Positions 1 to 64,000 of a stretch of DNA of 64,000 bases are shown here, piece by piece (the stretch's first letter is position 1; each line of letters opens with the position of its first letter). The stretch lies in assembly GCF_006345805.1 (NCBI RefSeq), contig NC_043001.1:26660001-26724000 (forward strand), read 5' to 3'. This DNA is from Octopus sinensis. Lineage: Eukaryota. The translations under genes and the position numbers were made by a program. The notes beneath the pieces were generated by a model. It was not told the DNA's origin. It saw nothing but the letters and a program-made list of their open reading frames with translations, and did no database searches.

Positions 1-385
1 AAATAGGTAGAAATTCATCGACGATTTGTCTGAAATCACGTCAGCATACATTTGTCAAGGCCAAGAACTTGATATGTATGTTAAAAAAACAAACAAAAAA
101 AAAGGAAAAAAAAAAAAAAAAAAGGAAATTTAAGTATGTAAAAAGATACTTCCTCTCCCAACGTTAAAAATTAGACCAAATTTCTCTTTTCAAAACCAAG
201 GGATGAATAGGATAAAAGCAAATCACCAGTGAGGAATGTATAATCAAAATGACAAACGCCCTTGTTAAAACAGTATATTCTAAATCCTCAAGATAAAGAA
301 TGAGAAATAATTATAAATAGAACCGGCAGCAGAAAGATGAATTACAAAAGGTTGTTTTAAAATGAGGCTTCTCTTCAAGTCAAAA

Positions 386-391
386 TTTATT
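386..391 (-). promoter_or_regulatory. Candidate polyadenylation signal AATAAA of MAT
   Basis: First canonical AATAAA I found on the minus strand downstream of the stop. An ATTAAA variant lies at 568-563. Confidence 0.5.
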
Positions 392-1526
392 TGTTAAAAA
401 AATCAATGTTCCTCTTGTACATCAATGTTCCTAAAATGACCAAAAAATAAAAATATATACAATGTTCTATAATCAGAACCACTCTCCCAATTTTTCATTA
501 CAATCATGACAGTTACATAGATGATATTTAGAACATAATGAAAATGTGTGCATGGACATTTCTTTAATATTCAGCACACAAGTTCATCTTTGTAAGTCTT
601 AATTGAAGAAAATGCATTTGTGAATGAATAAAAAACTTTTACACACATGCCCGCATAATCAGTCTACAAATGAAAGTTCATGAATAATGTATTATTTTAG
701 AGGAATGAAATAGTGCAATACAATGAAAAGCACACTCAGACAGACACAAAAATATGTAAAATATTTTTAGAGAAAAATATTTCTATATTTGCTTCTAATT
801 TGAACGATACCAGCACTCGCAGTGGAGAGCACTGCAACTTTACTCTCTAAATACCTTGCAATGCTGTCCACTGTATCGATGTAGTCCCGAGTGTTTATAA
901 CTAGTGCTCTTTTCCAATGAATCTTCATAAACACAAGACAAATGTGCATGTAAGAAGCCGAAGTTAATGACACATTTGCAGCAGATAAAGAGAACCAGGC
1001 AAGAACTCAATGGACACCATACCTATATATACATACATTATAATAACAAAGTTACCAAATGCAGTTCTAAGCTAACTTACATGAAATGCAGGTACCAAGT
1101 TTTGCACTGTAATAGAGTGCAAGAGCCATTTAGCACTATACTACAGTTATAGTAACAAACTTGAATATACCTGATTGAATAATTTTGATTCAAATAAAGA
1201 CACTTCAGAAAATTTGTTGCCAAAACACCAAATTAGCTGAAGTCAAATAAATAAATAAATGTTGTACTCTAAGAATTTCTACATGTATATAGAAACAAAA
1301 GAAAAAGGGAAAATGAAATGGGTTAAAAAAAAAAAAAAGGCGTCCTATTGATGATCAAGTCTGCCTATTCATTCACTGTGGATTACAACTGCCAGTATCA
1401 TTTAAGGTTACACAAACAAAAATTAAGAGGAACAATGATTAAGAATATATATATATATATATGTAAAAAAAAACTGAAAAAAAACCCAACAAAACCCAGG
1501 TTTAGAATAATAAAACCACTTCCAAC

Positions 1527-1629
1527 TTAATACTTTAGCTTTTTTGGGATTTCCCATTGAAACTCGGGTCTTCCAAAGTGCCCATAACACGCCGTCTTTT
1601 GGTAGACTGGACGACGTAAGTCGAGCTCT
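1527..1629 (-). CDS. MAT2A: MAT exon 8, coding part ([33 protein letters not shown])
   Basis: Acceptor ttttcag|A; stop TAA at 1529-1527. Confidence 0.96.
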
Positions 1630-4600
1630 CTGAAAAGAAAAAAAAACAGAAAATGTTGAAAATAGCTGAATACAAGAAAAAAAAACAACAAAACAAAACA
1701 AATAAAACTGAAAAATAAAACAAAGGAATAAAAAGAAATTAAAAAAAAACACTTACCTTACGATCTTGCCAGGTCTCAGATCAAAATTCTCATTGACAAT
1801 ATCCAGCAATTCTTTCTCAGTTTTTTTAGATGTACCGTAACTAAAAACACTGATGGATAGTGGCCTAGCAATTCCAATGGCATAGGAAATCTGAAGGCAA
1901 AAGATACATAACAGCAATTATAATAAAATTCAGTATCCTTGTTTAACCATTTAGCATTCAGATTACTGTCAAATGTAATGCTGATCTAATATATAAATCC
2001 CGTTCTGTCTGTTTGTGCGCTTATAACTCGAATATGTGAATCTGATTGATATCTGTGGTTGCTATGCAATAATTTGTTAGTAGTTCTAAATTACCACTGG
2101 GACAGCTCTCTTCTTTAATAAACAGTCATGAACTTTGTACCATATAGCTTGCCAGAAATATTTTTGATGTTATCAAAGCCCCTTATATTGCTATTTTTGC
2201 AGAGAGATTACTATTTTAAGCATTATGGCTTCTGTGCTGGTGGCACATAAAAAGCACCATCTGAACGTGGCTGATGCCAGCGCCGCCTCGACTGGCTTCT
2301 GTGCCAGTGGCACATAAAAAGCACCATCCGAACGTGGCCGATGCCAGCGCCGCCTTGGCTGGCTTCCGTGCCGGTGGCACGTTAAAAGCACCAACCAATC
2401 GTGGCCGATGCCAGACTCCCCTGGCACCTGTGCCGGTGGCACGTAAAAAAGCACCCACTACACTCACGGAGTGGTTGGCGTTAGGAAGGGCATCCAGCTG
2501 TAGAAACATTGCCAGATCAGACTGGAGCCTGGTGCAGCCCCTGGCTTCCCAGACCCCGGTCGAACCGTCCAACCCGTGCTAGCGCGGAAAACAGACGTTA
2601 AACAATGGTGATGATATATTACTAGCAGAGACACCCAACATTGCTCGGGATTAAAATGGCATAGTTTGTATATAATATATTAAGCTTGAAACAGGTGACC
2701 GCGCTGAAATTTTAAACATGGATACATGAGAGAGTGGGGTGTTCCGTAATCTAAAAATATTTTAAAAGTTGAGAATCGCTATTCTTGTAATCTTTTTGCC
2801 CTATTTCTTCCAGCATGCTGTTCATTAAAAGCAACGAGTTGCTCAGACAGCTGTCACATACCATTTCACCGGCAACAAGGGGAGCACAGGATGACAGTCA
2901 GCCTAAACCCTTGCTATGCTGTCTCTTCTTTCCCCTCTCTCTATATGCAGAGGGCTCAATATGATTATCTAATTTAAAGCAGCAGTCGTCAAATGCAAAA
3001 AGCCAAAGAACTGTTAATACATATAAACATACATAAGACAGTAGGGTGTTTTGAGGGAGATTTGGCGGCTATTTCTACCAGGTCTAGCTATCATGTAGCG
3101 GTTTCCCTCATTGACTCATACATACATAAGATAGTAAGGTGTGATTTGAGGGAGATTTGGCTGATATTTCTACCAGGTCTGGCTACCATGTAGTGATCTC
3201 CCTCATTGGCTCATCTAATATATAAATCTTGCTCTGTCTGCCTGTTTTTTGTGTGCTTATAACTCAAGTATTGTTCATTCAATTGCGCTGAAATTTTAAG
3301 CATGGATATGAGAGAGTGGGGCATTCCGTAATCTAAAAAGATTTTCAAAATTGTCAATGTCCAACAGAATAGCTAGCTCTCAGAAACAGACTACATACAA
3401 ATTCGTTCTTCACAACTCCTGAAGCTGTTTTCAGATATGATCCATCCCATTCTTATAAAAAAATTAACTCTGTCCAAATTGGTGTGCTAAACACAAATTG
3501 TCTTTACTGTAGAGCTTTAAAATTTTCAAATGAAACAAATGGTATGTGCTGCTCAGGTAACAATGCCAGCACTACCAGCTCCTTCTCAACCTCTAATGGA
3601 TCTTCTAGAAGGCATTTCTATCCAGTCAAAGGATTTTCTGAACAATATCAGACAATACAACTCTGCACATGACATCGTTTGGTGCATCTAAGAAGATAGA
3701 TAAACATGGATTTACGCGGACGTCAAAGTTCAAGGGTAAGTCTATCACTTCATTGGTTCCTTGTTACCCACAAATGAACAACCACAGTTCCTCTAAATTT
3801 ACTTTATGAGTGATGTAGGACAACAAACCCGAAGGAGGTGTCAACATTTCAGATAATGGGTTGTGTTAGACCTAGCATCGCTGACTGCTGCAAAAGAGAG
3901 TATACCCACTGACAGCTTCTTGGTGCGTTCAAAAATCACATAACCCCCAAAGGTAAGGGCCTGAAATACTCCAGACGCATAGCAAGTTGCTTAGTTGAAT
4001 TAGCCCATCATTTACTACCAAATGTTACTTTCCCCTATCACCTGTTTCAACATAACTGTAATATGTTATATACAAACTATGCCATTTTAATCCCGAGCAA
4101 CGCCGGGTGTCTCTGCTAGTAATATATATAATGCTTAAAATAGTAATCTCTCTGCAAAAATAGCAATATAAGGGGTTACGATAACTCCAAATATTTTCTG
4201 GCAAGCTATATGGTACAAAGTTCATGACTGTATGTTTACTAAAGAAGAGAGCTGTCCCAATGGTAATTTAGAACTACAAAAAAATTATACCTTAGCAACC
4301 ACAGATATGAAACACCATAAAGTTAACTTTCAGAGTTTAGTATGCAAATGTAGATTTAATGAGAAAATACTAAACACAAGATTAAGTATGCTTTAAGAAC
4401 TTCAGATATGTCCATGAATGTTACTGCTTAGCTGACATACAGTTTTAGATTTAGTAGGGTGGTAAGGATGAATAACTGCTTAAATTATGAAGATGTGCTA
4501 CATATAAGTGGGCGCTGAAAAGTTCCTAGCTTTGGGTAAGAGAAAATACAGGAAGATCAGTTAATTATGATATTATTCAACATTCCCCTCTCAGATTCAG

Positions 4601-7600
4601 ACATTTACCATCCGATTGTGGTCGTTGCCAGCCTCGTCTGGCCCCCGTGCCGGTGGCACGTAAAAAGCACCATCCGATTGTGGCCGTTTGCCAGCCTCGT
4701 CTGGCACCTATGCCGGTGGCACATAAAAAGCACCCACTACACTCTTGGAATGGTTGGCGTTAGGAAGGGCATCCAGCTGTAGAAACACTGCCAGATCAGA
4801 CTGGGCCTAGTGCAGCCTTCTGGCTTCCCAGACTCCAGTTGAACCGTCCAACCCATGCTAGCATGGACAACGGACGTTAAACGATGATGATGATGATGAT
4901 CCTTCAGTTTCTCTAAGCCTTGTAAAACCTTAAAACCAGTAACTTTTCAGCACTCCTTTGTATGTGGAATGTATGTTCAACATAAAGTATACAAAGGAGA
5001 CAGTAAATGTGTTGTGCAGAGATCAAACCCTCCCAAATAATAAACAAACCATTATATATAAAGCTAATTTATGACAAAACTAAAAGCTAGAGACTATTGT
5101 AAATCATATTTCACATATCTAGTAACTATAAACAGATGTAACATAAACATATGCACAATTACTGGATGACAAAATTTGCAAATATTTAACCCTTTTGATT
5201 CCAACCCGGTCGAAACCGCCTCTGGCTCTGTAGTACAAATGTCTTGTTTTCATAAGTTTTGGATTAAAATCTTCCACCGAACCTTAGTCACAATTTATGT
5301 TCCTAACACTATCTTAATAATAACTAAGTCATTTTACTAAATTCTTTGTTATATTTAAAATTAATTGAAAGAAATACAGAGCATTCTAAAATAAATACGG
5401 TAATGAAAGGGTTAAACTAACCTGGACAAGCACCCTTTTACACAAGCCAGCTTTTACCAAAGATTTGGCCACCCAACGGGCAGCATAGGCAGCCGAACGG
5501 TCAACCTTGGAGAAATCCTTTCCAGAAAACGCTCCGCCTCCATGGGCACCCCATCCACCATAAGTATCAACAATAATCTTACGTCCTGTCAAACCTGCAT
5601 CACCCTGAAATGGAAGAGAAACATCAAAAATTAAGAGGAAATGCATAACAAGTACATTGTTCATCAACTCCCATATTTACTCAAGTACACATAAATGAAA
5701 AAAGTGGATGTTAAAATGATGTTATGCATCTTAAACTTAAAATATTAGTCAAAGAGAAGAAATCCTTCTGACATAATACCTTGCCAATGACTGAGACACA
5801 AAAATCCTGTTTCATATAAAATTACAAACTTAGAGCAGTGACAAGTAGTTGTTAGTTTGAAATTATATATAATATATATACACATACATACATGTGATTG
5901 CATTTACAATTCTTCACATTACACATCAACTTTAAATCACCCTCACAGTTTTAACCCTTTTATTACTAACCCGGCTAAAACTGGCTCCGGCTCTGTGGTA
6001 AAATGCCTTCTTTTCATAAGTTTTGAAATAAAATATTTTACCAAGCCTTAGTCACAATTTACGCTCCTAACACTAGGTTAACGATAACTAAGTTATTTTT
6101 CTAAATTCTTTGTTATATTTAAAATAATTGAAAGAAACACAGAGCATCTCAAAATAAATACAGTAACGAAAGGGTTAATGCTGATTTTCTATGCTGGCAC
6201 AGGTCATATGCAGTTTGAGGCAAGTTTTCTACAGCTAGATGCCTGTCCTCTCACCAACCTTTACCTGTTACCAAGTAAAATAATATTTCTTCATAGCCAG
6301 GTATATAGGCATATTATCACAGGATATTGCAAATGAATGACTTTCATTTGCAACTATCATGCAATGTCATCAGGAGACACAAACACCCCGCAAGGCTTTC
6401 ATTGGCCCCCAAGGTGCCATGAAGTAGGACTGAACTTGAAACCATATGGTTTCTTAACCACACAACCATGCCTGTACCTATATTTAAACAGGACAATAAT
6501 GAACAAAAAGTAAAAGCAGGTAAACCAAGGTGATAAAAAGATCAAAAACAAAGCATTTGAAACTTACAATAGGTCCACCCAAGATGAAATTTCCAGCTGA
6601 GTTAAGATGTATGACAGTTTTCTCATCCATGTATTTACTAGGGACAACGGCATTTATGACTTTTTCTTTCAATTCTCGTCTTAGTTGTTCAAGAGAAACA
6701 TTCTGGTCATGTTGGACAGACATCACAATGCTGTGAACATACAGCGGTATGGTCATTCCATTTTCGGATTTATACCGAATGGTCACCTGAAACAAAAATG
6801 CTTATTTTAAAGACAAAGACAGGAGATTTAGAAAGTGAAAACACACTACTAGTAGGTATCACCATAGAAGGGAGACAAACAGTATGACCATGTGAAAACC
6901 AATTTTTTGCCTGATTTTTGTATCAAAAATAATAAATTTTTTCCATAGTCAATCTGAAAGTTCTAAATGTGAATTTTCTTCTCATACTTTTGATCAAAAT
7001 CCAACACTTACATATCATGCTTGGTTCCTTCAGCCATGTTAGTATTTCTACTCATTCATAAAGTTTGTTCCATTAAAAAAAAAGTTTTGACTGCTGAACA
7101 ATAATGCATGTTCTAGTTGAATGCTTCAGTCATGTTAGTATTTCTACTCATTCATAAAGTTTGTTCCATTAAAAAAAAGAAGTTTTGACTGCTGAACAAT
7201 AATGCATGTTCTGGTTGAATGCTCTATAAGCTCAATTTGTGTTGAAGATCATAGTCATGAATTGTTTTTCTCGAGAATTCAATAAGGCCATTGAATCCTC
7301 AGTGAAGGAATGAAAGGAAAAGTTGACCTTCGCAGTACTTGAACTCAGAATGTAAGACAGACAAAAAAACCACCAAACATTTTTTCCAATGTGCTAACAA
7401 TTCTGTCAGCTTACTGCCTTAATAATAATATTATCATTTCTAACACAGGTACAGGGCCTGACACTTGAGGAAAGAGAATAAGCTTCATATTAATATTAAC
7501 TCCTGAAGGAGTGAAAGGTAAAGTTGACTTAATAATTGTTTCTAATTTAGGAACAGAGGCAACAACTTTTGAAGGGAGAGGAGCAATCAATTACACCCCA

Positions 7601-10600
7601 GCATGTAATTAATATTTTATTTCATTAATCTGGAAAGAAGAAGGGAAAAATAAAGGAAAGCCTTTTTTCAGTTGCTAAAAGGATTCTTATTTCTTTATTG
7701 CTCACAAAGGGCTAAACATAGAGGAGACAAACAAGGACAAAGGGATTAAGTTGATTTACATCGACCCCAGTGCATAACTGGTACTTAATTTAATATAAAA
7801 AGAAAGTATACATGGTATACAATAAACAAAGGAAGGAAGTATATATAGTATATAGTAGGCCTGAAATTTTGTGGGAAGGGGTTAACTGATTACAGTAACC
7901 CCAAAAGGATGTAAGACAAAGCTGACCTCGGCAGAATTTGAATTCAGAATGTGCTCAACTAGTACTTATTTTAGCAACCCTAAAAAGACGAAGGGCTAAG
8001 TTAAGTCAACCTCAGTGGAATTTGAACTTAGTATGCAAAGAGTAAAAAGCATTTTGTCAGGTATGCTAAAGATTCTGCCAGATCATCATATTAAGGAAAT
8101 ATACTTACTTGTGATTTGCTATCAGGTCTAGCCCACCAAAGATCTCCGCTTCTCCTCAATACTGCAACTTTAGCATTGAGCTGATGAGCAAGAACTACAG
8201 TAAGTGGCATACACTCTTCAGTTTCATTTGTAGCATAACCAAACATGAGACCCTGAAGAAGAAAACGAAAGAAAAGTAACAGGATTTGCAAAAAACTCAT
8301 GGGGAAAAAAAGTGTTTATTTGTAAAAATGTTTCCATGCAAAAAAAAAAAATTTTTAATTGGTAACAGATTTTATTATTGCAAAGTATTGATATAATCAA
8401 TATCAAACAATCACACACTGACAGAAAACAAAGATCATGTATTGTTGTAGAGGTCAGCTACCCAGCAGATGTGAATGTACAATCAAAAGTACAGAAAAAA
8501 GAGAACATTTATGGCAAATTAATGCAAACCTTACAGTTCTTGTACTTTGACTAAGAATTCTCATTTGTGCATTAGGTTATGTACCAACGAATTTGAACAA
8601 AAATCTAGAAATACTGTTCCATGGAGAAAGAGCATGTGAATGTATGCACACATTTAGGTGGATGCTTTGACAGTTCAACCAACACATCAACTCAACTACA
8701 CATTTACAAACACTGGGAACTCTTAACTCAGAAAGTCTGGTCACTTTGTTAGCAACTGGCTGGAACTTTCAAGAACTTAAAGAAAAAAGAACTTTTCCGA
8801 ATCTGCATTTCAAAATTTAAATCCTCCACAAATTTCTTAAAGTTTCACTTAAAAAAATTATTTTTTTGGGGGGTGAAATACGTAGAAAAATACGGAGTTT
8901 ATGATTGTGAAGGGGGAACCCCCCCACCTAAAATTTCATTTTTTCAAAAACAAAAAATAAATAAAATAAACAACCTCCATCTTCTCCGCCCTATGATAAG
9001 TGAAATTAAAGTATTTTCTCTAATGTTTCATGACAAACATGTGATTGAGGGTCGTTTCATGAGGGTCTTTTGGAATTAAGAGAGGTATGTAAAAATTAGA
9101 TTTTTTTGTACACACAAATACAACAACTCTATAATGTTTCATGATAAATATGTTGTGGTTGAACACACACAACAACTCTATTAATGTTTTATGACAAACA
9201 TGTTGAAGTTGAGGGTCTTGGAATTAAGAGAGGTATGTAAAAATTAGATTTTTTGCACACACACACACACACAACAAAATGACATTTAAATTTTTTTCTC
9301 TTTTGGTAATTCGTATTTAGAAAGTTGATCTTTGGTTTGGCTGTTGTTTCTAGCTTCTCTGATTTCCGGTTGGAGGCGGGTTTAAATTTTGAAATTTTTT
9401 CTTTGGTAACTTGTATTAAAATTTTGAAAATGTGCTTCTAGCATGTCAGGTTTTCTGTTTAGATACTTTTTGCGTCTGCTATTTTATAATTCTATGCATG
9501 CGTGAAACATTAATAGAGAAAACACTTCAATTTCACTTCTTGTCATAGGTGGAGGGGAGAGGGTGTTTATTATTTTAAAATTAAATTTTTGATATGCAGA
9601 TCTTTTTTTTGCACATTCAGAATCTCCACCCTCAATATAGTGTGTTCATGTAAAAATAAAACCCCCCAAAAATCACAAAAGGGTGCAGTCCATGAGCTTT
9701 ACTTCTGCTCAAAGCCTTGTGAGTGGATTTGGTAAGTGTAAACTGAAAAAAGCCTATCATGTATACTATCTACATGTGTCTTTTGTGTTTGTTCCCTACC
9801 GTCACTTGACAACCATAATTGGTTTGTTTATATTCCCATAGTTAGCAGTTCAGCAAAAGAGACTGATGGAGAAGGCACCCGGCTTTAAAAAATAAGTACC
9901 TGGAATCAATGTATTTGACTAAAACCTTTCAAGATGGTGCCCCAGTATGGCCACAGTTGAATGACTAAAACCTTTCAAGACGGTGCCCCAGTATGGCCAC
10001 AGTTGAATGACTAAAACAAGCTGTGTTTGTTCCCTACCGTCACTTGACAACCATAATTGGTTTGTTTATATTCCCATAGTTAGCAGTTCAGCAAAAGAGA
10101 CTGATGGAGAAGGCACCCGGCTTTAAAAAATAAGTACCTGGAATCAATGTATTTGACTAAAACCTTTCAAGATGGTGCCCCAGTATGGCCACAGTTGAAT
10201 GACTAAAACCTTTCAAGACGGTGCCCCAGTATGGCCACAGTTGAATGACTAAAACAAGCAAAAATAAAAGATGTTAATTGGAACAGTTCAACTGTGCAGT
10301 TCCAGAAAACAGATATTGGACTGCAATGTTAGCCAAGTTGAACTAAACCATCTTGCCTACATCAGTGAATCAAAAGGCTTTTGCTGTAAAATTCATACTA
10401 AAATATATGAATTTTAACAACACACAAAATTTTGGACCATAACGATCTAAAACATGAACCTCTCTGGTTATTTGCACATAATCACTATTAACACCTGTTT
10501 GATCTCAAATATAGAAAGAAAAAAAAAATCCAATATAAGAAGGTAAAATATATCTCACTAATAGATATTACATATATCAAGGAACATTATACTAAAACCA

Positions 10601-12515
10601 TATTTATATTTTTAGTAAGAATTTTGTTGATGGGAAATCTTTTCTTTTCTACTCTAAGCACAAGGCCCAAAATTTTCGGGGAGGGGGCCAGTTGATTAGA
10701 TCAACCCCAGTATGCTACTGGTACTTAATTTATCAACCCAGAAAGGATGAAAGGCAAAGTTGACCGTGGCAGAATTTGAACTCAAAACGTAAACAAAGAT
10801 GAAATACTACTAAGCATTTTGCCTGGTGTGCTAATGTTTCTGTCTGCTCACCGCTCTGATGGGAAATCTTTTAACCACAAACTTTAGAAGTGGAACAAAA
10901 ATAGAAATCATATTTAGCAATAAGCTGAATAACCTTAGTTATTTTAATAGAAATGAATAAATTTGTTTCTATTGATTTGACAGGTCGTCATGACAAAAAT
11001 TATATATAGAGGTTAAAATCTGACAGGTGACATGACTTACTAAAGAAACTACTTTATTTTGATGGAAGTCAACAAAAATAAAATGTGCTAAATGAGAAGC
11101 TAAATGCATTTGTGGAATGTAAACAACGGACACTTTTATGAATTGACCACTGTATGGAATATACACCTACATTCAAATTTTGAGAGGTTTTGAACTATAA
11201 AGCAAGTACAATTCATGTAACATATTTTAATCAGATTGATTACATTGAGAAATCTATTATGTAATAATATATTATATAATGCTGAGTGGTGATTATTCAA
11301 TTTGTTCACATGTTATTTTTTAAAGATGAAAGCAACTCAATACTTGAAGGAAGATAAAAATACCCTACAATGGTCACAAGTAAATTACACCATTGTTTGT
11401 AGGGTATTTTTTATCTTCCTTCAAAATTTGTAACTTCCGAACCAAGCGACACCATTGAACCTCTGAGAATTATGCCAAATTATGCTTATTTATTCACACT
11501 GTTTTGAATTAATTAAATTATCTCATAGCTTCGAAATTTTCTATTGATATGATTGTATATCAAGATGTGAGAGGCCAAATCTGGCCAGTTTGAACATAAA
11601 ACACATAGAATATTTGGGCTGGATATGGCAAAGGTGGGTCTCACAAGCTACGCTGGGTAAAATAACAAATGGAGAGGGCGTGAATACAGGTGAACAGCAT
11701 TCACAGATTTCACTGACCTAAAAAATGTCAACAAACCTGTGCACACATTCACACATATGTATATATGTGCGTTTCTTGGCTAACTAACCGTAAAATTTCC
11801 ATTGTGATTCAAATTTAAAACTATAAGCCAATCGAATCTATCTAGGAAAATCAATATCAAGCGGACAGATGAATTCGACTTATTGAGTATATATGTGGAT
11901 GTCCGCTTGCTTTAACTGGTACAAACTGGTACAATCATGGTTGTTATTATTATCATTAATATTAATTTTATTGACTTTTTGTGTGGTTATACATTTTAAT
12001 GAACTGGACTGTTAAATATATATGTCTGCTTTAAATTTAAATGTGAGTGTACATGTATTTCCTTGATGTTGGTTATAGAACTGAGTTCAATATGGAAAAT
12101 AATTGGGTTTGTTAATGTATACTGATATATTTTGTTTATATTGTATTAATGTGTATATATATATGTGTAGAATTATGAGTGTCTATGCATACATTTTTAT
12201 ATTTTATATGTAAATTTTTTTCATACTTACATTAAATTCTCTGAAGAGGCCGTGAGCCATTCTTGTTAATGTCTCATTTATACCTGCTTTATATGGCTAA
12301 TAGGTTAAATGGGACATACCTGTCTTCACGGCCGAAACAGCTGTCAGCTACGATGTAATTGTATTTTCTATTTCTATTTCCATGTCTAGTTATATTTGCA
12401 ATATATTATGTATAATGTCATTGCTGTTGTGTAATGGTTTAATAAAGTATTGATTGGGTATTAACTGATGGTTGATGATTGATTTAGGTATGTTTCTCCA
12501 TTTTCTCATTTTGTG

Positions 12516-12549
<34 letters not shown>

Positions 12550-15500
12550 AATGCACCCTTTTCCATTATTAATAAAACTGCTCGCGTTTTTGACAAGACA
12601 GGTATGCTAGTTTTAAAATAATTAAGAACAGATGATGGATACTAAAAGTAGCAAATTTAAAACAAAATTGCTTTGATTAGGACTTTCAGGTGTCTTTTTG
12701 AACCAGAATAAACCAGGCAAATGTCCAAGTTATATAAAATTAATTTTATGATGTATTTTACACCCACACATTAAATTTATATGTTTTCCCCATCCAGTAT
12801 GGGTTAGGCAGGATTTAAGGCAAATTTCTATAAGGTCTCCAAATTTTGAGAGATAAAGCGGCTGCATTTCAGGAATTTGAATGAGAGAGAATGCAATGTT
12901 ATTGTCTGTCTGCTCAAACAATATTGACCCTTTAACATTTAAAGTGGCCAAATCTAGCTCAAATATTCTGTTTTATGTTCAAACTGACCAGATCCACCCT
13001 CTCTTGACAATGTCATTCAAAAACACAATTACATCATTGAATTCTTAAAATTATGAGATAATGCATGATGAGTTCAAAAGAATGTAACTAAATAAGTATT
13101 ACATTTAATAAAATAATCTAAATTCTTAAGGGATAATGAAGACATGGGAATCAACATTCATATGCACAAACACTGAAGGTTATATAGTGGAAGACACTTG
13201 TCCAACAGTCAATGAGAGAACCCAGCATGCACAATTTGAGCTATTACTTCAAAACATCACTTAAAGCTGAGACAATATTAAGTTAATTGCTGTGTTCCTT
13301 GCAATGCTTAGCTGGATCCAATAGTGCCCATAATGCACACACACTCCATAGAATGCAATTCGCTTGTGTAGGCAAACACAAAAACAAATCCCATAAATAT
13401 GAGAACATCAGAACCCAATGCAATGAAGTAAACTTGCAAGCACAACAAAAAAATATTAATTCAATGACAACCATTTAAGATAATGGGTTACAGAAATTTA
13501 ACAAGGGTGAACTGATTTATCTCACCTGGTCTCCGGCACCAATATCTTCCTCACTTCTATTAATATGTACTCCTTGAGCAATTTCAGGATTTTGAGCCTC
13601 AACAGCCAATAAAACATTACAAGTTTTATAATCAAACCCTACAATAAATAAAAAAAAAATATTAACAGTAAATCATCATCATCATCGTTTAACGTCAGCT
13701 TTCCATGCTGGCATGGGTTGGACGGTTTGACTGAGGACTGGCGAGCCAGATGGCTGCACCAGGCTCCAATCTTATCTGGCAGAGTTTCTACAGCTTGATG
13801 CCCTTCCTAATGCCAACCACTCCGAGAGTGTAGGTAGTGGGTGCTTTTACGTGCCACCGGCATGAGGGCCAGTCAGGTGGTACTGGCAACAGCCATGCTC
13901 AAATGGTGTTTTTTATGTGCTACCTGCACAGGAGCCAGTCCAGTGGCACTGGCAACGACCCCAAAGACAACAAATTTTCAGCAATTTAATTTTTAGTAAT
14001 TAAAAGAAATCAGAAGCACTGTTCTAAGCAAAAAAGTACAAAGCACATCTGAGAAGCAATTATATTATGTACTCGAATCTTCAAGAACTAACCTTTAGAA
14101 GAGTCATCATAGCCAATACGCTTGATAGTGTCACGGATAACCTTTTGGTAATCAACTTTGGCATTAGATGTAATTTCACCACATACAAGAATCATTCCAG
14201 TTTTGGCTACACATTCACATGCAACCTTGGCATTTGGATCTTGCTCAAGATGAGCATCAAGGACTGCATCACTGATCTGATCACAGAGTTTGTCTGAAAT
14301 AGAAAAAAGTATAAAATTATGAAATTTTACCTGCAAGAAATTCAATTGCTGAATCATGCTGAACAGGTTTTAACCTAGAACACCTCATTTCTTTCATATA
14401 CAAAGGCATTCAGTTACTTTATGCCCTATAGTGAGTAACTTTATTGCTAATAAAATTTTACCTGCAAGAAATTCAATTACTGAATCATGCTGTGTGTACA
14501 TAGGAACAGGTTTTAACCTAGAACACCTCATTTCTTTGATATACAAAGGCATTCAGTTACTTTATGCCCTATAGTGAGTAACTTTATTGCTATAGTGGAT
14601 AACACAAACGTGCACTACTTCTATACTGACACTGCTGGTGGTACAAAGGCTAAATTGTTATCTAACCTGTTTGCATCAACTATTTTCCTTTTGTACCTCT
14701 AACCAACTTTTAACTAGTTCCTCACCTCCATAGTCATTATCCAGCCTTCTCCATCTCTTCTTCCTACCTAGACAAGGCAACCCATCAATGAACAACGTCT
14801 TCCAAAATCTATGGTACTTTGTATCAAACTGGTCACATCTCTACCAGTTCTACATTGACAAACCTTGGCAGGTGTTCTTCACCTTTGATCCCATCCAAAA
14901 CAATTAAGCATGTAATTGATACCACACTCCTAGTTATATCTCTCTGGAAATAAAGTCCACAACTCCGAAGAACATCAATTATAGCAGCTGAAATTTGTTC
15001 ACTTATTACAAGGCAAAACATTACAAACGCAAAAGATAACTGTGTGATATTCATGATACGAAAGCTGTTTCTCCTGAATTACAGCTGTGCTTCATCGTTC
15101 AATGCCAAGAGGGTCTGTAACAACTATTATAAACTATGGTCATTCAATAATCCTTTTACCAAACTATGTAGAATAATTTTTATTATTATTTTGTTTCTTA
15201 ATTTATGAAATAAACCAGCTAAGTATTATGGCTGATTCTTTCTGGAAAATGAGTATGTTGCGCTGAGAGCGCCATGGGAGATCACTCAGTATCGCTTTCT
15301 TTCGGATGAGGGCTGAGCTTAAAAGGATGCCAACACCTAACTTCGAATATAAAAAAGAAAAGAAAAGAAAAAGAATGCCCAAGGAATTCAGAGAATATTA
15401 GCGTTGCATAGCACGAAAAGGTTGATTAAAAAAAAATTTATTTTACAATTAGCAAGCATGATTGACATTTCATTTTCTGGGCCCTATGGAACAGAAAATA

Positions 15501-17955
15501 TTTAGATTGTTAGGGGTTGTTTTTCATGTAAAATTTGGATAGTAAATACTTTCATTCAGTACTGGAAACGAAGACGCACCGCAAAATCTTCACCTAGCAA
15601 ACAAAAATTACACGACAGACATGTAGACATGTACTAAAGTTATATAACACTGCTGAAATATGAAACGTAGAACCTCTAACCAAACTTGGAAGGTGGGGGC
15701 AAATGGATATACAGCAATCAAACCATCACATAACTAATAACAAAACAAAATCGCAAAAATGTCCGGTTGCGTCATTGTGGTGGTAAACAATTCTCCGTAA
15801 CTACAAGTTATTAACAGCAAAGTCTAAATCGAAATATATATATATATATGAAGGACCAGATGAGCTAACAGTGAGCAGGGTTTTAAATTCACATCAAAGT
15901 TATTTACAAATCAACAGCAATCACATTGTCGAAAAATCGAGGCCTTGAAGTCCACAATATTACAGATATTTCGCTCAGTGATACCAAGGTTGCAGAATAC
16001 TATATAGTAAACCATTTTCATAGCTTCGTATAGCTACCCCTATGGAATAAAGAAATTTAGAGTTCAGAAAATATAATAAATTTATTTTTAAAAAGAAATT
16101 GTAGTGCGGGAATAAAACACGAGAAATCAGAGACAATACGAATGCAAGCAAGCCAAACAAGACTGGCGATCTTTTATAATAATATCTTTTGTGGTAGTGG
16201 GGAGTAAGGATGATTTTGCGCAAGAACACTATTTTTCTACGTAAGAGTCAAGGGTAAGAACGGTGAAGCATCAGAATTGAAGCTTAAAATATTTAACCAG
16301 GTTTTTAATACCAAGGTAAAAACATGAAGGAATACGGTCAAGTATATTATTGGGACTTAATATACTGTCCTTAGAAGAAAAAAAAAAGTAAAATCGACTG
16401 AGCAGGACTCGAACACAATTAAGATACCATAAGGCATTCAGTTCAGTTCTCTATCCTCCAATACTAAGAGCAATTCATTATCACTTAGAGACACAAAGCT
16501 AACTGTCAGAAAGATTGTCTAGTTTCATTTACCCGTGGAAAATTAAACTTCCATTTGGATCAGAAGTATGAAAGAAGAAACATAATATCTATAATTTGGT
16601 GCGTTACTGCTCGTATTGCTTCACGGCATCATCACTGACATCAATTAGAGAAAGTTCATTAAAAAAAATGTTAGTTACGAAGGATATTTTGATCTAAAAT
16701 TTTAAAACTTCCATCATAATAAATTGATTATTTATCAATTTATTGTTACCATTCTGATAATGTTTCACTGTCCGAATATTTCTATACATTACAAGATGCA
16801 CGAAAGTTCTCGCATCTCGCATCTTGGATATCTCAAACGAATGTTATCCCTTTTTAGCAAATTACGTTTTGGATCATTGCAACACCAATTATAGTAAAAT
16901 TATATAGATATGATTTTAAAAAAAAATAAATAAAACCACATCTAGAGAAAGATAATTTTTTTCATGGAAATGAAGAGGACTTAAAGCTAAAATTATTTAA
17001 GGTAGCTGAAGTTAGAAGTTAAGTACATAAAATAGTTAAGGAACTAATAATGAATAATAATGCTGAAGTTACAGCAGCCGAAACAAAGCCATCATCGGAA
17101 AGTAACAAACAGCTAAAATATGTAGAATACACAAAGAGATATGTTACGAAATAGAATCTTCCATGAAAGTAGGTATCGATAAATATAGCGAGAGAGAAAT
17201 ATATAAGCAGACAGAAGGAAACATAAACAAAGGAAATAGTTCAGCTGTTATATCCACGTGTTCGATATTATGCTGATAGGAGTTTGTGCGTTCAAATAAC
17301 AACAATTTGTTATGTAAACAATGACAACACTTGCCGATCACTGAATGCAATTAACATTTTAGCAGTTTGACGACAGAGTCGTTCTCCATGTGCGAGAAAG
17401 CATCATGAAGCGGGAATACAATATATAAAGGAATTGAAGTGATCGACATTAAATACCTCGAAACAAGCAAAGTTACGAGATATTGACGGTCTGACAACAA
17501 AGGAAAAGTTGTTTTTTTAAAATTTCTGATTAATTAAATCGCATCGAAAATAAACTAGCAACAAACAGTCACGTGGAAAGAAATCGGGGGAAAAAAAACC
17601 GGCTTCCAGAAAGCAGGAATGTTTTCCCTTCATAATAAGCTATACCAAACAACTGAAATAGGATCGTAGCAAAACAAACGTGCACAAATTAGATAATCAT
17701 AGATAATCAGAAGACAGAGTAAGTATAAAGCCCTCGTTGAATCAGAATGACAATCAAGCTATAAAACATAACTGATGTTATGTTTCATACAGAGTAGCTT
17801 ATGTATGAAAAAGAAAAAACACTTCAAAAAAGTAGTATTTTACCTGGATGGCCTTCTCCAACTGATTCCGATGTGAACAAGAATGTGTTGTTTTCATAAT
17901 CAGCTATATTCTTGTCCAAATCTTCATAATGGTTACCGTTGGTATTTGCTGCCAT
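1527..17955 (-). CDS. MAT2A: S-adenosylmethionine synthase (methionine adenosyltransferase; MAT2A/SAMS/metK family), complete 8-exon gene, 402 aa
   Basis: Exons join in frame: 112+201+113+144+219+183+134+103 = 1209 nt. All introns are GT-AG. Hallmark motifs: [40 protein letters not shown]. Exact paralog assignment (MAT1/MAT2-like) not testable here. Confidence 0.97.
1757..1890 (-). CDS. MAT2A: MAT exon 7 ([45 protein letters not shown])
   Basis: Translated by hand; acceptor ccttcag|ATT, phase-2 donor AG|GTAAGT. Confidence 0.96.
1985..2775 (+). mobile_element. Helitron 5' fragment, split by an inverted segment and a SINE
   Basis: Starts A|TCTAATATATAAATC like the copy at 3214. 2700-2775 matches 3286-3355. 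Confidence 0.65.
2227..2613 (+). mobile_element. SINE family A (RTE-type 3' tail, internal GTGCC-NNN-GGCAC modules, (GAT)n end)
   Basis: Shares GGTTGGCGTTAGGAAGGGCATCCAGC...CGTTAAAC(GAT)n with many other copies in the window. Confidence 0.8.
3214..4119 (+). mobile_element. Internally deleted Helitron with a RepHel N-terminal remnant
   Basis: 5' A|TC; 3' hairpin CCCGAGCAACGCCGGG then CTAG|T at 4116-4120. Frameshifted [20 protein letters not shown]...[17 protein letters not shown]...[15 protein letters not shown]. Confidence 0.88.
4608..4900 (+). mobile_element. SINE family A
   Basis: Same core and (GAT)n tail as 2227-2613. Confidence 0.8.
5190..5411. mobile_element. TTAA-flanked MITE (piggyBac-type ends)
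   Basis: TTAA|CCCTTTT...GAAAGGG|TTAA; homologous copies at 5955-6174 and 55381-55652. Confidence 0.8.
5422..5604 (-). CDS. MAT2A: MAT exon 6 ([30 protein letters not shown]...KRVLVQ)
   Basis: Acceptor tttcag|GGT, donor CAG|GTTAGT; 183 nt; contains the glycine-rich MAT signature. Confidence 0.97.
5955..6174. mobile_element. TTAA-flanked MITE (same family)
   Basis: TTAA at 5951-54 and 6175-78; internal sequence aligns with 5190-5411. Confidence 0.8.
6568..6786 (-). CDS. MAT2A: MAT exon 5 ([10 protein letters not shown]...NFILGGPI)
   Basis: Acceptor tttcag|GTG, donor ATT|GTAAGT; 219 nt. Confidence 0.95.
7029..7222. repeat. Tandem duplication, 2 x ~96 bp
   Basis: TTCAG(C/T)CATGTTAGTATTTC...GTTGAATGC repeated at 7029 and 7125. 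Confidence 0.9.
7690..8090 (-). mobile_element. tRNA-derived SINE family C fragments
   Basis: GGAATTTGAACTCAGAA (reverse-complement B box) and AAAGGCAAAGTCGACC-like core, as at 10660, 35430 and 57690. Confidence 0.65.
8109..8252 (-). CDS. MAT2A: MAT exon 4 ([17 protein letters not shown]...[10 protein letters not shown])
   Basis: Acceptor cttcag|GG, donor CAA|GTAAGT; 144 nt. Confidence 0.96.
9785..10258 (+). repeat. Tandem duplication, 2 x 238 bp, of a SINE-B 3' part; each unit has a nested 46-bp duplication
   Basis: GTTCCCTACC at 9791 and 10029; GACTAAAACC...GTTGAAT at 9917 and 9963. Confidence 0.9.
10660..10855 (-). mobile_element. tRNA-derived SINE family C
   Basis: Core and B-box-like head shared with the other C copies. 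Confidence 0.7.
13526..13638 (-). CDS. MAT2A: MAT exon 3 ([38 protein letters not shown])
   Basis: Translated by hand (not in the ORF track); acceptor ttgtag|GG, donor CAG|GTGAGA. Confidence 0.96.
13674..13965 (-). mobile_element. SINE family A in MAT intron 2
   Basis: (CAT)n then GTTTAACGTC...GATGCCCTTCCTAATGCCAACC: reverse orientation relative to 2227 and 4608. Confidence 0.8.
14093..14293 (-). CDS. MAT2A: MAT exon 2 ([33 protein letters not shown]...GYDDSSK)
   Basis: Acceptor tttcag|AC, donor G|GTTAGT; matches ORF 14088..14357. Confidence 0.96.
14317..14592. repeat. Tandem duplication, 2 x ~135-140 bp, near the exon 2 acceptor
   Basis: AAATTTTACCTGCAAGAAATTC...GTAACTTTATTGCTA occurs twice; the second copy has a short insertion. 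Confidence 0.9.
17844..17955 (-). CDS. MAT2A: MAT exon 1 ([37 protein letters not shown])
   Basis: ATG at 17955-17953 in context AAAATGG; phase-1 donor G|GTAAAA. Confidence 0.93.
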
Positions 17956-18020
17956 TTTGATATAAGCGTCCTTCCCTAGGAGTTAGAGTGGAAAAGAGGC
18001 CGATTAATCGCTTACAGGGC

Positions 18021-18028
18021 CTTATATA
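18021..18028 (-). promoter_or_regulatory. TATA box (TATATAAG) of MAT promoter
   Basis: 66 nt upstream of the ATG, implying a TSS near 17995 and a short 5'UTR. Confidence 0.6.
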
Positions 18029-18064
18029 TATATATCGTAGACCATGTGATTTCAAAACAATCTA

Positions 18065-18073
18065 TGATTGGCT
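18065..18073 (-). promoter_or_regulatory. CCAAT box (AGCCAATCA, NF-Y consensus)
   Basis: Full match to RRCCAATCR, about 40 nt upstream of the TATA box. Confidence 0.65.
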
Positions 18074-19371
18074 GATGTTAGCAAGATGGTTTCTCTTAGA
18101 ATACTCCGAAGATAGGTATGAAAGATAACAGATTACGTAAAATTATAGAAGTATTTTACTTGTTTATGTAATACAATACTCAAATACAAAAGTTTAAGTA
18201 CGAATAATATCTTGTTTAGTAACAATTTTAGGCGTCGAATGATCTGTAGAAATTTCTAATGAAAAACATCATAAATTGATCACCCCTTTTTAGAAAATTA
18301 TCTAATATTCCTTGTTATGTTTGTGATTAATCATTTCTAACTTATGTCATTTTAACTATTCTGGAAATTAATAACTGGGTAAAGGTACTTGGACTTAGAT
18401 GACATTACGAATGAATAAAAGAGGGGGAAAAAATAATTTCATTAAAGATCTGAATGTAAAATTTAGTTTGTATTGAAATAAAAAATTATTTTAGACCCAA
18501 AATCAAGTATTTTTACTTGAGGTTTCATACTTAATAAATATTTTTTTTTATCTGGAATTTGCTAGGACGTAAAGTTTTTCAATTCTATATGTATTTAAAC
18601 GTGACTGTTTAAACTTTTTTTTAATCAATTGAAAAAAATAAATAAATAAAAACACCAAAAAATGTGTTATAATTTTTATATAATTATTTTATCAGGAAAG
18701 TAATGATTTTATTTAAAGTATCAATTTCCATGAAGGAGAGATGGTCAACTGAATTGACCAAATATATTTATAGAATTTAACTCATTTGTTTCAACAAGGC
18801 ACCATCATAAAATATAATGCTCATTAGATTCAACTATACCTTAAAATATTTAATTGTTTTGCTTTACAATATTTTATCACATTCCTCTTAGGGGGCCTCC
18901 TCATGGTCTTTTTATTGGCTAGAAATAACATATAATCCTCCCCAAATCCTGCCTAACAGTCTTACATTATTTAGTAATGTGATTGAATAGTTGATAAAAT
19001 GGTCACAGCTAGAATGAATTTGTTTATAAGTCTGTTTGGTTATGGGTAATTCAAAGTTAATTACCATATATAAGGTGTACTAAACATCTGATAATGCTAC
19101 TTTGACTATTATAGTAATGCATTGCTATGTTGTGCTAGAACAAAAAGTGAAAGAGAAACCAAAACTCCAAGGTATTCAAAAATGGTAAGATTTATAGTTT
19201 AAAAGTTTCAAGAGAAAGAAAAGATAATCTAATATTACCACATCTTAATTTGCTAAGATTGATCTAGAAACTAATTTTAATTAAGCTACTGTAAGCTCAG
19301 ATATGTACTTTCAGTCATATGAGTAAGCTTCTTACTCTTCACTCTGTCAAAGTTGGAATCATTTTATAACA

Positions 19372-19970
19372 TCATAATCATCATCATCATTGTTTAGCAT
19401 CCGCTTTCCATGCTGGCATGGGTTGGACGGTGCAACTCGGGTCTGGGAAGCCAGAAGGCTGCACCAGGCCCAGTCTGATCTGGCAGTGTTTCTACGGCTG
19501 GATGCCCTTCCTAACGCCAACCACTCCATGAGTGTAGTGGGTGCTTTTATGTGCCATCGGAACAGGTGCCAGACAAGGCTGGCAAATGGCCACGATCGGA
19601 TGGTGCTTTTTACGGAGGCCAGGCAAGGCTGGCAACGGCCACAACTGGATGGTGTTTTTTACGTGCCACTGGCACGGAAGCCAGTCAGGGCGGCGCTGGC
19701 AACGGCCACGTTCGGATGGTTCTCTTATGTGCCACCGGAACTGGTATCACAGCTACAATTTCCCATCTGCTTTCCATGCTAGCATGGGTTGGACAATTTG
19801 ACTGAGGACTGGCGAATCAGATGGCTGCACCAGGCTCCAATCTTGATCTGGTAGAGTTTCTACAGCTGGATGCCCTTCCCAACGCCAACCACTCCGAGAG
19901 TGTAGTGGGTGCTTTTATGCGCCACCGGCATGGGGGCCAGTCGGACGGTACTGGCAACGACATATCTTAA
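19372..19970 (-). mobile_element. Two adjacent SINE family A copies
   Basis: Two CCATGCT(G/A)GCATGGGTTGGAC starts, at ~19410 and ~19775. Confidence 0.8.
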
Positions 19971-21354
19971 AAAGTTACTAAGTAAAGAGTTTATTTATGA
20001 ATAATTTCATAATAAATTCTAATGGAATTGAGTTTCTAAATGTTAGTACTATGATTCCCAATGGTTATGCTGTATTGAATAATGTTATACTGATAGTTTA
20101 TTAATCATCATCATCAACATTATTTAATATTTGTTTTCCCTGCTGGCATGTTTGACAGGGATCTGGCAAGCCACATGGCCATGTTGAACTCCAATATTTG
20201 CTTTGGCATGATTTCTAAAGCTAGATGCCCTTCCTAATGCCAACCACTTCACAGCATGGCAGGGTGCTTCTTTTTGTGCCACAGGCACTAGTGAGGTTGC
20301 TGAGTGACTTGCAAGACAAAGAAAGAACAAGAAGGAAAAAGGAAAAAGCTTCCTCAAGCAAATGAAATAGAGAGAGGAGAGGCAATGGTTCTATGCCAGA
20401 TGTTGAGAGCTTGAAGTATGAAAGAGAGATAAGTTCAGGTATCTTGCTTAAGAGGAGATACAAGGCTACCCTACATTATATAAAGACGAGTGAAATGAAT
20501 AAATATATAGATTTTTCCGCGCTCTCTCTCATTTTTACCTCTCTATCAAAACCAGATTATTTCCTACATCAAGTTATATAATAGTTTCAAATTTTGGCTC
20601 AAGGCCACCAATTTTAGAGGAGGTTAAGTCGATTACATTGACCCCAGTTCTCAATTGATACCTGTTTTTATCAACCCTCAAAGGAAGAAAGGCAAAGTCG
20701 ACTTTGGCAGCATTTGAACTTAGGACATAAAACTGGCAGAAATGCCACTCAACATTTTATCTGACATGTTAACGACTCTGCCACTTTGCTGCCTTTATCA
20801 GGTTAAATAAAACTCATCAAATAAATTCTATATTCTACTTTATAAACTGAACATTTTTGTTAAGGATTAATTTTATTTCCCCCTATAATAATATAATACA
20901 TAGTTTATTAATTCCTTTTCAATTTGAATGATAAATCAGTTTCAAAATTCCAGTTGTTAAGAAAAATAAAAGGACTTTTATGAATATTTATTGTTAAATA
21001 GTTAGAAATTTTGGTACACTGAGCACTGTATACAATACTTTCATAATTATTATCATTTTTTATTATTAATACTGACAAAGCCTTTTAATGTAAGCCCATA
21101 TATGTAGTTTGAATTTTGTAAATAGATCTATTGCACTTTTCTGCTTCAAAACAGAAATCATGTGCATATTAATATGCTAAGGCCGAAATGCATTACACAG
21201 TCACATGATTAGTTGAAAGGAAAGGTGAGGAACAATAAAAAAAAAGGGAGAGAGAAGTGTCAACTACATGAAGAAGAAAGAATGTGATATTTATTACTTG
21301 GTTGAAGTGTTAGTTGAAGTGAGTGTTATAGAGAAAGAGAGTTAGAAAGTGGTA

Positions 21355-22176
21355 AGCTGGCACAAACGCTAGCATACCTGGGTACAATGCTTTGTGGTAT
21401 TTTGTCTGTCTTTACATTCTGAGTTCAAATTCTGCTGAGGTCGACTTTGCCTTTCATCCTTTCGGGGGTCAATAAAACTGAAACAAGCCTGTTGTATACA
21501 AATATATATCTATGTGTTTGTCTCCCACCACTGCTTGGCAACCAGTGTTGGTGTGTTTATGTCCCAGTAACTTAGTGGTTTGGCAAAAGAGACTGATAAA
21601 ATAAGTACTAGGTTTAAAGAAAGAAAGAGTCCTGGGGTCAATTTGTTCAACCAAAAGACTCTGTTTTACTTGTTCCAGTCATGTGACTGCGGCCATGCTG
21701 GAGCACTGCAGTTGGTCAAAGAAATCAACCACAGGATTTATTCTTTGTAAGCCTAGTACTCATTCTGTCAGTGTCTTTTACCAAACCGCTAAGTTACGGG
21801 AATGTAAACACAGCAACATCAGTTGTCAAGCAATGGTGGGGATACAAACACAAGACACGCACACACATATATACAACAGTATTCTTTCAGTTTCTGAGTA
21901 TGAAATCCACTCACAAGGTTTTGGTTGGCCTGAGTCTATAATAAGTATATATATATCATCATCATCATCGTTTAACGTCCGCTTTCCATGCTAGCATGGG
22001 TTGGATGATTTGACTGAGGACTGGCGAACCAGATGGTTGCATCAGGCTCCAATCTGATCTGGCAGAGTTTCTACAGCTGGATGCCCTTCCTAACGCCAAC
22101 CACTCTGAGAGTGTAGTAGGTGCTTTTATGTGCCACCGGAACGGGGGCCAGTCAGGCAGTACCGGTGGCACGTAAA

Positions 22177-22208
<32 letters not shown>

Positions 22209-22595
22209 TACTTGTTTCAGTCATTTGACTGTGGCCATGCTGGAGCACCGCTTTTATTTGAGCAAATCGACCTCAGGACTTATTCGTTGTGAGCCTAGTA
22301 CTTATTCTATCGGTCTCTTTTGCTGAAATTATGGGGACACATAATTATGTGTTATGGGGACACAAACACACCAGCATCGGTTGTCAAGCGATGTTGGGGG
22401 GGCAAACACAGACACACAAACATATACATACACATACATATATATATACATATATATGACAGGCTTCTTTCAGTTTCCGTCTACCAAATCCACTCGGCAT
22501 GAGGCTATAGTAGAAGACACTTGCTCAAGGTGCCATGTAGTGGGAATGAACCCAGAACCATGTGGTTGGTAAGCAAACTACTTACCACACAGCCA
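21355..22595. mobile_element. Cluster of SINE C (+), SINE B (+/-) and SINE A (-) fragments
   Basis: Each segment matches copies elsewhere in the window (38100-38960, 40155, 13674). Confidence 0.7.
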
Positions 22596-22603
22596 TATAT
22601 AAT

Positions 22604-22635
<32 letters not shown>

Positions 22636-23470
22636 GTAGCTGACATACCCGGTAAATCTTGGGAAAGCAGGCTTATCCCTTGGTTCTGTTCTGTTTTGCT
22701 AATCCAGTAACAACAATACAAAGTATGTAGCCCTTCAAATGGTTTTTGTATATTTATTGACAATACCGAACTGTCTTACACAGGATCTTTTTTAGGAATT
22801 TTTAGGAATTCCCAATAAGTTATGAATACCCAAATTGTGAAGTCAGTTATGTAATAACATCAAATTAATTACCCAATAGTAAGAATTCAAATAAAGTAGC
22901 TCTGAAAAGGGCTTTAATATGTTCCAAGAGTATATAGATTTTAGGAGGAAATACTAATAAGGCATGTATACTAAAATCATGAAACATGTTACGTAATAGC
23001 AGGTTAATCAGATATGAGATGATAACAATTCAAAGTTATTAACTATGAAAAAAACTTTTGTGCGTACCCAGAGAATATTACCCTCAGCAATGCTAGTGTT
23101 GGTATATTCATGAATAAGTCACTAACCGAAATAAGTGGATCTATTGTTTAGGAGAATACTATTTACTTGTTTAAGCGTTGTATTGGATAAATTGAGAAAA
23201 TAAGTAACATAGTTCAAATACTAAGAAATAAGTATACTGAAAATGAATGGGTTATTTCCCTTGGAAGCTTAAAAATAATCACTCCCAAATGTTATTCTTC
23301 CCGCCGTTTACCTGAACATTTTTCAAAATCAATTTATACTTAAAACCTCCCCAGACACATAAGCAATGTGCGTGTGAAGTTTAAGAAAACTCGATCGAGC
23401 CATTTTGACACAAAACGAGGACATACCCATACACACACACACACACACAGATATTTTCAGTTTTAATATG
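22636..23470 (-). mobile_element. Non-autonomous Helitron-like element
   Basis: Degenerate 3' end (reverse complement CCCAAG..CCGGGTATGTCAGCTA). 5' end ATATTAAAACTGAAAATATCTG(TG)n next to (TA)n. Confidence 0.5.
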
Positions 23471-23480
23471 TAATATATAT

Positions 23481-23530
<50 letters not shown>

Positions 23531-23759
23531 TTCAGATGAATATGGTACTTCAGTTGAGGCACCAGAATTTAGTACGGTATTATCCATCCAATTTCAAAAT
23601 AAGGTGATTAAAATCAAAATAAGCAACAAGGATATCCAGAGGTAATGCAGTACGATCGTTTCAAGCAACTCCATTTAATTGAACAATTCAAGATATGGGT
23701 GTGAGCTGTGCTCTATGGAAACATATGTAATTTTTGAGCATAAAGATAAAGGCAACCTG

Positions 23760-26720
23760 ATTAATACTCGATTAAACCTTAGGGTATCATGCATACATAG
23801 TGTCACCCATACCTTTAAATATTTTAGAAAGTAGCACTTTATCGATCTTGTGATTTAAAACCTATCATATACCTCTTAGTTTAATATTAGTGTATAGTTA
23901 GCATGTCCTACAACATCAATATTCCTTTAGTTAATACAGGGTATCAGTCATTATAGATACAAGCTAAATAAGTAAATAAACAATTTTTAGTTTTAAATAC
24001 TTGAATTATTATACATTTTCTATAAATATTCTCTATTGATGTTACTAATTTGTCTATATACTTCATCATGGTTTTTAGTGATTAAGCTATTTTATATCCT
24101 TTTCTATGGTGTTCTACCCTACCTGATCATTTTAATACTTTTTAATACTTTATAATTGCCTTTAGATAAACCTAAATTTTTGTACCCCTATAAATTCATA
24201 CATAGCTTATATAAAACAATATGGGTATCTTCACAACTTAAAATTAAACTGCTTAGATTATAATTTAATTAATTTATAGTAAATTTGTTCTTTTGTCTCA
24301 ATGCTAAATTTTCTTGATAACCCTAAATTTTAACTTTATACAATATGGCTATTTTGTTTAAAATAGTTTTAGTAATTACTTTATTTATCCCTTTCTTAAA
24401 GTACTCCACCCTCCTGATCTTAGTATTTATATTGGCTTTTATACAAGTAGCCCTTCTAATTAAGTACCTCTAAGAAACTGTAATATCATGTACGGATTAA
24501 CACTAATAAATTTTAAAACCTTTATTATACCTCTTAATTTAAATTAGTATATAATTAACATGTCCTTTTAACATCAATATTCTTTTAACTAATACCAGGT
24601 ATCAGTCTTGATTGAAATAAGCTAAATAAGTTAATAAACATCTTTTAGTTCATAATACTTAAATTTTACATTTTCTATAAATCTTCTCTATTGAAGTTAA
24701 TAAGGTAGATATAATTTATTATGGTTTTAGTGATCAGGCTATCTTTATTCTTTTTCTATGGTGCTCTACTCTACCTGATCATTTTATTATTTTATAATAG
24801 CCTTTAATAAATCTAATTTTTGTATCCCTATTACTTCATACTTAGCTTATATAAGACAATACTGGTATCTTCACAACTTAAAATAATTTAATTTAATTAA
24901 ATGAGTATATAGTTAACATGTTCTTTAGCCTCGGTGCTCCTTTATTAAATACCAGTAAAATCCAATTGATCAATCTCCATAGATACCATCTAATAAGTTA
25001 ATATTTAGATAAATAATAAGTATAAATATTAAACTATTTCTTTGTAATTTTCTTTTCCTCCCTCTATTGTGGTAAAATTTGGTATATACTCAAAAGTATT
25101 TATAGAAATGTTATCCTTTTTTAATAATATCATACTTAATAATCTTCTTGACTACCCTAAATTTTAACTTTATACAATATGGCAATATTGTTTGAAATGA
25201 TCTATAGAAATTACTTGATTTATCCCTTTCTTAAAGTGCTCTACCCTCCTGATCTTAGTATTTATAAGGGCCTTTATATAAGTAGCCCTTCTAATTAAGT
25301 ACCCCTAAGAAACTATAAATATCATGTATGGAGTAACAATAATAACTTCTAAAAACCTAAAATATAACCTTAGTTTTAAAAATTAGTATAAAATTAGAAT
25401 GTCCTATAACATCAATATTCCTTTAGCTAATACCAGGTATCAGTCTTTATTAATACTAGCTAGATAAGTATCAATAATTTTTAGTTTAGTATACTTTGAA
25501 TTATACATTTTCTATAAATCTTCTCTATTGATGTTAATAAGGTATATATACTTTATCATGTTTTTAGTGATTAAGCTATTTTATTCCTTTTCTATGGTGT
25601 TCTGCCCTACCAGATTATTTTATTTTTTATTATTTTATAATAGCCTTTATTTATTTATAAAATAATCTAATTTTTGTATCCCTATTACTTCATACTTAGC
25701 TTATATAAGACAATACTGGTATCTTCACAACTTAAAATAATTTAATTTAATTAAATGAGTATATAGTTAACATGTTCTTTAGCCTCGGTGCTCCTTTATT
25801 AAATACCAGTAAAATCCAATTGATCAATCTCCATAGATACCATCTAATAAGTTAATATTTAGATAAATAATAAGTATAAATATTAAACTATTTCTTTGTA
25901 ATTTTCTTTTCCTCCCTCTATTGTGGTAAAATTTGGTATATACTCAAAAGTATTTATAGAAATGTTATCCTTTTTTAATAATATCATACTTAATAATCTT
26001 CTTGACTACCCTAAATTTTAACTTTATACAATATGGCAATATTGTTTGAAATGATCTATAGAAATTACTTGATTTATCCCTTTCTTAAAGTGCTCTACCC
26101 TCCTGATCTTAGTATTTATAAGGGCCTTTATATAAGTAGCCCTTCTAATTAAGTACCCCTAAGAAACTATAAATATCATGTATGGAGTAACAATAATAAC
26201 TTCTAAAAACCTAAAATATAACCTTAGTTTTAAAAATTAGTATAAAATTAGAATGTCCTATAACATCAATATTCCTTTAGCTAATACCAGGTATCAGTCT
26301 TTATTAATACTAGCTAGATAAGTATCAATAATTTTTAGTTTAGTATACTTTGAATTATACATTTTCTATAAATCTTCTCTATTGATGTTAATAAGGTATA
26401 TATACTTTATCATGTTTTTAGTGATTAAGCTATTTTATTCCTTTTCTATGGTGTTCTGCCCTACCAGATTATTTTATTTTTTATTATTTTATAATAGCCT
26501 TTATTTATTTATAAAATAAATCTAATTTTTGTACCTCTATAAATTCATACTTAGCTTATATAAAACAATACTGGTATAAAATAAACTGCTTAGATTATGA
26601 TTTAATTAATATATAGTTAGCATGTTCTTTTACCTCAGTACTCCTTTATTAAATACCAGTATATACCAATTGATCAATATTCACAGGTACCATCTGATAA
26701 GTTAGTATTTAAGTATATAT
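23760..26720. repeat. AT-rich degenerate tandem array with alternating A/B monomers and an 854-bp exact duplication
   Basis: A motif at 23902, 24559, 25398, 26252; B motif at 24284, 24917, 25771, 26621. 24810-25663 repeats at 25664-26517. Confidence 0.88.
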
Positions 26721-26839
26721 GTATAGCATCATATGTAAAAGTCCTAACCATGAAAAAATGTTTACAAAGTCATGGGTGCTATGTTGCTTTTTGTTTTTGT
26801 ATGCACGTCCATGAGTGTTAGATTTATGGAATTAAAAAA

Positions 26840-27700
26840 AATTACCTAATGCTGTTGATGGAAAAATGATGGGTAATCTTGTGGGTGTCTATGAAGTAAG
26901 TTGCCAGATATTGGAGCTTCAATTTGTTTATGCACAGGGAAGCAAGACGTTCAAATTAAGGAAGACAATCAAATTAAGGTAGATGCCTGACAGTGGGTAT
27001 TCATTTGGTTGCATGTTTCTGAACAGTTTCCAGGAGATTGATATCCTGAATAAGATAGGGGTTCTAGATTGGGGATACAAACTGGATGTACCATCAGCCT
27101 TGTTGACAATCTTAGAGATGTGGTTTGTCCAATGCAGATCGCTGTTGACAATAATACCCAGATCACATTCACTTACAGATTTCTTAAAATTGGTGCTGTT
27201 GAGTAAGTGAAAGTTGGGTTTTACCTCCCAAAATGGTGGTTCACTTGTCTACAACCTGCTTGAATTATCACTGAGTAATCCATTGTTGCATTGTGTCCAG
27301 GTCTGATTGCAGGAAAGGTCTATCGGGTATAAGATCTATTCTTTTTATCTCAAGGTACAACTTGATGTCATCTGCATATTTTCAACACTGTAACATTCTC
27401 CAAGTTGGCATCTATGTCATTAATATATGCAACAAACAACAGGGGCCCAAGAACAGATCCCTGTTGTACACCAGATGTCATCTCATAGAGTGAAGAATGT
27501 CTTAGAACTGTGACTACCTCTTTTCAACTGGGAATGAAAGACTTCGACCAGTTATAGAGATCATCTTTCATATCCATTGCAGAGAGTTTTGCTATGGGCA
27601 CAGAATTGAAGGTTTTAGCAAAGTCAAGATAGAGAGATAACATCCACCCATGAGCTGCCATTAGTGATTCGGAAGACATCCTCAAGAAATTCAGTTATTT
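26840..27700 (-). mobile_element. CR1/L2-like non-LTR retrotransposon RT remnant
   Basis: YLDFAKTFNSVP; SGVQQGSVLGPLLFVAYIND; KYADDIKLY; DLGIIVNSDLHWTNHISKIVNKA. Confidence 0.85.
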
Positions 27701-30117
27701 ATAAATAAATAATCTTGTCAAAAAATTTATCTATATATTAGTCCCTTTTTTCTCTTTTTCTCTCCCTGTCTCTCTCATTTTCATTTGTCTGTCTAGATTG
27801 GATAATTTTTTACATTGGATTAAATTTTCAATTAATAAATTCTATATTTTTTTATAAACTGAAGATTTTGGTTAGAATTAATTTTAAACAGTTTAACTCA
27901 GTCATGGACAAATGGTGGCCCATAGAACTTTGTGACTGGCACACCTGACAAAAAAATTACCTTGGTTATATTTTAGTAGTGTGGCCAGTCTGATGTTAAG
28001 TCATGTGTCATGTGGCTTGCTTCTAGAAAAAGGTTGCTTATGCCTGATTCAGATAGAACATAATTTTAATAATTCTTTTTAAATTGGAACAATAAATTAG
28101 TTTCAAAACTGAAATTACTAACAAAGAAAATGTTTTATAAGCATTTATTGTTAAACTCTTAAAAATTTTGGTGTTCTAAAAGAAAAGACTGCTAACAAAG
28201 CCCGTCTAAAATGTAATACAAACTACCATGTAAACAATACAAACTACATGAAAACAAAACAAAAGAATTTTAATAATTCATCATACATACACCAATGTTG
28301 TCATCTACCGTAAAAAAGGGACAGCAATGCTATTGTGGTAACTACTTTTGCTGCTATCTAGTTGTATAAAAGTTGGAGTTTCTCGGAAATAACATGTAAT
28401 GATATGACAAACAGCAAGAACAAGGTGATGGTGGTACTTGGAAATTTTAAAATTCTTGAACAATTATTTGTAAAAATCAAATAGGTAATATATACTATTG
28501 AGAAAAAGGAGTGTTGAGTTTGTGAGTTTTGGGGATGTTTTTATAAAGAACTTTAAGCACTCCTTACTACTGAAAAACCAAAATTTTAATAAGCCTTTGA
28601 AAGGTAAGTCAAAAGCTTTACATTTGCCTTGTGCTCCTTTCTTTTACTCTTTGAGTAAATAAGTAGCTTGAGTTTTTATGCTTAGTATGGAAGAAGAGAT
28701 CTGTGCCCATGACCTATGCTGGCTCTTCTTGACTAATGTGACTGATGTAGTTTGATGTTCAGTTTGAGCATTTGTAAAAAGAAGAGAATTTGAGGGAACT
28801 GAAGTATTGGGCATTATGGTTAGTGCTGGTGTATAGGTGGGGGAATGATAAGAATAGGAAAGATAAATGTGTTGAGATGGTATGCAGCCTGTTAAGCTCA
28901 GAGGCTGTTGTAGCAGCATCAAAAAAGGCAGAGTGATTTGGCTGAACATCAATGAGCTAGAGGTCACTGAATATTGTTGAGAAAGTTTTCAATCTGGAAC
29001 AACTTTGGAGTCAATCTACCCGTTCGTGTAATTTCATATAAAGGCATTGGAAAATGCACAGAGAACAAATCTAATTCTTTTATAACTACAGTGAATTTCT
29101 CTATCTGATTGAATAAATCACAAAACTATGTTAGTCATATCTATTATAAGGTAGCAAACTGGCAAATTCATTAAAATATTGAATAGAATGTCTTGTGGTA
29201 TTTTTTCTTTCTCTCTATGCTCTGAATTGAAATCGTGTCGAGGGCACAATTTTGCTTTTTAGCCTTTCTAGTTCACGGATTGAAGTAAAAGGTGGATACA
29301 AAGAACTTGTAGAGCATTGAGTAATGTGTCTTGCAGTGTTAATACTAGTTCTTTGCATTCTGTTGGCAACATTTGTGAAGACACTGATGCCAAGCTGTAT
29401 TGGTCTTTCTCTTGGACAACTACTCTGGTGTGGAGAGAGGAAAATTAGTTTCTTGGGCAACAACTAGCTTTCCACAAAAAAAACAAAAAAACAAAAACAA
29501 AAAAAGAAACAGAAAAACAAGAAAACAACCTTGGGCTTGTACCTATAGATACAGATACATTGTCAACCCTGAACAAAGGAGGACCTAGATATCTCTTATG
29601 TATGCCTGTTATCATGTAATCTTTTATGTATGTTTGTGTGTGTGTGTGTGTGTTTGTGTAAGTGCATGTATGTTTACATAAGTAGGATCTTTTTGTAATC
29701 AACATGTCTCGGAGTCCACTAAGTCTCTAACTATGAGACTAAGATTACCTGGTCTAAAATTATGTAATAACTAATAGTACATTTCATCTTGCAACTAGTT
29801 TAAAGTCTTCAGTTTTTATCTGCTCCAACTGAGACTTGAAATAAATAACTGAATAAAAAATAAAGAAAATAACATGATTAGTATGTTCCATATTGTGAAG
29901 TACATTTTGTCTCCTTATTTAAATTTTTTTTTTAATATGAAATATATCCTGTTCCAACAATGCTTATTTGTAATTAAAATCAAATATTTTATCAATAGTG
30001 GATATTGCCTTACCTTACAAATGATGATATAGATTTAACATGTGTTTTCTTGACAATTTTTCTCATATGAAACCTAAGTTAGCACGTAGGTGTTTGTTTA
30101 CTACGAACACATAATGA

Positions 30118-32990
30118 TCACCATCATCATCATAATTTAGCATCTGCTTTGCATGTTGGCATAGCTTAGATGCTTTGACTAAAACTGGTAAACTGGAAGG
30201 CTGCACCAGACTCCAGTCTAATTTGGCACGATTTCTATGGCTATATGCCCTTCAATCACAGTATAATATCTCCAGAGGTCTTGGTCTCCTGTCATTGCCT
30301 CTGTGAGGCCCAACGTTCAAAAGTCATGCTTCATCACCTTATCCCATGTCTTCTTGGGTCTAACTCTTCTACAGGTTCCTTCCACAGTTAGGGTGTGGCA
30401 CTTCCTCACACAGCTGTCCTCATCCATACATAATACATGACCATACCAGCGCAGTCGTCTCTCTTGCACACCACATTTGATGCTTCTTATGGCCAACTTT
30501 TCTCTTAGGGCGCTCACACTTTGTTGTGTATGCACATTGGCATTACACATCCAGTGGATCATACTAGCTTCATTTCTTTCAAGCCTAAGCATGTTCTCAG
30601 CAGTCATGGCCTGTGTTTCAATGCCATGTAGCATGGCAGTTTGCACACATGCATCATACAGTGTACCTTTCATCCTGAGCGAGAGGCCCTTGGTTGCCAG
30701 CGGAGGTAGGAGCTCCCTGAACTTTGTCCAAGCTAGTCTCATTCTAGCTGCTACACTCTCAGAGTGACTACCCCAAATACAGACTTGCTCACCTAGGTAG
30801 CAGAAGCTATCAACTACTTCTAGTTTTCCCCCCGGCATGTGATGGAATCTGTTTTCTGTACATCTTCAGTGTTTATTGCCCCTGTGCATCCGCCAGACAC
30901 TAAAATTATCTTCCTGGTTAACCTTCCTTTGATATTTCTGCACCTTTTATGTTTCCATAGCTTATACCGGGTACATCATATGGAGTTTCTACCCATGCCT
31001 TTTCTACAGATCAAGTATGGGCTATCTACTTGAAGGGGTTTGTGATTTGTCAGCCTTCCTACTTACTAAGACTTTGGTTTTTTTCTAGGTTAACCCTAAG
31101 GCCCTTCAATTCTAGACCTTGCTTCCACACCCTAAACTTTGTCTCTAGTTCTGGTAGTGATTCGGCTATTAGAGCAAGGTCATCAGTATAGAGGAGCTCC
31201 CAGGGGCAGTGTGTCTTGAATTTCTCTGTTATTGCCTGGAGGACTATGATGAAGAAACGGGGGCTGAGAACTGATCCTTGGTGAACCCCTACTTCTACCC
31301 GGAATTCTTCACTATACTTGTTGCCAACCCTCACCTTACTGAGAGCATCCCTGTAGAGGACTTGTACAGCTCTTACCAATCACTTGTGTATCTCCAGTTT
31401 CCGCATTTACCACCAGATAAGGGATTGGGGTACCCTGTCAAAGGCTTTCTCCAAGTCAACAAAAGTTAAGTACAGAGGTTTATCTTTGGCTAGATATTTC
31501 TCCTGTAGTTGCCTTACCAGAAATATAGCATCAGTGGTGCTTCTGCCTGGCACAAAACAAAACTGCATCTCATATAGCTAATTCTCTCCCTAATTAGTTG
31601 GGCTATGACTCTCTCTGTAACTTTCATCACCTGATCCAAGAATTTGATACTCCTGTAGTTATTTCTATCTAAACCATCACCTTTACTTTTGTAGCAATTG
31701 ACTATGGTGTTGCTATACCAGTCATTGGGTCTGACTCCTTCATGAACTATCTGATTTATGATGCAGGTGAAAAGACCATAACCCACACTGACCAATATTC
31801 TAAGCATCTCAGCAGTGATTGTTGAAGGGTCAGGTGCTTTCCCTGCCTTCATATTCTGAATTGCTTCATCTACCAGGGTACTGTTAATTTGGGTAGCTGG
31901 TCCTTCAATTGGGTCAACCTTTGACAGACTCTCTTCCTCCCATTCATTCTCCACATTTGGCAGTCTTCATAATGGCATCTCCAAGCCTCTTTCTTTGCAG
32001 AATCATTAAACGCAAGGGTACCATCATCCAGACGGACACATTTCTCTCATATGACATCACGATTTTCTCTCACACTTGCAATCTGAAATACTTCAGTTCT
32101 TTGGTCCTCATGTCACTGAACATTGGCAATCTTCTTCTTTTCTGCTACTCCCTTACCTATATATACCTGTCTCCTAGTTTCTCTCCTGGCTATCTGATAC
32201 AGTCCCCTCCTACCCCAACTCTTCCAGACCTTCCAGGCCTGTTTCTTTGCCCTAATGGCCCTATCTACAGTATTGTTCCACCACCATGTTACCCTAGGTC
32301 TGGAAGGGACTTTGCACCAGCCATAAATTTGGTCTGTGGCACTCAGCAAGCTGTCTTGCAGGAATTCCCAGCTACCTTCTATGTCACAGGACTGTAGCTC
32401 CTCCTCCCTCTTATCAAATTTCTCAGTTAGGATATCCCTAAATCTCTGACCATATGAAGGGTTCTTAAGCTTCCAAGTCCTTCTTTTCCAGATTGGTCTG
32501 CTTTTTAGCATCCTTCTGGTCACAAGGCTAAAGTTGCTAATAACTAGTCTATGCTGGGAGGGGTACATTCTTCACCAGGGTGGGTCTTTGTATTTAAGAG
32601 TAACTATTCATCTCACTGTCTGGTGAGAATGAAATCAATCTGGTTAGCAGAGTCACCTGATTGATAGGTTATCAGGTGGCTGGCTGGCTTCTTGAAGTTG
32701 GTGTTGCAGATCAATATGTTATTTGCATTGCAGAACTCCAGGAGTCTAGTTACCTCTTCATTTCTGGTACCAATTCCATGGCTCCCATGTACACCATGGA
32801 AAATACCAGGTTGCTGTCCAACATGCCCATTAAAATCTCCAGCCACAAGGATGAAATCATTGTCACTTGTCTTTGAGGTAGCATGCAGAAGAATATCATA
32901 AAAGTGATCCTTCTGTTCATTAGGTAGGCCTGCTTGTGGGGCATAGGCAGAGATAATTGTAGCTATACCATTCAGCAAGAAGTACACATG
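30118..32990 (-). mobile_element. RTE-clade LINE, 5'-truncated and frameshifted (APE endonuclease + RT)
   Basis: IISAYAPQ...AGDFNGHVG; GVHQGSVLSP..F; ELLYTDDLAL; RRLRWYGHV...RPKKTW; 3' UTR ending in a GAT-type tail. Confidence 0.92.
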
Positions 32991-33098
32991 TCCACATGTA
33001 TAGATACATGTATGCATGTGTATATTTTTATATATGTATGCATAAATCATCATATGTGTGTGTGCGTGCATGTGTGTGTGTGTGTGTGAGTGCTTGTG

Positions 33099-33172
<74 letters not shown>

Positions 33173-33275
33173 ATAATAAGGGTAAAATTAATTAATTAAT
33201 TAGTAATTAATAATTTTACCAAGCAATGTTCAGTATGTAAAAGGACCATTTACGGTCAATCCTAATTATATAAAG

Positions 33276-33322
<47 letters not shown>

Positions 33323-33484
33323 TCCTGGCTTAAAGGGTGTCATGAAAGGCCTGTTTGGAAGCCCAACCTTCTGAGTTCTTGTATAGGGCTTAGAAAAACT
33401 GAAGGACCACTCCAATAAGTGTGTGAAAGCAAAAAAAGACAATAACACACTGACATGCACTCTCTCCACACACATATATGCATT

Positions 33485-33719
33485 CTTTTATTCTTTTATT
33501 TGTTTCAGTCATTTGACTGCAGCCATGCAGGATCACCAAGTTTAGTTGAACGAATCAACCCCAGGACTCAGTCATTGTAAGCCTAGTACTTAGTCTATCA
33601 GTCTCTTTTGCAGAACTGCTAAGTTATGGGGATGTAAACATACCAACATTAGTTGCCAAGCAATAGTGGGGGATACAAACACAGAAACACAAGCACACAC
33701 ACACACATACATACATACA

Positions 33720-33790
<71 letters not shown>

Positions 33791-33945
33791 GACGGGCTTC
33801 TTTCAGTTTCTGTCTACCAAATTCACCCACAAGGCTTAGGTCAGTCCGAGGCTATAGTAGAAGACACTTGCCCAAAGTGCCACACAGTGAGACTGAACTC
33901 ACAACCATGTGATTAGTAAGCAAGCTACTCACCATACAGCCACAT
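33485..33945 (-). mobile_element. tRNA-derived SINE family B with an internal (CATA)n/(TA)n microsatellite
   Basis: Aligns to the copies at 38100-38960. Confidence 0.75.
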
Positions 33946-33946
33946 A

Positions 33947-35233
33947 CAGGGGGTCCCAGAAAGATTTAACCATTGATATTTCTTAGTTATTCAAAGTAAT
34001 CTTAAGGTAGGATAATGAAATTAGGCACACACATTCTAATGTAAATTGTCAATCCATCGCAGTAATTACATTTCGAAATGACCACCTTTTGCCTTAATCA
34101 CAGCCTGCAAATGAGTGGTCACTGAATTGCATGAGTGCTGTACTACCTCTTCATTCAACTTGACCCATGAAGACAGAAGGGTTTTCTTCAGATCTGATAC
34201 ATTTGAATTGGAGCAAGCAGAAACATTATTCTCTAAGATGAACCAGATAGCAAAATCCATGGGATTCATGTCTGGAACTTGAGGGACACATTGTCTTGTC
34301 CCCAAAACTGCTGAAATGCTTTTTGTGCCACCTCTGTGTCAAACAGGATGTGTGGGCCAGAGCCCTGTCTTAAGTGAAGATGTAATGGTCACCAAAGGTT
34401 TCTGTCACCCAGGATACATTTTCTCATCCAACATTTCTGGATAAACTTCACTGTTGACCTTGACACCAGCATCAATGAAGATCAAGGAAGATTTGGACCC
34501 ATCAGATGCAACTATGGCCCACACTATGAGTGAAGCTGGCTTCTGATGGCATAAGTGACTCCTGCTATGTTTGGGCAAGTCTCCTGCATTACATGCATAA
34601 AGCCTGTCATTCTGCCTGTTGGTTACTGCCTCCATGGTGAAGATCTTCTCATTGGATCAGATCAACATTTTGATAGCTTTATCTCAGCTAACATGGCTTT
34701 ACCCCTGTTGAGCTATTTCTTGGAAGCTACTGTAATTAACTGCTATCATTGTTTCTAGTGTGCAGTTAGCTTTAAATCCTCTTTAAAAATCCTGTGCATC
34801 GACAATTTCAAAATATCCTGAGCTTTTGCAGTTTCTCTTGCACTCCTGTGGGGATTTCAATTCATTCACTTTTTTACAGCCTCAACAGTTTGTTTGGTAC
34901 AAACTGATCACTTCCTACCAAGAATTGGTTTGCTAGAGGTAGTAACAGACTCTATATGTCATTTCTAGGTACTGAACACTGTTTTACAACATACATTTAA
35001 CTGTTTTGTTATGTCCTTGTTGTTCACTCCAGCTGTTTTCAAAGTAACAATCTGGTCACGTTCTGCTTTGAATGCCATGTTTATTTACAAACCTGTTATA
35101 GATGAACTAAACACAATAGACACATGAACAAAATACATATGCAAATCTTTATGTAAAATATAGGTAATGTTATCTGAACTGATATTCTTTAGGAAAAGTT
35201 TTAAACATGGGTAAATCTTTCTGGGACATCCTG
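33947..35233 (-). mobile_element. Full-length decayed Tc1/mariner element (~1.29 kb)
   Basis: TIRs CAGGGGGTCCCAGAAAGATTTAACCAT and reverse complement CAGGATGTCCCAGAAAGATTTACCCAT; left TA. Peptides VPDMNPMDFAIW...KAKGGHFE and RQNDR...VWA. Confidence 0.88.
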
Positions 35234-35429
35234 TTGATATTGTTATATTCTGGGATGGTCATTTTCTTTTCCTTTGCTAAATAAATAATCACACTATATA
35301 TTTACTCTTCACTTCATCTTTATTATTATTCTTATTCTAGTGTCCTTTGTCTGAAATCTTTTGTCAGGCATCGTGTGACCTCATCAGCAGCTCCTCATCC
35401 CATGTGTCTCCTCTTGTTCTGTTTAATCC

Positions 35430-35665
35430 ACATACATATATTTTACTACCCACAAGGGGCTAAACATAGAGGGGACAAACAAGGACAGGCAAAGGGATTA
35501 AGTCGATTACATCAACCCCAGTGTGAAACTGGTACTTTATTTATCGAACCCGAAAGGATGAAAGGCAAAGTCGACCTCAGCGGAATTTGAACTCAGAATG
35601 TAACGACAGATGAAATACCGCTAAGCATTTCGCCCGGCACGCTAACATTTCTGCCAGCTGACCGC
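35430..35665 (-). mobile_element. tRNA-derived SINE family C
   Basis: Near-complete copy with a B-box-like head. Confidence 0.75.
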
Positions 35666-37293
35666 ATATATGTATATATATGTATATTTATACACATTGA
35701 GCTTCTTTTAGTTTCCATCTATAAAACTCACTCATAAGGCTTTGGTTGGGTGAGGGCTATAGCAGAAGACACTCACCCAAGGTGCCATGCAGTAAGATTG
35801 AGGAATCAAACTTCTTACCACACAACCATAGCTGTGCCAGTTTTTACAATATGAATACTTGGAAACAGAAACAGCAGTGTTCAATACAACATTTTCTAGA
35901 TATTCAAGGAATTTTAAAGATGGTTCTCTTTCTTTTCCAACTGGGGTAAACATGTATCTTTTCTATTGCGAGACACCTGTTCCTTTCCTTCTATCTCTAT
36001 CATACCTTAATCTTTCATCACTTGGCATAAAGCTATTTTCTTCAATACTATTCCCCTCTCTCCGTGGAAGGCTTTTGTCTCACAGGTTACTTGGTGACCT
36101 GACAAGACACATCCAGTACAGTCTGTAAGCTGTTTGGCATTGGGGTGGGGGCATCCAGCTATAGAAACCATGCTGAAGCAGACATTGGAGCTTAGTCCTC
36201 TGGCTTGCCAGCTCCAGTGAAACCTTTTAACCTATGCTGTGGTGATGTTGCTTTAATTGGTTGATTATTATCCTGTTCACAAATTTTCATCAAGCTTTTT
36301 CTGAGTGTGTTTCTTGATATTTATTTCACTTGATTGAGTTGTTTGTAAATACCTATTCACCAGATGGCTGTCTTTTTTCTTCCTGTCTCGGCTCAGAGTA
36401 TAACTCCTTGTCATCATCAGTGTTGATATCGATGTTGGTTGTCATTGGTGGAACCAGCAGTGTCAGTGTCATTAGCAGTGACATTGTCATCTTTATTATT
36501 TAACATCTATGATGGAAGGAAGGCTTTTTTTTAAAAATACTTTTGGGGTATCCTCTTCTTCCATTATAATTATTCTGTTGATTGAAGGAGCTGGAAATAC
36601 GAAGAATGAAGTTCTCAGGCGGAGTAAAGTCAATAACCGTTTATTCACAGGTATTTCATACAAGGGGTTTACTTTCAGTAACCATCTTCACAGAAGTGCG
36701 TAGTTAGCCTTCTCTCCCATTCACATGAGGTTCAAAAACCTCTGGAGACAGTGCATGTGGTATCACAGCAGGACAAATGTCCACTGTGAGCTCCTAGCTT
36801 TAAAGTCTTGCTCATGTCAGCGTGAGAAGAATGAGATGGAAAATGTTGTTTTCTTTTCCTTAATTAATGGTTGCAGGTGGGATCTCGCTTTTGTCTCACA
36901 CATGGCAATGTTTGCAGGCGAGATCTCACTGTTTCAAAATGGTGCTAGCTTCCTTGTGCCTTGCTACACAGCCATGCTGGTATGGGCTTGACTGTTTAGA
37001 TATCTGTTGAATAAATTTTCTAACCATGATAATTATTTACAGCCAGGTGTATTGAGCTATTGAGATCTATGTAACTTTGCTATGGTGAACTGAAGCAATA
37101 GGATAAAATTACCGGTTTCGTGTAAGCTTTTGAAATTTCTCATGAGAAATTTGAAAAGCTTACACGAAACCAGTAATTTCTCCAAAAACTATGTTACTAT
37201 ATACAAAATTTTATAACATTTTTCTAACATAACAACTTAAATATATTCTTTAACCTTATAAAACAAGCCTCCTGTAGTTTTTTCACTCTTTTC

Positions 37294-37342
<49 letters not shown>

Positions 37343-37702
37343 CCTCCTGGTTTCCCAGACCCCAGTCAAACCGTCCAACCCATGCTAGCATGGAAAGCGG
37401 ACGTTAAACGATGATGATGATGATAAATAAGAGTTAATGGTGCCATTGAAACCCAAAGGTGTCAGGTAATGCTGAATAAGTGCTATAGACAGACCATAGT
37501 TAAGTTATCTATTTTCTTTCCCCCACCTCACTCTCTATTTCTATCACATCAAAACTAACTATGACTTAATTTTTCCTCACACACTGTCTCTGATGAAGGG
37601 ATATTATTGATTAATATCCTAGAAACAGCTGTAAGACCTTCTACCTATAAATGCTCTAATATCTATAAAGCCTTGGTTTTTTATCTTATTATGCAAAAAA
37701 TT

Positions 37703-37740
<38 letters not shown>

Positions 37741-38096
37741 GTATGTATTTGTGTCTCTGTGTTTGTCCCCCCCCCCCATTGCTTGACAACTGATGTTGGT
37801 ATGTTTACATCCCTGTAACTTAGCGGCTCAGCAAAAGAGACCAATAGAATAAGTACCAGGCTTACAAAGAATAAGCATGGCCACAGTCACATGACTGAAA
37901 CAAGTAAAAGAAATAAAAGAAAATTCGATGTTATATGTTTGTTGCTAAAAAAGCAAAAATTGCACAGCATAAGATTTTGAGCTTATACTGATAGCTAAAA
38001 GATTAGTGGCAACATTGCTCTTTAGAATGTACTTTAACAATCCAGTTGGAGTCCTTATAAAATCAAAATAAGGAAAACAACAACAACAACAACAGA

Positions 38097-38962
38097 TATA
38101 TATCTCTTTACTCTTTACTCTTTTAGTTGTTTCAGTCATTTGACTGCGACCATGCTGGAGCACCGCCTTTAGTCGAGCAAATCGACCCCAGGACTTATTC
38201 TTTGTAAGCCTAGTACTTATTCTATTGGTCTCTTTTGCTGAACCGCTAAGTTACGGGGACGTAAACACACCAGCATCGGTTGTCAAGCAATGCTAGGGGG
38301 ACAAACACAGACACACAAACATACACGCATACACACATATATATATACATACATATATACAACGGGCTTCTTTCAGTTTCCGTCTACCAAATCCACTCAC
38401 AAGGCTTTGGTCAACCCAAGGCTATAGTAGAAGACACTTGCCCAAGGTGCCATGCAGTGGGACTGAACCCAGAACCATGTGGCTGGTAAGCAAGCTACGT
38501 ACCACACAGCCACTCCTACGCCTATATATATATATAGGCGCAGGAGTGGCTGTGTGGTAAGTAGCTTGCTAACCAACCTCATGGTTCCGGGTTCAGTCCC
38601 ACTGCGTGGCACCTTGGGCAAGTGTCTTCTGCTATAGCCCCAGGCCGACCAATGCCTTGTGAGTGGATTTGGTAGACGGAAACTGAAAGAAGCCCGTTGT
38701 ATATATGTATGTATATATATGTGTGTGTATGTGTGTATGTTTGTGTGTCTGTGTTTGTCCCCCTAGCATTGCTTGACAACCGATGCTGGTGTGTTTACGT
38801 CCCCGTAACTTAGCGGTTCAGCAAAAGAGACCAATAGAATAAGTACTAGGCTTACAAAGAATAAGTCCCGGGGTCGATTTGCTCGACTAAAGGCGATGCT
38901 CCAGCATGGCCGCAGTCAAATGACTGAAACAAGTAAAAGAGTAAAAGAGAGAATATATATAT
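38097..38962. mobile_element. Two SINE family B copies head-to-head, forming a spacer-less palindrome
   Basis: Centre CC(TA)7GG at 38521-38538. Heads have A-box-like TGGCTGTGTGG and B-box-like GGTTCAGTCCC. Confidence 0.9.
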
Positions 38963-39769
38963 TTTAATCAAAATTTATATAGAATGACAAAAAGTACAAA
39001 GAAAACAATAAACAATAAACAATAAACTGCATATGAAAAAGACAACAATTTAAAAACAGTAAACAAGTATATTGTTTATTGATATATGACATTACATCAT
39101 AATTTTTCTACAATAATAAGTAAAAAAATAAATAAAAGCTTTGTAAATGTTCTTAAGTAGCTTATCAATCTTCAAGTACCTTTATTTGTTCTTGTTGACT
39201 TTGTTTTCATATTTGTTAATAGTGTTTCTATGATTAAGAGTCTTGTGGTTTAATTCCACTTATATTGCTGATAATATTAAAAGTATTTTGTTGTATCTAA
39301 AGACATATGTCAGTAGACCAAATTTTCGTAGCACATACTTGTAAATATTTGTTTTTCTTCTGAGCTCATGAATGAAAGCCATTTTTAGAGCAAGCAGTAA
39401 GCTGATATTAACTACTAATGCATTGTTTCTCGTGGTAGTTTGTAAGGATGTGAAAGAGAGTAAATAAATTGCTATGTTTAGCCCTTTCAATATGGAAAGC
39501 AGTTATAACTACACAAAACTTTTTACTACTGTTAACTATAGAAAGTAGTCTTGCTCCACAACTTTTATAAAAAAACCCCTTATCATGCAGCAAGAAGTGG
39601 AGACGTCCCCAGTGACAGCTTCTACAAGACACCTTTTTTCAAATTTTCTTACACATTTCATCAACTATTTCCTTACTGAGCATGAATAGAATACTTTTAG
39701 TGGTAGATATGAAAACAGGAGAAACTGAAGAAGATACAGCAAATATTGGTTTCAAATTTTGGCACAAAG

Positions 39770-40570
39770 CCAGCAAGTTTAGGGGTGATGTTAAGTCAAG
39801 TACATCCCTAAGGATGAAAGGGAAAAAAAACCTTGGTGGAATTTGAACATAGAACATAAAGATGAATGAAATGCCACTAAACATTTAGCCAGGTGTGCTA
39901 ACAGTTCAGCCAGCTCACCACCTTAGATACAGCAAATGTTAATTCCACCTTTTAGTGGATAATTTACCCCTTATGGTCCATAGATGCCATATGGCAACTA
40001 AAAAAGTTATGTTCTGTAAAATATCACAAATTGCTTCCATTGTCCAATGGAATGTGTTATTGGAATCTTCTATGATGCTTCTCATTCTTGAGTATATCAA
40101 GATAACAGCTGTGAGCTTATATGGGCCTGGAAAGCTAGTGCAATCAACCTTGGTAGGTGAGCTGGCAGAATCGTTAGCACACCGGGTGAAATGCTTAGCG
40201 ATATTTCGTCTGCTGCAACGTTCTGAGTTCCAATTCCACCGAGGTCGACTTTGCCTTTCATCCTTTCGGGGTCGATTAAATACGTACCAGTTATGTACTA
40301 GGATTGATATAATCGACTTAATCCGTTTGTCTGTCTTTGTTTGTCCTCTCTGTGTGTAGCCCCCTTGTGGGTAGTAAAGAAATAGGTATTTCGTCTATTT
40401 CTACGTTCTGGGTTCAAATCCCGCCAAGGTTGACTTTACCTTTCATCCTTTTGGGATCGATTAAATAAGTGCCAGTTACGCACTGGAGTCAATATAATTG
40501 ACTTAATCTGTTTGTCTGTCCTTGTTTGTCCCTCTGTGTGTAGCCCCTTGTGGGCAGTAAAGAAATAAGA
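39770..40570. mobile_element. SINE family C: one minus copy followed by two tandem plus copies
   Basis: GAGCTGGCAGAATCGTTAGCAC...GAGTTC(C)AATTCC head at ~40160; reverse copy at 39770-39925. Confidence 0.75.
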
Positions 40571-41039
40571 ACCTTGGTATTTATGTCAACATAGAAAGTA
40601 AGTTTGACCGTTTACTATTGTTATTGTATGAAGTTTATGTTTCTTGATAAATTACTGTTATACAGGGCAAAGTCAGTACTTATGTATTAAATACTTCGCA
40701 AGCTGCACAACAAATATAATGAAAGTGATAGAAGAAGGTCTTTCTTTTAGTTGCCATATGGTAACCTTAAACTTCAAGAATTATGTTTTACTACAAAAAT
40801 AAGTCTAATGCCTGTTCATGTTACTGATCTTTTACATTTATATAAATATGTGGAATGTGTTGTAAGTTGCTTACAACGAGGCTTCTTACCCTGGGGGAGG
40901 CTGGGGTTGTTGTAATTCCCCACCTTACAACATTACCATTCAACTGTATTGTTTGAACACATTCGAACCCTAACCCTTGTCATTTATCAATCAAAGCTTG
41001 TTTTTGTGTCCTTTGTATCATTATATTTACATGTTATTT

Positions 41040-41950
41040 TTCTTTTCGTTTAGGAAAATGAAGCATCGACTTCAAAAAAGAGCTGTTACACAACAGAAGA
41101 GGTTCTTCAGTATATTCTCTCTGGTGATGAAGACTCAGAAATTGGTGAGTTGCCAGATTCAGGTGAAGATGACACACCTGAAATCACAGAGCGATTTCTA
41201 CTTGTGAGAATGATGACAAGTATGAGCAGAATATGATTGGTTAAGATGTAGAGGTTAGGAATTTTGACAACTGTTTGTTCTATTTCACAATCAGAATTGC
41301 AAATTGCTGGTTCTAGTACTGTAGACAATCCAGTCTCTAATAATCTTCTCAGTGGTTTCCATGTAACTCATCAACATCAATCAGCTCTTTCACTGGTCTC
41401 CACAAATGGTTCTTGCTCCATCGATAACACAGATAGATTCAAATTCAACTGAGATACCTGAATCTGAATCTTCTGAATTTTACAGGGATTCAGGTGTTGA
41501 GGATATGACCACAGAAAATTTGCTGAAAAACCATAAATTCTGTTGGCAGAATATGAAACCACCAAAATGGACAACAGAATTTTAAGGAGAGCCATTTTCT
41601 TTGCCACCAGATGATTTCGATGTGCTTTCACCATATGATCTGTTCTCCCAATTCTGGTCCAACAATATAACAGAGCTTGTAGAACAAACGAACTTACCAG
41701 GTCATGGTAATTAGGAACACATGAGAGCAGGAAATGTTGCTGCGCCATATATTGTATCCTGGTAAAAGTCATCATTTATATTTCCGTTCAGGTCTAAAGT
41801 TGCCATATGGCAACAAAAAATATTTTGATATCTGGATAACTGAAGTAAAAACCTTTTGCAGCATTCTGATATATTTGTCTAACAGATATTTTAGTACAAA
41901 GAAAAAATCTTTTCACCACCTCCTTCTAATGGTGGATTGTAAAGGGTTAG
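41040..41950 (+). mobile_element. piggyBac-like transposase N-terminal remnant
   Basis: Acidic ILSGDEDSEIGELPDSGEDD and SPYDLFSQFWS..ITELVEQTNL; ends near TAAAGGGTTA. Confidence 0.55.
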
Positions 41951-43135
41951 CATTGTAAAGGGTTAGCATCATTATAAGAATGACCATGAAATATAATTAA
42001 ACAGTCAAAGGATAACTAAATCTAAAAAGGTTTTAAACTTTTAAAACTTGTCTAAACCTTATAGTGAAGAAAGAGGAATTATAGGGATGCAAACATTGCT
42101 ATATTTTCTCATCAATAAAGGGGGAAGACAAAAATATTTTGTTAATATTTTTGGTGATGAGAATCTGGTATTTGTTAGTTCAATAACCATTGGTCTATAG
42201 GACTTAAAGTTTTAGTTATTAGGCTACCAAGCATTTGGGAAATCATTAATACCACAATACCACATACTTATCTAAAAGTGATAGAAACTTATCCAGACCT
42301 ATAGAATCATAATTTTCAGTTGTTAGGTCACTACCAAACATTTGAGAAAACAAATATTTCAACACCATTATAATAATATTTATTTAACATGCAATGAAGT
42401 TGATTGATGGATCTCAATGTTAATAGACATAATAAATTGTAGAAGTTGTAAAAGTTATTTTGCTGCAATACACTATGCTGTGGGGGATGGCCATGTTTGT
42501 CACAGATTTACTAAACTAATAAACTGGCATATCTTCACCATCTAAATATAAACTAACATTCATTCAGTTAGTAATTCCGTTGCATCAGACAGGGACTGCA
42601 TTTTCTTTTACCTGAAGAAGGATTGTATAAGTTTATTGTCCATGTGGTAAACTTACAAAATTCTTACATCCTCTCAATTTCCTGTAATTTGGACTACCTC
42701 ATGGTCCCAGCAGACAAAATGGAACAGGCATTTCCTTTGAGGATGGCAAGGAAGATAAGCTAGAACAGCCACTGTAACTCATAGGGCTCACACTTGCAGA
42801 TAACCATCTCTGCCCTGATAGTGGTGAGCAGGGTTATGGTCTGGGGGCCAAGAAAGCTGGAGGTCTCCACTGCCACAGGTTCAACCATAAACCTGTCAGA
42901 TAGTGACCAATACTTTGATATTTTTCCTTTCTCAGCCTGATGAACAGCAGATCCTGGGCTTGTATCTCAACACATCAAGCTACTGTTGGGGAAGTGTCAC
43001 AGCATGTGGCACTCCAGATGTGGGCCTGGGGTTAGGGTTATGGACTGAGAAAACTCACACCTTCAGGCCTTTGGCCATCCTCTTGGCTTGGCTCTATTGG
43101 CTAGAGCTGGGAAGGAGAACATCCTGTATATATAT

Positions 43136-43167
<32 letters not shown>

Positions 43168-43386
43168 ATTCATGTTACTTTCTGTGTATATTCCACTGAT
43201 GGGGCAAAGCATTTCTTAATGCAAATCCAGAAATCCAGGATCTGGAATTATCCAGTAATTTTTTGCTAGTTTTATTTTGTCTTTTTGTCTTCTCTCCTTG
43301 TGCTGTATGAACATTTAATATGGTTTTAGAGTCAGATTTTGGCTGCTATTTTCAGCATGGTGGTATCTCATAGACACCCTAAATAA

Positions 43387-43422
<36 letters not shown>

Positions 43423-43659
43423 CACACACACACACACAAAATGTTCATAAATTATCTTTACAACTTCCACAATTATTGTATCAATAAAGTTGAAATCTAT
43501 CAATCAACTTCTTTGCATGTTGAATAAATATTGTTAAAGTTTTAATCTATGTACTATGTAATCTATGTAATAGTTTTAATCTATGTACTTTGTTTTAATA
43601 TTTAAACTACTTTTGTTTGTGTTTAAAGGTGTTTATTATTATCCCTGACTTTTAATGAA

Positions 43660-44680
43660 ACTGACAACAAAAGAGAAAGCGCACGTGTATCCTGGCTCAT
43701 AGAGACTGTATCAGATACATCAGGTCCAGCAGTATTACTGTATAAAGTATGGAAAAGAATCACCAACTTGTCTGAACATCTGCACCTGGCATAAATAGTT
43801 TATGTAAGCAGGAAACATCCTACAGAAAACAAGGGCTGGGTCACTGAGAAAATCTGTGGAAGATATTGAGCAAATTTGAGCAGTATTCCATTGTAGTCCT
43901 ACTAAGTCCATTCTTACTTCAAGTAGACAGTTAAGCTTACCATGGTCAAAAATTCACAAAGTTTTGCACAAGAATTTGAAGCTTTATGCTTATAAAGTGC
44001 AAGTTTTGTAAGCACTTCAACCAAATAATAAACCTCAAAGGAAACACTTTGCAGTGGACATGCTAGCTCCGTTAGATGAAGAGGAAAGCTTCCTTTGAAA
44101 GAGTTGTTTCAGTTACGATGCAACACTTTCTTGACCAGGTATGATAAATAAGCACAACATCAGGATCCAGGGTTTGGAAAACCCACACAAAACAAGAAAA
44201 ATGGAGAGAAATAGCTCAAAAGTCAACATATGGTGCAACATCATGTTTGATCAAATGATTGGCCCATTTTGCTTTGCAGAAGAAAAAATTACTTTCTACT
44301 TTTATTTTGATCTTTTACGAGAATTTGTTCCATATGTAATTTGCAATAGGATGGTGTGTTGCCCCATTGGGGGTTGAATGTTTGAGAGTTTCTTAATGAA
44401 ACTTTTCCAAACCAATGGATTAGAAGAGGTGGTCCAGTACCCTAGCCACCTACAAGTAGGTCATGAAATATAACCCCTCTGGACATCTTGTGGGGATACG
44501 TTAGAGTCTATCATACAAATGTTCAAGACCTTAGTGATCACATAGGAAAAACTGTGTGAAACCATATCCAACATTGATGAGGGGAGGCTCCAATGCACTT
44601 GGTCAGAAACTGAGCATTGTCAAGATGTATTGCATGCAATGAAAGGAGACCATGTGGGAGTGTTCTGATGATTCTAGTAA
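43660..44680 (+). mobile_element. Tc1/mariner-like transposase remnant
   Basis: Frameshifted HNIRIQGLENP...SKVNIWC...IGPFCF; QWIRRGGP; TPLD..WGYV; MKGDHVGVF*. Confidence 0.8.
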
Positions 44681-45654
44681 AACTTTATTTCTTTGCAATA
44701 ATAAATCTCTGAACGAGGTATAGACAGTAACTGCACGACAATGTGAAGTATATTTGCCATCTAAATATGGCTAATCACTAAGGGTGGATGTTACTGTAGC
44801 TTGTAGCCCCAGGAGAACATCTTCTCCAGCTGGCTATTGACACACTTTCTGTGTTTCTTTGCCTATTTTTTCAATAAATTCTGCAGACTTATTCTTATTC
44901 TTCATTTAAACAAATTTTTTCAAATTGTAAAGGTAACTTTGTATCTACACACGAGCTGTTGGAGATTTCTTTTCTTTCTTTGAACTTTTCACCTTTTCCT
45001 TTCCGATGAAGAGCTATGCTTGAAACATCAAAAACTCTTTCCTTTTACTGAGCGTCAAACTAATACATTCACTGTGCATGTCCTCTTGTCTTTTATTGTT
45101 AATTTCATTATTCATTTATTTGAATTGATTGTTTATTTGAACTGACTACACACACACACACACACACACATAAAAGTCAACAGAGATGGTGAATGACAGA
45201 CAAAGTGACAGAAAGAAAAGACAAAAATTCAGTGCAACATAATGGTGATGGTGATGGCGGTGGTGGTGAACGTGTTGGGGTAATAAATAACTATTAGACA
45301 AACACAGTGCTGTAAAAGTCAACATTTGAGTTTTATAGATGCAGGGAAGTAGTGTTGGAGACATGTCTTATTTGTGCCATTAAAACATTGCTATCTAATA
45401 TGTCATAATTGTAAAACATTAATATAGTAATGGGGAATATAATTATATATTTACTTTTTAATGACTGTAGTTATCCTACCACAATGCAACTGTCAATACA
45501 TTTATATTTGTATGTAGATGAGTGTATGTGTGTGCATGTATGTGTGGGTGTACACACACACCACATGCACACACCACATGCACACATCACATGCACACAC
45601 ACACCACATGCACACACACTCACTCATGCATATATATTTGTATGTATGTATGTA

Positions 45655-46300
45655 TCATCATCATCATCATCATCATCATCGTTTGGCGTCTGCTTTCCAT
45701 GCTGGCATGGATTGGACGATTCAGCTGGGGTTTGGTAAGCCAGGAGGCTGCACCAGGCCCAGTCGTCTGATCTGGCAATGTTTCTACGGCTGGATGCCCC
45801 TACTAACGCCAACCACTCCATGAGTGTAGTGGGTGCTTTTTACATGCCAGACGAGGCTGGCAAACGGCCACGATCGGATGGTGCATTTTACGTGCCACCG
45901 GCACGGAGGCCAGTCGGGGCGGCGCTGGCAACGGCCACGTTCGGATGGTTCTCTTATGTGCCACCAGCACTGAGATATATATATGTATGCATGCACACCA
46001 TTATCATCATCATCATCATCAAAATCAGTTGTCCATGCTGGCATGGGTTGGACAGTTTGACCAGGGATGGCAAACTGAGGGGCTGCACCAGACTCCAGTC
46101 TGATTTGGCATGGTTTCTGCAGCTGGATCCCCTTCCTAACACCAACCACCCTGAGAGTGTAATGGGTGCTCTTACATGCCACTGGCACAGGTGCCAGTTG
46201 TACGACACCAGTATCTGCCACAACTATCATTTCCCTTGGCTTGATGGGGCTTATTCTCAAGTATGGCATATTGCTAAAGGACTCAATCATTTGTTATTGC
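45655..46300 (-). mobile_element. Two SINE family A copies
   Basis: (CAT)n tails at 45655 and 46000; internal modules match 19372-19760. Confidence 0.8.
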
Positions 46301-46314
46301 CTCTGTGAGGCCCA

Positions 46315-46345
<31 letters not shown>

Positions 46346-46464
46346 CGCGCGTGTATATATATATATATATATTATAATGGGGGAGGACGGTTTATGGGGT
46401 TACCCTGGGTTTCTTGCTCATAGGAGGTTTAGCCTTATGGCATATCTTCAGATCCCAAACTGGC

Positions 46465-46529
<65 letters not shown>

Positions 46530-46531
<2 letters not shown>

Positions 46532-47068
46532 CACGAGCAAAACGCCCCCACCCCCGTCCAATGGAATGTGCTGAGTTGTCAAACATTTAAACTAAATTTT
46601 CTCAAAACAACTTGTCCGACCGACTGATTTAACCTAAATTTGAGACACCAGCAAAAGAAGAAATAAAGATTTTTTTCTATTCCAAAGAAAAACGATTTTA
46701 TTCACACAAATATGCAACCGAAGAGTTTAAAGTACCAGTAATGATAAGGCTGTTGACTGGGTGAACACAAACATGGTGTAAACAAGTAAGCTTGGCAGGA
46801 AAGAAACGTGTCTTTAAGCAGTACAAAAACAACAAAAAATGGAAGGTGCAGTTATATACAGGTTGACTGAAGAAAGGCAGGACAAAAACGGCTTTATTGA
46901 TCGCATTCTCACCTGGAATCGATTTTTGTAATTTTTTCAAGACTTATATACACTCCCTGATACCATTGGTATCTACATATCAAATTTGAGCACAATCGGA
47001 TGGGGCATGCCCGATATCCGAGAAGGCACACACACAGACAGATGGAATGGATTTTATATAAGAGATAT

Positions 47069-47070
<2 letters not shown>
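46530..47070. mobile_element. Non-autonomous Helitron/Helentron (DINE-1-like) element
   Basis: CAAATTTGAGCACAATCGGA...(CA)n CAGACAG...TTTTATATAAGAGAT end, typical of such elements. Confidence 0.4.
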
Positions 47071-47100
<30 letters not shown>

Positions 47101-47790
47101 TATCATCATTATCATCATTCAACGTCCGTTGTCCACGCTGGCATGGGTTGGATGGTATGACTAGAGCTGGCAAGCTGGAAAGGTGTCCCAGACTCCAGTC
47201 TGATTTGGCATGGTTTCTACTGCTGGCTGCCCTTCCTAATGCCAACCACTCTGAGAGTGTAACGGGTGCTTTTATATGACACCAGCAGCGGTCATGACTA
47301 TGATTTCACTTGGCTTGGTGGGTCTTCTCAAGCACAGCATATCACCAAAGGTCTTCGTCACTAATCACTAGTCATGCTTCACCACCTCGTCCCATGTCTT
47401 CCTGGGTCTCCCCCTATCGCAAGTTCCCTTCACAGAGTTTGGTATTTTTTACACAGGTGTCCTTGTCAATATGCATCACATGACCATACCACTGCAGTTG
47501 TCTCGCTTGCACACCACATCTGATGTTTCTTATGCCCTAGTTTTCTCTCTGTCGCACATGCACACTGACATTGGATATCCAGCAAAGCAAACTGGTTTCA
47601 TTTCTTTAATGCCTACTCATGTCCTTGGTTGCCACGGCCCATATTTCACTGCCGTGTAGCATAGCTATTTGCACACAGGCATCATGCAATCTGCCTTTCA
47701 CTCTGAGAGAGAGGCCATTTATTGCCAGCAGAGATAGGAGCTCTCTGAACTTTGCTCAGCCTATTCCTATTCTCACAACTATGCATTCAG
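47068..47790 (-). mobile_element. RTE LINE 3' fragment
   Basis: C-terminal GRPRKTWDEVVKHD and a (GAT)n tail; homologous to 30118-30840. Confidence 0.8.
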
Positions 47791-49562
47791 AGTATCTATT
47801 CCTCCTTTTGCTTTGTTGCAACATGTAATAACTTCATGTTTCTTTTCAGCACATTTTGAATCAATTGAAGGCTGAGAGTACATTGTACTCATAAGTGTGA
47901 CGACATAATTTTCCTTGAGACAATAAGATAGGATCATAGAATCCTTTTGAAATCCAAATACTGTGCTGTTGATTTCTCTTTCTTTTCCATTTGTGAAAGC
48001 ACTTAGAAGTTCAACTCTGTTTTTTATAATTGTTCCAACTAAAGTGGTTTTCTTGCTAAGCAGCTTTCGAACCAATCCTAGACTTGTAAAAAAATTATCA
48101 CAACTTATATTGCGACCAGTATTTTTGAGTTCTTTTAGTAGGTTTTCAACAACTCTTGAACCTTGATTTGTCTCTCTCCCCTTTGTCTTTTCCAGTGTAG
48201 ATTTGCATTTTCTAGGCATAAGATATTTCACTGTCGCATATTGCCCAAATTTTAATTCCATATTTCCTTGATTTTGAAGAAATATATACCCAGAATGAGC
48301 AGTGCTCTCTGAATGAAACTAACTGTTCATCAACTGTCATGCATGAACTTGGAACATATCCATCTTGCAAATTCTGATTCCACATTTCAAATACTTCTCT
48401 TATGGGCTCCAATTTATCATCATTTCTCTTTTTTCTTCTTGCACTTGCAGCATCAAAATGCAATACTTGTAAAATCTGTTGAAATCTTTCCCGGCTCTAA
48501 TTTTGTTGAATATTGGGTGGCCATCTTCTTGACTCCATAACTGTGTAACATTTTCATATTTAGATTTATAAAACCTATAAGAATAATGAGTCCAATAAAT
48601 TTCTTATGTCAGAGCGATCAATTTCCTTCCTTTGTAAACAGGAAAGAAATTGTATTTTTCCATTTACGAATTACTTCAAGAATATTTTGGTGCATAAAGA
48701 TAGTAAAATACGTTTCAATGTTATTACAAGACCTTTTAGCAAAATGGTATGGTCCACATCCTTGGTGCACAATATTGCAAGACTAAGTTCTTACTCCTGC
48801 TTGAGTAAGAGGATTAGAATACCAAACATTTTGTTTATCTCCAGAAACATACTGCCCATTTATACTTGGATGGCTTGCAGATAATTGTTTTTGAGTATCT
48901 TCATCATCTGATGACACAGAATCTAAACTGTCCTGCACACAATCATTTACACCATCATCTTCAGAGCCATAGAAGGAATCACTACTATCTTCTTCCCATT
49001 CTTCTAATTCCAATAACCTCAAGTTTTCCCATCTAGGCATACTTGAAACTGAACTATATGAAACTTGATAGCATACTAAAGATAAATATTGTGCTCTTAC
49101 AATATCTGAAAGATATTGCAATATATTGTAAGAATTGTGTCATTACATAGAAATATTGCATCACCTTATAACCTAGCAAACTGAAGGTGATGGAATACCA
49201 CACAAATTTAAAGGAACATTTTCATAATTTTTCCTATTTTTTCTAAAATTCAACAAAGAGATTGAATACAATTTTATCTATTTTATATCTGATAAATATC
49301 TAGGAAAAAAATATTTGATACTGCTTTTATTCTGTTTAGAATGACAAGAGTATTGTCTGAATTTAATTTGAGGGTCCAGTGGACCCATACGGTAATTAAT
49401 GTGTGAAGTGAAATTTTCTAGCATATGGAAAATTTCCCATTTGACAAATAAAAGAGAGTCAAGAAAAAATAAGAGTCACAAGAAATCAGCAGAATCAAAT
49501 AATATAAAGAGTAGGAAAAAGCAACTGAAAAAAAAAACTGAAATGGACCCACTGACAGAAGG
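47790..49562 (-). mobile_element. piggyBac transposon remnant, 3'-truncated
   Basis: Catalytic-type motifs TVDEQL, SCDNFFTS and KGGIDTL; terminal TTAA|CCTTCTGTCAGTGGGTCC at 49566-49545. Confidence 0.85.
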
Positions 49563-49869
49563 TTAATATCTACAATTTTGTGTGAAAATTTTATCTTTCT
49601 TTTCTCCCTGACTACCCGAATATGTACACATACTTTTTATTGCAACAACACAATTTAATGCATGATAAAAAAAAAGAATTAAGGAGATAAGCACCTGCCA
49701 ATATATACAAGCCGCACAATTACAAAAACTCTAAAACATAGAAAAACTTATAAAAAGAAAAGAAAAATAAAAAAAATAAAAAATTAGAAATTAAAAAATT
49801 TAATAATGTGAACACCAGTATTTATATATTATTTTTTCTATCAGTAATTAAAAATAGAACAAGATGAAC

Positions 49870-51062
49870 AGGTTCTTTCAAGACCAAGGTCAGTGTGCTC
49901 ATTGATCGATAGTAGTAGTAAACACATTTGACCTCTGCTGACCCCAAGGGTGTGAGGCCCCTTTTGTCTCCTTATTGCATAGGAATGCCCACTGCTGATC
50001 TCCTCGCCATCTGCGGAATGTATTTACAGACCTGTAGAATTTGGTCTATTCACCAAACTGTTTCTCTTCCTCATACTCTCAAGACAGTTACAATACCAGT
50101 GATTGAGGGAGCACTTGAAATGACCAGTAAAGGAACTAAAAATTAGTTGCAAATGACCCTTGGATTCATGCAGGGAGTGCAAAAGGTTCTATTAAGTGTC
50201 AACTGCAAACGTAAACAGACTGTATATGAAAAGAAAGAATGGTGGCAAAGGACTGATTAGTATAGACCATTGTATAAGGAGTGAAAGGAGTATGCTTGCC
50301 GAGTATTTGATAAATAAGGACAAAGATCTGCTGCAATATACTGGGGCCCATATCATTATTGATATTTTAAAATGCAATAGGTAGAATGATGAAGATAATG
50401 CTAATCACTGTGGTTGTGGAGGCGAGACAATGTGAGCACGTTATTTATATATATATATGTGTATGTACATACATGTGCATACACATATATGAATATGTGT
50501 ATATACAAATAAAGAGAGGAAGAGAGAGATGGGATCTCAGTAACAACTCTCATGGGAACCCCACAAGTGATTCATGAAATCATGATGCAACATATCATGA
50601 AAACTCCAGAAGCTGTCACCAAAAATGAGAATTGCAAAATCCTGTTGGATACAATGATCCAATGTGATCACCCAACCAGACATTGGAAACTGGACATTGT
50701 TGTGGTGAATAAAAAAGAAAGAACATGTATGATAATCGGCATAACGTACCCTGGTGAAAACAGGATCAATGTGAATGAAGACAAAATAAACAACTACAAC
50801 AATTTGAAGTGGGAAATATGAAGGTTGTGGTCAATGAAGAGAGTAGACATGATACCAATAGTAATTGGTGTACAGTGCACTTGGAAGTATCAGCGCTCAA
50901 CTACCAACATGGCTGAAAAAGATTGGTGCAAGTGTGAAGGTAGAGCACCTGCAAAAATCAGCATTGCTTGGAACTGACCAGTAAACAAGTGTCACCCTAG
51001 TCTGCAGTTTGTGGACAATTGACACTTTCCATCATACCCAGCAAAATAAGCCGTGAGTTTTC
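49870..51062 (+). mobile_element. R4/Dong-like non-LTR element, 3' fragments (restriction-like endonuclease)
   Basis: NRLYMKRKNGGKGL; KLDIVVVNKKERTCMII...YNNLKWEI..LWSMKRVDMIPIVIG. A second 3'-end remnant (TIPVIEGAL) lies at ~50090. Confidence 0.8.
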
Positions 51063-51065
51063 ATA

Positions 51066-51091
51066 TAATAATAATAATAATAATAATAACA

Positions 51092-51149
<58 letters not shown>

Positions 51150-51181
51150 TAACAGTAATAATAATAATAATAATAATTATG

Positions 51182-51224
<43 letters not shown>

Positions 51225-51246
51225 CAATAATAATAACAGTAATAAC

Positions 51247-51293
<47 letters not shown>
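51066..51293. repeat. (AAT)n microsatellite, ~230 bp
   Basis: Direct reading; interrupted by AACAGT three times. Confidence 0.98.
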
Positions 51294-51295
<2 letters not shown>

Positions 51296-51296
<1 letters not shown>

Positions 51297-52650
51297 GGTG
51301 CAGTGGTTGTTTACTTGATGCAAGATATATAGATGATCTAAAAGAAGACAATAAACTAATGGTGACATGACAGATGAACAAAAGGCAATCTATGACAGAA
51401 TAAAGGCAAGACTACAGGGGAATGATAGCAACATTATTTGCAACCTTAAAAAGGTTGATCGGTGGAAGTTGAACCAAGAAACGGGAAATGTCATTGAAAT
51501 TATGAAATACATCAGAACAAACATCACAGAAATAAATAATTTGATCAAAGCAGGAAGTATTGTTGTAGCAGAAAACGTGGGTGTTGATGTCAAGAAAAAG
51601 AAATATAATGGGAGTGGCAAAAGAAAAGGCTACTGGATCAAAAAATTTGGTGAATGTCATGCATGAATAGCTGAGCAACTCAACACCTTGTTAAATGCTG
51701 ACCAAGTAACACCAGAGTGGTTGACATTGGGTAGGACAGTGCTGTGCTTGAAAAACATCAAAAAAGGCAATATGGTGAACAATTGTCGGCCGATATCCTG
51801 TTTGCAACATGTGGAAATTATTAACTTGAATACTCACAGATTCAATGTATGAACATCTGGAAAGAAATGGAGTCCTGCCACATGAGCAGAAGGGTTGCAT
51901 GTGTAAGTGCAGAAGTACCAAGGATCAACTCCTGATTGACAAAACTGTACTTAGAGACTGCAAGAGGAGGAAAAGTAACTTTAGCCATGTCATGGATCAA
52001 CTATCGTAAGGTGTATGATATGATCCCACACTCTTGGATAATGGAATGTATGAACCTATTTGGTATTGCATCGCATGTTGAGCGATTGCTTGGGAAAAGT
52101 ATGGCGAATTGGAGGACAGACCTGACAGCATATGGGAGAAGTTTAGGGACAGTAGAAATCAGGAGGGGCATCTTCCAAGGGGACTGCCTGTCCCCACTAA
52201 TCTTTGTACTGTGCTTGATACCACTGACACTGATTCTGAGGAAAGCAAAAGCTGGGTGTGTATTCAAAAGCCGCCAACAAAAAGTCAACCATTTGTTATT
52301 CATGGATGACCTCAAACTTTATGGTAAAGATGAAGCCCAAGTCAGTTCCCTCATTGATATGGTGTATACCTTCAGTGCTGATATCAGAATGGAGTTTGGA
52401 CTGAGAAAGTGTGGTGTGTTAGTTTTGAAGAGAGGCAAAATCAAATGTATGGATGGGCTAACGATACCGTTGGGGGAGGTTATGAAGCAGATAGAAGAGA
52501 CGGGCTATAAGTACTTGGGGATTTTGATCCTTAAGTCAAAATTAAATGGATGGAATAAGATTGAAGCTATCAACACCTGGGCAGTTTCACTCCTTAGATA
52601 TGGAACAGGGGTAATCACATGGACAGCAGATGAACTAAACAGCTTAGACA
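51296..52650 (+). mobile_element. R4/Dong-like non-LTR element, RT-containing fragment
   Basis: ORF 51936..52703: [62 protein letters not shown]. Confidence 0.9.
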
Positions 52651-53034
52651 AAAAGTATTATTGTATTATTTCTATGGGTAAACATGCAACATATGTTATA
52701 TGATGGTATGGAAGATTCCGTAATAAACCAAGTGAGACTATATCCACAGCAGCTAAATATGTGGACACCCAACACTTTATATCTGTTTTTGCATTTTCCC
52801 CCTCATCCTTCACCCCTGGTGGTAAATAAAAGAAATAATAATGATAAGAATGATGCTTTCTTTTATTGGCCTCAAGGACCCAAGACATGAAGGACAATAT
52901 CAAAGGACATTCAAAATCAAAAAACAAAAACAAAGACAGGTGGGATTTACATCAATCAAAGGGAGACACTACCAAATTAAAAGATATAACAATGGATATA
53001 TTATAGAAATTAGGGAAATGAATAATAAACAAGA

Positions 53035-53397
53035 GCACTCGCAGAGCGCAAACCTCTGCCAAGGCAACACCAACATCCTCTCAGCAATTAGACAGAGATG
53101 ATTTTTGAAATGAGAATAACTAAATTAAACTCAACTGCTCTCACAAATGAGAATACTAAAAATGAACCCAACTGCTGTCAAAAATTAAGTAAAAAAACAG
53201 GAAAAATAATCCAGAATCCTTGTCCGGTACTGGCTCTATCCCAAAAATTAATCAGTTCATGCCAGTCATGAGGTCAAACATGCCTGAAAGCTTCATCCAA
53301 ATCCATCCTGCAGTTCTTGAGATATCTGATATCTTGTCCACGGACAAACAAACATGTCTGAATACAATACCTCTGCCTTCACTAAGGTGGAAGTAAT
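53035..53397 (+). mobile_element. Helentron-associated (DINE-1/HINE-like) non-autonomous element
   Basis: TTCATCCAAATCCATCC..TTCTTGAGATATC..ACAAACAAAC and subterminal hairpin CCTCTGCCTTCACTAAGGTGGAAG. Confidence 0.5.
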
Positions 53398-53769
53398 AAA
53401 TAAATGAATAAATAGAATCCCCAATAGTGGAGCAGTCTACTTAGGGTAATTTGGGTAAAATCCCTTGTAAAAATTTCGGATTACTCTGAGGCATGGGAAA
53501 GTGCCCTCTTCCAGTTTCTTTCCTCCTGCTTTGAAAAGCATACTCAATGTCAGTCCATTCAGTTTTACCAGTCTTTCTGCTCTTGTCCATCTTTACCACA
53601 AAGGGTTTACATCAAGAAAACGTTATGAACAGTACAGGAAAAAATATTGAATGTGTGTGTGTATGTGAGGGTTTTGCATGTTAACAGATTTGAAGTGAAA
53701 AAAAACCCAGACTCAGTGTATAATAAAATTGCAATAAAGATAATGGAAAATAAAGAGAAAAATTAAAAG

Positions 53770-53960
53770 GACATATTAATAATGCGACATAGGTGGCCAG
53801 TGATCTGCATCACAGGGAGAAGAAAGGAAAGAAAGAAAAAGAGAGAAAGAAAGGAAGGAAAGAAAGGAGAGAAAGAAAGGAAAGAAAGAAAAACAGAGGG
53901 AAAAAAACAAAGACAGAAAGGAATAAAAGGAAAGAAAAAGAAAAAAAAAGAAAAGAAAGT
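53770..53960. repeat. Purine-rich low-complexity tract (GAAA/GGAA)n
   Basis: Direct reading. Confidence 0.9.
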
Positions 53961-53989
53961 AACTGAAGAACCTTGATGATAGAATGAAT

Positions 53990-56350
53990 TGCATTCCAAC
54001 AAAGAAGGAAATGGTTTGACAGATAACAGGTCATATGGTTGAGAAGTTCAAAAGCAGGCCATCATATTAAATACGGTTTGGTGCTCAGGGTCTTCTATGT
54101 TCAGACACCCATAAATGCATACATGTATGAACACACAGAATCAGATATAAACAAACTTATATGCATGACAGCCTCCTGAAGCCATGAATACAAATGTATG
54201 AGCCCTGGTATACACAAAATTATGAGAATAGCAGTAATAACCCTTCTACTAAAGACACAAAGCCTGAAATTTTAGGGGAGGGGACTAGTTGATTACATCG
54301 ACCTCAGCATTTCACTGATACTTAATTTATTAAAGTAAAGAGAAATTTGAAACAAAGAAAATGCAAGAGGAAGAAACAGAAAATGAACCGTATAAATTTA
54401 AGGGCGCATTTATAACATACAAAAAAAGTGCGGATGCAGAGAGAAGAATAGCGAAAATAAAGGTGAATGTGATTAGGCATAGACGGGTAAAATCCAGGAA
54501 ACTCCTACAGAAATGTTGCTAAGATAGAGGAGAATTTGGGTGGTCCTTTTTGCTGGTTCAACCTAGATATATAAGCAAAGCCTTTGGGATCACCAATGAA
54601 CATATCATAAGTAATGGATAGGAAAATGCAGCTAGTTCTTTACAGCTGTTTCTAGGGTAGGTGTTTAATAGAAGTTATATACTTTGTGTCTATATATACA
54701 TAAAGTAGATTGTTGTGAGTTACTGTATATGAAACAGCACATGTGTAAGTTGTGTGAGCAACATAGCCCACTGTCAGAAGAGAAATGAATTTATGGAGCC
54801 AAACAGAGATGTCAAAAAAAAAAAATAAGGGTGTCTAATTGAAGAAGACATTAATAAAATAGCCACTATAGGGTTGGCAAGAACTAAAAGATTAAGAAAG
54901 AGACAGCACTAGGAACAAGGGATAAATTGTGACTAAGGTTTGGTGGAAGATTTTAATTCAAAATTTATGAAAACAAGACATTTGTACTCAGAGCAAGAGC
55001 CAGTTTCAGGCAGGCTGAGCACTGTATACAATAATTTCATTATTATAAGATAGTGGAAAGGTAGGAAGGAGGTGGAGATAGGAGAGGAGAGGGTAGATGA
55101 AGGGATGAGAGACAGCCATAATAGTAATATAATGGATGGTCAATCTAGATAAATAGTCAGTTTCAAAGGGTGAAGTGAGGTTAGGTTAGACATCAAAAGA
55201 ATGTAAAAAGAGGTAGATGAAATGATAAGAAATTAAAGAGAAAAGTTTTGTTTTAAGATATCCTGGTGAGTATTTGTTCACTAGTAATTAAGTGTTTGGA
55301 AGTTGCTGAGTGTAGAGGAAAATGGTAAACTCAGTAGAACATTAATAGAAGTATGTGAAGATCCTTGCCAGTCTGATTAACCCTTTTGATACCAACCTGG
55401 CTGAAACTATTTATGCTAAGCATTCTTCTTAACCCTTTCATTACCAATCCGGCTGAAACTGGCTCTGGCTCTGAGTACAATTGTCTTGTTTTCATAAATT
55501 TTGAATTAAAATCTTCCACCAAACCTTAGTCACAATTTATGTTCCTAACACTAGCTGAATGATAACTAAGTTATTTTACTAAATTCTTTGTTATATTTAA
55601 TGTAATTGAAAGAAACACAGAGCATCTCAAAATAAATACAGTAACGAAAGGGTTAAGGAAGGGGAATCATATAAAGCAGGTGGCATAAAATAAACATATG
55701 ATAAATTAGCTAATTAACAATAATGCAGAGAATAAATGAAATTGATGCAATTAATTAATAAAAATAAGTTTAAAGATCCCAATCGCCCTCCTGAAATCGT
55801 AACTCCACTGTGCAATCTAGAGAGGAGTGGACAGTGTGCTGTGATTAGCGGTGTCAAATGGATGCCTGACGGACTGGTCAGTCAAGGTGATCAAGTTTAA
55901 AGACTATAAATGTGTATAATCATAAGGTATGAAGGTGGAAATAGCTAAGGATAAAGTTAAAGAAATTAGAGGCTCAAACATACAGGTGAGCAAGAGGTAG
56001 AAAGGTTAGGAGATTTATCTTAGGGAGAACATCAATATATGGTAAAACTGGAATGTTCAAAAGAATTGATGAACACAGATGGCTTCAGCCTCACTTTGGC
56101 GGTCTACGAGGCAGTGGAGACTTTGTTTTAAGATCTCAATAGATTCTTCACAACAGAAGTTGATATGGCCTTCTCATATTAATCATTGATCAGGTAATAC
56201 AATAAGGGATGCTGTTTGGGATAGTGTATGTGGTTAGCTAGTGAGGTAGTTTTGCACTTTGCAGAAGTAGACGAGCTAAAGTATTAAAAATCATCACTTA
56301 AAGTCAATTGATGAGCCTATATAGATTTTAGAAGAGAAGAGTGCTGTTGC
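53990..56350 (-). mobile_element. Highly decayed CR1/Jockey-like LINE
   Basis: Weak frameshifted remnants: KNLLRS.NKVSTAS, SGV..G..LG, FLLCWNAI. Interrupted by a SINE and a MITE. Confidence 0.4.
55381..55652. mobile_element. TTAA-flanked MITE (family of 5190) with a duplicated left end
   Basis: TTAA at 55377-80 and 55653-56; second TTAACCCTTT at ~55429. Confidence 0.8.
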
Positions 56351-56494
56351 CTATTATTTATGGTACACTGAAATACTATGGTATAGTCTACAGCAGTGGC
56401 ATTCAGGGAGAAATTATAAGGTACGCTACACTTGCGTTGTTTCTTTATTGGATAACTATCCACAATCATTTTTAGTTACATTATTGATATGATT

Positions 56495-57430
56495 CTTATC
56501 ATCATCATCATCATCATCATCCTCATCATAGCCGTTGTCGTCGTCATCGTCGTTGTTGTCGTCATCGTCGTTGTCATCATCATCATCGTTTAACGTCCAC
56601 TTTCCATGCTAGCATGGGTTGGACGATTTTGACTGAGGGCTGGCAAACCAGATGGCTGCACCAGGCTCCAGTCTTGATCTGGCAGAGTTTCTACAGCTGG
56701 ATGCCCTTCCTAATGCTAACCACTCCGAGAATGTAGTGGGTGCTTTTATGTGCCACCGGCATGAAGGCCAGTCAGGCGGTACTAGCAACAGTCATGCTCA
56801 AATGGTGTTTTTTACATGCCACCTGCACAGGAACCAGTCCAGTGGCACTTGCAATGACCTCGCTCGAATGATTTTTCATGTACTAGTAAGGCGACAATAA
56901 TTAAATTAGTATTAATTTGAAGCATGACAAAGCCCATTATTTGATCTGTTGTGATTTGTATTGTTACTACTGGGGCTATGCCTGATACCAATGCAAATAT
57001 GACAATCATTATTATCTAGAAGGACTGGTGCCCCATTGTTTCTAGTATGTTTGCTACAATGGTTATTATATTATCTCCCATACAATTCCTGGCAGTATTA
57101 AAACAATGGCTGGTTTCTGATCTGTCTGTCATCATCATCATCGTGTAACATCCTTTGTCCATGCTGGCATGGGTTGGACGGTTTGACTGGGGCTGGTGAG
57201 CCGAAAGGCTGCACCAGACACCAGTCTGATTTGGCATGGTTTTCTACAGCTAGATACCCTTCTTAATACCAACCATTCTGAGAGTGTAATGGGTGCCTTT
57301 ACATTCCACTGGCATGGATGCCATTTGAGTGACACCGACCAGAGCTGGTAAGCTAGAAGGCCATACCAGACACCAATCTGATTTGGCATGGTTTTCTATG
57401 GTTGGATGCCCTTCCTAACATCAACCACCT
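56495..57430 (-). mobile_element. SINE family A copies (56495-56880, 57128-57430)
   Basis: Tail and core match the other A copies. Confidence 0.75.
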
Positions 57431-58199
57431 GGTTATTATTACTTCCCAAACTACCTAAACACACCCACACATATTAAAATATGTGTTATGATAAAGAACA
57501 CTGAAATCTGTTGGAAGATTTGATAAAAATATTTATTCTTATCGTTAACAAAAAATATGTTATTGTTATTCTGAACAATGAATCAGAGATAGTTTCAAGA
57601 TTATTGTTTTTGGTGTGGTGTGATAGTAGTAGCTTTTAAATTGTTAACTGGTTGTTGTGGGTTGCTGTTGCCATCTGGCCATTGTTTCTTATTTCTTTAT
57701 TGCCCATGAGGGGCTAAACATAGAGGGACAAACAAGGACAGACAAAGGGATTAAGTTGATTACATCAACCCCAGTGTGTTACTGGTACTTAATTTATGGA
57801 CCTCGAAAGGATGAAAGGGAAAGTCGACCTTCTGGCCATTGTTTCTGTGTTGTCACAGAGCTCTGGTGAGCTGTTTTTCTGTTGCTGTATCCTGTGTTTG
57901 GTCTGATGTCTCTTGCTTGTTTTCTGTTGTCAGTGGCTAAGATGCACCGAATATATAATGGCGGTCTGGCTCAGGAAGAAGTGTACCAAAGGTGAAATTG
58001 TGGTTGGAGCCAGTTCCACACAAAGTCTTGATTGGTCGATTTTGATGATGAAGGCAATATTCTAGCAAATCACAACTGTACTGTTTTTTTTTTGTTTTTT
58101 TTTTTACATTGGATATTGAGATCCAGGTTTGGTTGCTAAATATTCCTGCTACACATGTAGCAGGAATATAATTTTGAAACATGTTTTATTAAAACATAT

Positions 58200-60200
58200 A
58201 TTTCGAAAATAATGTTTTTTTCTAAACTGGAATTCAATGAGACTGATACTTACCTAAAAGATACTTAGCTGAGTGCATACATAGTATTAAAAATTCTCTT
58301 CTTTTGTTTAAACCGTTTCTGCCTTAAGCCAAAATGCTTAAGTTTTCACTCAAAGGTTACACTGCATCTTTGATTTAAAGCTATCATTCCTGTATGGTTG
58401 CTCCCTATCTGCAATTGACCAGGTAATTTTCAATATGTTAAGTCACATCTCATGTAAGAACCATATAAACTTTGGTAAATCTATAGCAGATTTTCGATTG
58501 GGCAGACAAACGAATGTTTGTGTTTATAATATGTCTTGCAAACAATTTAGGTTTTTGAATGTTAGTTCTGTTGCTCCAGTATATATTTTAGGTCCATTTC
58601 TGCTGTTAGTTTCAATCTTGGTTCTGATTACAATTGATTTTACCAAACAGTTACCATTGAGTGGACAGTTCTCATGAATTCTGAGGTTGCAGATATTTGG
58701 TGGCCAGCTGTTTGCATCTCTCTTTCCTTCAGCTTTGCAGCATTATAACAACTGATATTGCACCTAAAATTCTTACAAGCTGAATAACTAACCTTAAAAC
58801 AGTTCCTATTCAATATCTCACAATACCCAGGGAATTTTCAAGCTATATTAGTTCTTACTACTAAGTTAAATATTGGTCTGTATCATAAAATGCCTCTTTT
58901 CCTGTTCCTATTCTTACTCTTCGCATTCCCAGTGACTTTTTTAAGTAGCTAATCTTACTGGAGAACTCACAATTTCTTAGTGTCCCATTATAAATACTCA
59001 GTTGCACCATAAAGACATTTTCATCAGAAGATACAAAGAATATCTGGTTACTAATATTGTTAACCAAGTTCTTCAAGATACAAGGTGAGTGATTCAGTTG
59101 TCTATTCATAAATACTAACTTCTCATTTGGTTTGTAGTATGGACTGAAACTATTGTTATCCAGTCATAGTAATGCTAAGACATATTTCCTAAAATACTTT
59201 AGTCAAATGTTTCCTAAATCTAACTTCTTGCCATTACAGTTTCTGGATAGAATCAAGCTTTCATTACGGTATAAACTACAATCAATTTCAGAAATTTACT
59301 TTCAGTAAATTAAAAATATTGCTTTGTAATTTCACTCACCTGTACTCCACCATAAGCTACCTGCTTTTCTTAACTCATGTGTCGTTATTGAAAACCAGGA
59401 GAGATTTTCTTGGGTACATAATCACATCAATGTCCAATTCACTAATATCAGTAGTTGTTTTTAGCAAAATTCAGGGCCTTCATTAAAAAATTTTTGATTA
59501 TTAAGGGATAAAGGTCACCAATGTCAAACCGAATGAATCTACAGTTATCCTTCCCATTTATTCTGGTAAACTATTCCTGTACTTGTAAAGTGTTACACCA
59601 TCATCTTAATGAGGCAAATTGCTTTTATTATGAAAATGATCTTTTCTAATATTTTTTCTTAACTACATCGAACTCTGACTTTGCTGCATTAATCAATCTA
59701 TACTGAAGGTTACTCTCAGGGTATTTTAACCTATCATTTATTTTAAAATTTGCTGCTAACTCTTTGACTTTTAGATTAATGGGACCTATGAGCCTCATTT
59801 CTAGATTTCAAATAAATATTTTTATATTTGATAGAAGACTATTATATGTGCTAACCTCTATGCTATACATATTCCTTGTTTTATCAGAAGAATCATGGAA
59901 CTTATCTGATTTGTGTTGATATATTAAATGTTCCTTCAACTAACTTTGGAAGTTGTTTTGCACTTCATGAAACTTGATTCTTTTTAAGATGTCTAAAAGA
60001 TCCTCTTCAAATTTTCAATGTTTTTGTTCTTGCATGTTCTGAAGCCAAGGTTTTCATCTTTATTGTGCCCAGATGCTCTGATTTAAAAAAAACATACATA
60101 CCACCTCAGTCTTATAAAGTCTTTTGTTTCCTCCTCCATACATTTTATATAGTTCTTCCTTGATGAAACTGGAATGTTTTTAGACAAGAAGTCAAATTAG
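58200..60200 (-). mobile_element. Penelope-like element remnant (RT + GIY-YIG)
   Basis: FIRFDIGDLYPLI..ALNFAK; SLYRNESL; LNHSPCILKNLVNNIS; LNRNCFKVSYS; CPLNGNCLVKSIV...KIYTGATELTFK. Confidence 0.82.
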
Positions 60201-60399
60201 AGTTTGTTCACGATCATGAATATATGTACATATATATTATGTACATACATACATACCTACATACATGGTGGCTGCCCCTCGTTATTGAGTATGGCCATTG
60301 AACGAAGCTTAATCAATGTTGTTATTGTGCAATGCTTGTGCAAGAAGATTTTTTTTAAAGTGAGGAAAGGCTGTGCACTGAGTCAATCCCACTCACTAA

Positions 60400-60825
60400 A
60401 CAACAGCAGCCATAATCCGAAAAGAAGAACAAGTCAACATCAATGGTAACAACTGAGCCGCAGGTTATATGTCGGAGTTATCCCAGTTACCTGAGTTACC
60501 TTCTCCTAGAAGGATGCCCTAACAAAGGCTAGGAGTCCTTCACTCCCAATGGTTTAACCGCGTGATCAGGTATTCAGTCCAATTATTTCTATGTCCCCGT
60601 GCATGATACAGCCTTAAGACATTTATTGGATGGATGTTGACTCTCAAGAGTTCCTCCGCCCTTTGACGGGTTTTGTTTTTCATCCTGCAGGGTGTCCAAT
60701 AAACATCCTCCTCACCAAACAAGCTTGGTGGGGTTGCCGGTTTAGCTGCTGATGACCCGACCATGCAACAGGTTGTACTGGGTTACATGTTACCAGTAGC
60801 ACTCGAAAGTGACCTGACATAAACA

Positions 60826-60830
<5 letters not shown>
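60400..60830 (-). mobile_element. Probable 5'UTR of an RTE-like LINE
   Basis: GC-richer block with GGGCATCCTTCTAGGAGAAGGTAACTC, resembling from memory RTE 5' regions; no ORF2 follows. Confidence 0.4.
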
Positions 60831-60861
<31 letters not shown>

Positions 60862-61261
60862 TGTATATAGACAGATACATACACACACACACACATACAC
60901 ACACACATACAAATATTAATATATGTTGCTACTATCTCCATTGTCATCCTCATTTGATGGCCACTTCTCCATGATGGAATGGGTTGGAGTGTATTACAAC
61001 ATGTCAGCACTTGTCACACTTTTTATTCATCTGCTACACATACAGCAACAGAGAAAACCACCAGCCTTTGTTGTTGTGGCTTGCATATTTTTAGACATGA
61101 TTTTTATGGCTGAATGCTTTTCCAGTCACACTAATTTACAACATGGACTGAATACCTTTTATCATGCCACTGACACAAAAGCCAGTTGTTTGCAGTAGAA
61201 CTAAAAAATTTCCTGTACTTTTTTAACTTATTATTCAGAATGACTGTTCTAGATGGTTGTA

Positions 61262-62217
61262 CTGTAAATCCTCGAGTATAGTCTGCCCTTGAGTATAATA
61301 CGCAGGATATTTTTAGGGGGCTGTACCTCTGAAAAACCTAAACCTTGTGTATAATATGCACCTCTTCTCTAACTTGAGTCAAGGAGGTCTATATAACACC
61401 CTTGGTTTGTAAAAATGTATACGGTAATGTCCTTTATTATTGCCTCCTTGCCTTCTTTATCTTTGGCATCTGTTTAATTCCATATTTATTTCTTCTCCAT
61501 AACCTGACATTGCTTTCATCAACATCAAATTTTCTTCCGGCAGTCCTATTACCATGCTCTTCAGCATATAATATAATTTCAAGTTTAATATAGCTGAATA
61601 ACATCTACGAGACATTTTATGGACATGTAATATATAAAATGTTTTATTGGAGATTAATGTATAGGTTTAAGTCCAGCTTATAAAAAACCCTAGTAAAGAC
61701 CCACAGTAGTTCAAACATTTAATACTGGTATTTAATTAAGTATCTATTGTTTGCCACGGTAATGATGCAGACTGCCAATACAAACAGCAGGATGAACTAT
61801 ATAGCACTAAACTATTAATTACGCAATTTGTGCGTAATTAAGCCAGCAGCACCTAGTCGAACAAACACTTCCGTGTATGCGTAAAACAATAATGGTGATG
61901 TTCTTAACTGTTATAAGGGAATGTAAATATGTTTGCAAATTGTTTTTGTTACATGTTATTCTGTGTTCTGAATACTTTTATTTTAATAAATGTTGCTTAC
62001 TGCAAGTTATGACTTCATTGCTTTCAGGTTTAGCTTAAGGTATTTTCACGCCTGACATCACAAAATGCGTCTGAATAAACATTGCCAGACAGCAAATAGG
62101 GACTCAGACATTGCTTAGAAAATATTTTTCATTTTTAACCTCGTATATAATACACACTAGGGATTTTGACCTTTAAATTTTGGGAAAAAAATGCGGATTA
62201 TACTCGAGGATTTACGG
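61262..62217. mobile_element. TA-flanked non-autonomous pogo/Tc1-type element (956 bp)
   Basis: TA|CTGTAAATCCTCGAGTATAGTCTGC versus GCGGATTATACTCGAGGATTTACGG|TA. Confidence 0.85.
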
Positions 62218-62789
62218 TATGTACTGCAATTTACATTGTCCACATCTCTGTTTGTTATATTGGAATGGCTTTTACAAATGCCCATCCTATCACCATCCAC
62301 ATTGCACTATGAGCTGAATGCCCTTTTAACAAATCATTGACACTGGACAGGTTGTTTGTTCCATGACTAAAGTGCCTCCTCTATCCTAAGGCTGATTATC
62401 TTAAGGTTATCAAGAGAGGGGATGGTGGAGCTTGTCATGAGAGTTGGAGCATGTGTGAAGATTTTATCAACTAAAAGAAGCACTCTAGATTGCATTTTTT
62501 TAAAGACATTAAGCTATGATTTGAGGGATATTTGGCTACTATTTGTTGCAGATTAAGCAACTACATAGAGGCTACCTCAGGTGGAAGTTGTCATAAAGGG
62601 TAGAAAGGATAGGAGGCAGTATACCAACAAGAGACACCTATAAGCTTACTAATTCCTATCATATATTTGATAGTTTTACAAAATCTATTGAAGCAACAAG
62701 TATTAGAAGTAGCAATTTTTATTAAGGTGGTACTGTACTCTTGGTATGTTGATAACCTTGTCATTAAAATAATTCTTCACATTACACGT

Positions 62790-62966
62790 AAAAGTCACCT
62801 GTGCCAGTGACATGTAAAAGACATCCACAACACTCTTGGAGTAGTTGGCATTAGGAAGAGCATCCAGCTGTAGAAACCAAGCCAGACTGGAGCCTGGTAC
62901 AGCTCTCCGACTTACAAGTTCCAATCAAACTGTCTACCCGATGCCAGCATGGAAAAAGGATGCTAA

Positions 62967-63000
<34 letters not shown>
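62790..63000 (+). mobile_element. SINE family A
   Basis: GTTGGCATTAGGAAGAGCATCCAGC...(GAT)n tail. Confidence 0.75.
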
Positions 63001-63001
<1 letters not shown>

Positions 63002-64000
63002 TTGCCAGGTGAATTGTACGTTGTGTACTATACAAGACTATGTACTATGCTGTGTACTATACAAGGCTATGTACAATGTTGTGTACTATACAAGACAGAA
63101 AATTCTGTCTATAATGGGATTAAAGTAATTTTTGATGACCCCCCACCTCTAGACATTACAATAAAAGATTACCTGTCCTGGACACAGAATTACAAAAAAA
63201 TTACAAAGCTATGAATTGGAATACCAAAATACTCCACTTATATCAGAGGAAACCCATGTTGAATCCATTAGTGATAATTAAAAAGAAAAAATTTTCAATG
63301 TTGGAAAGTGTCAAACTGAAAATCCTAATAGCTGATTTCTATAATGATAATGTGGAATTCTGTCTGTCTGGGATCCCTGTATCTCAGGCTATATTTTCTC
63401 TACTTAGACATATCATGCCTTTTTGGTATCAGGATGATTCCAGGATTGAAAATATGCCCTGCATTTAGTTCTTGACCATCCAACAATCTGGATGAAGATT
63501 CGTTATATGCTAACATTTGAAAATTCAAATTTTAAAAGAACTCCAAAAATTTGTGAACTTACAAATTTTTCATTTAAACTGAATTTAAAGTAATACCTTA
63601 TTGGTAAGGTATCAATAAATGTTTTATTAATAGCTTATTGGTAAGGTATCAATAAATGTTTTATTATTATTGCTCTCTTTAGTTTTGCACCACAGGCCAA
63701 ATTAACCCTCCACAGGAGCCAGTTTAAAAGTCCACATGGAATAGGCTTTTAAAGTTGTAAATATATTAATCTCAAGAACACTTGAAACAAGTTCAGCATT
63801 TTACGTTATAAATGCTGTAATCTATATTGTAACATGTTTTTAAAACAACAGAGATAAAACCAATAAGGCTGATAAACAGTATGATAACAATAAGATAGTG
63901 CAATTGTTGCCGGTACTACAGCCAAAAGTGAACCAAAAGTCTAAGAAAATCATTTAATAAATTATCCTCAAAATCAAATGCAAAGATAAAAAACCCAGGT

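Follow-up and report, generated by a model that had tools for sequence, protein, structure and literature searches.

A conserved octopod hairpin beside an ancient two-hairpin element in the inferred 3'UTR of the Octopus sinensis SAM synthase gene

What role might a long hairpin play downstream of the SAM synthase (MAT) coding sequence of Octopus sinensis, and does it belong to the RNA-level control described for this gene elsewhere? To our knowledge, RNA-level feedback on SAM synthase operates in every system examined to date, and for most animal phyla we know of no MAT cis-element. The described routes comprise bacterial riboswitches, the vertebrate hairpins read by METTL16, and a methylated splice site in nematodes. 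The initial annotation of this locus proposed the hairpin at positions 805-878 as a candidate SAM-feedback element. The stem exists, is specific to the sense strand, is conserved in three octopods, and abuts a covarying element of the MAT 3'UTR. That ancient element is the strongest feature of the locus and a more valuable result than the hairpin, which is by itself of moderate interest and takes its weight from conservation.

The hairpin and its place in the MAT transcript

The window, that is the whole 64-kb stretch of DNA analysed, carries the MAT gene on its minus strand, with eight coding exons extending from ~17,955 to 1,530 as located by tblastn and translation. Joined, these exons encode a protein with 100% identity to the annotated S-adenosylmethionine synthase of O. 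bimaculoides/O. sinensis (P0001), which confirms the gene assignment made at the outset. Canonical poly(A) signals on the mRNA strand are limited to ATTAAA (568-563), a possible earlier poly(A) site, and AATAAA (391-386). Both lie 3' of the hairpin, which was correctly placed upstream of the first AATAAA. Similarity between Octopus and Argonauta runs to ~353 and then falls to ~50% or less. Because of these poly(A) signals and the extent of this similarity, the hairpin most likely lies, on the mRNA-sense (minus) strand, inside a MAT 3'UTR of ~1.16 kb with a putative end, 650-720 nt past the stop codon. A search for 3' transcript fragments with a 46-aa C-terminal MAT peptide returned only three unrelated metagenome fragments. 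Window bases 1-1540 match O. sinensis chromosome CM016863.1 (GCA_006345805.1) at 100% and O. bimaculoides at 94% identity, and identity to O. sinensis over the 3'UTR as a whole is 94% in O. bimaculoides and 62% in Argonauta hians. Table 1 lists the features of the region.

Table 1. Features of the MAT 3' region of Octopus sinensis, with positions counted in the window
Feature	Positions	Strand	Remarks
Last MAT coding exon	1527..1631	-	tblastn, translation; ends in TAA 1529-1527
Inferred MAT 3'UTR, ~1.16 kb	365..1526	-	From poly(A) signals and Argonauta similarity; putative 3' end
33-nt run	1368..1400	-	Invariant in three octopods; contains CCACAGU 1381-1375
Stem A	938..979	-	GCAAAUGUGUCAU 979-967 pairs with AUGCACAUUUGU 949-938; apical part variable
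Stem B, loop and tail	885..937	-	GUGUUUAUGA 934-925 pairs with UUAUAAACAC 900-891
Outer helix, 5' strand	874..878	-	CGAUA; in both Octopus species, lost in Argonauta
Hairpin 5' arm	856..873	-	CAGUGGACAGCAUUGCAA; three Argonauta changes
Hairpin loop, 18 nt	838..855	-	GGUAUUUAGAGAGUAAAG; variable; Argonauta differs by 5 substitutions and a 3-nt deletion
Hairpin 3' arm	820..837	-	UUGCAGUGCUCUCCACUG; within a 21-nt run (840-820) invariant in three octopods
One-sided 10-nt bulge and outer helix, 3' strand	805..819	-	Bulge CGAGUGCUGG 819-810; UAUCG 809-805
AATAAA poly(A) signal	386..391	-	Likely main 3' end; homologous AAUAAA context aligned in Argonauta

The two arms of the hairpin, CAGUGGACAGCAUUGCAA (873-856) and UUGCAGUGCUCUCCACUG (837-820), pair at 17 of 18 positions, the irregularities being one C.C mismatch and one U.G wobble (832/861). 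All coordinates and letters originally given for the 18-position stem, its mismatch, the 18-nt loop and the outer helix are right, and the wobble described for the mRNA strand is present. The hairpin also forms the GC-richer island that had been described, with 48.6% GC in 805-878 compared with 30.5% in the inferred UTR. It matches no repeat in the window, as stated before, since a second copy of the hairpin arm is absent from the 64 kb at up to 3 mismatches.

Folding with shuffled controls, a check proposed in the initial annotation, gives -31.8 kcal/mol for the minus-strand hairpin, with z -3.83 and 0/200 composition-matched shuffles as stable. The plus strand folds too, at -26.6 kcal/mol and z -3.64, so the fold of a single sequence cannot choose the strand, and the comparison of species does. 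When the 64 kb is scanned on each strand in 80-nt windows, 0.7% of them, at 23 distinct places, prove at least as stable; these places are mostly repeats, palindromes, microsatellites and GC-rich repeats. The hairpin thus exceeds the genomic background weakly, and fold energy by itself would be too little to establish the finding. Thermodynamically, the 231-nt region taken as a whole is ordinary (z -0.79).

Conservation of the hairpin among octopods

Three octopods were compared, namely O. sinensis, O. bimaculoides (locus L002) and Argonauta hians (locus L003), in which the hairpin folds with z values of -3.8, -3.4 and -3.3, respectively. Pairing is kept at 17 of the 18 stem positions in all three. 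Fifteen of the 18 pairs are invariant, two are A-U pairs that have become G-U in Argonauta, and one is a constant mismatch (C.C to A.C). Between Octopus and Argonauta, changes affect 3/36 stem positions and 16/35 positions of loop and flank (Fisher p 4e-4), with all three stem changes structure-neutral and located on the 5' arm. The 21-nt run that includes the 3' arm is the fifth longest invariant run in the UTR, and the four bases 3' of this arm are not conserved. The loop motif is UUUAGAGAG in O. sinensis, UUUAGUGAG in O. bimaculoides and UUUCAUAA in Argonauta. On the alignment check suggested earlier, the stem is conserved in the three octopods, and no compensatory double change occurs in it among them.

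The outer helix, originally described as closing the hairpin, does so in both Octopus species and not in Argonauta, where both CpGs of CGAUA/UAUCG have become CpA. The bulge region of Argonauta has CGAG substituted throughout and retains UGCUGGUAUC. A pairing of the core tail CACUCG with CGAGUG (819-814), which would enclose the hairpin, was considered and rejected; it is found in O. sinensis only, and not in O. bimaculoides or Argonauta.

The two strands behave differently across the species. Sense and antisense stabilities are -25.8/-22.2 kcal/mol in O. sinensis, -25.5/-22.2 in O. bimaculoides and -24.3/-16.1 in A. hians. Because the wobble pairs are all on the sense strand, the hairpin holds at -24 to -26 kcal/mol there, and its antisense counterpart drops to -16 in Argonauta. 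This maintained sense-strand stability is the best evidence that the mRNA strand would be the selected one, and it upholds the strand specificity claimed for the hairpin. Together, the species comparisons support purifying selection on the hairpin in octopods.

Outside octopods, two cephalopod MAT transcripts were available, L005 (Logan RNA assembly) and L031 (JGI metatranscriptome), with a MAT protein 87% identical to that of octopus, compared with at most 77% in other molluscs. The long hairpin is absent from both. Their UTR alignment reaches the 5' arm and continues with a 4-bp CAGU/ACUG mini-hairpin only, so the long stem is octopod-specific, an octopod addition to a conserved architecture. 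The lineage-specific structure suggested in the initial annotation agrees with this distribution. We rejected the alternative that an ancestral hairpin followed the core, with the octopod stem as its local form, as the 108 nt 3' of the core in 12 non-octopod sequences fold no better than shuffles (z -1.2 to +1.5, compared with -2.8 and -3.8 in octopods). Small stems are visible by eye 3' of the core in several lineages, and L017, L019 and L011 have AUACAGUAA/UUAUUGUAU in common.

The adjoining two-hairpin element

Six nucleotides upstream of the hairpin ends a two-hairpin element of ~100 nt (979-885, minus strand). The block at ~994-885 is essentially 100% identical in octopods and in L005 and L031, far above the coding sequence, and the element region contains perfect runs of 65 and 44 nt in the three octopods. 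The hairpin is missing outside octopods, which implies that the ancient element works without it.

Stem A is closed by GCAAAUG/CAUUUGU, and across eight lineages eight further standard pair types occur at its three inner pairs. In an alignment built by anchoring on the conserved ends, 92.5% of stem A cells are paired, 8 cells are changed on both sides, and 0/500 shuffles reach the covariation score. A UCUU linker leads to stem B, consisting of GUGUUUAU/AUAAACAC plus 2-3 more pairs. Its loop of 22-24 nt, AAUUCAUUGGAAAAGAGCACU, hardly varies across lineages; in octopus it reads AGAUUCAUUGGAAAAGAGCACUAG (924-901), with outer pairs C937-G887 and U936-G888 and a tail UCGGGA (890-885). Stem B has 99.4% of cells paired and three pairs changed on both sides, again with 0/500 shuffles reaching the score. 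Its double changes are U-A to C-G in L018, A-U alternating with G-C, and a third, in lobster, that depends on the alignment. Folded singly, the sequences of octopus, oyster, L020, L013 and L022 each form both stems, with different inner sequences in stem A. The G.U pairs of the element are invariant on the sense strand, which points to the sense RNA as the relevant strand. Both stems covary, and it is this covariation, not energy, that supports the element; the comparisons indicate that it is deeply conserved and specific to MAT 3'UTRs.

A coding explanation of the conserved block was rejected, given 1-nt loop indels in oyster, tubeworm and lobster and fully conserved synonymous positions. The block has two open frames, and UniProt holds a 60-aa ORF entry. 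Elsewhere in the octopod UTR, several further invariant islands occur without predicted structure, and a CCACAGU motif stands 95-613 nt upstream of the core element in 16 of the 16 MAT 3'UTRs examined.

The distribution of the element extends well beyond cephalopods. Its first trace came from the translated block, which, used as a protein query, matched spurious ORFs on non-cephalopod contigs also bearing MAT exons. A scan of the metagenome collection with a cephalopod-specific 24-mer gave no match, and one with an invariant 20-mer gave twelve loci, ten of them with MAT coding sequence upstream on the same strand. The element lies 310 nt after the MAT stop in oysters (two Crassostrea/Magallana assemblies and two RNA contigs); in the tubeworm Lamellibrachia satsuma, which has two tandem MAT copies, it follows the stop of one of them by 300 nt. 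A looser copy lies 470 nt after the MAT stop in the lobster Homarus americanus. With ~eight further marine lineages added, it is placed 300-600 nt after the MAT stop, on the same strand, throughout. R1, a covariance model of the 66-nt core, scores 91.4 bits in octopus, 85 in oyster and tubeworm and 48 (E 1e-10) in lobster, the overall range excluding lobster being 85-95. The element is thus nearly invariant in cephalopods, oysters and tubeworm, and looser in lobster. Its presence in molluscs, an annelid and lobster, the named animal groups surveyed, indicates that it predates the mollusc/annelid/arthropod split.

The element appears undescribed so far. Rfam 15 has no match to it in eleven loci, a gapped core pattern gives 0 hits in prokaryotic genomes and viral contigs, and neither the core sequence nor a described MAT 3'UTR element of this kind was found in the searchable literature. 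It offers a concrete, testable candidate cis-element for MAT control in protostomes, near letter-perfect from octopus to oyster and tubeworm and recognisable in lobster, across more than half a billion years.

Proposed role and competing explanations

We tentatively favour, at a probability of roughly 45%, the reading that the hairpin is an accessory stem, specific to octopods, of an ancient control region in the MAT 3'UTR. The ancient element would be a cis-acting site controlling MAT mRNA output through stability, translation or 3'-end choice, and the hairpin, having arisen in octopods, would have been bolted onto this region as a lineage-specific stem. It may offer a dsRNA-binding protein a rigid double-stranded platform, or act as a lock keeping the invariant 3' arm paired; once unlocked, this arm, being complementary to the invariant core loop, could mask that loop. 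Regulation of MAT by either part, and the joint working of both, are what we infer from sequence comparison. Counting against an accessory stem, the hairpin is possibly conserved as sequence and not as structure, and equally stable hairpins are not rare here. The hairpin is the smaller matter of the two, a natural experiment in adding a new stable stem to an ancient control element and a defined place to seek editing or small RNAs in a group known for both.

The stem might also have no function of its own, its conservation reflecting linear constraint beside the ancient element or low local mutation, and its origin an old inverted duplication in the octopod ancestor. The lack of a double compensatory change, the 23 equally stable folds in 64 kb, the further invariant UTR islands without predicted structure, and the mere 4-bp mini-hairpin at the same place in other cephalopods all fit such an account. 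It is nevertheless rather unlikely, given the sharp contrast of stem with loop and flank (3/36 vs 16/35), the structural neutrality of all three stem changes, and the maintained sense stability alongside a loss of 6 kcal/mol on the antisense strand in Argonauta. A duplex kept for ADAR or another dsRNA-binding protein, whose slow evolution would be explained by the need to preserve it for editing, is somewhat less likely again. Such slow evolution is described for the editing sites of coleoids, in which RNA editing is very heavy and the sequence surrounding edited positions is conserved, and an 18-bp duplex with one mismatch is long enough for dsRBD binding, for which ~15-20 bp or more suffices. 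On the sense strand, the two Argonauta substitutions at paired positions are A to G, and the mismatch becomes A.C in that species, a favoured editing context; yet no transition other than A-to-G leaves an A-U position paired. This explanation overlaps the accessory stem rather than excluding it. Sites bound by Staufen, for example a 19-bp stem in the 3'UTR of ARF1, can bring in a dsRNA-binding protein and so cause decay or localisation; they share with the octopod hairpin an imperfect 3'UTR duplex of ~18-19 bp, the analogy being purely one of size and place.

Processing as a pre-miRNA-like hairpin, with the invariant 3' arm (~21-22 nt, AAAGUUGCAGUGCUCUCCACUG) as a 3p miRNA and the 5' arm as a less constrained star, is improbable. 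The pattern of conservation is miRNA-like, with one arm invariant over 21 nt, three changes on the other and a free loop, but the placement of all three substitutions on one arm has a p of only about 0.125. Like animal pre-miRNAs, the hairpin measures ~55 nt and has one perfectly conserved 21-nt arm and a variable loop; unlike them, it lacks a conserved basal stem and stays below the cut-off of every Rfam miRNA family. A canonical pri/pre-miRNA has a stem of ~33-35 bp (~22-bp upper and ~11-bp basal) with single-stranded flanks. With only 18-19 bp, the conserved stem falls short of a canonical Drosha substrate, and the basal pairing of ~11 bp more that Drosha needs is irregular in Octopus and absent in Argonauta. 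Two species give weak, generic matches to miRNA precursor models (mir-33 at 23.0 and 20.5 bits; mir-2941; mir-142), but 23 bits compares with a mir-33 cut-off of 50, the seed does not match miR-33, and in Argonauta the same models also match the antisense strand. Octopods do possess many lineage-specific miRNAs (PMC9699675). The SAM feedback through METTL16 raised in the initial annotation, with a hairpin analogous to vertebrate MAT2A hp1-6 (Rfam RF02260-RF02265, MAT2A_A-F), fares worst and is very improbable.

MAT2A is feedback-controlled at the RNA level, with its hairpins read by METTL16, and these are likewise conserved stem-loops in a SAM-synthase 3'UTR. The gene and the transcript region are thus the same, and the O. 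sinensis loop contains AGAGAG. However, UACAGARAA is absent from the mRNA strand of the MAT gene and from the loops of both the hairpin and the ancient element, the loop motif of the hairpin differs between octopods, and UACAG (875-871) sits at the paired base of the stem and not in the loop. The MAT2A_A-F models find no match in Octopus (window 1-3000, E<=10) or, at E<=1, in ten further MAT 3'UTR loci, and MAT2A_B reaches only 15.3 bits against 45 (E 9.5) in Argonauta. The architecture differs as well, consisting of one 18-bp stem adjoining two hairpins with a 22-24-nt invariant loop, and the distribution is protostome for the ancient element and vertebrate for the MAT2A hairpins.

An invertebrate RNA structure in a SAM-synthase transcript is likewise known from nematodes and insects, where a sams/Sam-S 3' splice-site stem-loop is methylated by METT-10, a proposed coupling of expression to SAM level that needs UACAG|A (PMC8208822). 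In Drosophila, Mettl16 gives no detectable Sams methylation under normal culture conditions (PMC13608003). The METT-10 structure is placed at an intron-exon junction, unlike the octopus features, and 0/7 octopus MAT 3' splice sites carry UACAG|A; the seven read UUUCAG|A, UUGUAG|G, UCUUCAG|G, GUUUCAG|G, AUUUCAG|G, CCUUCAG|A and UUUUCAG|A.

The ancient element also resembles the bacterial SAM riboswitches (SAM-I to SAM-VI, SAM/SAH), which are conserved, covarying RNAs on a SAM-synthetase gene. The element combines near-invariant unpaired nucleotides, covarying helices, a strict tie to one metabolic gene and the lack of a recognisable protein or miRNA motif, a signature that led to the discovery of bacterial riboswitches. 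It differs in its animal 3'UTR location, and ligand binding is a candidate property by analogy only. Rfam riboswitch models match neither window 1-3000 (E<=10) nor ten other loci (E<=1), and we know of no metazoan riboswitch. By this analogy, the ~100-nt element could conceivably be a metazoan SAM-, SAH- or methionine-responsive aptamer, with the hairpin as expression platform and its 3' arm masking the aptamer loop, a proposal to which we attach very little probability. Such an aptamer would have been kept since the protostome ancestor, possibly longer if the marine contigs prove cnidarian or deuterostome.

For the favoured accessory stem, a link to the element may lie in the 3' arm, where AGUGCUCU (833-826) is the exact 8-nt Watson-Crick complement of AGAGCACU (910-903) in the core loop. 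This complementarity was found post hoc, L022 is the sole other sequence to show it, and in thermodynamic competition the pairing would normally lose to the 18-bp hairpin; it is a lead for a masking or lock mechanism, not evidence. Among arm shuffles, 29 of 5000 are as good, and the duplex reaches -15.4 kcal/mol compared with -9.2 ± 2.5 kcal/mol.

Conserved two-hairpin element in the MAT 3'UTR

The 3'UTR of the MAT gene carries a two-hairpin element that is near-invariant among MAT 3'UTRs of cephalopods, oysters and one tubeworm, remains recognisable in that of lobster, and is also found in about eight further marine lineages, with homologues at L002 (Octopus bimaculoides), L003 (Argonauta hians), L005 (another cephalopod MAT transcript) and L009-L031. 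The element (window 885-979) is absent from Rfam. UniProt entry A0A0L8FIQ0_OCTBM (P0124), a 60-aa O. bimaculoides 'uncharacterized protein', corresponds to the translated UTR element and the reported hairpin (window 770-949, minus strand); as a gene model it is almost certainly spurious. Each of the 16 MAT 3'UTRs examined has a CCACAGU motif 95-613 nt upstream of its core element, which outside this window usually reads GACCACAGUAG.

Features of the window by position and strand
Feature	Window position	Strand	Remarks
Two-hairpin element, ~100 nt	885-979	minus	Directly 5' of the reported hairpin
CCACAGU motif	1375-1381	minus	Within invariant run 1368-1400
Last MAT intron	1632-1755	minus	Only 124 nt
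Tandem repeat, three ~60-nt copies (GGCACATAAAAAGCACCATC...GATGCCAGCGCCGCC), with tail	2220-2600	plus	Inside a MAT intron
Palindrome, 37-nt arms	37106-37179		Second palindrome
Palindrome, 416-nt arms	38114-38945		95% complementary, without spacer
Long (TA)n and (TACA)n microsatellites	33090-33320 and 33715-33790

Potential pairing partners of the element

On the minus strand, 8 nt within the hairpin's invariant 3' arm (window 826-833) are Watson-Crick complementary to positions 903-910 of the invariant core loop, a match equalled in 29 of 5000 shuffles, and the L022 lineage has an analogous GAGUGCUC some 150 nt 3' of its core. In three further lineages (L017, L019 and L024), CACAUUU is present twice on the 5' side of the core, some 60 nt away, giving GCAAAUGUG of stem A a choice of two partners that exclude one another, a possible alternative-pairing arrangement. 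In some lineages CCACAGU can base-pair with the (CU)ACUG that immediately precedes stem A.

MAT introns and gene copies

Vertebrate MAT2A is controlled via last-intron retention, which lends interest to the short last MAT intron, where retention would place an in-frame UAA directly after the splice donor. In the tubeworm Lamellibrachia satsuma, two MAT copies occur in tandem (L029 1-1535 and 5001-18944), with the conserved element located 3' of the upstream copy only and no match to it within 5 kb after the other.

Repeats and palindromes

The intronic tandem copies, which rank among the window's most stable folds, lead into a GC-rich tRNA/SINE-like tail. Both palindromes look like foldback or transposon-type structures, and the inverted-repeat list of the window is dominated by the microsatellites.
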